From the NCBI RefSeq assembly GCF_006345805.1, contig NC_043015.1:23126001-23190000 (forward strand): a stretch of 64,000 bases of DNA, given 5' to 3'. Position numbers and translations under genes: made by a program. The notes beneath the pieces were generated by a model. That model saw only the letters and a program-made list of their open reading frames with translations, did no database searches and was not told where the DNA came from. The DNA comes from Octopus sinensis (lineage: Eukaryota). Within the stretch, counting starts at the first letter, position 1. Each line of letters opens with the position of its first letter. Positions 1 through 64,000 of the stretch are shown piece after piece.

Positions 1-236
1 GCATAGGATAGGTCTGGATGTGCGTATGTATGGGGTTGGTGTATGTATTAGTATGTATTAGTATGTATTAGTACGTATTAGTATGTATAAGTGTGTGTGT
101 GTGTATGAGAGAGTATAATTGCGTATGAGGGGTCTGGACGTGTGTATGTATAGGGTTGGTGTATGTATTAGTATGTATTAGTATGTATTAGTACGTATTA
201 GTATGTATTAGTTGGTGTATGTATTAGTATGGCACA
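1..236. repeat. (GTATGTATTA)n decamer array inside a ~120-bp higher-order duplication
   Basis: 1-~90 and 121-~210 are near-copies (gcataggataggtctggatgtg / gcgtatgaggggtctggacgtg), each followed by gtatgtatta units. Confidence 0.8.
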
Positions 237-280
237 TCATATAAGATGTGATGTGTAAAGTCGTGTGGTGTAATGTGGAG

Positions 281-575
281 AGGGGAGAAGAGGGGGAGGA
301 GAGATGGGAAGAGGAGGGGCGGGGCGGGTAGGGGGGAGATGGGGGGGAGATGGAGAGAGAGGAGAGAGAGGAGGGGGAGAAGGAAGGGGAGGAGGAGGGG
401 AAGGAGGAAAGAGGGAGAGGGGGAGAGAGAAGGGGAGTGAGGGAGCAGAGGGAAGGGGAAGAGGGAAGGAGGGAGGGAGAAAGAGGGAAGAAGGGAAGGG
501 GAGTAGGGGTGAAAGGATGAATGACTGAAGAAGTAGGGGTCCGGGGGGAAGGATAGGTGAGGAGGGGGGGGGAGA
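281..575 (+). repeat. G/A-rich polypurine low-complexity tract
   Basis: Almost pure G/A for ~290 bp with many G3+ runs; source of the Pro/Leu/Ser- and Gly/Glu/Arg-rich ORFs. Confidence 0.9.
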
Positions 576-826
576 GTTGAGACCAAATGGCGTATAAGAG
601 CGAAGAGAGAAGATTAATTCCTGTTCACGGCGCAAACGGGAATCCGGATGGCCTCTGTGTAAGGACAAACCGAACACAGATAGGTGTTGCAAGGAGTGAC
701 CGGTGGAGCGGAAATGGCGTGAGACCGGTGTGTCGTTCGCAAGGTGGATGTCACGAAGGTGTTCCGCGAACCGGTCAGCCAAGCGGCGTCCCGTTTGTCC
801 GATGTACAAGGAATGGCAGAGAGAGC

Positions 827-827
<1 letters not shown>
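576..827 (-). mobile_element. Penelope-like element fragment, C-terminal GIY-YIG endonuclease
   Basis: Translation CSLCHSLYIGQTGRRLADRFAEHLRDI...PVSRHF...RLRREQELIFSLRSYTPFGLN has the CxxC-YIGQT-R-EH motif and terminal P-GLN typical of PLE GIY-YIG domains. Confidence 0.85.
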
Positions 828-880
<53 letters not shown>

Positions 881-883
<3 letters not shown>

Positions 884-1085
884 TGTGTTTGTCCCCGCCA
901 ACATCGCATGACAACCGATGCTGGTGTGCTTACGTCCCCGTAACTTAGCTGTTCGGCAAAAGAGCTCGATAGAATAAGTACTAGGCATACAAAGAATAAG
1001 TCCTGGGGTTAATGTTCCCGACGAAAGGTGGTGCTCCAGCATAGCCACATTCAAATGTCTGAAAAAGCTATAAGAGTAAAAGACT
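881..1085 (+). mobile_element. tRNA-derived SINE family A, 3' half only
   Basis: gtttgtccccgccaacatcgc...gaataagtactaggc...ggtgctccagcat matches the 3' half of the full copy at 34997-35408; preceded by (TA)n(GT)n. Confidence 0.85.
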
Positions 1086-1116
1086 ATATATAAATAAATA
1101 TACATATATATATATA

Positions 1117-1189
<73 letters not shown>

Positions 1190-1439
1190 GTGTGAGTGTG
1201 TTTATATACACACATGCATATGTACAGATTGAGTGAGTGAGATATATATACCTATATATATAATTAGGTAATCCCATAAACAATGGGGTTTTTTAAACAC
1301 TTCCTTTATTTTTCAATGTTTTTTTTTAATTCAAGCTAAAATATACATTCCTTTTTCTACAATGCTATTGTATCTATCTGGTAGATTTGTAAGGACTTTC
1401 TTTCAAAATTCACTTGTCCATGATGAAAAATGCTCCATT

Positions 1440-2398
1440 ACTGCACTATTCTCATCTAAAGAAAGTGGAATAAATGATAAACAGTGTCCGGCGAATATAG
1501 TGGGGCACCGTTTCGCATTCAAACTGCTCCCGCCTTTGGAGAGCATTAGCTAGATATAAGAACACCTTTTGTCTTGCCATAAAAAGTTTTCTTCAAGCCG
1601 CCAAAACCTTCTGGCAGAAGACCTATTTTGTTATCGTTTGGTTTTAGTTTTAAAGTTCCAAGTGGACTAAACCTTTCATATCCCAACAAACGGATAACAG
1701 CACTTCACGTGGTGTTTTATCCTTTCCCTACCCACTGTCTTTGACGTTTGATATTTTCATAGAGAATCCATTTTCCGTCACCAGTCGGTGTTTAGTAAAA
1801 AAAATAGATCATTCCTGAGACGTGGCAGCAACGAAGATTATACATTATCACTGTGCGTGCCATAAGACTCAGAAAGTTTCTAAGCAACCCATTGATCCTA
1901 TTTACCTACCTTTCCGATGACACGCAGGTGTCGATAAAAAGTTGCATGACCAAATCCAAGCCTCTCTGCCAGGTCCTCAACAGTTACAATGGGATTTTGT
2001 TCCAGCAGGTTTGCAGGAAGGCCTTGAGCTCTACATATTTTCGAGAACGAGGCTCTTCTTCTAGGCCGTAGTTTCCGATTAGGAATTTCATGAAGTTCCG
2101 TTGACACTGGCTTGCGTTTACTGTCCTGTCCCCATATACTGGATTAATATTCTTAAAACTTTCCGTTGCGTTGTTACCGTTATAAAACTCATAAATCGAA
2201 ATAAGCCGAATATTCTCCTTTGCACCTCCAATATTGCTTTGAAAAATAACTTAAAATCGAACAGCACACTTCAAAACTTGCATTAAGAATAAAAACAACG
2301 TAAAATTACTACCTGTTCATGCAGGTAGTTTATACCGTTCCCCTCCGACTTTTAGTTCATGCAATGATTACACCGCATTATTTATGGGATGACTCAAT
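1440..2398 (-). mobile_element. Degenerate mariner transposon
   Basis: Minus-strand remnants LLEQNPIVTVEDLAERLGFGHATFYRHLRVIGKV (HTH) and DGKWILYENIKRQRQWVGKG (first catalytic Asp region); TIR-like end tattgagtcatcccataaataatgcggt at ~2371-2398; many stops and frameshifts. Confidence 0.8.
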
Positions 2399-3440
2399 AT
2401 ATATACGTATATACGTACATATGTATGTATGTATTGTATATATAACTTTTCTGGGTGACTGGGGAGGTATTCTATCTAATTTGTATAACTTTGTATCTAC
2501 ATGTAATGTATATATGTGAGTATGTTTCAATAAGTGTGTGTGCGTGTATGTGTGTGTATGTGTGTGTGTGACTTTGTGTGTGTGCATGCATTCATATACC
2601 GTACTGTAGTTGAATTTAACTACTGCCTCGCAAAGGATTTAATTTATATGTTTTTTTTTTGCGAAGACAGGTTCTGTGCCAAGCTAAATCATTATTTAGG
2701 GTTATAGACTTGTAAGTTGCCAGCAGATCATTAACGAAAACCTAACGTGCCAACCGGGGTACCTGATACAGTCTAACAAACACATATAAATTTATATCTA
2801 AAAATAATCGAATATGTGAAATATATATAATAGGTCTTGGCGTTTTCAATTTTTATTTTACACATATTAGGCTTTCGAAAGCCTTCTACCTGTAAAAGTA
2901 TACTCCCATGTCACCTTTAGATGACATTATAGTATTTGATTTAGACTAATATGTGCCGTTGTTGTTCTATCTGTAGCGAACCACTAAATTACAATATTAA
3001 AACAAGAGCACTCAGACAGCGCTAACCTCCGCCAAAGCAACACCAGCATCCTCCCAACGATTAGCCAGAGATGTTTTTTTTTTTGGCGGTGGGGGGGGGG
3101 GAGAATATCTGAAATAAACGTGACTGCTCTCACAAAAGTTTTTGAGATGTCTTGTCCATGGACAAAGAAACAGCTGAAAACAATACCGAAGGTGGAGGTA
3201 ATAATTGGAATTACATTGTAGAGTCATTAAACACGAAGAACATAAAGTTAAACACACATGCACACGCAAACATTCCTTATATGTTATATGCATATATATA
3301 TGTGTAGATGTGAATTAGGTGGTGTCTCGTCATAAAAGTTGATATATGTATCGACACATGTCTATATATACATTTCTTCCTCTTCCATCCTCTCTCTTTC
3401 TCTTCTCTTCTCTCTGCCTCACCATCACACACCACACAGA

Positions 3441-3474
<34 letters not shown>

Positions 3475-3485
3475 CTCTAATAAAC

Positions 3486-3677
3486 CTTTCTGCAATAGGC
3501 ACAAGACCTGAAATTTGTGGGAGGAAGATGGTCGATTATATCGACCCTAGTACTAAACTGGTACTTATTTCATTGACCTCCAAATGATGAAAGGCAAAAT
3601 CGACATTGGCAGAATTTGAACTCAGAGCATAAAGACAGACGAAACACCGCTAAGCATTTCATCCAGCGTGCTGCCTT
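3486..3677 (-). mobile_element. tRNA-derived SINE family B
   Basis: Homologous to 11080-11290, 18536-18771 and 58843-59058 (gaatttgaactc B-box complement, gaaaggcaaa, ggtacttattt). Confidence 0.8.
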
Positions 3678-6600
3678 ATCCTCTCCCTTTAATAACTTGA
3701 ATTAAAAATCTGTGTATATTAAATGAGATTTATTTCTCACTGTATGTAGTATTTCTTCGCTGATCCTACCAATAACGGAACAGTATACTATATATTTACA
3801 CTCACACACACACAACACACTCACACATATACGAGATACATACGGTTAATATATCCAGACTGGTACCATTCAAGCATTTGGTCACTATCCAGGTTACCGC
3901 TCGCCGCATCAAATCGTATCAAACAGTTAGTATTACTTTTGAGGTAAGCAATTCCACTGTAATTTATGAGACGGAGAGATCCTTGGATCACTTCTCTGGA
4001 TTGTATCATTTAACACCGAGTATATCCAATATGGTAAAAATAAATTCGGAAATGATTACGTCTGCATAATATTTTTTTATTGTTTCTACAGTCAGATACA
4101 GCATGTTTTACTTAAATTTGCCCGAAGGAAGTTTCTGCTGCATTGACTTCTTGGGATTTCATCAGCATCCAGTTTCTTTCCACTCGTGAGTAGTGCACTT
4201 TTGTACAAGGTCCACACATAGACGTGGACTGAAGCGAACTAAATTTAAGTAGTTTTGCCTACTGTTGTACTTTTGACTACAATTTTTGTGTTCAAAGTAT
4301 GTGAGACGGAGATTTGTTGAAGTGATGTGGCTGTAAAATTTCTACGATGTTCACCCTCTTAAGTTCCCACGATAGTAGACCTTTAAATATGTGAAACAAT
4401 ATTTAAAAAAAAACAAAACGCATTTACCTCAAGTAGAATAGCAATGGATCTAGATATTGCGTACCGTTATAGGTCACTAATTTAGATAAAATTAAACTTT
4501 GAATATCTAAATAAGGACTTACTTTGTCAGGTCAAACTGAATATTTCTTATTATAAATCAAATTTTAATTTACATGTAGTGCTATCGCTCTTTAAGTACG
4601 GCAGGAAATTTTCAAATATATAGTTTAATGTGTGGAGAGTAATAATTAGAAATTGATAAAGGCCAAACAGATATTACATGGATAGTTTACCACATAAACT
4701 CAGGCGCCTACCTTTTGACCGTCGACTTCTTAATTAAAGTATTTTCTTTGGAGATATTTAAACGTCCTTCTATGAGGTCCTTGTTCTTGTCTCCTATTAA
4801 GTAGCTGCGTTTTGGTCACGAAAATATGGAATATATCTTCTATGCATAAATTTCATCTTTTTCGCCGATAACGCATTATTTCCCATTCTATATTAAAGTC
4901 AGTGTTTTTATCATTAAGGGACAAGATAAATACGCTTAAGCTCGTGTAATTCATTTCCCCCTGCCCCTAAAAGAAGTTAAATGATTTGCCAGTTTCTCCT
5001 TGAAACTTTTCGAGTATGATCCTATATAAAAGTGCGACATTCCAACTGACGTAACCTTTCATCTGTACGCTACATTTTTTCTTTAGATATTGACTGTTTG
5101 TTTCCGCCACAGCTACAAGGATTTCTAATGATGCTAAACCTGCTGTGCCACTGAATCCAAAACTAGATATCTCCACCGATTTCCTGACTACAGATCAGCA
5201 AATTTTAATATTTCGGTTAAAGTCACGATTTGCCATGTTTTTTTAAAACTTTATTTTACCTAGTGTTTACTGGTTCTGGACGAGTTATATAATGGAATGT
5301 AACGGTTGTCTCCATTCCATTGTCTGCCAACCATTTGGCGTGCGTTATACTTTCGTTGCGTGTTAGTGATTTATTCAAAATCTTTCTACGTTGACTGTCT
5401 AACTTTTTAACTCTTTGTGCATAGCATTGTCGAAAGTTTTAGTACTATTACTTCTAATAATTAGTTTACTTCTTTCTATTATGTTTTGGAATTCATATAT
5501 TCACCAACTGTTATGCTAGCAATAATTTGAGCGAAGTTTTTGCTGGCAGAGAAAGCTAATCTAAGGGTGTGTTGTTAAAAAATTCTAAAATTCTATTGTA
5601 CGTTTCTTCATTTCGGAAAATGCCCATCAATAGCGGAGACATATTTAATGGTAATGTTAGTAGCTATTTACCTACCGAATATTGCATTACACCATAATGT
5701 TTGCTCTCGATCTGTTTCATCTTTTACGAAGGGAAATAATGTTCTTTTGGGTTGCTTTAATTTTGTGAAATAATTTCGGTCCCTTAATGGGTATATCTGC
5801 AAAGATTTTCCCTTCTGTATTGGGTCTTTTCTTAAGTTCAATGCTTGTCCTATCGTTTCGTAGGCTACAAGACTTGGTATTGTTGCTAGCTGCATTTTCC
5901 TTATAACTGTTGTCACAATTATTATTACTTATGTTACAAAACTCCATCAATTATGTGATAGCTTTCACCATTATTATTTCGGGCTCTGTGCACTAATTTC
6001 TAAGCTTCAGTGGGTGGGCCTTGAATAAAAGTGTGTCGATTAATCACTAGTTGAAAGTAACGGGATGAAATTGCAATTGCGTAACTGAGGTGAGTTACTT
6101 GCGAATGGTAACAGCTTCTCTCTTTGATAAGCTGGTACGATTCACAAGTAATGCTAAAAAATTTTACGATATTGCCTCTTAATTTTATTTAAGAGCAAAT
6201 ATCGAACTAGCAAACATCGTAAGCGTTTGCCTCAGAGGAAGGCGTGATTAGCCATGGAATTATGCTTTCTATCAGATGCACGATAAGAGCTGGATAATCT
6301 TTTCGAGCAGCATTCTCGAGAACTGGTTTCATGGTGTGGGTATATTTTTTGTCGAGTAAACGCATATAAATATGCGTGCATGCATGGGCGTGTGTGCGCG
6401 CGCGCGCCCTTTTTTTCATACGTGCGTGCGCACATGTGTACCTAGTAGTATTAGCGCCACGCAGTGTTTAGGCATAAGCGAACATCAAGTTAGTTAAAAT
6501 ACATTTATGATATATTTCTACATCTAGGGGCAAACCCATCGCTTTTACCGTAGATAAAAACAGAAAAACACTCCCATGGTAAAAGATATAAAATACCATA

Positions 6601-7455
6601 TCTGCCCAGTTGTGATCTACATCGGATTCTCAGACGCATCATTTTTAGCTTCTTAGTTATTATCCATGGGAAACACCGAAGATAGATAACTTTGGGCATA
6701 TTTAAAGTCATAGCTTTTGCAGAAACACATTCAGCAATATTTACTAAGTTGCGCTATAAGAAAACCATGTCTTGAGAAGCTCAGATGTAACAACGCCTTA
6801 GGCTTTACATCTATCTAGAGTTACCTTTCTTCGGTTAAAATGTGGAAAAGGCTGTGTTTCGGAATTCGGTAGAGGAGATCACTGGGCAGATATTGTGTTT
6901 TAACATATTTTACCAAAATAGCGAATTTTTTTCCGCGGTAACTGCAGTAAATTTGCGTTTAGAATTTGAAAACTATTTATACATATATACACTGGTGCAG
7001 TTATATACATACACAAATCTATACATGTCTGTGTGTATGTGTGGATGCGTGTGCGTATTTGCATGTGTGCTTGATAACGTATGAAATATTTTAGTGAACA
7101 CGCATTTTCATGCGTATCGACAACGTTGTCCATTCTTTAATTGTCCTCTTTCTACAAATTAGGATTAACAAAGCATTCTCTGTGAGCAGAAGTTAGTAAA
7201 CTGAGAGGGATCACAAACATCCCTTATATATCTGCTTATTTTTACATATCTATGACTCTTCACATACATTCTTTATGATGATCTATTCCAAGAGCTCAAA
7301 CGGCGTTCATTCGAGAAATTTTACTGTTAGATATATCTGGAATAATTAAGTATCAAAGTGAAGAAAAGTATGGGGGGCCAATCGTATAAAATATACTTTA
7401 AAGAACACCATCGTGACCGCAATATAGAGAGTGAAACAAGTACGAATATAATATG

Positions 7456-7491
<36 letters not shown>

Positions 7492-8870
7492 AGGCAGATT
7501 GACAGATATGTATATATTGATATATGCATAAGTACATATAATAATATGTATATGTATATACATATATATATATATATATATACATGTATATATACATATA
7601 TGTGTATACATATATATATGTGTGTGTGTGTGTGTGTGCATATGTATAAGCACATACATTTAATTATATATGTACTTATGTGTGTGTGTATATATATATA
7701 TTGAGAGAGGAAGAGGGGGCAAAGAGTGAGAAGCATGACTATGTAAATATGTTTGAATACATGTTATTTAAGTATGAAAATATGAAAATTTGAATATACA
7801 TAAATTACATGCAGCAACCTACACAGGAAAATCGATAAAGTAGACTCTATTAAAGCAGACTTTGAAAGCACACACGCACAAGCACACATACATATACATA
7901 CACAGACACATACATGCACACATGCATATGTGTGCGGGGGTGATTGTGCCTTTGTGTGTGTGTATATGTGTGAGTAAATGCGGTGATGTTTGTAAACTAA
8001 GCATAGTTAAGTGTTATATTCTCTCTCCGTTTACATGGAGTCTTACATAAACAGTTTCCTCCTATAACTAAACAGTCTATTTTCATAAAGATCAATACTT
8101 TCTGCGTATCTCTATTATTTATATATGCATCTGCTTTAATGTGTCCATCATATGTTCATTGGTCTGTAGAGATATAATAGTTTGTTATTTTTTTGTTAAT
8201 AATAATAAAAAAAAGTGGGGAACGTAATGGAAGACTATGAGAATATCTTGGAAGAAATAGGTAAATATGTTTGAACTAAGTCGGATGTTTAACTGCTGAG
8301 CCGAAACACTTGATACGAGAGATGAAGTAGTATGGGACGCATATCCATGTCAAATAAACACAGCTAACTGAACATAGTTTCGTAATGATTAGATTTATTC
8401 GTATGTTATTTTTGGTATACGTGTATTTTTCTATATTTTAACCCCTTTCTTTCTCTTTGAGTTTTAAATTCCAAAGGTTATTTGCTATTTGTATTACGTT
8501 TCATCAGTTGAATAGCAGAATCTCGTCTAATTCATCCGAATATACATTGCACTTTTACTCCAAATCATACTCATACACGGTCAATTATATAAGAGATAGA
8601 GCTCCATATAGATTATCATCATGCAGTCAGGTTCCAGGATAGTTGTTAATCTAATATTGTTCTTTGTATTCATATCAGCGAGGATATGCAGAGCAGATGT
8701 AGGAGGAAATTAGGATAAACACAATAACATTATCAGTTCCCACAAATGCTTCACCAATGAACTTATTTGGAACTCATAATTCAATGCCTCACTGCAATAG
8801 ATCATCAGGTGAACAATTTATTGCCATCCATTACAGTGATCTGATATATGATATAATACGATATCATATA

Positions 8871-9030
8871 TACGTGGTCTGATCAATAAATATCCGGCAG
8901 CTAAAACACGTAGACTAAAAGCCGCTTCGTACAGTCGACACAATCAAGATCTTGTACAACTGAAATCCGAGTGTTTCCTTGGTGAGCTGAAAGCAGTTTT
9001 GGTACAAACTTGACAGATACGCGTATCATA
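8871..9030. mobile_element. Possible mariner-type terminal fragment
   Basis: Starts after TA with tacgtggtctgatcaataaatatccgg, resembling mariner TIRs; no partner TIR located. Confidence 0.3.
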
Positions 9031-9313
9031 CCTAATTCGTCTTTGCTAAGGGACTGAACTGATCCGTAAATAATCTACAAATCCTCTGATAACTTACAGA
9101 TGATAATTAGGCGATTTCCCCTCACAGTTGTACGCACATCTGCGTTTTTTTCTCAATTCTACTGGTTGCGGGTGTCCCCGAAGATTAATGATTAGTGTGC
9201 ATATACAGCAGAGTTCAAGGTCAATCTGTGCCAAGCGGCTTCCCTCTGCGTACTTTAGCTTTGTAACTATCATGCCTTATATATGTATATATATATGTAT
9301 ATATATATATGTA

Positions 9314-9354
<41 letters not shown>

Positions 9355-10379
9355 ATATATGTATATATATATGTATATATATAAGTATGTGTACATGTAC
9401 ACTTATATGCATGCCTGCGCTTTCAAACAAACACAGTGACAGTCTCAATAGCGCCCACACAATTGGCCGTATTTGAACTACTTATAACCCAGACTTTTAT
9501 ATACTCATAATTGTATCATCCTTCCAGTTTTGAGATGGCTTATTATATATGAGTTAAGTAAAGTCTCTATCCTATGTCGTGCATGTTAAGAAACCTCACA
9601 GAGGGTTTCTTCTTTTCTCGTAAAATACTATGGAAAAAATATCTAGATATATATACTGATGTCGAATTATCGATTATGCGAGATGCAAACGTATTAATGA
9701 TAAAGGATACGCAAATATAGAGCAAATGAGAAAGTGAATTGCTTTGGCTGCCTCCAAGAGAGGGCTGCATTTTCCATTACAAAGCTTGTCATTTACACTA
9801 TTATTTCCCTTCTTCTAATAAGGCGGTAGATTCGGAGAATCGTTATCGCATCAGACAAAATCACTCACGATATTTATTCGGTCTCTTCATATTCTTTGTT
9901 TTTTCCTCGGTCCATAATCAATGAAATACAGAAACTGCTAATAACTCTCTGAAAGGATGCAAATGATATCCTCAACTGCTTCTCGTAAATTTGAGCTCTT
10001 GTGTCGAAGATATAATTTTTTTCTTGAAAAATTTTTAAGCAGCCAGAAGACATTCTTGCACGCTCTCTGCTTTTCAGGTAGGGTTTTCTACATCCTTTTA
10101 TTTCTTTTATGATTTGTTAATCGATAAATGAGCAAAAGCCAAATACCGAGTGGAATATAATCGACTATTTCCGCAAGTACCAAAGTGTATGATCGATATA
10201 TTATTACTATGAATATGTGTAACGATCCTTCGTGCCTGCAACTTAGCCAGGATATATCGATCACTCATATTGTTGGATAATATTTAAGTTAACAGGAGTT
10301 GCACAATGAAGTGAATCACTGAAAGATAATTTATGGCTACTAAAAGATTGATCACATAACTGAGCTGAAATTGAACTCA

Positions 10380-10650
10380 GACTCAGAATGTAGGGAATAT
10401 AAGAAACAAAAAAGGACGAATACTACTTGACATCATGTTCTCCCGAGTGGAATCTTCAGTTACATATGTTGGACTGAAACTGTTAGGATCTCTGTAAGAT
10501 ATTTTCATTTTCTTTGTTTTTACTTTCTCTCATTTCTTTCTGTTGAAGACCGTAGGATCCAAACGTCAAATACGTTTTTCATTTTCCCGACCTTCAAACT
10601 AATAAACTTGCTTGTTGTTCATGCATCTATCTTCGTCTTTTGTTTTTCTA
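10380..10650 (+). mobile_element. Old interspersed repeat with degenerate hammerhead-like motif (Penelope-related)
   Basis: ctgttga-a-gacc-gtag-gatc-caaa-cgtc-aaa at 10540-10570 parallels CUGAUGA-stemII-GAAA-CGUC with two core substitutions. Confidence 0.45.
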
Positions 10651-11079
10651 TAAGTTTCAACTAAAGACATGCACATACACACACACACACACACACACAC
10701 CACACACACTTTAATGTTTATATAGATCCTTCTTACCAAGAAACTAGCAAGGTAACTTGAAAGGTTTTTCACATCGATATCATGATAATTTCTGGCATAA
10801 TGCGGGAAAGTGGCCAAACCGATAAGTGACATTTCTTGAGGCTTTATGTTTTGAATTAAATTTCTTCTGAGGCCGATCTTGCCTTACATCATTTCAGAGT
10901 CGATAAAATTGTTATAGCGGAGCACTGTGATACCTACAGTACAAAGACTGAATTATTAAATTACGGGGTAATATCAAATGACAGGAATCCCTTTGTGCTA
11001 TTTTATGGAAAGTATGGCCGTAAACACATAAAAACATCTCAGTTCAATTGAAATTGAGAACGAAGATAGGAGAATATTG

Positions 11080-11290
11080 GTTTCAAGTTTTGGCCCAAGG
11101 CCAGCAATTTTGGAGGGAGTTAAGTCGATTATATAAGTACCAGAATTCAACTGGTACTTATTTTATAGCCCCGAAAGGATGGAAGGCAAAGTTAGACACG
11201 GCAGAATTTGAAGCCTGGACGTAAAGACATGAGGAAAATCGTTAAGCACTTCACCTGGCGCGGTAAGGATTCTGTCACCTCGGCGCCATA
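11080..11290 (-). mobile_element. tRNA-derived SINE family B (diverged)
   Basis: gtcgattatataagtacc...ctggtacttattttatagccccgaaaggatggaaggcaaag...gcagaatttgaa aligns with the other family B copies. Confidence 0.75.
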
Positions 11291-14264
11291 ATGGTAAGAG
11301 AATATTGCAAGGAGTTTATGCTTAGAACGCCATTTCTTTCTTCAAACTACTAAACCGTTAGAATATACACGGTGAGAGGCAGATTCTATAGTGGTCGAAT
11401 AACCTGCTGTAAATAAACGCTAAATCTCTTTCAAATCACTGTCTTAACAAGGGCACACTTTGGTTTATGCCCGCCTATGCAATGTTATAAAAGATGAAGA
11501 TTGGGAATTCCTGGCAAATAGACAGCCTCTACAACGTTATGCTACCTGCTAGAAACAGTAACAAAGTTTCAGTTATACCATTTTGTCTTGAATTAGGTTC
11601 AAAACTCTGATCCTACATGGAAATTTTGATTGATATTACATATTTTAATGCACCAAAACAATTGTTCCTGAATAAGTGCTGCTGAAATTGGTGTGCATCT
11701 AATATAACCGTTCACCTTCGTGCAATCAAATATGATGTATTCAATAAACGAAGGAAACATTGTCTACTTTAGTGTTAGAAAGATTTATTGTCTAAGACAA
11801 ATAAATACAACATGGTAACGAGTGGGACGTTATTGAACTTATTAGCTGCTTTATCTGGACAGATGTCAGAGAAAACAACACCAATAACAACAATAAGAAC
11901 TCAGTTAAGTAACCTACATTCCGTTGCTCGATCTGCTACAAACTAAAGGCAAATATTTTTCCATAGAAAAATATACCGTTAAAAAGAAACAAAAAATAAA
12001 GGAAAGTATATTGAAGAAGCTTCACTTTGAGATACAAACAGTTGTGATGATGGAGGAAGATAATTTATTTTGACGATAAGTTTAGTTAACCAGGGATGTT
12101 CTAATGCTAAATATGCTAAAGAGCATCATTAAACAGGAATCATTAGAGCCAATGACAGACCATGTATCTGCGCTTTGCATTTGATAGAAACAGAAGCTAA
12201 CCCCTGCCTTCATTTACATTCCACCATCTTACAAAAAATGTGGTTCTGAGAATAAAATATAGGCATGATTAATGCTGCAATGCCATTGAATGCCTTTGGT
12301 CCGTTCTTCTCGATGAGAGCTCGCCTAGAGATACACAAAAATCAGCATCAAGTACCAGTAATATGATGTGAATTAATGATTGCATAAATTCTGAGAAATG
12401 TTAAGTTTATAGTTTGTTCTATTTTCAGTTTCTCTGACGGCTTTACTACTAATTGAAAACATGAATAATATTTTAACAGAAATCTTGTGAAATGTTATAA
12501 TACATTGACACTTCAATTATATTAATTTAGTTGTATTTTCCCTTTTATTATCCTTTCTGTCCATCTGCATATTATATTGTTTCCAGTTTCCTTTCGTAAA
12601 TACGTGAATTATTATGTTCTTGAACATTGTTATTAAAGAGACAAAATTAAAATCGTCAATTGAAATCCGTAAGAACAACAACTTGCTGTACTCAAAGCTT
12701 AATTAGTTTATCTTTCGACGTATTGTAACCGTTTGATTGTCTGTCGGTGAATATCGGTGCCTTGTAGCAGCTGCTGATAAAATTCAGGACGCCTTCAAAT
12801 GTCAGAGACGAGACAGGAGTGAATAGTAACAAAACTACTTGAACAATATAGAAAATTAAAGAGGTAAAAATGGCATCTGAAACGTTTGAACATTTCGCAA
12901 ATACCAAAAATAAGACATTTCGTTGAGAAATACACAAGTACATTAAATATATATTATTGTAGGAAATGTTAAACTAGAAGAAAGCAGCAGCTATTGATAT
13001 TCTCATAAACATATTCCAGTTTGTATTTCATGGTGCTTGTTCCCATTAAATGATTTAACTAAGCACTGGCTGAAAAATGAACATTAGTAAATAGTCAGTC
13101 AGTTTTTCATTGGAGTATTTATGACCAACTTATAAATTACATTTATTTTCTTTTGTATTACTTATAACGACCACCGTTAGGAATTCGGATTTCTTAGTAA
13201 CGTGTAATACTCATATACTCTTTCAGGTGTTCAGCTGAGTAAGACACACATGAATGCCCTCTCAGCTCCTCCGTATGAAATAAACTACAACATCCAAGAT
13301 ACGACTGCTGGAATATTACACTAACAATCAACAGATCCATTTTCATCAACATTGTAAGTCTGAATAATAAACATGACTCATTCGAGATTAGAACATTACG
13401 CACGTTCAAACTACTCAACTAACTGAATGGAGTAAGGTATTAAACTATATATATACACACGCAATACACACACGATTGTAATTATGATACATACACTAGA
13501 TTCTCTAATGCAACATTTTATAATATAAGGCAATAGTTGTAAAGTTAGACAGTAATATCCTGGCGTAATAACTGAAGAGAAACAGAAAATCAAACCTAAG
13601 TTGATAATATGATTCTATCATTGAAGAAATATAAGATTACTGTCAGAGAATAATTTATTTTAGGGATCTAATAAAGAAGTAGATTATTCACAATTCACTG
13701 AGTTCATACATAACGCCTGGCTAGTGAATATTTTCGACAGAAACGATAGAGAAAGATAGAGATTTCATGTTATTATTTAGTTATATTTCTTTCTGATACT
13801 AGTTAAATTATTGCAGATGTTGGAATTATCTTAAATTATAGCGGGGTCTCCATTATTGGTTTGCAAAGTTGGGAACTTGACAAATATTTCTTAAGCACAT
13901 TCTCAAAAATGCGTAAATTTATGAAAATCTTACGAGATTTTATTAATGTATAAAAAAGAATTTTCTTCTTCACGAACTAAAAGGTACATTAGTGATTCTA
14001 TATCCATTCAAATAGGCCGGGGCTGATTAAATACAACAGCAACATCAATAAGAAAGGCAGCTACAGAATCCATCTACCATCATTGTATGATAAGTATTGT
14101 GGGCAATGTAAACAGAAATATGTGAGAACGATAGTGGAACAATGAAATATATTAAGTATTGTCTCATAAAACAATAATGACGAGCTATATTAAAAATCGT
14201 TCAAAAGTAAAATAAAGGAATTCCTAAGATGAATGTAATATTAAGGACCATTCTACATTATTTA

Positions 14265-14722
<458 letters not shown>

Positions 14723-14820
14723 TCAGTAGTTTTATTTTTATAGCGTGCTTTCACTTCACTACCGAGCGCAGCTCTGTGTGCCTTAGGTATATGCTGTGAT
14801 TTGTTGTGATACTCTGATGG

Positions 14821-15939
14821 TTATTGTATGGAAAGTGTTCTGCGTAGGATGTGTGCAGTGCCCAGTATTGCAATTTTCTGTATGTTATATGTGTTTGTAA
14901 GTCCTGGTGTTTTTGTTATGTATTTGTCTGAATATTTTTTTATCGTGCCTAATGCACCTACTATGATAGGAATTGTTTCCGTTTTTAGATTCCATATTCC
15001 GGTTACCTCTATTTCCAGGTCTTTGTATTTTGAGAGTTTCTCCATTTCTTTTAGAGACACGTTGTCATCTGCCGGTATTGATACATCTATTAGAAAGCAT
15101 TTTTTTTCTTTATGATCTCTGACAACTATATCTGGTCTGTTGGCCTTAATTTCTCTATCTGTGTGTATTGGCATATCCCAGAGTATGGTTGCTTTCTCGT
15201 TTTCTGTGACCTTTTCTGGTGTGTGCCTATACCATCTTTTTTCTGTTGTTATTCCATAATGTTGGCATAGCTTCCAATGTATGAAGGTTTCAACTCTGTC
15301 ATGTCTGTGAATATATTCCTTCTTAGCCAGGACTGGGCAGCTAGAGATAATATGATTTATTGTTTCTTGTCCATCTCCACATATTCTGCAGTTATTGGTT
15401 AAATTTCTTTTCATTACATGTTTTTGGTAATTTCTGGTGGGGAGGCTTTGGTCTTGTGCTGCAATTAAAAATCCCTCTGTCTCTGCTTTGAGTCCTGAGC
15501 TTCTCAACCATTGCTGGTATTTTTCTTTGTCTATTTCTTTTGCATTTAGTTTAATCCAGTATTTGCCATGTAGGGGGTTTTCTTGCCATCGTTTTATCAT
15601 GGTTCGATGCTGTTCTATTTTTAATTTGGATTTCGTTTGTTTTATAGCTTTTGTTGTTTCTTCATCTTCTTCTTCTTGTTCTTCATATTTATTAGGTGGT
15701 ATGATTTCTTGTTTGTATTTGTCAGCTTCCTTAAATACTGAGAACAGTTTTTTGTTTTGCTCGTATTTTGCCGTTATTTGTATCAGTTTTCCTTCCTTCT
15801 GAAGTAGATATTTTTGCAGTCCTATGGTGGTTATTTTATAGTAGTTTTCCAGCTTTATAAGGCCTCTACCACCTTCTATACGTTGTATATATAGCCTTTC
15901 TATGTCAGATTTTGGGTGATGCATCCTAGATCCTGTCAT
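14821..15939 (-). pseudogene. Dong/R4 ORF C-terminal part (post-RT region, CCHC knuckle, REL endonuclease), 372 aa open
   Basis: ORF track translation carries the PD-(D/E)xK-type REL signature. Confidence 0.88.
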
Positions 15940-16160
15940 TATTTTTCTTGTTTTCCTATCTATTTTGGTCAGCTCATTTAGTGTCCAGTTTAGGATATTG
16001 TAGCTGTAACTTATAACTGGGACAGCTAAAGTGTTAATACATATTATCTTGTTTTTAGCATTGGGCTCTCTTTTTAGTATTGATCTAACTCGTGTATACT
16101 ATTCTTTTTTACTTTTCTCTTTCATTTGTGTGTGTTGTGTCTTATCTAGTTCATGGATTC

Positions 16161-16886
16161 CTAAGTATTTGTAAGTTTGGTTTGGTCTAATTCTTTTATT
16201 TCATTGGTTTTATTTAGTGTGATGTTGCTACTCTTAACTAGTTTTCCTCTTTTCATGGTTACTTTGGGGCATTTTTCTAATCCAAATTTCATATCTATTT
16301 CTTTGGTAAATCCATGAACCGTCTTTAATAGTGTTTCCAGCTGTTTGTCATTTGCAGCGTATAGTTTTAGGTCATGGCTGATCGTTTTGCCGTAACATTT
16401 ATATCCACATCCAGTTCTATTTAGCATATCAGATAGAGGTGACAGTGCCAAGCAGAAAAGGAGTGGAGAGAGCGTGTCTCTCTGGAATAATCCTCTGCTA
16501 ATGGGGATGTCTTTGGTTTTCATGAGTCCCTCTTTTGTTTGGAGCTGTAGCACTGTTTGCCATGTATTCATAAAGTGCTCAATGAATTTTATAATTGCTG
16601 GTGCTACTTTTTTAATGGCTAGTGTTTCGAGGGTCCATCTGTGGGGGATGCGATGAAACGCCTTTTTGTAATCGATCCAGGCAATACTGAGGCCGTTCTT
16701 CTTTCTGTGGCCGTCTTCAGTTACGGCTTTATTAATCATTAGTTGATCTTGCTTCAGCTTTTCTTTGATCTCAGGTAAATCTTTTTCTGTGATGGTATAT
16801 TTGCGGAGTATTTTTGTTTTCTTTTTGTTGCTCAGTAGCGTTGATTTTCTACTGATTTCATTAAGAATCGACATATCTTTTCTCAT
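16161..16886 (-). pseudogene. Dong/R4 reverse transcriptase remnant lacking the YMDD motif
   Basis: KTISHDLKLYA where the family normally reads ISHLLYMDDLKLYA; frame broken at 16161. Confidence 0.85.
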
Positions 16887-16908
16887 TTTTTGTATTTTGT
16901 TTTGGATG

Positions 16909-16962
<54 letters not shown>

Positions 16963-17149
16963 TACTGCCTGGAATCGAACTCTGAATCTTGGGGTTCGTA
17001 GCCCATTCTATTAACCATCTTTTCTCATTTTTTGTATTTTGTTTTGGATGTTATTTATTATTATTATTATTAATATTATTATTATTATTATTATTTACTG
17101 CCTGGAATCGAACTCGGAATCTTGGGGTTCGTAGCCCACGCTCTTAACC
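16875..17149. repeat. Tandem duplication (~142 bp + ~133 bp) spanning the Dong 5' junction, (ATT)n and part of the SINE head
   Basis: atcttttctcattttttgtattttgttttggatgtt-(att)n-tactgcctggaatcgaactc...gtagccca occurs at 16875 and again at 17017. Confidence 0.9.
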
Positions 17150-17170
17150 ACTACGCCATATGCCCGTGGG
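17096..17170 (-). mobile_element. tRNA-derived head of SINE family E
   Basis: Minus strand gggcatatggcgtagtggttaagagcgtgggctacgaaccccaagattccgagttcgattccaggcagtaa with A box (TGGCGTAGTGG) and B box (GAGTTCGATTCC), followed by (AAT)n. Confidence 0.8.
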
Positions 17171-17489
17171 CAATTCTATTGGGGAAAACAATAAAACGAA
17201 TGTAGCTTTTAAGTTTTCAAGGGAAGCAATTTCTTATAAAACATGAGTATATTGATTAAACACTGTGCGTGCGCGTGCGCTTGAGTATGTGTGCGTGCGT
17301 GTGAGGGGGTGTACGTGAGTATACTAATAGCTTGACTTCCTTATATATGAGGAGGTATTCTACCTTATACGCACCGAAACTTTCAAATGAAACTGATTTA
17401 ATACAGTTATTAAAAAATATATTTAACATCTTCCAAATATGTTAAGTGCCTTCTTTTTCCGTTTCTCCACTGTTCACATCACCCGTGTA

Positions 17490-17503
17490 TATATATATGT
17501 GTT

Positions 17504-17595
<92 letters not shown>

Positions 17596-17898
17596 CATAC
17601 ATCCATATAGATATATATATATATGCATACATACATACATATATATATACATATATATACATATACATAATACTTACATACAGATATATATGTTCGTCTG
17701 TCCCCACCATCGCTTTACAACCGATGTTAGCGTGTTTACGTCCCCGTGACATAGCGGATCATCAAACGAGAATAATGAAATAAGTACTAGGCTTACAAAG
17801 AATAAGTCCTGAGGTTGATTCCTTCGACTAAAAGTGGGGCTCCAGTATAGCCGCAGTCAATTGACTAAAAAAAGAAAACAATAAAATAATAAAAGAAT
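17490..17898 (+). mobile_element. (TA)n tract followed by SINE family A 3' half
   Basis: gtccccaccatcgc...aataagtactaggcttacaaagaataagtcc...gctccagtatagccgcagtc at 17692-17898. Confidence 0.8.
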
Positions 17899-18535
17899 AT
17901 ATCGTTGCTATTATGCAAAAGTGTCGTAAGTCCAAAACGTGGTTTTTACAGAAAACGAAAAGGATAATTTCACCATTGCATTTCTTTTTACATTCACAAT
18001 AGTTTTGGTTTAACAATAATAATACTTTGTTGAGTGAATAAAATCGGAACTCCATGCATATATGATATTTTCAGTCAGAAATATGTGTCCAATATGTACG
18101 GGCATAACACACTCTTGAAAAATGCTAAACTGTTGTACTACACTTTGACTACACTTGACAAGCAGTTGGAGATACGATAATCTGACCAAAAGAACCGGCT
18201 ACGACAGTTTAAAATAATAGCAACGATATATGAATCATACTTCAGCAACGGAAACCACTAATACTAATTAACATTACCAAACTATTGGTGACTTCCTTAA
18301 ACCGATCTTCCCCTCATTTCTTCATATGTCAGAAACGAGAGTTTTTTGTGTGTCTGATATGGCAAGGGCGCAATATGGGAAGTCTGGTAGCTTTTAATAC
18401 TTTATGAAAGAAATTGAAAGTGTATATTCTACATGAGAAATCATGTGATAGAAAAACACATGCAAGAAATGTAACTGTAGAAACATTCATTCCTCAGTTA
18501 CCCCCTGCAGCGTTAGTGCAGCAGAACAATTGTAA

Positions 18536-18771
18536 TACCTATTTCTTTATTACCCACAAGGGGCTAAACACAGAGGGGACAAACAAGGAAAGACATAGGT
18601 ATTAAGTCGATTACATCGACCCCAGTGCTTAGCTGGTACTTAATTTATCGACCCCGAAAGGATGAAAGGCAAAGTCGACCTCGGCGGAATTTGAACTCAC
18701 AACGTAACGCAGACGAAATACCGCTAAGCATTTCGCCCGGCGTGCTAACGTTTCTGCCAGCTCGCCGCCTT
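18536..18771 (-). mobile_element. tRNA-derived SINE family B variant with a Tx1-like 3' tail
   Basis: Well-preserved head aaggcggcgagctggcagaaacgttagcacgccgggcg...gagttcaaattcc; ends ctgtgtttagccccttgtgggtaataaagaaa. Confidence 0.85.
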
Positions 18772-21700
18772 TATAATCGTAATACCATGCAGTTTCCAAT
18801 TTGCAGACATGCCTGTACACATGCATACATATATAAAAACATATATAATACATGCACATACATAACACACATACACACCACACAATCACACACACACACG
18901 CGCAAACACACACACGCGCGCATATAAAATCCTTGTGGAATAACCAAATTTAATCAATAAAAATTATCCATAACACCATAGTATGAAAACCTACCAAATA
19001 GCATATTTACGATTGAACAGAATTAAACTTAGCGTAGAAAAGTCGAAAGCATCACAACCCGATGATGGATTTGCTGGTCAAACTTCGAACTCACTGACAA
19101 TAGTATTCTTCTTAAAGAATAATAAATTTGTACTCTACCAAATATATAGAGTAATCCTTCGATTTAATACAAAATTATCATAACGTAAAAGCAAACATTT
19201 AGTTAATAGCTGCGAATATATTTTCGCGCCAGTAAAACTGCAATCGCTGTAATAAACACGAGAAGAGTATCTATTGCAGGACATCAGTAATATGTAAACA
19301 AAATCCTGACATCTTGATAAAATCTTTGATATTTTTCATTTGAAATTTGATAAATTCTGTTGTTTATACTCTGAAATCTGCTGTAAGGATGACCTCAATA
19401 CCAAATAAACGCTTTGGAAGGAAACGATTTCCGAAATATGATGTTTTTTTTCTGATCTTCATATCTCTTGAAGAATACTAGTACCAGTTTATCATTTTTT
19501 TTCTCTTTCTTTTTGCGAGTCAATAATATTTCTTTCAAAATTTTCATTTTCAACGTTCAATCAATATTGCAATGCTATTGAACCATCTGAGCAGAAGTGT
19601 AAACACAACTAGTTCTCTTCATATAAGATTACGCTTCAGTCGAACGATTTCTCTTTACATCGTTACCTGTTTGTATAAACGTTGGGTTCCGATATTTGTT
19701 TCTGATAAATATTTCATTAAGAGGGGAAATGTTATAGCATGATATTTCCACCAGACTGACCTTTGTATTGTAACAGCTTGAACCCCAAAATGTTAACATC
19801 ATTTGTAATTTTAATTTGATATATTTCTCAGGTTCATAGCAGAAAGAATGTGATTGGGAAGTGCCGCTTAAATCTTTTGTGGAAAGCCAGTGATGCGTTA
19901 CCAACGATAACACAATAGGAGAGGAAAAAGAGAAAGAGAAGGAAATCGCAAGCACAAAAATCTATAAAAGAAAACTCATATAATAATTCCAACCAAAAAT
20001 CTTTTCGTTGAAGTATTGTTTTATAAACTCTGAAAGAATATTAAACTTTATCCAAGTAGCGGTACAATATTTGTCCGAGATATTAACAACTTTAATGTAA
20101 TTATGATTTCAGTTTTGTAAATATTTTTTCTTTTTAAATTGAATTAGTTGTTGAACATATTTGTTAATAAAAATATAATAACAATTGATATTTTAATGTA
20201 TTTTTCTTTTCTTTATTATATGCTAAATAATAGCCAAAAAAAGATATTGACTTAATATTTGTCTGTTTTCAGAAATTAGATGACAAAGCCATTTCTTATG
20301 AAACTTTTTTCATTTTTCTATATATTAACAAGCAACAGAGTCTTTATAATTTATATCATCGACATTATTCATCCAAATCTTTCTACTGTGAACGTCCGTT
20401 GATTATTTTTATATGAGGTTATTAAATGACTTAATCAGGGGATGAAGACCGAGTCTCTTCAATGTTTTTTCTTAGAAAGTTGACAGCGCTGGAAAGAATG
20501 GAGATTGTTAGCAAATGGAAAACTTCCTCCAAATACTTACCATAGTGTTTACTCAGCTAAGAATACACAAGAAACAACAATAATAAGCTGCTCAATGGCG
20601 TTTCTCTACTTTGCACATCACCATAGAAACAGCTCCCCCAATGGAGTTGCCATCTACTAAATTTTAGTGACTAGAATTCAGCCTAGGATATAGAGTGTAC
20701 CACATAGTGAAAACTAATCGGAAACATCACTATAGTAGATCCAACGTGTGAACTGCAAAGACATATAAAAAGGGACATAATACTAGTTACTTAAGTGAAA
20801 TATTGCAATCGAACTAACTTAATGTTTCCTTCTGTAAAATCCACTTTATTCTACATCGACGGGAAAGACCAAGGGTGATGGATATGTCCATTTGTTTTTA
20901 AATTTACATTTTCGTATCCATTTTTAATTGTTGTTATCCATGCATTTTATAGTGGTTGCTGGAAGGCAACGCTTAAATATAATTTGTTAGATGGCTCTGT
21001 AAGGCTTTTCCTCTCAGAAAGTTCCAATATAAAAATTTCAAAAGTTTGAATATAATTATTTATCCTTTTTAAACACTTAAGCTAATGCACTTCATGCTAT
21101 GCTTGTATAATACTGCTTTCTCAAGGGAGAATATAATTTAAGTTTAATAAATCGTAGTAGTAAGTGACACAATTGATAATTCATTGTAACAGTTAAATAT
21201 AACACTTTGAAGTATCTGTCATTATCGTTGCCTCTCCACAGGCGAGTATTGGCGAACAGAATGACATATGATTAATTATATTCTTTAAACGGAGTCTGAT
21301 TCCTTTATTTTGTAGGCCAAGTTAGTACACGAAGTGGGGATGGGTACTATAACAGCTAAAGTCATCTATGTTCTCGGAAGGAGGTCGGCGTTACCAAAAT
21401 AACCAGACACAAGGAAACATTTAAATAGTACACACATATTTAATTCTATAATGATTGGCCGTTCTCCGGGTCATTTTACAAAGCCTAATGCGAAAAACGG
21501 TGCAAATGATTGATAAAAAATATGCCAAGTGTACAACATCGTTTCACTTGATCTTTGTAAATATTTTATTATCTTCTGTTTTTCCCGTTCAATTCTGATA
21601 TGAGGGTGATTTAGTTGTCATCTGTAACAGATCAAGTGACTGCATAGAAGCTTCTTGAACAACTACGATCTCCTGTAACAATGGTTCTAGGATGAGTAGC

Positions 21701-23554
21701 AGATTAACATCGACATACATGCTGAGTGGCATTTATTTTATAGACCCCGGAAGATTTAAACATAATTGCCCTTGGTGTGATTCGGACTGGATGTAGCAAG
21801 TTTCAAGGTACATTTCTGAGGCTTGCTCAGGTCTGCCAATGTACAGTTGAGTGACAAATAACAACGCCATAGTGTCCCGATAGTGTTTCCAATTATGGTT
21901 GAAGATCAACAATTTTATAGGGAGGAGAGTTATTTTATCGCTCTCGATTAAGCGAAACTTAAAGTTGACCTCATCGTGAGATCAGTGTAAATGGGATTTT
22001 GTTCTCACAAATTATGAGGTGGTAATTCGCAGAGACAATGTAAAGGAAATTAAGGGTGTTTAAACCAAACATATAACGTTTTGCATAATAATTGGGATGT
22101 TAGGCTCATGAATGTAAGCATATCGAGCCAGATCCCTGGACCACTCGCTACGCGTGTGTTTGTGTCTCTATGTCTAGTGATTACACAGAGATTTAAATCA
22201 AATTGTGACAGCATGGTACATACTGGCAAATCATGTTCGGTTGTAGATGTCTATGTTTAATAATGTGAGACGAGCTCACAAATTAAAACCAATGACATAT
22301 AAGATTTCTCACAGAAAGAAAATGCTAGATATTAGTAACATACAGAGATATATGCAATGCAATTCCTTTTCAAGTAGTTATCTGAAAAAGCGTTGCCTTT
22401 GAAAGAATATAACACTAGATTTCATGATATGTTTTCTTTCCGTTGTTATATGTTTATCAATGGTGATACTCTCTATTATGTCATTGATATATCACTGAGC
22501 GGTGATGTTATTTTTGATATTATATCATGCTACAGGATATCATATTCAGATTATCAACACACATGCAAGCCACACGCCAGCGTGTACTGGCGATAGGTTG
22601 TTATATAGTTTTATTTCTGTTTTGCTAAAATATTGATATTACCAGCGAATGCATCTTCGCTTGAGAACGTTATACAAAATCATAAAACGATTGCAAGCTC
22701 GAGTGCTGTGGAGGATGAAATCTGATCTTACACTGAAAAATATAGACATTGATATAAAGTTTTGAGTTTTCAACTTTGCCTTCTATACCGTTAGCAGCGT
22801 CGGCTACATACCATATCACAGACCAGTTAGTGAAAATGCGAGACGGAATCAATAATCGCAGATATAAAAGTTGAAATTGTATATATTATATATTATGTAA
22901 AATGTAGCTATATTTATAGATGTAGATATATGATTTTGTATTTTCATATCTGTTTATTTAGAATTCACATAATGTCTACATTGCTTACCAAAGCCCTAGA
23001 AAATTATGTCTCAAAAATTGGATTAATAAAACTGAGGAAGTAAAGGAAAAGTAGAAATGCATAAAAACCATTAAACTTTTTGTAAAAAAAGGCAACGCTT
23101 CTATATTAACTTAAATGTTCACTACCCATAGATAATCAAAGTCCTTCACAATACCGATCACCGCCAGTCCCAGCACATTATAGAGACGGAGTGCTCTGAA
23201 ACTTTCATTAAGCACGTTTAGACTCCACCGAGAGCATAAGTCTTACATTTTGGGTATAATACTGATTTAATAGTTAACTCAAATTTAGTATATTTTTACC
23301 AGATGTATGACATAGAGGTGTGTGTACACGACCATTGTCCCCTCCTCAAAAGGCTTTGAACACTTCTTGGAATTGTAGAAAGCATTCAAAGGGTTTATTC
23401 GTTCTCCATCGGTGTTTCGGTCAAGTGTACAGCAGCTGGGATATATGTGTGTGTGTGTATGTGCGTGCGTGTGTGTGTATGTGTGTGCATGTCTGTGTGT
23501 ATGCATATATATGTATACATATGTATACATATGTATGCATGTATATAACTTTTA

Positions 23555-23938
23555 AACATGACGTCAAACATTAAGACAATGCAAATATCTCAACTCATAT
23601 ACGATATTATTACGGGAAGAAATTCAAAATCTTACAGCTGTTTCTGGGATATCCTTTAGTATAGGATATTCCGCCTTCAGAGAGAAATTGAGGAAAAATA
23701 TAGAAAGTGAGAAATGGTATATACGAATAAGATGTCATCATATAGAAGGGGAGTTTCTATGTTATCATGTAAATGATATATACCATTCTTATTTTCAATA
23801 TTTTACTCCAATTTGTTGATGGAATAAGCCATAGTTGAGGATATCCTAGAAACAACTGCAAGATTTTGAATTTCTTCCTGTAATAATATCGTATAAGTCT
23901 TGAGATGTTTGCCTTGCCTTAATGTTTGACGTCATGTT
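23555..23938. repeat. Foldback / long inverted repeat (101-bp arms, ~90% identical, weaker similarity continuing inward)
   Basis: 23555-23655 is the reverse complement of 23838-23938 with about 10 mismatches. Confidence 0.88.
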
Positions 23939-24194
23939 CAACAATTATGTATCCGCTGCATCGGAAATCTGCCATGGCTCCATAACTGCGTCTCGGCTAT
24001 AATCTTGGGGCCCCAATAATCCCTTACAGCACTTATCTAGCGTATCTAATTGTTTAGATCACCTGTGAAATGAACCCCAGTACTTTGTATGTATATATAT
24101 ATATATATATATTGTGTGTGTGTGTGCGCGCGCGTGCGTGTGTATGTATTTACACATACAAACACACACACATATATATATAATTATAAAGCAT

Positions 24195-24440
24195 TGACAG
24201 CACTTTCGGATATCTGTAGACTTGAGCACAACTGTAGACAATGTGATTTGTGGAAGACCAGCAGTCGCTCATGCATACCTTCCGTACACCACTGGATCTG
24301 TCCAAGAGAATGTCAACAACCGAGACAGCTTGGCAATAGTGACGTTGTAACACTTTGCTCAAGAACAGATCACAGCTAGCTCCGGGAATCGAACTCACAA
24401 TTGTAAGACCGACATTGTAATCAATGAATCATGCGTTTTC
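24195..24440 (-). mobile_element. tRNA-derived SINE family C, degraded
   Basis: gaagaccagcagtcgctcatgcatacc and ttgctcaagaaca...ccgggaatcgaactcac; homologous to 25140-25345. Confidence 0.7.
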
Positions 24441-24461
24441 ACACACACACATACATTATAC

Positions 24462-24529
<68 letters not shown>

Positions 24530-24535
<6 letters not shown>

Positions 24536-24778
24536 TGTGGACCGGGCGTTGTGAGTGTTTATTGAGCGAAAACACCTAAAAGCTCCACGACGCTCCGGCA
24601 GGGTGTGGTGATCCCTGCTGTACTCTTTCACCACTCTTTCTCCCACTCTTTTTGCTGTTGGCCTGCTCGCTTAGCCAGCGGGGTGGCGTCATTCGAAGGC
24701 TAAAACAATGCGAACGCATTGTGACCAGCGATGTGTAACTACATCTGATGGACTGGTCGGTCACGTGATCACGTGATA
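24530..24778. repeat. GC-richer interspersed repeat between (TG)n and (TA)n tracts
   Basis: ~240 bp of complex sequence ending ggtcacgtgatcacgtga, sandwiched between microsatellites. Confidence 0.6.
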
Positions 24779-24857
24779 TATATATATATATAAATATATG
24801 CATAAATTTATGTATACCTTTATATCTAAGTGTATATATGTACACACACACACACGC

Positions 24858-24894
<37 letters not shown>

Positions 24895-25139
24895 CGTGTG
24901 TGTGTGTGTGCGTGTATAAAGGATGTGTTATAACACACTTCCACATATACAAAAACAGCCATACCAACAATACAACATACCTTCATCATAACGTGCCTCG
25001 CTTATATTATTATGATTGCGACACCTAGGCAATACCATTCAATGCAGCAGTGTTAATAGCGCTAAAATAACTGTTGTCTGAGAACGAGCATACCAAAGAA
25101 ACCACAAGTTTCAAACACATTAACAGTATGTACAACAGT

Positions 25140-25600
25140 TGATGTGCTTCTGGCCCCCTTCGGTCATGAATTACTATGGGATTGCAGCTAGAAAGTTACC
25201 CTTCGAGGTTCAAGTCTGGGCAATGTTGATTAGGGATAACCAGCAGCCGCCCATGCATACCAGCCTCCCCTCGCCACGCCACCGATGTTATCGAAGGGAA
25301 AGGCAAAGGCCGATACAGCTTGGCACCAGTCATATCGCAGATCATCTATTAACGTGCAAGTATTAACGTAGATCTCAGGGAGATTCAGCGTGACACAGAA
25401 TCTGACAAGGCAGACCTTTGATATATAGAGAAAGTTGTGGTGAAAGATTAGAGCAGGGTTCAGCCCCTCATGCCAGAGCCTCGTTGAGATTTGGGTGTTT
25501 TCGCTGAATAAGCAGTCACAATGTCCGGCCTTGGAATCGAAACCACGAACCTACGGCCGTAAGCCAGCTGCCCTAACCACTGGGCCATAGCACCTCCACA
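25140..25600 (-). mobile_element. Composite of two SINEs: family C 3' part (25140-25345) and family D with tRNA head (25345-25600)
   Basis: Head on minus strand gtggaggtgctatggcccagtggttagggcagctggcttacggccgtaggttcgtggtttcgattcc; the lower part matches the 24195-24440 family. Confidence 0.65.
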
Positions 25601-26129
25601 GTATCTATAAATAAATCCAATAAGTAAAATCAATAACCAACTCCTCTATATGTAACTAAACAGCGACCAAACCCTAAAGTCATAATTTTATTCCCTACAG
25701 TCTCCCATAGTATAATAAAAGTGAAAGATTAATAACCACATTCATTCAATCTGAATATAGGCAGAATAAAACTCTAACTTTAAAAGCAAACTACAAGAAA
25801 CAGATAATCCTATGTGTATCTGTAACGGTATTAATAGTAAATCTACAATAACTAAATTATAAACTAAATAGCGACCACTCTTTAAATCCATACAAATAAA
25901 AATCTTACTAGTCTTCAACAGTTGCCACAATGATAAAAGGAAGTGAAAGCTTTGTATCACTTCGCTCCAAAACAAAACACGATTGAATTGAATTTAACGA
26001 ATAATGTAGTAATTATGAGCAAAATACATTATTTCATAATTCGAATGTTAATAAAAACAATACTTGCTGAATAATAAATATTAGCGTTAAAAGCTTTAAT
26101 ATAAACGTTAAATGTATTAAATATATATA

Positions 26130-26211
<82 letters not shown>

Positions 26212-26281
26212 ATATCTATCTATCTATCTATTCAGCTATCTATATATCCATCCAACCATCTATCTTTCTATCCATCTATCA

Positions 26282-26344
<63 letters not shown>

Positions 26345-26357
26345 AATCTATCTATCT
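26130..26357. repeat. (TCTA)n microsatellite
   Basis: Direct inspection, with tcca/tcaa variants. Confidence 0.95.
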
Positions 26358-27062
26358 GCTATTTTCATCATCCTTGTGACTATGGCGAAAGAATGTATCT
26401 GGTGGACGCGTCTGAAAGGATTGGAGACAAACACTTTCTTCTCTGGTCAATCTCTCATCAATTTCTTCAAGTACCACTTGAAAAGGAAAGTGAGAGTAGA
26501 GAGGCAAGTTTTGTCTAGCGAATCTTTTAAAAAAAGATGGGTGAATGTAGCAAGGATGGCTCGTATGAATGACGAAGCCACCTTGAGCATAATCCTATGA
26601 ACCCAGAAATTGAAAACAGAGGGTTACCCACTTGCAAACAAATGTGGTAACATATAACAATATTGACCAAGGTTACCGTGGTCTTTTTCGTAGGCTTTTC
26701 TTCCCACGGATAAACCTTACTTGCTTTCCCCTTTACACCATATATCATAACACTGTGATACACGATCCCTATTGATCGTTTTTTTTCCTCTTCCCCTTTT
26801 TTTCCCATTTTTTCTTCTTTTTTCATTTCTCTTTTCTTTTGTTCCTTTTCCTTTTTCTTTTTTCTTTTTCTTTTTTTCTTTTTTATTTCATTTATTTATT
26901 TTTTTTGTTCTTCTCGTCCCTTTTACGATCCCTCTTGATCGAAAACCTACGCCACCCCCTTTGTTTTATTTTTGTTTTTTGTTTTTTTCATCCCCCAAAA
27001 GAAAAGCACTACCTTCTAACTTGTCCCATCTGTGTGCAGCCCTGTGTGGCCAATAAAGAAAC
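26358..27062 (+). mobile_element. Tx1/L1-clade LINE, short 5'-truncated copy (ORF2 C-terminus + 3' UTR)
   Basis: 8 mismatches in ~243 coding bp versus 30484-30726; ends ctgtgtgcagccctgtgtggccAATAAAgaaac then (TATC)n. Confidence 0.92.
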
Positions 27063-27112
27063 TTATCTATCTATCCCTCTATCCATCCATCCATCCATCC
27101 ATCCATCTATCC

Positions 27113-27188
<76 letters not shown>

Positions 27189-27343
27189 ATCCCTCTATCT
27201 ATCTTTTCATCTATCTGTCTATCTATTCATCTATCTATATATCCATCTATCTGGCTATCTATATTTCTATCTATCTATCCCTCTATCTATCTTTCCATCC
27301 ATCTGTCTATCTATCTATCCAGCTATCTATCTATCTATATCTC

Positions 27344-27385
<42 letters not shown>
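27063..27385. repeat. Degenerate (TCTA)n microsatellite between the two Tx1 copies
   Basis: Direct inspection. Confidence 0.95.
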
Positions 27386-27387
<2 letters not shown>

Positions 27388-30300
27388 AGCCATAAGCGAG
27401 ACCAGACTCCACAATCCGCGGGCCCTAAAGACCATGTTTGGCGGACAGTTCAACATTTATTTTTCCCCCTGTCTGCCGAGAATGGGCGGTAGTGGCACCG
27501 CGGTACTTTTTCACAAGAGTCTGGATCTCAATGTAAGGACAATATTCGTAGACCCGGAGGGTAGACTGGTCGTCCTGGATGTCGACGGCAGCAATGGGTG
27601 CGCTTTTCGGCTCGTATCAGTTTACGCACCGCCCTTAACAGGTCGGGCGGATTTCTTTCAACGTCTAGAAGTTTTCTTGGGAACGTCTCGTCCTTTACTC
27701 TTAGTGGGGGATTGGAATGCTACCTTGGACACGCATGTAGACTACGTGGGTAGAGATAGGAATAGACGGGGATGCAAATGCCTCAGAGACCTGCTCAGAC
27801 GCTTTCAACTGTCTGACAGGTTTCGACTAGACCACCCGAATGCGCCAACGTGGACATGGAGCAACCGCATCGGGTCGTCGAGATCGTATCTAGATAGGAT
27901 ACTGTGTAGGACAGTAGATAGAGATAGCATAGGATGTCCACAATTCCACATAGTCAGCTACACGGATCACAAACTTGTGACATGTACGCTAGACTTAGGT
28001 AAGACACTTAGGCAGGGTCCCGGATACTGGAAACTAAACGCGTCTTTCCCATCGAGACAAGTTTTCAGAGACCGGATTAGCACACTAGTAAAGAGGCTTT
28101 GACGGGAGCCATCATCAACAACAAATGGTGGTTTGCCCTCAAGAGAGCAGTAAAAGCAGAAGCGATTAGGTACAGCAAAGCACTAGCCATAGATAGAAAT
28201 AGAGTAGAGGGTGAGCTAGTTAAGAAGCTAGAAGAGGCAATTAGAAGCGGCATCGCATCCGACGTTTTGGCGGCGAGGTTGGCCCTCGACCAACACTTCA
28301 ACGCCAAACACGAAGGATGTGCTGTCAGAGCTAGGATGCGTGCTCTAAGGAACGAAGGTGTTGGAGCCGCGAGAGAGGCCCGGGTGGCAGAGGCGCAACA
28401 GGGCAACAAAGCCACCATTCGGTCACTGGTAGATGAACAGGGGCGCGAATTGCTCGAGCCAAGTAAAATGTGTGAGGCCTTTCAGCAGCATTTTGCCCGA
28501 CTGTTCGGAACGAGTGGAGGGCAAGAACGTAGGTGGACTTCAGTGCCTACCTACATAGCCTACCACGACTCTCGACAAGAAAGGCAGGGTGCTGCGAAGG
28601 TGCCATCACGGCGGCGGAAGTGCGGGAAGCGATGGCAGAATGCTCGAGGGACAAATCACCGGGTTTGGATGGTCTACCCTACGAGCTTTACAATTGTATG
28701 CCAGACTTGTTTGGAGATCTCTTGGCGGCGGTGTACTGCAACTGGCAGCAAAACGGGAGCATTCCTGTTTTGTGAGCCGAGGAGCCGTAACACTGCTGAA
28801 GAAAGATCTAAACAAGGGAAATGTAATAGATAACTTTAGGCCCATCACTCTGCTTAATGCAGACTTGAAAATTTTGGCCAAGGTGCTAGCCAAGAGGTTG
28901 GCGCTTGTCATCGAGAAACTGGTCGACAAGGCGCAAACATGCGCCGTGCCAGGCCGGACCATCCATGACAACCTCCATCTGATGCGCTACATCATAGACA
29001 GGGTAGTTAACGAACCTGGCATGGGTGGGGCCCTGATCAACTTGGATCAATCAAAAGCCTTTGATAGGGTAGACCATCGATACTTGGAGGCAGTCCTGAG
29101 AGCGGCTGGTTTCGGTCCCGTCTTCCGCGGCTGGATAGCTGCCTTGTACAGAGGCATCCGTTCGGTAATTCGCGTAAATGGACATCTATCGAGACCTTTC
29201 GACATTGCACGTTCGGTCCGTCAGGGATGCCCCCTCTCGGCGCTTCTATACGTATTGACTCTTGAGCCACTACTGCGGAAGCTGGCGACTCTAAGGGGCA
29301 TCCCGCGAGAATTGGGATGCGGGACGAGCGTGTCTGCATACGCGGACGACGTCACCGTCATAGTGTCTAGCCACGAGCACATCGAGCTGGTCGGCGAGAC
29401 ACTGAAAAACTACGAAGCGGTGACAGGAGCGAAAGTCAACCGGGAAAAGTCAGTGGGCTTGCGACTAGGCACCTGGAGAAGCAAGCCCATGCCGTCCACC
29501 AGCGCCTCCGTCGTGGGACGCTGGACCGACGGCCCGGTTGAGTTGCTCGGGGTCTGGTTTGGTCCGGACCTCCAAGTGGAGAAGAACTGGAACGAGATAA
29601 CGAGTAGGGTGGTCACTCTCGCCCGGCAATGGGCCGAGAGGAAACTGTCCCTAAAAGGTCGAGCGGAGGTGGCGAACACGTACATCGCGTCCGTCATCTA
29701 CTACCGCCTGACCGTCGTACCTTGTCCCGACCCTACCATCACCAAACTACAACGCATCCTCTTTCGCTTCTTGTGGAAAGGATGCGTCCCGATGGTCAGG
29801 CGATCCATTTGCTGTCAACACCCGTTAAAAGGAGGGCTGGGCATGCCGTGGTTGATGATGCGCAGACACGCGCTGAGACTGCGACATCTCTGGCTCTATG
29901 TAGACGACGGTGAACAGGTGTGGTCGCCGTTTGTGAGGCACGCTTTCCCGCAGCTCGTCTCCATGACCGAACTGCAGTCGTGGATCAAAAAGAGGCCGAG
30001 GAAGGGCGAATGGCACCGCGAGTGTCGCGTTGCTCTCAAGCAACTCTGCCGTCCTGGGTCGACCTTAAGTGACTTCAACACAACCAAAGCATTCTATAGG
30101 GGTTTAGTGGAGGGGAGGTACGACGACGAGCTCGGGGCGAACCTGGACGTCGACGAGAGGAGTACCTGACCCGCCTGTTCGGGACGACTTTCGGGCCAGG
30201 GCCCATGGACAACTTCCAGAGATCCCTGGCCTGGCAGTGCTACCGAGAAGCGCTACCCGTTCGGGATAAGCTCTACAGACACGGCTCGAGAAACACGGGG

Positions 30301-31030
30301 CCGACCTGCCCGAGATGCGGTCAGAGCGACGAAACCGTTCTGCACGCACTCGTTCAGTGTCCAACAATTTCCGACCTGTGGGCTTATGTCGAACAACTGC
30401 TGTCACGTGTGGGACGAGTCGGTTTATCAGCTGAGTCTATCGTCAATATTGTCACGCCTCCTTCCTTCAAACGGGAAGGAAGAGCTATTTTCATCATCCT
30501 TGTGGCTATGGCGAAAGAATGCATCTGGTGGACGCGTCTGAAAGGATTGGAGACAAACACTTTCCTCTCTGGTCAATCTCTCATCAACTTCTTCAAGTAC
30601 CACTTGAAAAGGAAAGTGAGAGTAGAGAGGCAAGTTTTGTCTAGCGAATGTTTTAAAAAAAGATGGGTGAATGTAGCAAGAATGGCACGTATGAATGACG
30701 AAGCCACCTTGAGCATAGTCCTATGAACCCAGAAATCGAAAACAGAGAGTTGCTTATTTGCAAAAAAAAAAAAAAAAAAAAAAGAAATATAAAATGTGAC
30801 TTCATTGACCGAGGTTACCGTGGTCTTTTCCGTAGGCTTTTCTTTCCACGGGTAAACCTCACCTGTCCTCCCCTTAACACTTCATATTGACATTTCTGTG
30901 ATAACGATCCCTATTGATCAATTTTTTTTCCTCTCCCCCCTTTTTTTTTTTTTTTTTTTAACCCCCCCTTTCTTTTGTCCTCTTTCTCTCCTTTTACGAT
31001 CCCTTTTGATCGAAACTCCCCCTTCCTTTT

Positions 31031-31066
<36 letters not shown>

Positions 31067-31137
31067 CTTCAAAAGAAAAGCTCTACCTTGTAATTTGTTT
31101 CTATCTGTGTGCAGCCCTGTGTGGCTAATAAAGAAAC
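27383..31137 (+). mobile_element. Tx1/L1-clade LINE, 5'-truncated within the APE domain (EN-RT-CCHC ORF2 with frameshifts + 3' UTR)
   Basis: APE motifs LAISET, VYAP, GDWN, LDRI, TDH, GPGYWKLN; RT motifs FRPITLLNADLKILAKVLAKRL, LDQSKAFDRV, RQGCPLS, YADD; CPRCGQSDETVLHALVQC; frameshifts near 28100, 28530, 28770 and 30165; ends AATAAAgaaac then (TATC)n. Confidence 0.95.
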
Positions 31138-34100
31138 ATATCTATCTATCTATCTATCTATCTATACACACATGGATTCATATTTATACACATATACCTG
31201 TTGTATTATAGTAGGTATCTGCAATGCTTTTTTAATATTGCGGACATGTGTATTCTGAACGAATTAGAGAAGCTAATCTCCTTTGAAATATTTAATTGTT
31301 CCTCACATTTCGACTCCAACGCTCAGTCAGTTTCGAGTACGTCATGGCACCTGCTTCATCTTTCAAACATCATTTTGAAAATCAAATGAAATTAAACAAT
31401 CGTTAGAAAGAAGTTATTTTGATAACTAAATACAAATGAATATTTAATCGCTGGCTTCAACTCAATGATTCATAAGAGATTTTATGATTATAAAAACTCG
31501 CAATACTTCATCGAGTTTCCGCTTGCTCTTATATCATAGTCCATCAGACTTTGGTATCATTAAACAAATTGTTGTTCAAATTTCTGCATATTTAAAACCG
31601 TTACAATTCCATTATCACGCGTGATGATCTGACACTCCAGGAAAATGAAAATATAATTTATCGCCCTCTCCTACTCTTTCAACTTGCTTTCATTCTTTCT
31701 CTTACTTTTGTCTAATATTCGAATAGAGAATGTTAAGGTAATGCTTCAATATTTTCTGATTGTCATTTAATGACATCAGTCATCACACGCGCGCGCGCGC
31801 ACACACACACGTGCGTGCGCGCGCAAACTTTCACGCATAGTGAATGAGGAGGTGGCTGATAAATTCTTTAAATGTTAATGAATTGAAAGCAAAGAATTTA
31901 TTCTGGCTCTTTCTTCATCTTTCACTTATGAAACCACTTACTGCCCTCAGAACGACTCGAAAGTTTGGTAGACAATAATATATATACATATATGTACATA
32001 TATATACACATATATATATATACATACATACATACATACATATATGTATGTATGTGTGTGTATTTATGTATGTATGTATGTATGTATCTATAGACATACG
32101 CACCAGGACGCATGTATAAATCCAACATTTTATTAATATATTGCAGTAACGTAAGTCTCTGCCGTATGCCTCACATTCTTCGTGTAAAACACAATGATGC
32201 TTCAATTAATGTAGCTCTACCATCCTAGAAATAATACCTTCGAGCACTACATTGTGCTCGAGGCTGGGCTCACCTAGAAAACTTATTAGATAGAGTATAA
32301 TTTTTGAAAAGGGAATATAACAATTTATGTACTAACTCAAGAATTTAGATCTCACTATTTTATTCATCTCATTCAATGTTATAAACTTTTCTCTCTTCCG
32401 TGATCACTGGTTTCACACATGCACAAACCTGAAACACATAAACGCACAAACACAAAAACACACAATCTTTTACACATATATATTCATACATATTTATATC
32501 CTTTAAATATGTATGTATGTGTGTGTGTGTGTGCATGCGTGAATATATGTCTGAAAGAGTGTGTGTATGCGTTTGTGCATGCCTTTTATATCTTTCTTTT
32601 GAATATATATATATATATATATGCATATACGCAGGATTGTGTCTGTTAATGTGTTGATGTGTGCGTGTGAGGGGGATTTATTTAACATATGTCCTAATTG
32701 CTACTGTAGTTGTCAAATATCAAACACCTACATTAAGGCTTGACCATGTTTAAATTTAATGAATGCGTTTTGGGGTTGTCAAATTTGATTTTTGCTTTCT
32801 TTTATTTATATATTTTGACAACACAGACACACACACACACACATATATATATATGTATGTGTGTGTGTGTGTGTGTAAGTATGTATGTCTATAAACACAT
32901 ATTCTCTAACCGGGTTGTGGCCGCAACTCTTGAACTGAAAGTTGTGTCAGGGGACCAATTTGCACTTTTGGTCTATATAGGCTCAACACACTAATTTGTT
33001 GCAATTGGCCAAAATATTCATGAGATGAATTTTGGACCAATTCCTGAGCCCTGTACCGTGATTATTTAAGTGTTCTGTGGGAATTGGATTAAAAGTTCTA
33101 TCACGATGCACGTCACATATTTTAAGCGACAAATTCTGTATGAGTTCTGGAGCCTCTTCTCCATAAATTGGTTCGACAGTTTTTTTACGAATTAGAGCGT
33201 TGAGAGATGTCATTGAGAAAAGTTTGCATCCTGCCGTCCAGAGTAAAAACGGCATACAAGGAGCCATATTACCAGTGATGATATCAGATGAATTACCAGA
33301 ATGTTTGAAGAACAAATTGTTCCGAAAACAATCCGGAAGAATTTTTATTTTTTTATTGCTTCTGAAACACTGTACAACTTTACAAAGGAATAATGTCTAG
33401 ATATTATTTTAAACATATTTTCTTACATTACTTATACAATCGAACACGTGTCCTTAGAAATATCTTTAAACACTTCCTTTATTTTGACTAAAAACACAAC
33501 CTTGATGTTGCAGGCAGAACACCCGCTGGTTTTCACAATCGCACCTCAAAAGTAGTAATCTATATGACTACAAGCGGGAGAATTAAGAGGTCGGAAATTG
33601 GAGTTGGTGAAGTCATAGACATTCATCGTCAATCACTTCTAAATTTTTCTGATGTATGACAAGGAGCCGAATCGTGCAGACACACATGATTTATAGTAGT
33701 ATCATTTCTAGCCATAGATTGACCACATTCTCCAGTAGCTTAAGGGAGCCGCCTCAATTGAACGTAAAGCCTTGCTTGAAACTCTTGAGTCAGTTGCGGT
33801 GTGTGGACTAGTTAGAAGTTCTGCTATGTCAGGTCTTGCTGGCCACAGTTTCTTACCGTTCCAGCCACCCAAGTGACGTCTTACAGCTTTTTGCATTTTT
33901 CACAGTGCCTTGAGCAGCACACATGATGTTGGTAGTTTGATACTCGGCTCAAATCGTTATGATACAGGTAAATTTTTTTCAATATTCGGAAGGCTTCCAG
34001 GCCGCCATGTCGTCTGACGTTCTTTCAACTACTATCTCCATGTTAATGCTTTCCAACACCGTTAACTTTTCACCAGTGCATAAATAAAAAAACAAAAAAA

Positions 34101-34931
34101 AAGCAACATTAAAAATTGCCAGATATTGGACCGAACACACTGTATAGATATGCATACAAACACATGTATTCACACATATATATACACACGGATGTAATGG
34201 GTTTGTTGGACACAGTGTGAGACGACTGCTGCTAACGTTAGGCCTAACTTATCTTAAAGTAAAAACCACCATCACCGATATCCAAACTATAGCGGAAAAG
34301 GCTAGCCACTAGATTTCGTTAAAAAGAGACGATGAGCAATGGTTAGAAAAATTTTAAGCTTTATTTGATAACCAGTTGATCTAGAGATCGTGGCCTCATA
34401 TCAGTGAGGTGGGTAGTGCGCATTGAAGCCACCGAGAGGTAGGACTCAATACGGCACACATTCTCTCCTGATGACCCAGTACAATTGCTGGCTTCCGGTA
34501 TGCGAAACTCTCGATTGGTAACACTTGCATGTGCATATTGGAAAAAATATATATATATAGATATACATGTACATACATTTGTTTTTTATTTGTATTGTTT
34601 TTACGTCCTGTTTTTGTCACATTTTTTTCTTTCCTTGTTTTTACCCCTCTGCAAAGGAATTTTATTTAATTCTTTCGCAGGAAGGGCTAGTTCGACGAGT
34701 CGTGTTCTGTCCTTACCTTCGAAACACGCATAGAGTCAAACTAGGGACAGGTGATGAAGGGGGATTTTCCTTCTTTTGTTTGTCTTGTACTCTGTTTTTT
34801 CGTTGTTAAAAAAAAGTCCGTTTCCATGTTTGTTTTTACGTTTTCGTTTCTCGTTGAGTTCTACGTCTATTTGTGGTGTCCTGTACTCACATATATATAT
34901 TTATATATGCATGTATATATACATGTAGATG

Positions 34932-34985
<54 letters not shown>

Positions 34986-34996
34986 ATATATATATT

Positions 34997-35408
34997 CTCT
35001 TTTACTCTTTTACTTGTTTCAGTCATTTGACTGCGGCCATGCTGGAGCACCGCCTTTAGTCGAGCAACAGGACCCCGGGACTTATTCTCTTTGTAAGCCC
35101 AGTACTTATTCTATCGGTCTCTTTTTGCCGAACCGCTAAGTGACGGGGACTAAACACACCAGCATCGGTTATGAAGCAATGCTAGGGGAACAAACACAGA
35201 CACACAAACACACACACATACATATATATATATATACATATATACGACAGGCTTCTCTCAGTTTCCGTCTACCAAATCCACTCACAAGGCATTGGTCGGC
35301 CCGGGGCTATAGCAGAAGACACTTGCCTAAGATGCTACGCAGTGGGACTGAACCCGGAACCATGTGGTTTGTTAGCATGCTACTTACCACACAGCCACTC
35401 CTGCGCCT
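34997..35408 (-). mobile_element. Full-length tRNA-derived SINE family A with internal (TA/TG)n
   Basis: Minus strand aggcgcaggagtggctgtgtggtaagtagcatgct...ggttccgggttcagtccc head, body, internal microsatellite and tail ending agtaaaagag. Confidence 0.9.
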
Positions 35409-35486
35409 TATATATATATATATATATATAAGTATATATGTATATATACATATAGATGTCTATATTGATATACTTATGTGTATATA

Positions 35487-36711
35487 CAGGTGTTGAACAA
35501 AATAATTGAAACACCTAACATCATAGAAGCATAATTTTGAAATATCTACAAAACTGTCAAAAGCTTGTTTATTTTTATGTTTTTTTTATTTATTATCAGT
35601 GTTGCTTGATATGTTATGCTAAAATTGTTGTTTCGTTTCAGTTATCATCAAAAAAAGGTAACTAAAATTCATTAGAATAACAGATATATCGAACTTTCAA
35701 AGAGGTCATATTGTTAGTGCTCGTATGGCAGGCGCAAGTGTAACGAAAACAGACGAAATGTTTGGTGTATCAATAAGTACTGTCTCGGAAGTTATGACAG
35801 CCTTTGAGAAAGAGGGCAAAACCTCCTCGTCGAAACCAAACTCTAGCAGAAAACCAAAACTTTCAGATAGGGACCATCTGACTCTTGCGCGAATTGTTAG
35901 AAAGGATCAGAAAAGTACAGTTTTCAAGATTACTGCAGATGTTAATGGCCACCTCGAGAACCCAGTTTCCACAAAAACTGTTCTCCGGGAGCGACACAAA
36001 GACCGATTTCACGGGAGGATTGCAATCAGAAAACCACTACTTTCTTAAAAAAAAACGTTGCAAAGCATTTAGAGTGGATTAAAAACCTACAGAATTGGTC
36101 CCTAGAGCAGTGGAAAAATGTTACTTTCTCAGATGAGTCATCATTTACCTTATATCCGACAACCGGCCGAGTATACGTGTAGAGACAGCCAAACAAAGCA
36201 TTTGACCCAAACTGCCTTCTTCCAACTGTTAAAAATTGAGGAGTGTCTGTGTTGATCTAGGGGTGGGGGGTTATATCTTAGAAATAGTTGCCCAATAGTT
36301 ACCCTTCATGGCAGAATTAATAGCCAAGACTATTCAAGCATTTTATCTGATAATATTATTCCTATAGTTGCCGAACTGTTTCCGGTGGGAAACGCAATGA
36401 CTCAGGACGATAATGCACCAAATCATATAGCTAAAGTTGTTACTGAATGGCACGAGAAACATTCGTGTGAAGTTGAACATCCTATCTGGCCACCGCACTC
36501 CCCAGATTTCAATATTATTAAACATTTATGGTGAATTTTAGAAAAAACAATTAATGAGTTGATATCTTCCACCATCCATCATCACTACAAGAATTGGAGA
36601 CTGTTTAAACTGAAGAATGGATAAAAATTACTGCTGAAGGCGGTCTTAACCAGTATTAAAATTAATTTGTTTGAAATTTTAAGGTGTTTCCATTATTTCA
36701 CCCAATCCCCC
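35487..36711 (+). mobile_element. Tc1-like DNA transposon relic with both TIRs
   Basis: Left TIR caggtgttgaacaaaataattgaaacacct after TA; right TIR aggtgtttccattatttcacccaatcccc; transposase remnants (HTH ORF 35725-36048, FSDES, QDDNAP, WPPHSPDFNIIKHLW) with stops and frameshifts. Confidence 0.9.
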
Positions 36712-36738
36712 ACTTTCTCTCTCTCTCTCTCTCTGTAT

Positions 36739-36794
<56 letters not shown>

Positions 36795-39700
36795 ATACAT
36801 ATACATACACATACATATCTACAGACAGATAAATACATACATATATGCATACATACATACGTAAATACATATGTAAATTTCTTCGAGAGTAAGGAATGTT
36901 TGAATACTAAAGTCACCATTGTCTATGTTGCCGTTGTTGGCGATGTTCTTGTCGCTGTTGTCACGGTCATGTCTTGCTGGCAGCATTGACCGTCCTCGGC
37001 AAGTATGTTGTACTCGTTACTGTTCAGCTTCATACGAGTTCTGATCAAACTACGCTATGATCAAGTATGTTACAGCTAGGAGAATTTCCTCTGTTGTTGC
37101 AACGTTATCTAGAAGTACGTTATGCAACGTGTCATTCATCATTTCCGGCTCCGACATAATGATATGGTTGATATTTAATGATCATTTTGAGTTTCTCAAC
37201 TACCCCTTCCTCCCATGGCACCGCCTTTGAGTGGTGACCTAAGTGCATTTTATTCTTTTCGTAAGCCATCTTCGTGAGTTACAAATAGAAAGGTTGGTAT
37301 ACAAGGTGCTGTATTATAATGCTGATAGATAATACGCTTATACTATAAATTGTAAGTCAAGTTGAAACCAGTGGCTTTGCTTTGTATGCGTTTAATTTAT
37401 ATATATATTTTGGCTCATCTGTGCATTTTTAGTTCAGTTTTAAAGAGAGCTTCCAAAAATATTTTAATACTTATCTGTTGTTTCAGATTGAAGACGGCTT
37501 TTCTGAATTATTTTCTGATCAAGATTTACAATTCCCTGACTAATAATCAGACAAACTTCTACGTTTTCTTTAGGATATTCTTTCATCTAAGATTTTGGCT
37601 GTGTAAGTTACACATCATTAATGAGTTCAGATATAACTCGACAGAAGCCTGAAGATTTCTAACCTACTTCACAAGAAATGCAAACAATTTTAGACAGATT
37701 AGTAATTACGAATTTTGTTATACATTTTTATTTACAGAGTATTAATTTCTAATTTAATCTTTAGAAATTTGCTCACTGAATATGGGGAAAACAATTTAAT
37801 TACTGCTTTTAGTAATTTTTAAACGATAATTTTAAAGCACTTTTGATGTTGCATGGTGTTTAATTACTATAACTATCTAATCTCCAGTGTATTTCAAAAT
37901 TCCTTTCAGCATGATTTGGATTAATTTATTGTAATGTAATAAATACACAGATAGAGTTATCGAAACTTTCAAATCTCTCCTGGTGAACTGGAGAAAATTA
38001 TAAACCGTATATCATAGCATGGACTTCAGTCTTCACACAAATGGATACGGCTTCAAATTTCTCACTCTTTTCTTCGATAATGTAAATCATCAAGCGCAAG
38101 TATATTTCACTTCACTAATGTGTGTATCGCCTTCCTCTTATATGAGGTACGAACATTAATATATCGCTAACCTTTCATTGCTTCCCGCCTCGATGAATTC
38201 TGTATCATCATGTACTGTTGGCGATTTGATCGACTGCACCTTCTCCACAAAATGTGTGGCTGTGCGCCAAGCATTACTAAAATTATCCGAGACCGAACAG
38301 TAGGTTAGCAGAATACGTTTATTTCCTCATTTTATTCTTTACCGAATTTACGTTATTGTACATAATTCTGGAACCAAATATTGCCAGGTTGACGCTGGCT
38401 TTTCTCCAGTACAAGTCTTCATTTCTTACGTATGTTACTATTTCTGCAGCTGTTGATGCAGTTATTGCTTCTTATTCTTCTGTTTGTTGTTGTTGCTACA
38501 GTTGTTGTTGGTGATGGTATTGTTTTGCTGTTGCTGTTGTTGTTCTTGTTCTTGTTTAGCTCTAGTCAGCCCTAATCGAGTAACCATATGATCAAAGGTA
38601 TTTCAATCTTCAAATGCCGCATGTTATTCACACTTGAATACAGGACTATATTATCCAATGCTTCTACTCTTTATTTAAAATAGTAAAATGTAATTTGAGG
38701 AAGATTTCGTTGCAGGTTGAATTATATTTGAGAGACTCACTTATTGATGTTTTAATGTATTTCTATAGACTCAATGAAATTGCTCACTCTTACAATATTC
38801 GGTATACTTCTTAGTTAAAACTTGAAATCCCATGTTGTTATGACTTGGGTGTTGGATTCATTCGTAAAAACATATATCTCGTGTTCTATTATCAGTTTCG
38901 GTTTTAGATGCTTCCCTTCACTATGGCATTTCATTTTACGTTACTTTGGTCAATCAGGTTAAAATGACAGGTGACACCTATGAGGGTGAAGACTAAATTT
39001 GTGGCGGACTTCCGTTCTGTAGATGGTATAGTTTTATACTACCGGAGCTGGTAGTGCTCCGGTCGAATATGGATGTACGCCACCATAAACATTCAGACAA
39101 AAAAAAAACATTAACATTTTTATTTCACTGCGAATAAAAATTTCTGTGGGAGAATAACCAAGATCATGTATTTCACTTTCTATGTTCTGGAATTAAATCT
39201 TCCTTGGCTTACGAGGTTTGGAATTTAGCTATATGAATGCCCGCCACATCTGATAACGGCGGTGACCTGAAAATGTCTAATAATCAATTGAAACTCAGTT
39301 ATATTCTCAACAATAATTTTCTTCTTATTGAGGACATAATTTGGAATTAATAAAATTTATTTTTACACTCCATCAACATGTGTATGGTGCTTTGCATTGA
39401 ATTATATGCAGTGGTGGAGTGGCCAGGTTGCAAACTTGCCCGATGGCATGTGGACAAATGTGTCATTAGAATCCATGTATGGGGGCCCATCCCCTCAAGT
39501 TTCAGAATGTTTTATTAACTCCTGGAAGAATGTATCAATTATTTCAGACAGTTGAAAAGAATACTCTTAGCAAAAAATATATTATAATAAAATGATAAAT
39601 GATAGCATTGTATTTGTGGGTGGGCCCCCTTGTAGTCGCGGTTGGGACCCTTTATTCTCCTGGCGACCAATATTTTTAGACCTAGTCTACCACTTATTAC

Positions 39701-40560
39701 ATGTCCTCTATGCAAAGTGCACATATGAGGTACATACTTGCCAAAAACGTGACAAATATTGTCACCTAATGCAAATAGTGAATTAATCAATCCATTAACA
39801 TCTAATGAGTAAATGTTAATAAATATTGACTCCTCTCTTTTGTTTTATCTTTTTAATTACGTATGTAAAACCTGCAAACTACCTCTGCAAATATTTTTGG
39901 TGTTATGATTAATTTCATGTCAGATTTTAAATAAAATTTATTTCAACATTAAACTACCTCGCGAAAATATAGTGGTAATGAACTTTTGACATTTACCAGT
40001 CTAAATCACTTCTATGAAACTAAAATTAGATTTTAACTTAAATTTTCATTGTGAAATATTTCGATGTGTTTTTAACATCTTCATTTCCCTATAAATCTTT
40101 TTCTCATTCATGTGAATACATTTACCATTGTGTGCCTGAATTTCTGCTCGCATGATCTCATACTGTCGGAGAAAGATTACTTTGATGAACATCATAATTT
40201 ATACTAATACACTTATGATTTTCTCTCCGACCAAAGATAAAAATCTCAATGGGAGAAATAAAAACCCAAAACGCTGTTAATATATTCCTATTGATATCTC
40301 GTACAGTGTTCACTACAGAAATATTTTATAATGTAGTACAAATTTATGTATATTGCACATTCTAACGTTATGTTTATAAATATATACCTATACATACATA
40401 TATATATATGTGTGTATATGTATATATATAAATACATATATATGTGTGTGCATATCTATATACGTATACAAAAATATATTTATATATATGTATACTTATA
40501 TTAATATATATATATATTTATATATATATAGATTGATAGATAGATATGTATACTTATATA

Positions 40561-40596
<36 letters not shown>

Positions 40597-40691
40597 ACCT
40601 ATATATATATGTAGGAATATGTATAAGTATATATGCATATATCGATATCAATTACCTATATAACAATTTATCTATATCTCTATCTTTATGT

Positions 40692-40722
<31 letters not shown>

Positions 40723-40779
40723 CGTACATATACACCAAGAACTATATACGCATGTGTATACATTTGTACATAAACGTGC

Positions 40780-40811
<32 letters not shown>

Positions 40812-42654
40812 AAGAGTATTTGTGTGTTTCCTAACAGTGTGAATTGCAATTAAGTGAAAGTACAAAATGCAGTTATATATGATTGAATTACCTTGCAATT
40901 GAATAGAGTATGAGCATGTGTGTGTGTGCGTGTGCAAGTAAATTCATACGTGTGTGCTTTACTTTCAAATGAAGGGAAGTTACATCATCCTTTGTACTTC
41001 AGACCATACACCCGCATACATATATATTTAGAGAGAGAGAGAGAAAGTGAGTAAGAGAGGAAGAGAATGAAAAGAGGGAGAGGGGGAGACAAGAAGAAGG
41101 ACAGAGGGAGAGAGAGAGAGAGAGAAAGAGAGAGTTATAGACACAGAAACTCACGCAAATAGACTTCATAAGTTAGCAAGTGTGATTACATACGATGATA
41201 GAAGAGAATTACTTACGCACAGACAATTGCACACACACACACACACACATATATTAGCACACTCCCGCATATAGACATACATACTTACAGACGTACGTAC
41301 CTACATGTACTTATGTGTGTGTGTGTGTGTGTGTGTGTATGCTTATATACATATATACATGCATAAATACATATGTGTATTTGTATGTATATCCGCGTCA
41401 GTGCTTGTGTCTGACTTTGTTTGTGTATGTGTATGTCTATACGAGGATGTGATTTGTGTGCCTATACTGTAAATGTTTTTCAATTCACCTTCTTTTGCAA
41501 TAGTTTTCAAAAGGAAACATCCCTTCCAGTTATTTTCGTCTAAAAATGTATTCACATTTTCTTTGTATTTTTTTTGTTTGTTTGCATTTATTCCAATTGA
41601 TTTCTTTTATTATCTTTTCCTACTCATTTCTCTCATTTTATATAAATCTTCTCTTTTAAGTTTTCTACTTTCGTTCTGCTTCTGTTCGTTTGTTCAGAAA
41701 TTATTTTCTTGTATATTTTTTGTTTAATTGTTTTTTATGAGGTTCGTTTTTGTTTAGTGTACTAACAATCAGTCGGTGAAAATAATTGTACTTCCTGAGT
41801 CAATGGGGAAATGGCCTGAAACAAACAGAAATATATTTTATCTCACAGAATCTTTCGTTGAATATTAGCGACATTGCGATATTTTATATTTATGATTGAA
41901 AATTAATAGTCATATCAAGATAAGATATATCTGTTGGAAGATATGTTTCGCTTAATCTGAATACAACCGGCACGCACACACGCACACACACACACATACG
42001 CGCGCACCTGCGAACAAACACATGCACACACACTTACACACACTTACACGGACACACAGGTGCACACTCACATACACAAACTAACTCACACACGCACACA
42101 CAGATGCACACACACGCGCGCACACACGCACACACACACGCACACACGCAAACACGCGTGTACACACATACATATATAGAAATATACATAGACATTCATA
42201 TATATGAATTGACTATCCATGTAGATATTGTGTATATATGTGTATATGTTGATATATCTTGTGTTAATATATCCGCCGGGCGTGCAGGTATGTATACAAA
42301 CATATGTATATGCGTATGTGTGCGTGTGTGGATGTGTGTGTGTGTACGCTTATATAACTGTATCAAGCAAACTACGAATGTTGTTATACACCGCTGATCT
42401 ACATGCGCTTCCTTGAATCGCTGTAAATTTCGAAGGAGTCCCTCAACCTAGGCGAGCAGAGCAACATCTACAGTCGTGAACCAGACTACAAACCATATCT
42501 AGAAAAGATTATGTTTATAAATAAAATTAAGGACATGCAATACAAGATGATAAGCATATATGTGCATGCGCATGGGTTCGCACGCGCATGTATATATGTG
42601 CGCGTGTGTACGCACTTGCAGTTTTGCTTGAGGGCATCAGTTGATATTCACTCT

Positions 42655-42835
42655 TATATTAGGTCGTCAAGTATGAAATTTGTAGAAAAGTATATAGTAA
42701 ACTTTGAGAAGGATAAGTCGGAAATTCGTACAGTTTTAAAACACGAGTCTTTTCTTGAAAATACAGCATCACAGACAGCTCGGAATGTTAATGGAGTATC
42801 TCATTCTAATGATATTACACAACAGGCAGTATAAA
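42655..42835 (+). mobile_element. Mariner 5' fragment (transposase N-terminus)
   Basis: DKSEIRTVLKHESFLENTASQTARNVN resembles the mariner N-terminal HTH start. Confidence 0.65.
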
Positions 42836-42889
42836 TTTCGTTCTGGTAACGTTGAACCCATAAATAAGTACGAAATTTGTAGAAAAGAA

Positions 42890-43600
42890 AAATAAGTTTG
42901 CTAAAGTTTTATTAACACAATGAATAGTTTTATTCATCAAATTAAGCGCCCATATTATCAATACACTTTTGCCATTTCAGTGGTAGCTTGTCCAGCCCTG
43001 AACTGTAAAAACCTGGAGATCTAAAGTCAATAAAATAGTCGAAGGTCTGTTTTTCAGCATCATCGGAATTAAATTTTTTTTCCGATCGAAAAATTATCCA
43101 GATTCTAAAAGAATTGGTAGTTAGTGGAGGCAAGGCCAGGTGAGCATGGTGTATGATGGAGAACTTCCAATTTCAACTACTCTAGCATAATGCGGGCTTC
43201 CATTAGGTGCAGTTTCTGATTTTCATTGAGTTCATGTGGAACCCACTTATCCAACTTTATCATTTTACCGATTTGAACTAGGTGAGTTAATATTGTTTCC
43301 TTGCTAATACCAAACAACAACATTAATTCATGGGCACTTTAACATGGATCCGACTCGACGGTGGCTTTCAGTTCGTCATTATCTACCACTGTTTCTTGTC
43401 GCTCATGTTGAACATTGGTGAGGTAAAAATTACAAGAACTAAATTTAACAAACCAATTTTATACTGTCTGTTCTGAGATAACATTAGAATGAAATACTCC
43501 ATTAATATTCCGAGCGGTCTGCGATCCAAGAAAGAACTCATGTTTCAAAACTGTACGAATTTCCGACTTATCTATCGCTAAACATAAATAGCTAAATAAT
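42890..43600 (-). mobile_element. Mariner relic, internally deleted
   Basis: C-terminus KKFNSDDAEKQTF...FYSSGLDKLPLKWQKCIDNMGA; its 5' part (43526-43572) is the reverse complement of 42715-42758. Confidence 0.8.
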
Positions 43601-46057
43601 TCATAAAGAGCAAGATGAGTTAGAATAAAGAAATAAAGATTGTCAAAATATAATAATGGCGCAAAATGAGCAGTAGTAAAATTTTACCATATACCTTACT
43701 GCAAATTTCATACTAGCGGTACAATGAATATTTGTAAGACATTACAAAAATTCTCCACCCGAGATTCTTTAGTCGTATAAATGCACTCATTAGGGTGCAT
43801 GCAACGACAGTTCAGCCAACACATTAACTTAACCACATATTTACAAACAGGAAGAACTATCTTAACTCAAAAACAGTTATGCCCCTTTGTTAGTCACCGG
43901 CATGAACTGTCTTAAGAAATTTAATGAATCTCAAAGAAATAGCTTAAGTACATACATACCTGCATATATATATACACATATGTGTGTAAATTCTAGTATA
44001 GATCGGAAAGACAAAAAATAGATGGTTACGTAGCACGGTTTTTACTTGCATCCGTTAAACTTATGTGGTTCAACCAGTGTCAGTCAACAAAAGAAAAAAT
44101 ACTAATCGTTAGCATAAATGGGATTAAGGTGAAACGAACGTAATTGTGTGTCGTTGTGATTTATTGGTTCCATTATTAGTCGATTTGTAGTTTGTGTTTT
44201 ATTAAATGTTTAAAGTTTATTTGGAAATGGTAAAGACATCCTAGAGAATCTGAGAGAATGTGGTTAGATATAATATGATAATCTATCATGGCTAAATCAT
44301 TTTGTATATTTACCATTTGCGCCTAAAAATAGTGTAGATTTTGACTAAAGAAACAAATGGTTAACTGGGGGGAACTGTTAAAGTTTTCTGTGAAAATGAC
44401 GGATAACATGTGAAGTGAAAAGAATGATAAAAAATGTAAAAGAGCGGGATGTGCTTGCACATGGAATCTGTTTAATGATACAATGTAAAACAGACGGTAC
44501 GAAAGACTGTTGGAGATAATTGCAGGCTTGGCTGGATTGCCTTTGCATTCGATCGATATTGCAACATATTAAATGCGTTAATAAGGTTAATGTATCTAAC
44601 AGACGAATGTTTAACACTGACTAGATTTGAAGAGAAAAATATTAAAACTACCTTATATATTATCAGAGCAAACATTGTGTGCTAGACCATTAACTGTGAT
44701 TATGAATACATGAAACTGAAGACGTAATATGCTAAATTATACAAAATAAATAAAACTAATTATACAAACTATATTTTTTCCTTCATTTAAAAAGATTTTC
44801 TTTGAAAAAATAGAGCAATGATTAAATCTGTATGGAACTGGTAAATTTTTGGAGCAGACAAAAAGCAAACAAAATTCTTTGGATTGAAACATGCAAAGTC
44901 ATGGCGCCATTTGTGTTAATTTGATTTTAAAGAAGAGGTAATTCAGTTACTAGCCCGTTATGTAAACTATGGCGGGTTGATAAATGAAACTGATAAATTC
45001 AATATGAGAATAACTATATTCATAAAATGAAAAATTGTTGCCGATATGGTGGAAGGATAGACGAGTTAAAACTATTTAAAGATCAACAAATAACTTACAC
45101 ACTAAATCTTCTCAGTCAAGCAAAAGTTTTCATTTTTATATTAGTGTACATTTATAACTAAAAAGTGTGCATTCCTTTCAATATGTAAGTAGAAAAGTTA
45201 TAAGCGAATACGTCAGTGATAAAAGAGTGTTTGGGAAGTTAGTGTTGCATCTAGCAATTGCCAACGATCGGAAGATAAATAGATCTTTGACTGTTAACAA
45301 TGAGTTCAATATGATTTATATAATATTTGAATGGGTACATGTAAGGGCAATTGTTAATCATATTTAGATAATTCACCAAGATTGTTTTAATGAAACGAAA
45401 CTTCAAACTACGTTCACATCCCAGAAAGTAAGGATATGACAAAGAGATCAAAATGTTAAGAATGGAACAAAAACACCCCATAATGTAATTTATTTTAATT
45501 GTCAGTGGTTGAGGAAATACTTGGTTCCATTAGTACATTTTCTAGGACACATTTTGTTTATGTGACAACTTAGTGTCAATCAAATTCAGTTACAGGCAAA
45601 TATATACTTTCCAAATATAACAATCGTATAAGATATAAAACTGTACTTTCGATGTTTTAGAAAATTATTTAATCGGTTTGACACGTGAAAGTCCATGGGC
45701 TCTCATTTACGCAGCATTCAGGTAATGATTAAAAAATATAGAACGTAAATCGATATAATATCGTCTATTCCTCTGCTCCAGTTAAACGTGTAACTGAAAA
45801 TTATATCTACTTACATATTGAAAGGAATGCACACTATGGTTAAGAGCTTATATGATGACAACGAGAATTCGGGTTTACTGTTCGACAGACATGCAAGTTC
45901 ACACACATGTAAAGATAGATAAATAGATATGTAAATAGATAGGTAAAGGGATGGATTGATAGTTACATATCCATGGATGGATTGATAGGTATATACATAG
46001 ACAGATAGATGGAGAGAGAGATAAATAGGTAGTGTCCAGAAAAACGTGAAAAAATTC

Positions 46058-46353
46058 TTTAGTTGAAGGAATCGACCCCGGACTAATTATATCGATCTCT
46101 TTTGACGAACCACTAAGTTTCGTGTACGTAAACACACCAGCATTGGTTGTCAAGCGATGGCAGGTTGACAAATATACACACACATACATGAATATATGCA
46201 TATATATAAACACGACAGGCTTCTTTCAGTTTCTGTCTACCAAATCCACTCACAAGGCTTTGGTCGGCCCGAGGCTATAGTAGAAGACACTTGTCCAAGT
46301 TGCCACACAGTGGGACTGAATCCGTAACCATGTGCCTGGGGAGCAAGCTTCTT
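46058..46353 (-). mobile_element. SINE family A, 3' portion, interrupted within the tRNA head
   Basis: Aligns with 35070-35385 up to gggagcaagcttctt, where similarity stops abruptly. Confidence 0.9.
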
Positions 46354-48438
46354 TATTCCATCAAATTAGCCATAAAAGCTTTACATAGATGGATGCAAAT
46401 ACGGGCTGGACAACAACACAAATGAAATGAATGACGAGCAAAATAATGATATTGATGAGGGAAGCAGACGACGCCCGCAGATCGATGCTTCCCGAAAATA
46501 TTGTTCTTTTTTTTTCTATTTTAGAAAAACAATTTGAGGTTATATGTGTTCAATGGGACACAAGGCGCTATCAAATGAGGCACTAAGTCTCTTATCTATT
46601 TTAAAACTCGAGACATTAAAGCCCGTTAACTCCATACCCCAATAGGCGCACTGCCTCATTCAAGCACCTGGACGGTATCAAGTTGGGACACTTTAGCATA
46701 AAGTTAAATATATCCTCGGGGAAGGATTTCAATATCCTGTACAACTTGGTTTCCCTTATGACCACTGCAGCAACCTGCGGAGGCCAATCAGAGTCCTCAT
46801 TGCAGGCCTCTTTTGTCACCTTCTTTAAAGGTGGAAGAGGATTACAAATTACTCGTCTATCACAAAGGAAGGGGCCACAGTTTCTTCCGTCGACGGCACA
46901 ATTACCACCGACGGTGTTTAGGGATATGCCAAATATGTGTTAGTAATCGCCGGCAATGCCGCGTTTTACTTCTCTTGTATTTTCTTTTGCCACGAGAGTG
47001 TGGAGTTCTTCCGTTTTGTCCGGAACATTTTCTTTCCCTCTCGCAGCCGTAGTATTCCTCGGTGAGCAATCATTGCCACCCACCTTCTTCCTCTTTCGGC
47101 TCTTTTCCGTCGAGGAGGTCTCCACCTTCTCGACCATCTCCCGCTCTCCCTCCGAATGAGTAGGGGGCTCTTCCTCAACTAGCAGCTCCAGAACCCTTCT
47201 CTATCTACTCGGGTTTCATTCCAAGTGACAACCCGCATAAAATTATAACAGCTGAGATACATGACTTCTGTTTAGAATATAATCAAAATACAATTTTACA
47301 TTATATACATTTTTTTCCTGTCTGTCAGAAAGAGATAAAGCACATTTTTACATCTCTATTTGCCAAGCATTTGTTTCAAATTAAAACAGTAATAGTTCTT
47401 GAAGCAATAACAGCAGGCAGTCGTTGCCATGCTAGATAAAGCAATTTAGCAAATCTCTCATTTTATCTGAAACAACTGATCGTGTTCTTCAATTGGACGA
47501 GTATTTCTATTAGAATTAAATAATAGAAGTACACATTTGATTAGGTATAGCCAACACTTTATGGAAGCTCTTTTATGCACTAACAAGCAGGATCTCCTGA
47601 GGGGTGTCAAGTAGCAACCACACCGTTGCATACTTAGCACCCCTGGAAATAAATTTTATAGTTGGCAGATACTCAGCCAGAAAACGGCAATGGTGTCGGG
47701 CGTCTTTGAATAAGTCCTATGCACCACCGTCCTCTCTTCTAAGTCTTTCACCCACTCATTTGGTGGGACAATCTCCAACTCCAACCCAGTGTTCGTTTTT
47801 CCTGCCATGTTTTGGAAGAAGAGTTCACACAAAAAAAGGTTCAAATAGTCCAAAAAATAAAACACAAAAAAGGGAAAGAAGGAAGAAGGAAGAAGGAAAG
47901 AAAGCAGTCCAAAACACAGCAACTTCAACCTTCCGAATAACTGGTACTTCCGGCCAACTAGTATAGCAACAGGAAAACAGCAACGGGAACAAAGCTTCAC
48001 AAATTTCCCCAATAAATTGATACAAAAATTGGTAAAAAAAATTTCACAATATTTGGAGGTGGAATATACCCGCAAAATACTGCATACAATCTTCCGGCCA
48101 CCGGTACTCCAGGCCAACCAAATAGTAGCAGGAACACAGCAACAGGAACACAAAACCAAAGTTCACATTTTCGTAGGTGGAATACCCCCTAAAAAACAAC
48201 TTAGTTCTCACCGCTAAGTGAGATACTTATGCCCAAATGCAGGCAGATAAATGCGCGGAATTCAGTGGCGATTTCTTGCTTGAAAAGAAAAAATATACAC
48301 TAAACAGCAAACTCCCACTGAATCCAAAAAAACAAAAGTCTTACCTTGCAGTTCGGCTTCACTTAGTTCGCCAGGCTGCAAACCAGGGTCACCACTTCTT
48401 TCAGTGCAAAGAAAAACACCTACAACAACGCATGCGCA
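46354..48438 (-). mobile_element. ORF1-only Tx1-type (HAL1-like) element, copy A, degraded
   Basis: Colinear with copy B: ERTVVHRTYSK, LAEYLPTIKFISRGAKYATVWLLLDTP, acidic/basic linker, WPPQVAAVV; 3' end ...gaAATAAAG; centre replaced by a 285-bp foreign segment. Confidence 0.8.
47234..47518. repeat. 285-bp segment duplicated at 50626-50909
   Basis: cgcataaa(a/g)ttataacagctgagatacatg...gagtatttctattagaatta present in direct orientation at both sites, roughly 85% identical by eye. Confidence 0.9.
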
Positions 48439-48452
48439 GAAGCAAGCTTCTT

Positions 48453-50493
48453 TATTTCATTTAATTTGCCACAAGGGCAGCACACAGGGAGAAGCTTGCG
48501 GGCTGGACACAGACATTAATGGGATGAATGATAATGATGCAAGGATGATAAGGATGAGAGAAGACTAAAAGCGCCCGCCGACTTTCGCTTCTCTAAAACA
48601 TTGTTCTTTTTCTCCTTTTTTTCTTTTCTTTTATAAAAAACACAATGAGGCGATAAACCTCTTACATAGTTCAGAATTCTTTTTTTGTTTTTCTTTTTGA
48701 AGCAAATGAGGCTATAAACCTCGTACATAGTTCAACTATTGGAAAAAAATCACACACACGAGGCAAAATGCCTCTCATTTTTTTTACATTTTGTAGACTC
48801 TTTTTGAGTCCAAACGTCCAATGCTTCAAGTTTTCCGTCTCACCAGGCTCCTTGCTTCATCGAAGTATCTATTCGGTTCCTAGCCGGACCACTTGGCCAT
48901 ATATCTATAGGAGTCCGCTGGAAGGAATTCGTTATCCTGCACAGATCGTTATCCCATAAGACCTCCGCAGCCACCTGCGAAGGCCACTCAAGGTCCTCCG
49001 AGCAGGACAGAAGCCCTTCCCACCGGCCCTTCCTTTCAAGTTTTTTTATTTCATTCTGCAAAGTCCCTCCCTTGTGGAAGAGGACCACAAATTCCTCCTC
49101 CTGTGGCACACCCACCGAAGGAGAATCGGGACACGCCGGCAACGTTTCACAACCCGCCGGCGATGTCCCGTTTTTCTTTTTTATTTTCTTTTTCCCTTGG
49201 GCCGCGGGAGGGTGGTGATCCTTTGCTGTGTCCAGGAGGTCCTCCTTTTGTCCCGCAGCCCTCGGGTCCGTCGGTGGGCAACCATTGTTGCACACCTATC
49301 GCTTTCGTTTTTTTCGAGGAGGTGGAAACCTCCTCGTCGTCCTCCTCCTTCTCTTCCTACATTGAGGGAGCAGGGACTGATTCCTCTATTAACTGCTCCA
49401 GGATCCTATTTTGGTCGTTGGGGCAATTTTTCTTGATGTGGCCGATCTCCAGGCACAAGTGACAGTTGGGCGGGGGCGTCCCTCGAGCATCACCGGATAC
49501 CTAGACCCGGCCATCCTCAAAAAATCTGGGAAAACCAGACTTTCGGCTGATTGGGTCCATAGTGTCAAAACAGCATTTGACCCCTCCCAATCAACCGCAG
49601 CCAAAATTTTCACATTGAGCATCTTGGTACTGCTACCACCCAGACCTCGGTCGATAGAGTCCTTTATCCACTCGGGCTCAATTCCGGGTGGCAAACCGCA
49701 GACCCAAGCCCTCATTAACTTATTCCCACAATAACTGGGAAGAAACATAATTTCCTTGCCCTCCAGGAGCCGGCTTGCAAATTCGGAAGCTTTTTTGGGG
49801 GGGAGTCAAATAGCAACCAGACTGTTGCATATTTGACTCCCCGTGAAATAAATTGAATGGTTGGCATGTACTCTGCCAGCTCCTTCAGAATTGTGGCTTT
49901 CGGGAAGACGGTTAAGGTATCTAGCGACTTTGAATAAGTCCTCAACACCACCGTCTTCCTTTCGAGCTCTTTTAGCCATGTTTAATAATTTCACACTCAT
50001 AATTCCTTTGCCATTTGTTTTTTTAAAAGTTCAAATACAGTTCACAATACGGTTTCAAATAAAGAAAGATACACAAAAAAAAGAAGGAAAGACACAACAG
50101 AAGGGAAGAAAAAATAAAAATAACACTTCAATAAAGTTCTTTCTTTTTTTTAATAAATGATAGCTGTGAAAAAGAGTTCAAATGCTGGCAAAGAAATTAA
50201 TTTTCGGCCGAAAGGTACTCCAGGCCAATAATCCACAGAGAATTAAACAATTTCTCACAATTATGTGAGAAAACACACACGTCTCCACCGCAAGGCAGAC
50301 AAAAAGCTTCGAATCCAGTAAGGACTCCTTACTTGTTCAAAAAAATAAAACTTACAGGCAACAAATCCTACTGGACTCAAAGATCCAAAAGTGTTACCTT
50401 ACGGTAGAACGTCTTTCAATTCAACTTTCGTCCGCTGCACACCAGCGTGACGACTTCAAGGGCACAAAGAAGACAACTGAACAGCCGGAACCG
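48453..50493 (-). mobile_element. ORF1-only Tx1-type (HAL1-like) element, copy B
   Basis: Frameshifted ORF1 ~49980-48840 with RRM-like N-terminus and CX2CX4HX4C knuckle (PNCHLCLEIGHIKKNCP, ~49470-49420); ~390-bp 3' UTR with no EN/RT; ends ctgtgtgctgcccttgtggc...AATAAAG. Confidence 0.85.
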
Positions 50494-50531
50494 GAAGCAA
50501 ACTTCTTACCATACTGCCACACCTGTGCCTA
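50494..50531 (-). mobile_element. 5' tip of the split SINE family A
   Basis: Minus strand taggcacaggtgtggcagtatggtaagaagtttgcttc matches the head start of the intact copy at 35370-35408. Confidence 0.85.
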
Positions 50532-50625
50532 TAAGTAGAACGTTTTGATTAGTGTATAAAATAGCTTACATAAATTGTTTGCTTTACCTGATCAGATGTG
50601 TACTTCCATGACTTTAATAAATACT

Positions 50626-50909
50626 CGCATAAAGTTATAACAGCTGAGATACATGGCTTTTGTATAGAATATAATCAAAATACAAATTTATACCTAGGCA
50701 TTATTTTCTTGTCTGTAAGAAAGATATAAAGCACATTTTTACATCTCTATTTGCCAAGCATGTGTTTCAAATTAAAATAGTAACAGTTCTTGAAGCAATT
50801 GTAGCAGACAGTCGTTGCCATGCTGGATAAAGCAATTTAGCAAATCAATCGCTTTATCCGAAACACCTGATCGTGTTCTTCTATTGGACGAGTATTTCTA
50901 TTAGAATTA
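50626..50909. repeat. Paralog of 47234-47518
   Basis: Direct alignment. Confidence 0.9.
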
Positions 50910-51989
50910 TAAAATTAATTTAACACTCTCACAGTTAGCATATTTGTGAATTGACTGACAGAAGCTGGAATGTACTTTCGCACAGAGTACAGCTAAACAA
51001 GTAACTTTTAATGATCTAAAAAATATATGCAGTGCCAAAATGATCAATCATGCGTTTAGTATAAAGTTTTCCATATACAGTAAAATTAAAGTACCACTTT
51101 AATAGGATTATGAGTCGGATGCGAATGATCATATTGACAACTGGATGCTATTTCGAGCTGGCTAAATGACCAAGTACAAGCACTATCGCCGGCATGATAT
51201 ATATGAGATAAATTCATTAAGGAGTTTGAAACAAATATCGATCATTTTTCCTATCTCATTTCAAATGTTTTACAAAATATGAGTTAAATAATCTCCAATT
51301 GCACTGATTAACATTTCAAACTCATAAAAGTTATGTCGTTATTAATATAATTGCAAGCAGGAATTTTCTATGAATTTCGTATGGTAAGATTCAACGGAGA
51401 TGTTATCATGCAAAACTTTTAATTTACGGCTATCTCCATACATATATCATAATCATTAATAAAAAATATTCTTTTTATTTACACATATCATACGTATCAT
51501 ATATATCTTGAAGCACATATTCCGAAGAGTATCTGCTTCAAATTAATATTAATAAAATATTTTTCTTCAAGAGATTTCACTGTTGTTGTTGTTGTTGGAG
51601 GTGGTGGTGGTGGTTTTGGATTCTGGCATGGTTTTGCTAGCGCTCATGGTATTTGTGGTGGCGGTAGATTTGGTGGTTTGGCGATGGTGCCGTGGTTTGT
51701 TGTTCTGAGGGTTGTAGTTAAGATACAATGCCTGTTGTTTTACATTGCAACTGTATCCATGTAAAACTTTTTCAAGATACATAACTTATATTTGATCCCT
51801 TCATTACTTTCATGTATACTCGTATGCACTCAAACACATCTACAGGCACACTTAACAACATATATGTGGGTGTATACCTAACTTCATGCATGAATATCTA
51901 TGCTACTATGCAATTCGCATCTCCGCATATACAGTCATATAACTCTACATGTGGTTGTGTATACACACATTAGTGTCTCGCAACACGAA

Positions 51990-52262
51990 GAAATGACACC
52001 TGTGACGGAGCGTTCGGCACTCGTCAGTTTCTCACTAAAACAACATGGTGTCGCTTCCATATCCACACTGTTCGCCACATTTAGTATATGCGAACTTCTA
52101 TCTCTTCCATATGAAGAAAATGTACCTCACTCATCACGGTTTTAACATCACTGTTGAGATCCACAGCGAATCGCAAAAGATACTAGATTCGCTTGGGGGA
52201 AACGACTACCACACCGGAATCCGAAAGTGTCATGAACGCTGGAACCGGTGTATTAGCGTGTG
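51990..52262 (+). mobile_element. Mariner transposase C-terminal relic
   Basis: LPYPHCSPHLVYANFYLF...VEIHSESQKILDSL...KCHERWNRCI corresponds to the HPPYSPDLAPCDFFLF...WQERWDRCI region. Confidence 0.75.
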
Positions 52263-53167
52263 TGTGTTTAAATGGCAGGTATATAAATGCACAGATGTAT
52301 AAATGCACATACATGCATATATGTATGAGTATGGATGAGTGTGTGCGCGTAGCTGTGTGTTTGTGTGTGTGCGTGTGTGTCTGTGTGAGTGTGAGCCCAT
52401 GAACAAAAAATATGTTTGTGATAATGAAAGAACAATTTCATGAGATCAGAAAATTCTACGATATCCAATGGAATATTGTAATGTAATTGGCAAATTGGCA
52501 ACCAGCTGTAGAACTGGATATTCATTTCGGATTTAATCTTACTTAAGTTGGCACTGAATTTATCTCTCTTCTCTCTTACTGGGGCAATCAATATGATTTC
52601 GCCAAAGTGTGATGCACATGTTTTTTTACGTATTTTGCCTAAATTTCAAAAATCTTTTTATTTTTGTCAGTATCTATAGATTTTCATTGAATTTTCTGTT
52701 TCTTTTCCGATATTGTTTTGTTTATAACGCCTTCATTTTTCTTTGCTTAAAACGATTCTAGTTATAGTGGTAGCTGATTACTTGCTGTTTGGTTGGTGCG
52801 GGAGATTTTGGAAAAAGCTGGTAATTCCATTCGAAGAAGAATGTTGAAAGACAAAGAAAACAAAACCAGGGGCGATGAAGTGATAGGTTCTATAATATCG
52901 CAGATTTATTTTGTCGAATTAAGAGGATAGCATTAATGCTTTAAATTATCTTACAGTCTAACTAAACCATATCACTGTGAGTTCTTGTGAGTTTTCTTAT
53001 ATCATATGATTACATCCTTTACATAAAACTATAAAACGAAAGACAAAATGCTGTCTGTAGTGATATATTCGTGGGAATAGCAACGCAGTCTTATGATATC
53101 AAATAGATATTGTTCGTTTGACTACACGTTGTTGAAACAGAAGCAATGAAAATTAACAACTTAAATT

Positions 53168-53213
<46 letters not shown>

Positions 53214-53233
53214 TTAATAATAATAATAATAAT

Positions 53234-53278
<45 letters not shown>

Positions 53279-53300
53279 TACATATATATATACATATATA
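53168..53300. repeat. (AAT)n followed by (TA)n microsatellite
   Basis: Direct inspection. Confidence 0.9.
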
Positions 53301-54363
53301 CACACATGCACATACATATATGTGTGAGTTTGTATGTATGTGTATGTATGTATGTATGTACGTATATAGTGTACAGTTCCTTGGTGGTAAGATCAATAAA
53401 AAATACTCCATTTGGTGAGAGATAAATATTTGATAAAGACAATATATATCTTTATGTGCTACTTTTAATTACTTGTGATGAGAGAATGCCAGACAGTATT
53501 TTTTTAAACTTCTAGCGCCCCAGTACTGTCAGCAGCAACTGTCCATTGGGCATGGTGTTACTGACGTTTTAAACCTCATCATATTCCATGATGTTTATTT
53601 TTTGTGTTATATATGGATGCGCGAAAAGCAAGAAATGGCGAGAAAGTGACAGATATAAGAGGGGGAAATTGAAAATCCGTAACACGAAAGAGAAAAAGAA
53701 AGAAGCAACAGGAGTGGGAGAGATTAATTACTTCAAGGCCGTCAAAATAAACATGAGTCATGTATTTTATTTTCTTGGTGATTGCTCTTTGCGGTTACTC
53801 AATTCTCGTAATGATTTATTTAGTGTGGGGAGACCACTGTATACTAAATTTGTAAAATTTACGTATAAGATTTTTATTTCCGCTCTGACAACCTGTTAAA
53901 TATCATAAATGATATTTACCGTCTATTATAATTAATCTTTATAAAATTTACCCCTTGATCAAAACTGCATTCAATGCAGAATATGTTTTGTTATGGTACA
54001 CGTGGTTGTAAAAGAGGGATGTGAATTCTACTTTACGGTATATTTCTACGGGTGTGTACATGTATTTGCTGTACGATGACGCTCCTCGCAAGCGTATGTG
54101 TAGATATTTGTACATTTATATCATGCAATAGCTTTGCTGATAAGAGCAGAAAATAATATTGTTTTTACTGTAAGCTTGAAACAGGATCTTGTACACGGTT
54201 AACCAAAAGTTCAATTCATTATCTTTCTTAGCTCGACTACAACCCAGTGTTTTATTCTCGGAATTTCTAAGATGGTAATAGCGTCTTTTGGCGTCTATTT
54301 TTTCAAGCGCGTTGAGAGGCTTATACCCAAACCGTTGTTATAATTATGTGTATAATTATTGAA

Positions 54364-54403
<40 letters not shown>

Positions 54404-54805
54404 GTAAATACGTTTCTATGAGCGTGTGTGTGCATGTATATGTATAATATGTATACGATTTTAAGCATATGTATATAATGCTGATGTTATCAAATTCGTA
54501 GATATTATTCATTTGCAGATTGCTGAAAATATTCGCTTAGAAAATAGGCAAATTATTTTGTAAGTAATTTATGTAAGAGGAACACAGGTGAGTGATCTAG
54601 TGAAGAATATGTCAGGCGCTTGAAAGTTTTCATAAGCGTAAAGAATCTTCGACAAATTTCTTCGTTTTGTTTCTCCTTTCCTTCTTCCTTTATTTTAATC
54701 CTATAGTTTTTCATTATAATTACAGCCCAGTCCATTTCCTCGCTATTTAATAAGTATAAGTAATTATCGGCGTAGTATTGAATAGAAAGTTATTTCTACT
54801 TTTGC

Positions 54806-54817
54806 GTAATAATAATA

Positions 54818-54894
<77 letters not shown>

Positions 54895-54945
54895 AAGAAG
54901 AAGAAGAAGAAGAAGAAGAAGAAACTGTGCGCAAAACAATAAATA

Positions 54946-55012
<67 letters not shown>
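54806..55012. repeat. (AAT)n-(AAG)n-short spacer-(AAT)n compound microsatellite
   Basis: Direct inspection. Confidence 0.92.
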
Positions 55013-55015
<3 letters not shown>

Positions 55016-55255
55016 TCCCTGGCAAGAAGTGCAAAAGATTGTCGTAACTGGTACATCACACGTATTGAGAAGAGCATTGTTGATGTGAGAACTATTACTA
55101 CCCATGTATTTTAATTTAACTTTAAAAAAAAAGAACGAACTATTGAGTTTAGTTTAATGGCCTACCAATGTATACTATGAGTTTCTTTGCCCTAGGAGTT
55201 GGGAAGACCCTCGGCGAGAAATGGAAGCAAATTTGAAAGAAGAAGAAAAAAATAA
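55013..55255 (+). mobile_element. R4/Dong-type 3' end fragment (second family)
   Basis: DPWQEVQKIVVTGTSHVLRRALLM-stop matches the QK..GT.H.LRR terminus; 3' UTR ends aagaagaagaaaaaaataataat. Confidence 0.65.
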
Positions 55256-55285
55256 TAATAATAACACTCTGGGATATGTCAATCA

Positions 55286-55748
55286 TTACTCTGGGATATG
55301 CCAATACACACAGATAGAGAAATTAAGGCCAACAGACCAGATATAGCTGTCAGAGATCATGAAGAAAAAATGCTTTCTAATTGATGTATCAATACCAGCA
55401 GATGGCAACGTGTCTCTAAAAGAAATGGAGAAACTTTCAAAATACAAAGACCTGGAAATAGAGGTAACTAGAATGTGAAAACTAAAAACAGAAACAATTC
55501 CTATCATAGTAGGTGTATTAGGCATGATAAAAAATGATTCAGACAAATACATAACAAAACAACCAGGACTTACAAACACATATAACATACAGAAAATTGC
55601 ACTACTAGGCACTGCACGCATCCTACGCAGAACATTTTCAATACAGTAACCATCAGAGCATCACAACTAATCACAGCACATACCCAAGGTACACAGAGCT
55701 GCGCTCGGTAGTGAAGTGAAAGCACGTTATAAAAATAAAACTACTGAA
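55286..55748 (+). mobile_element. R4/Dong 5'-truncated copy (REL domain + 3' UTR), same family as 14723-16910
   Basis: ctctgggatatgccaatacacacagatagagaaattaaggccaacagaccagat...aaaataaaactactgaa is nearly identical to the reverse complement of 14723-15185; followed by (AAT)n. Confidence 0.92.
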
Positions 55749-55753
55749 TGATG

Positions 55754-55855
<102 letters not shown>

Positions 55856-55862
55856 TTAATAA

Positions 55863-56413
55863 TGCCCTGACGCAGTACCAGGAAGATTCCATAATGCAGT
55901 ACCTGGTAGTGGCTCTCATCGCTCCTGATCTTAACTGATTAGAAGTGTTATTATGTACATTATTTTGACTTGGTATAAACGTTGGGCTACAGCAAATGTT
56001 CAATACTACAAATTTGCTTGTCCATAACCAGTTGAACATGTCCTTTTGTGGCTGATGTTATGTGCATTCTATGATCATGAACAGACGTAGTGGGGGAGCA
56101 TCATAACCATGCGTAGAGAGAAACTTTTGGCGTTTCAAGAATTCACCTTTGGAAACATGGATGTTTCGTTCAACATCCTTAACAACGAACCTTTTGAGCG
56201 GGATGGGCTACTCGACCTGAAGAAAATTTTAACTGTGCCCCAGCAGCAAGATCATGAGTCGTTTATTTTGATATGATATCATCATGTTCCGCACATATGT
56301 TTGTGATGCATGTGCCTGGTGTGCCCTTTATTACACGGGTAGTCATGATGGGTATACTAGGCTTTGTATATTTTATCCCAGTGTCACTTTCATGGCATGC
56401 ACCGCTCTCTCAC
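55863..56413. mobile_element. ~550-bp non-coding interspersed repeat adjoining (AAT)n, copy 1
   Basis: Homologous over its full length to 58174-58728. Confidence 0.8.
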
Positions 56414-57240
56414 CCAATATCCGAGTCAGTAACCGAAGACACAGAAACACTAATACAGCCCAGCTGGACAACGGAGAAATGACCCTCAAAGTTTGGAATA
56501 TCTACAATTTCCTGTGAGTATTTTAAATTTCCCTCAAAATAAGTTATGAAACACACATATCCACAGTTTTTGAACACAAAATTAATCAGCTTGAAAAATG
56601 TTAATATCTACAACTTTCTGTGAGAATATTCTCTCCTTTTCTTTTCTTTTATTTCTCACTGAGTATTCGAAAATGTAAACATGCTTTTTACTGCATAAAC
56701 ACTCGCGTCTTCTCTAGAAATCTTATAAAGACTTTAATGTCTACAACTTCGTGTGAAAATTTTATATTCCTTTTTTCTCTGACTACCCGAAAATGTAAGC
56801 ATTTTATTGCAACAACACAATTAAATGCACGATAAAATAACAAATAAAGATAAGTTAAGGAAGTAAGCACCTGCTAATGTATACAAAGTGCACAATTATA
56901 AAAACTGTAAACTACAGCAAAACTTATGGAAAGGAAAGAAATGAAAAATTAGAAATTAAAAAAAAATCTAAAGAGGAATTTTTCTTCAACTATCACCAGC
57001 GTTCCTCTGTTTAAAAACATGGTTTGCAGAGAATGGTTATCATTTAGAGTAACTGAAGAGATATCTGGTTCACTCTAGATATGAAACCAATGTGTTTGTT
57101 TCTTAACATACGTTGCACATACACACAAATATATATATATTTATTATTGTCTTTCTGTCAGTAATTAAAAATAAAACAAGGTGAGTTGGTGCTTTTCAAG
57201 ACCAAGATCATCACTCACATTGATCCTTAGTAGTAGTAAA

Positions 57241-58005
57241 CACATTTGACCTCTGCTGACATCAGAGGTCTCCTTATTGCACAGGAACGTCCATTGCTTG
57301 CCTCTTCACGAGCTGTTGAATCTATTTACAGACAAATCGAACGGTAGTTGAATACTGGACTACGACTGAATGAAGTAGAAGTGTGTTCCGACAACACATG
57401 AAAGCAGCATGGAATGAAATAGGACACTTCGAAATAAGTACGCAATGGTTAGCCGACCAGGCAAGGGCAATAAGTGCAAAAGGGTGGTTAACAGAGCCGG
57501 AAATTGAAGACATAAGAAGTCAAAAATAATACTTCACCAACGGATAACGTATTCAGCGACGACAGGGAAATGGGTAGCGTCAGTGAAGACGCAGAGCAAA
57601 CTGTAAGTGTGAATTCATTCTCAGCAAATGAAACAGAAGTAATGGGAAGATTAGCAAAATCATTTGATATTTACCAATCCAAACGCATCAGGTGTAAGAG
57701 CATAATAGACTGTACCAAGTGGTTGTCGAAGAGAGGAACCACTTGCGCTATATACTTGATGTTCCATGCTCCTTTGACCCACGAATATTCAAGAAGGAAG
57801 GCGAAAACATATATAAATACAACCCTATTAAGTACGAAATCCCCTGGCTATCGAAAATAGAGAATGTTTGCCTCCTTCGCACTACCAGAATAATCAGGAA
57901 ATTATAAAATAGCTGAAAAGATTGGATGGTATGGAATCATAGGCTGCATTTAACAAGTTTGCTACGCATGCAAGACTTCAGGAGTTCCAACAGAACCTGT
58001 GATAA
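57241..58005 (+). mobile_element. Internally deleted R4/Dong-like element (third family) keeping N-terminal and C-terminal ORF ends
   Basis: FRQHMKAAWNEIGHFEISTQWLADQARAISAKGWLTEPEIEDIR (N-terminal motif) and ILDVPCSFDPRIFKKEGENIYKY...CLLRTTRIIRKL (REL end); terminates aagaagaaaataataat. Confidence 0.6.
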
Positions 58006-58012
58006 AAGAAGA

Positions 58013-58074
<62 letters not shown>

Positions 58075-58079
58075 TAATA

Positions 58080-58124
<45 letters not shown>

Positions 58125-58170
58125 TTGATGATGATGATAATAGTAATAATAATGATAATAATAATAATAG
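58006..58170. repeat. (AAT)n-(GAT)n compound microsatellite
   Basis: Direct inspection. Confidence 0.95.
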
Positions 58171-58173
58171 TAC

Positions 58174-58728
58174 TGCCCTGATGCAGTACCAGGCAGTGGC
58201 TCTCATGGCTTCAGATCTTAACTGAATGGAAGTGTTATCATGTACATTGTTTTGTCTTGGTATAAAAGATGGGCTACAACAACTATTCTGCTCAATACCA
58301 CAGATTTTCTTGTCAGTTGTTTGACCTTAACCAGTTGAGCATGTCCCTTAGTGGCTGACGATATGTGCATCTCTGATCACGAGCAGAAGTAGTGGGGGAG
58401 CATCATAGCCATGTGTTGAGAGGGATTCTTTGGGGTTTGAATAGTTCACCTCTGGAAACATGGGTGGTTCTTTCAACATCCTTAAACAACCCTTATTCAG
58501 GGACCGTTTGAGCGGGATGGGCTAATCAACCTGAAGAAAATTCTAACTGGGCCCCTCCTGCAAGGTCATGTGCTGTTTATCTTGATATGAGATCACCATG
58601 TCGCGCACATATGGTTGTGATGCATGTGCCTGGTGTACCTTTATCAGACGGATAGTCATGATGGGTATATTGGGCTTCGTATATTTTACCCCAGTGTCAC
58701 TTTGATGGCATGCACTGCTCTCTCACTC
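58174..58728. mobile_element. ~555-bp non-coding interspersed repeat embedded in (AAT)n, copy 2
   Basis: Flanked by (AAT)n on both sides; paralog of 55863-56413. Confidence 0.82.
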
Positions 58729-58766
<38 letters not shown>

Positions 58767-58842
58767 TAATAATAACAATAATGATAATGATAATAATAAT
58801 AATGATAATGATAATAATAATAATAACAATAACAACAACAAT

Positions 58843-59058
58843 ATTCCTTTCTGATATAGGCCCAAGGCATGAAATTTGGGGGTAGAGGACTAGTCGATTA
58901 AATCCACCCAGTGTTTTGCTAGTAGTTAATTGATCAACGCTGGAAGCAGGAAAGCCACAGGTGACTTCGGCAGAATTCGAATTAGGAACGTAAATACTAG
59001 TGAAATTCTGTTAAGCATTCTGCCAGGCATGCAAACAATACTGTCACCTCGCTGCCTT
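58843..59058 (-). mobile_element. tRNA-derived SINE family B (diverged)
   Basis: ataggcccaaggcatgaaatttggggg...gacttcggcagaattcgaa...ctcgctgcctt aligns with the other family B copies. Confidence 0.72.
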
Positions 59059-59088
59059 TATTAGTATCATCATCATCGTCATCATCAT

Positions 59089-59130
<42 letters not shown>

Positions 59131-59192
59131 TACTTCTACTATAGAGTTAATATGAAATACATTTAGAAATTACAGAATAATTAGATATTTGA

Positions 59193-59249
<57 letters not shown>

Positions 59250-59862
59250 CCTTCGGCCTGACGTTTCCCGATTTTCACAACCTTATTTCATTCTGCAAGT
59301 GCTTTTCATGTCGTATAGTCCTTACATTTTATGCTTAACTGAAAATATTATTGAGCATGGTGTTACTGACGTTTTAAACCTCATCATATTTCATGATGTT
59401 TATTTTTTGTGTTATTTATCTGAGTTTTATTTCGGGTCGTATTTTATGTGAACAAATATTTCATACATTTTCTATCTGGTTTCTCTGTTATGTTATATAA
59501 TATTTGCAGCCATAACCTTATCAGTTTCTATCCAATTACATTTTCACAGCTGCATTATAAGTTGCAATAGCACCTTTTAAATACATAGAAAATGGGCAAA
59601 AGTTATCCTATTAGTCTAATGTAACAGTTTGAATCCTGATGCTTATAAATTTAATGTTCCCATTGAAAACCGTATATTACATTGGTTGCGTGTACGGCTT
59701 TCTATGGTTTGCTCGTTTTTTGTCTTTTTATTTTCAACTCAACATTGGGATTTTTCCTATTAGGGTTATTAAACTATATTTTATGAGATTGTTACTTACG
59801 ATTAAGCTAGTGTTCCTTGATTTTCACGAAGTCTTTGAAGGATAGTTTAGTCCTCATATATC

Positions 59863-59923
<61 letters not shown>

Positions 59924-60264
59924 ATATGCAGTAATGTAGTAACAAGGATTTTATGGTATAGTACTTGCAGGTATACGATGTTTGTTTTGTTGTTGGCGAG
60001 TGAAGCTTCATTTTCCTTGTTCTTAGTGACTTTATGCTTGAATGGTTGTATAGCTTGATATACAGATCTATAAGGCTATCAACTACCAACTGTTTCACTT
60101 GTAAGCTCTCATCAGTTAAGTATTCGTTGTGAGATGAAACTTTAAACGTTCTTTTAGGAAGGCGTTTGATTGAAGATGTGTTGTACTTTGGAGACGTTTG
60201 CTATCACTGTGCATATATAATCAAGTCAATGTGTTTTTATATGTGTATTAAGGTGTTATAAGCC

Positions 60265-60505
<241 letters not shown>

Positions 60506-62059
60506 CATATTTATGCAGAAATTCGTTAATTATAATATCAGAAATGACATACGAGAAATGTCAGATCGTAAATATAAGTCTACGGCTATTTTTAAAATGC
60601 AAAGGCAAAAATCCTTCCGGGAAGAACCAATTATCTCCAAATAAAAACGCTATCGAATCAACAACTGTGTGCTTTAGTAAGGAACTTATCAGTAAGGTAA
60701 TAGGGAGATAATTTCTTGTAACCTTAATACGAACAGGGAACTATGGCAGACTAGTATTCGGTACAATGTACATTCCTTAAACTAAATTAGATTTAGTTAA
60801 TAAACATTCGCAGTTCAACTATATATACATGTTATTCTCTAATAAAAATGTAATTGTTGCGAACTTGTAGCAGTACAAGGCTAAAATAAAACATTTTCTA
60901 AACTGAGATAACCAAGCAAAATCTGAGCTGCAAAAGTTATGAGAAACAAAGATAGCGTTCTTTAAATCAGCCATAAACATCAAAAGCAATAAGGCAATTA
61001 GCTGCAAGACTAAATGCATTTCCACGAAACAAATCGTAGATGTCGACTGCAATCATTAGCCTAGAACGGTGACGTGTGAGTTCAATTTTGCTATTTCTAC
61101 TTTTCTGTTCAGAAACTTGTAGAAACAGAATCTCACAAACATATAGAACTATACGTGGAAATCGAAAAATAAAAAGCCAATACTAAATTAAACATTCACT
61201 GAAATGTTATGGAACAATGAAAACCGCCTATAAGCGATTTAAGGAAGTACAGCTTACAGGTTGCAAAATTCTTAACAGAATCATATAATAAACTCTCTTT
61301 ACGACTACGATGTCTATTGTAATTATATATCCGGGCTTTTCAATACTCACAGATACTACAGAAAGTTCATATTTCCGCCATTGCAAAATATAAAACTATA
61401 TTATGATTATTTGCCGCATATAAACATGTAAACCTCAGAAAGTATTTGAAAGCTTTTAGAATTTCTTGAAAGTTTTCAATTGACAACTTGGAGATCTTAT
61501 CTAAGGGAGTAACTTGATCTGAAGGAAACAAACATATGCGCCCCACATACTGTATGTTCTGTGTGAATGTGAAAGCGTATTGATGCGCCATACCAAGGCT
61601 TGTTTTACAGCACCCTATAGATTAAGATATAGGTCTGAATGGTATTTAGTAATTTACATATTAAATAGCAAATGCAATTGTGATATGTGCAAGTTATATA
61701 AGTATGTGTGTATGTGTCAATGCACGCACACACACACATACATACACACATGCGTACACAGAAAGAGAGGAGAAAGAGATAGGTTAGCAGATAGCTAGAT
61801 TGATTAGTTTCCCCTTGAGAAGAAATGCTGTGAAGTGTAAATGCAATAACTCAATTCAATCGGTTATAATACAACTTGACAAAGATTTGTCCTGTTCAGC
61901 CGCATTAGAATACAAAGTAAACACAATCCTATAGCCTCGCATTCAAATATATCTCACCAATGCAATTGGTGTAAGAATCTAAAATGCCTGAAAATACCGA
62001 GACTTCTCAGATTCAACGAATCCGTTTCTATATCTATAACTTTTCTGAACAGTGTCCTT

Positions 62060-63065
62060 GTTTAAGTTTGTGAATGCTACCATAACCCTTGTCTGCAGTT
62101 AATCTCTGGTGTTACAAGGAGTTTTGTTTGTCTCTCTCTAAAATGCTCCCCGCACATAATAATCAAGGGGTTGCAGTTTGGGGAGTTGGGTGGCCAGATG
62201 TTAAGGGTGATGTGGTCGCAGAAATTGTCTGGCAGCCATGACTGTGTTCTCCTCATTTCGTGCCATAGTGCAGAGTCCTGTTGCCGGATATAGGATCTTC
62301 CAGCAGCCACCCTCTTGATTCAGGGCAGTACCACCACCTCCTGATATTTGATATAGGCCTCCTTGTTGCATCTGGGGCCGTGTGGAAAGATGAATGGAAG
62401 CATTACGCCGTCACCACTAGAGATCACTCCAAACACTATGATGTTGAATGTATGTTTGATTTTTATCTCTCTTGTTACATATTTTGGCGGCACGGCAAGC
62501 CAATGGTTGTTCTGCGTGTTCACCAGATGATCTTGACAAAATTTTTTCTCGTCAGAGTAAAACCAAAGCATGTTCAGTTGGAGGGGATGCTAGGGTTTGT
62601 TCAAAAGCTTTGTAGTGCGGTATTTCTTCTTGTCCTCGATGGCTTGGGATAAAAATAGGCCCTTTCCATCTTGTACGAAGAATACTGAATGTCTTCATGC
62701 ACTACCTGTCTGATAAGAAACTCATACACTCCCATGTCCCTGTTGATGGACCTGATTGATTTAGAGTGATCGTTGTCAATCATGGCCTGGATCTCACCAA
62801 CAAATTCAGGAGATTTTCCTATCAGTAGGTTCAGAGTAAGTTTTCTGAGCTGCCGTAACTTCGTAATCATTCTTAAACTCATCCACCTCTTTCCGGATCC
62901 CCTACAATGTCCTCAAAATGACACCCGAATACTCTGAAATGATCGTATTGGAGCTTCCGGCGTTAATGCCAAGCACTACAGTATCTCGTTTTCAAACTTT
63001 TGGCAGTGTGAATTACGTCTTGGTGCTGTTTTTTCTCACAGATGGTGCCCAACTGACTCAACTAT
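62060..63065 (-). mobile_element. Tc1/mariner-superfamily transposase relic (probably DD37D/maT-like)
   Basis: FYSDEKKFCQD, IIVFGVISSGDGVMLPFIF, QQDSALWH and WPPNSPNCNPL in successive minus-strand frames. Confidence 0.78.
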
Positions 63066-64000
63066 ACTTTATAGTCTACAAAATAAAAAAAAGACAATGC
63101 GTATGCGCGAAATTAAAAGTATAGAATGGCGATAATTTATCCACCGCAGCCTGTTTACACACACGCTCATACATACACGCACAAACATATCTATCGAACA
63201 CTAAGACAGGCATTTAAACGGGCTTGGATTGACATACAGGTATGTATAAAATTATAAAATATACATGCAAAGAAATGGAACAAGTATTTTTAGTCTTGCT
63301 TAAACCATTCCAGAATTAAGTCACTGAGGATAGCCTTTCAGGGGGAAAGAACCTGCTGCTCTTCTGCAGTAATACTTGTTTTCTAACACACAAATCTTTC
63401 TGGGAATCTCTGTTACAGAATGTGGCAGTTCATATACACAATATCAATGTTATACCTACCAGTATATTTTAACCATTTCTCTTTTTTAATGACTACACAA
63501 CTTTACATTATTGATATACAGGTATATTGCTACTATTCTTTATGCTTCTTATATATATATATATATATATTTCTCTCTCGTTGTGCTAATACTATGTATA
63601 TATAATTTGATCATAACGATGTTACTAGAAATGCACAGTTGATCCCAGGTATTTATGATGGATTAGTTTACGTTACTCAAAGTTAACGTATCCTTTCAAT
63701 TTACGCACACTAGGACACGTGATCTCATAGATGGAATTAGAAAACCAATGAATCAGACTGCTTGAGCAGTACATCTGAATTTGTTTTCATGTTATAAATC
63801 AACAGCATATATTGCACAAAATTTACCAGAAACTGGAAAATTCCTATAATGCATAATTCCTCTGCTCTCTTCCTTTCGCTCTCCCTCCCCTTCTTTCTGT
63901 AGATATGACTGGCTATATATATATAGATATATAAAGTTAATCCAAGCATGAAAGCACAAAAAAAAACACAACAACGCGAGGGCGTGGAACAAATATAGTA

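Follow-up and report, generated by a model that had tools for sequence, protein, structure and literature searches.

Two gag-only retroposons stacked at one position in the head of an octopus SINE: probable members of a site-specific family

In the window, i.e. the 64,000-nt stretch of Octopus sinensis DNA analysed here (NC_043015.1, positions 23,126,001 to 23,190,000), a SINE is split by two colinear elements, E1 and E2, which are flanked and separated by three copies of a AAGAAGCTTGCTTC-type 14-mer. The E family is probably a site-specific mobile element with a SINE as its landing pad, and we consider it likely that its members are non-autonomous retroposons of ca. 2 kb, brought to the SINE head by site-specific target-primed reverse transcription (TPRT) with the enzymes of a LINE, and that two such events took place at this locus. 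The minus strand is the sense strand of the split SINE, E1, and E2, and reads, in order, SINE tip, 14-mer a, E2, 14-mer b, E1, 14-mer c, and the rest of the SINE, with the split point directly after GGT. The components of the locus are as follows:

50508–50531, minus strand: SINE 5' tip with the A-box-like motif, ending in ...GGT (from the sequence and its alignment to an intact SINE)
50494–50507, minus strand: 14-mer copy a, AAGAAGTTTGCTTC, at the 5' junction of E2
48453–50493, minus strand: E2, a 2041-bp gag-only retroposon with both ends complete, colinear with E1
48439–48452, minus strand: 14-mer copy b, AAGAAGCTTGCTTC, between E2 and E1
46354–48438, minus strand: E1, a decayed 2085-bp gag-only retroposon with both ends complete, colinear with E2 and with the copy at locus L001 described below
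46340–46353, minus strand: 14-mer copy c, AAGAAGCTTGCTCC, at the 3' junction of E1
46058–46339, minus strand: SINE 3' part (B-box-like motif, body, and tail), beginning with CCAGGCACATGG, in continuous alignment once the flanks are joined

The first-pass annotation had described a SINE split by two ca. 2-kb elements of the same orientation with three 14-mers, and this description proved correct to the base. When up to two mismatches are allowed, the 14-mer occurs at three places in the 64 kb, all exactly on the junctions, while shuffled sequences gave a mean of 0.51 matches and reached three in 2 of 100 shuffles. The three copies differ from one another by 1–2 bases only. Copy a is followed by a C, the same as the following SINE base, and the duplication is thus 14 bp long for E1 and 14–15 bp for E2 and the L001 copy; a length above 10 bp that varies slightly fits a retroposon of the TPRT type. 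The last bases of E2 before copy b are ...GAAATA and those of E1 before copy c ...GGAATA; an AATAAA motif spans each element/14-mer junction.

The state of the locus before insertion is represented by another copy of the same SINE family:

35098–35408, minus strand: intact member of that family, with the empty site at 35372–35385

The empty site, read on the minus strand from 35385 to 35372, is AAGTAGCATGCTAA, and the two SINE flanks of the insertion, once joined, align to the intact SINE in a single uninterrupted stretch of 314 nt that crosses the junction, at 79% identity, in line with the initial reading of this copy as the empty site. The SINE head contains an A-box-like TGGCTGTGTGG (10/11) and a B-box-like GGTTCAGTCCC (9/11), found by eye 32 nt apart, a tRNA-like spacing. 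Octopus SINEs have been reported to be tRNA-derived (Ohshima and Okada 1994, as cited in PMC4758252). The earlier designation of this particular head as tRNA-derived was not borne out, since ARAGORN called 0 tRNA genes in it and Rfam gave no tRNA match at E ≤ 10, and the box-like motifs are assignments by eye.

E1 and E2 are colinear from the first to the last base, with 68% identity in a pairwise global alignment; shuffled controls gave practically no alignment. Each comprises a 5' UTR, one gag-like ORF, and a defined 3' end. A repeat search over 46000–51000 found neither LTRs nor terminal inverted repeats at the element termini, and neither an ORF nor a Pfam hit for reverse transcriptase (RT) or APE endonuclease was found in E1 or E2. 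The elements are therefore non-autonomous and no endonuclease-bearing LINEs: with a length of ca. 2 kb and a gag-like ORF only, they need a partner. Their coding and interrupted parts are:

49185–49978, minus strand: remnant of the E2 gag-like ORF, with three frameshifts and several stops
48840–49295, minus strand: C-terminal portion of the E2 ORF, whose protein sequence is conserved in E1
47231–47598, no strand assigned: unrelated 368-bp repeat nested in E1, taking the place of ca. 90 bp of the ORF

The E2 gag-like ORF is 71% identical to that of O. sinensis LOC115225585. It has a putative CCHC knuckle at ca. 49423–49464, where the zf-CCHC match is below the threshold (E 0.013); the zf-CCHC match is absent in protein P0001, and remote homologues from octopods reach or almost reach the threshold. 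Part of the gag-like ORF appears to be RRM-like. The C-terminal region had no Pfam hit and no database homologue, a PDB sequence search gave no match, and the AlphaFold2 model made from P0001 alone was unusable (pLDDT 38.7). The ORF remnants of E1 contain frameshifts and stops, and ca. 246 bp are deleted over the CCHC region. The repeat nested in E1 is 89–91% identical to 50534–50915 and is absent from both E2 and L001.

In a set of 5.8e9 protein sequences, the O. sinensis LOC115225585 product is the sole close relative; two more searches of this set gave nothing new, and exact-product look-ups of three window ORFs returned no record. Motif scans of metagenome, prokaryote-genome, and viral contigs, collections free of octopus DNA, gave the expected 0 hits. 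The locus of LOC115225585, L001, reads ...GGCTGTGTGGT|AAGTAGCTTGCTTC|C|TGTGCATGCGTTG..., with a SINE tip preceding the first bar. Its element begins at the same nucleotide of another SINE-head copy, in the same orientation, while its flanks have no homology to the window, which makes it a non-homologous locus. In the 5' UTR alignment the starts of E1, E2, and the L001 element lie within 3 nt of one another, and E1 and E2 have an identical end base. The claim that insertion is aimed at one site of the SINE head, just 3' of the A-box-like motif, is thus strengthened by an independent copy with the same 5' junction. Moreover, the 14-mer has AAGAAG in the window and AAGTAG in L001, i.e. it tracks the host SINE copy, as expected if it is derived from the target, and this supports the earlier assignment of the 14-mer to the target. 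In PMC4494074 a retroposon is regarded as target-specific when the same type of sequence is found in more than 20% of flanks; the sample here is limited to three retrievable copies, from three lineages and at two loci only, all of them with this target at the same position. In O. sinensis XP_029639579.1 a fragment of 45 aa represents a fourth copy.

The L001 element lacks its 3' part, so the 3' junctions number only two, both at one locus, and no remainder of the SINE is found within 10 kb downstream. This absence, together with the examination of two loci only, leaves some room for a reading without true site specificity, in which the SINE tip and the 14-mer of L001 were carried along by 5' transduction from a master copy lying in a SINE. 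We hold this to be improbable, as the window SINE resumes in register after E1, E1 is preceded by the 14-mer alone with no SINE tip, the 14-mer differs with the host SINE copy, and the junction is common to three lineages separated by a dS of around 1. The L001 element is truncated at its 3' end, and hence a later deletion accounts for the missing SINE remainder.

The relationships among the copies were computed over the 1008 columns common to E1, E2, and L001. Identity is 56% between E1 and E2, 61% between E2 and L001, and 68% between E1 and L001, and none of the 1000 bootstraps made E1 and E2 the closest pair. As far as sequence comparison goes, then, E1 and E2 did not arise by duplication in place but are the most distant of the three pairs, and the first-pass view of two separate insertions instead of a recent tandem duplication was upheld. 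A single insertion followed by tandem duplication in situ, through unequal exchange at the 14-mers, and by neutral decay would give the head-to-tail arrangement in the same orientation with a 14-mer exactly between the copies, and since the SINE, with its 79% identity to another copy, is itself old, a long decay is conceivable. Nevertheless, such a history is extremely unlikely: E1 is nearer to an O. sinensis copy elsewhere than to E2, the 14-mers differ by 1–2 bases while the elements differ by 32–44%, and the in-frame dN/dS is below 1 with most shifted-frame controls near 1. The in-frame values are 0.19 for E2–L001 (261 codons, dS 1.07), 0.30 for E1–L001, and 0.40 for E1–E2, the last from 85 codons only; the shifted-frame controls range from 0.85 to 1.56, except for one E1–E2 control at 0.46. 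Judged from these substitution patterns, the gag-like ORF diverged under purifying selection. A selected gag-like ORF, the absence of ORF2, and a 2-kb architecture common to E1 and E2 are the features of an ORF1-only half-LINE (HAL1-like).

LINE reverse transcriptases are known to jump between templates, and both elements could in principle derive from a single TPRT event, still site-specific, in which the RT copied the E1 RNA up to its 5' end, switched to the 3' end of a read-through E2 RNA, and produced a concatenated cDNA. Provided that the E2 RNA bore 14 nt of downstream target, the predicted product has the observed order (tip, 14-mer, E2, 14-mer, E1, 14-mer, rest), and the AATAAA at the junctions makes read-through tails plausible. 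Such a course of events is quite unlikely, since it requires a read-through of exactly 14 nt and the co-expression of two diverged families. Furthermore, decay has gone much further in E1 than in E2 (the 368-bp nested repeat, ca. 246 bp deleted, and 90 bp replaced), which suggests that the two differ in age.

A candidate for the partner of the E family lies within the window:

26358–27060, plus strand: LINEa, a 3' fragment of the same LINE family as LINEb, separated from LINEb downstream by ca. 330 bp of (TATC)n
27385–31135, plus strand: LINEb, 5'-truncated, with APE, RT, and zf-RVT (Pfam), a representative of the candidate partner family
48464–48493, minus strand: 3'-terminal block of E2, common with the LINE 3' ends at 27046 and 31121 (alignment)

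LINEb ends in ...GTGGCTAATAAAGAAAC followed by (ATCT)n. Among solved structures, human L1 ORF2p comes nearest to it (E 2e-32, versus 1e-14 for R2), a difference in match strength that does not separate L1 from Tx1. The last ca. 31 nt of the E elements match the 3' end of LINEa and LINEb. For E2 the local score is 19–20 against a null of 6.2 ± 1.4 and a maximum of 18 in 20000 random 45-mers (P < 5e-5), and for E1 the match is weaker (P 0.005–0.0005); it is short (ca. 31 nt) and TG-rich. A tblastx comparison of E with the LINE ORF2 gave only non-colinear noise as a protein-level link. Within the window, the LINE copies occur at (TATC)n and not in SINE heads, so these copies give no sign of SINE-head specificity in the LINE family itself. 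The terminal AAAGAAAC of the LINE can be aligned with as many as 7 nt of the 14-mer (AAGAAGC). Some of the duplicated sequence may thus reflect microhomology between element and target, and the actual stagger of the cut may lie between 7 and 15 nt.

The 3' end shared with a LINE also bears on the reading of E1 and E2 as target-specific non-autonomous DNA transposons of the Dada type, or as sequences spread by ectopic gene conversion between SINE copies, which is very improbable. Dada elements do lack terminal inverted repeats, occupy small-RNA genes including those for tRNAs, and form tandem insertions split by a target site duplication (PMC3706591). The duplication is 14–15 bp here versus 6–7 bp in Dada, though, and no DDE transposase is found, the ORF being gag-like with a putative CCHC knuckle. 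As to gene conversion, the SINE tips of the window and L001 are only ca. 76% identical, and thus the flanks were not co-converted.

The proposed mechanism, to which we return, is integration of a family of ca. 2-kb non-autonomous non-LTR retroposons, including E1 and E2, by TPRT in a single orientation at a single position of the SINE head. A first nick, in the bottom strand, would fall at GGT^AAG, immediately 3' to the A-box-like motif, and one in the top strand 14–15 nt downstream, with the resulting duplication of AAGWAGCTTGCTTC(C). The enzymes would be supplied in trans by a LINE, for which the L1-like family of the window (APE, RT, zf-RVT) is the best lead owing to the last ca. 31 nt that it has in common with E. 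As AATAAA spans the element/14-mer junction, the transcripts should end in target-derived sequence, and this suggests read-through tails annealing to the target; such an RNA tail would pair with the target at the nick and fix the point where cDNA synthesis begins, in the manner described for R1Bm. Two successive events are envisaged, by lineages that had long been separate, the second re-using one of the two 14-mer copies produced by the first, which would leave three 14-mers.

The E family probably belongs with a known kind of mobile element, the target-specific non-LTR retroposons. R1Bm, an APE-type element specific for 28S rDNA with a 14-bp target duplication, resembles E in its precise site, the length of the duplication, and probably the CCHC knuckles of its ORF1, whereas R1 is autonomous and targets a multicopy host gene, and E is gag-only and targets a SINE. 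Accurate initiation by R1Bm needs downstream target sequence in the RNA, as PMC7265360 states with reference to Anzai 2005, while in E it is solely the AATAAA at the junction that suggests read-through and annealing. HAL1 ("half-L1"), one of the non-autonomous LINEs with internal deletions (Bao and Jurka 2010, as cited in PMC4494074), has, like E, an ORF1 kept under selection, lacks ORF2, and needs a LINE in trans; it is not site-specific, as E probably is, and derivation of E from the window LINE is supported for the last ca. 31 nt only. Tx1-clade LINEs, as E probably does, use a specific position in another repeated mobile element as a landing site, namely Tx1L in the Tx1D piggyBac, Tx1-Mar in Mariner-N4_AMi, Tx1-9_AMi in Harbinger, and others in LTR elements, and the non-autonomous passengers SINEU have the target preference of the LINE in common (PMC4494074). 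The E elements differ from them in that the target is a SINE pol III head, there is no RT, and the candidate partner is placed only nearer to L1 ORF2p than to R2.

Dada and Dewa (Tx1 clade) home to tRNA-type sequences, which makes them comparable to E with its A-box-like and B-box-like target, and two target-specific families have been found in tandem at an identical site with the duplication between them (PMC3706591). Dada, however, are DDE transposons with 6–7 bp duplications, versus 14–15 bp and no transposase in E, and Dewa targets the spacer between genuine tRNA-Leu genes, whereas the E target is a SINE head. Microsatellite-specific LINEs (Kibi, Koshi, and the crocodilian (TTCC)n group; PMC4494074) show head-to-tail stacking, at repetitive targets or tails, of the kind seen in LINEa-(TATC)n-LINEb-(ATCT)n; compared with the window LINE, E has SINE-head sequence in place of (TATC)n. 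In the literature searched, which did not cover Repbase Reports, there was no report of a SINE-head-specific retroposon from octopus or elsewhere.

Target-specific retroposons are natural models for programmable, harmless DNA insertion. The targets known for them comprise rDNA, small-RNA genes, telomeres, microsatellites, and a few DNA or LTR transposons, and a SINE head would add a further class to these; as SINEs make up ca. 11.6% of the O. vulgaris genome (PMC13282606), it would be a very abundant one. It would also mean a third layer of parasitism, with a gag-only passenger that uses the enzymes of a LINE and lands in a LINE-dependent SINE, and each landing separates the A-box-like from the B-box-like motif, so that the promoter of the SINE should be disabled. 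Should a co-transcribed tail and not the endonuclease set the aim, the family would offer a simple, testable case of changing retroposon specificity. A wider proposal, speculative though conceivable, is that cephalopods harbour long-lived gag-only retroposons whose 14–15 bp SINE-head site is held in the annealing read-through tail instead of being read by an endonuclease; exchange of the partner LINE's (TATC)n tail for SINE-head sequence would have re-aimed the element, an RNA-guided change of specificity and the first use of a SINE as a dedicated safe harbour.

As to the 3' ends, a terminal hairpin of the E elements was considered, with a 4-bp stem and one possible compensatory change, and was rejected as its folding energies equalled those of shuffles. 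The LINE family ends with ...CTGTGTGCAGCCCTGTGTGGCYAATAAAGAAAC, and in the E elements the block TCATTCATYYCATT...TGTCCAGCCCG sits ca. 65 nt from the 3' end.

On the minus strand of the window, a single SINE is split by two homologous elements of about 2 kb, E1 and E2, with a 14-bp target motif (the 14-mer) at each boundary. The order is the SINE 5' tip ending in GGT, AAGAAGTTTGCTTC, E2, AAGAAGCTTGCTTC, E1, AAGAAGCTTGCTCC, CCAGGCACATGG and the SINE remainder.

46354-48438, minus strand: E1, 2085 bp
48453-50493, minus strand: E2, 2041 bp

The elements are colinear from the first base through the last, and both share the orientation of the SINE. The SINE flanks, joined by a script, align without a break with the intact SINE at 35098-35408 (79% identity, 314 nt), in which the homologous unoccupied site reads AAGTAGCATGCTAA. 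With up to two mismatches allowed, the 14-mer is found at only three positions in the window, each exactly on a junction (shuffle control: mean 0.51, three matches reached in 2 of 100), and its three copies differ from one another by only 1-2 bases. The unbroken alignment and the junctional 14-mers bear out the first-pass annotation, in which two elements and three 14-mers split one SINE.

The two elements were compared with a third copy of their family, E, present in the O. sinensis locus L001, over 1008 columns shared by all three. E1 and E2 are the most distant pair (56% identity, against 61% for E2-L001 and 68% for E1-L001) and the closest pair in 0 of 1000 bootstraps, which upholds the earlier view of two insertions, a recent tandem duplication being unlikely. 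The in-frame dN/dS is 0.19 for E2-L001 (261 codons, dS 1.07), 0.30 for E1-L001 and 0.40 for E1-E2 (85 codons), while controls shifted by +1 or +2 bases gave 0.85-1.56, except for one E1-E2 control at 0.46. Since the in-frame values are low and most shifted controls higher, the divergence mostly predates landing and accumulated under selection during replication. As a minor alternative, the tandem could have been made in a single TPRT event by a template jump between two RNAs. With two insertions, the observed structure is compatible with either order; the heavier decay of E1, in which about 90 bp of the ORF are replaced by a foreign 368-bp repeat and about 246 bp, CCHC knuckle included, are deleted, is suggestive only of E1 landing first and E2 then re-using the left 14-mer copy, the SINE tip staying upstream.

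Neither E1 nor E2 has LTRs or terminal inverted repeats, and neither encodes a reverse transcriptase or an endonuclease; the Tx1 LINE with a SINE-reading endonuclease proposed earlier stays a conjecture. Each comprises a 5' UTR of about 520-640 nt, conserved in its first ~250 nt, a single reading frame, now broken, and a 3' UTR of about 260-390 nt ending in ...GGCWAATTNNATGRAATA. The frame begins with a putative RRM-like region, which no tool confirmed, followed by a CCHC knuckle (in E2 PPNCHLCLEIGHIKKNCP, a sub-threshold zf-CCHC match in Pfam, E 0.013), a K/E-rich linker and a C-terminal region of about 100 aa, conserved between E1 and E2 and with no homologue in the databases searched. Judged by its sequence, E is a gag-only, non-autonomous retroposon, alike in architecture to a 'half-LINE'. 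A splice-donor-like sequence, (C/T)(A/G)TAAGGTA(A/G), is conserved in all three copies some 100 nt from the start of the 5' UTR:

50380-50400: splice-donor-like motif in E2
48330-48350: splice-donor-like motif in E1
L001 9585-9600: splice-donor-like motif in the third copy

Further along, the copies retain TTGTCTGCCT and the hairpin CTCAC-N6-GTGAG; these conserved motifs may belong to a promoter inside the element or to an intron that has been kept. A 3' UTR unit of about 60 bp with GAGGC-N6-CCTC occurs three times in E2 (48616-48790) and once in E1 (46572-46604).

The closest protein relative of the E2 conceptual translation, and its only close one among 5.8e9 proteins, is O. sinensis LOC115225585 (281 aa, 71% identity). 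It is annotated as a host protein (L001 10001-10846) and is actually the gag-like ORF of an E retroposon. A frameshift has probably shortened the annotated protein, as its stop codon falls in a run of A and, beyond that stop, homology to the E2 ORF goes on in a different frame. When 1.84e9 representatives were searched in full with HMMER, 47 hits came back including this protein, i.e., 46 remote relatives of 22-36% identity, apart from a fragment in XP_029639579.1 (64% over 45 aa). Among ten relatives looked up, six come from octopods (O. sinensis, O. bimaculoides, O. vulgaris, Argonauta hians), CCHC knuckles occur in several and an RT in none. In the XP_029639579.1 gene model the 45-aa N-terminal E-type gag fragment is fused with an integrase core, probably because the annotation runs across adjacent transposons; this adds a fourth copy to the family.

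LOC115225585 was located through its protein, its flanks not being consulted. In L001 (CM016886.1) the element starts as ...CATTAT, AGGCTGAGGCATGGCTGTGTGGT, AAGTAGCTTGCTTC, C, TGTGCATGCGTTG..., with the full SINE 5' tip, the 14-mer in the same position and orientation as at the window locus, and the opening motif of E1, TGYGCATGCGTTG. The loci are independent, since the 20.8 kb of L001 show no other similarity to the window flanks. The 14-mer tracks the host SINE copy, as a target-derived duplication predicts: it has AAGTAG in L001 and in the window's intact SINE, and AAGAAG in each of the three copies that border E1 and E2. With SINEs accounting for about 11.6% of an octopus genome (PMC13282606) and this one being about 310 bp long, the chance of a random insertion starting within one base of a given SINE position can be roughly put below 1e-3. 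Site and orientation shared by three copies thus agree with the successive site-directed insertions originally suggested. L001 provides the 5' junction only, as its element ends after about 1.48 kb and the SINE remainder is absent within 10 kb downstream. The 85 kb of octopus DNA covered contain three sites that combine an A box with the target; one is occupied twice, one once, and the third, with a diverged right half, is empty. ARAGORN and Rfam did not confirm a tRNA origin of the SINE head; octopus SINEs are reported as tRNA-derived in a statement of PMC4758252 citing Ohshima and Okada 1994.

A lead to the partner of E is provided by an L1-like LINE family, on the strength of a similar 3' tail:

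26358-27060: LINEa, 3' fragment of a second copy, upstream of LINEb
27385-31135: LINEb, L1-like, 5'-truncated, with APE, RT and zf-RVT (Pfam)

The LINEb RT is nearest to human L1 ORF2p (E 2e-32; R2 1e-14). About 330 bp of imperfect (TATC)n separate the two copies, and 26358-31160 reads head-to-tail as LINEa, (TATC)n, LINEb and (ATCT)7; (TATC)n is either the LINE's own tail or a microsatellite that it targets. A 3' tail common to a LINE and a non-autonomous passenger is a classical mark of such pairs. The ~31 nt with which E2 ends, ahead of the 14-mer, can be aligned to the extreme end of LINEa and LINEb (LINE TTCTATCTGTGTGCAGCCCTGTGTGGCTAAT; E2 TTCTCCCTGTGTGCTGCCCT-TGTGGCAAAT) with a local score of 19-20, compared with 6.2 +/- 1.4 and a maximum of 18 for 20000 random window 45-mers; E1 scores 12-14 (P 0.005-0.0005). 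Past the shared block, the LINE continues with AAAGAAAC and (TATC)n, and E with 10 extra bases, then AAAGAAGC and TTGCTTC, i.e., the SINE 14-mer. AAGAAGC, the first 7 nt of the 14-mer, resembles the LINE terminal AAGAAAC; therefore, microhomology between element and target may account for some of the duplication, and the actual stagger may lie anywhere within 7-15 nt. LINEa-(TATC)n-LINEb-(ATCT)n, a head-to-tail stack on a repeated tail or target, and E2-14mer-E1-14mer are one phenomenon.

AATAAA straddles the element/14-mer junction in both E1 and E2 and is also present at the LINE end. Because of this position, Pol II transcripts should be cut 10-30 nt beyond it and carry target-derived 3' ends; by base-pairing with the bottom strand once nicked (5'-GAAGCAAGCTTCTT-3'OH), such a tail could define where cDNA synthesis starts. 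The pairing, in E deduced from sequence, would work as in R1Bm, for which accurate initiation is stated to require downstream target sequence in the RNA (in the part of PMC7265360 citing Anzai 2005). The aim could be set by annealing of the tail or, alternatively, by an endonuclease that a dedicated LINE sublineage supplies.

LINEs targeting other transposable elements already have precedents. In the Tx1 clade, such landings are well documented (Tx1L in Tx1D, Tx1-Mar in a Mariner, others in Harbinger and LTR elements), and non-autonomous passengers have the same target preference (PMC4494074). At U1 genes, Dada transposons of two different target-specific families lie in tandem with a TSD between them, and Dewa targets the tRNA-Leu spacer (PMC3706591). 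E differs from known target-specific elements in its target, the pol III head of a SINE, and in being gag-only and maintained across lineages with dS ~1; a further difference may be that the tail carries its specificity. In the literature searched, which did not extend to Repbase Reports, no retroposon specific for a SINE head was found.

A repeat of about 370 bp occurs twice in the window and nowhere else in it, nested in E1 (47231-47598) and 2 bp from the SINE 5' end (50534-50915). The copies are 89-91% identical, with a piece of about 80 nt inverted between them (47518-47598 vs 50534-50614), and may represent a MITE-like element or local transposition. A minus-strand ORF at 237-914 shows by eye a GIY-YIG-like motif (LYIGQTGRRL...FAEH), with a low-complexity, proline-rich tail behind it; this ORF gave nothing in Pfam at E <= 0.001 and could be part of a Penelope-like element. 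Also on the minus strand, 14821-16886 contains what is left of a second, unrelated LINE, with RVT_1 and zf-RVT domains.
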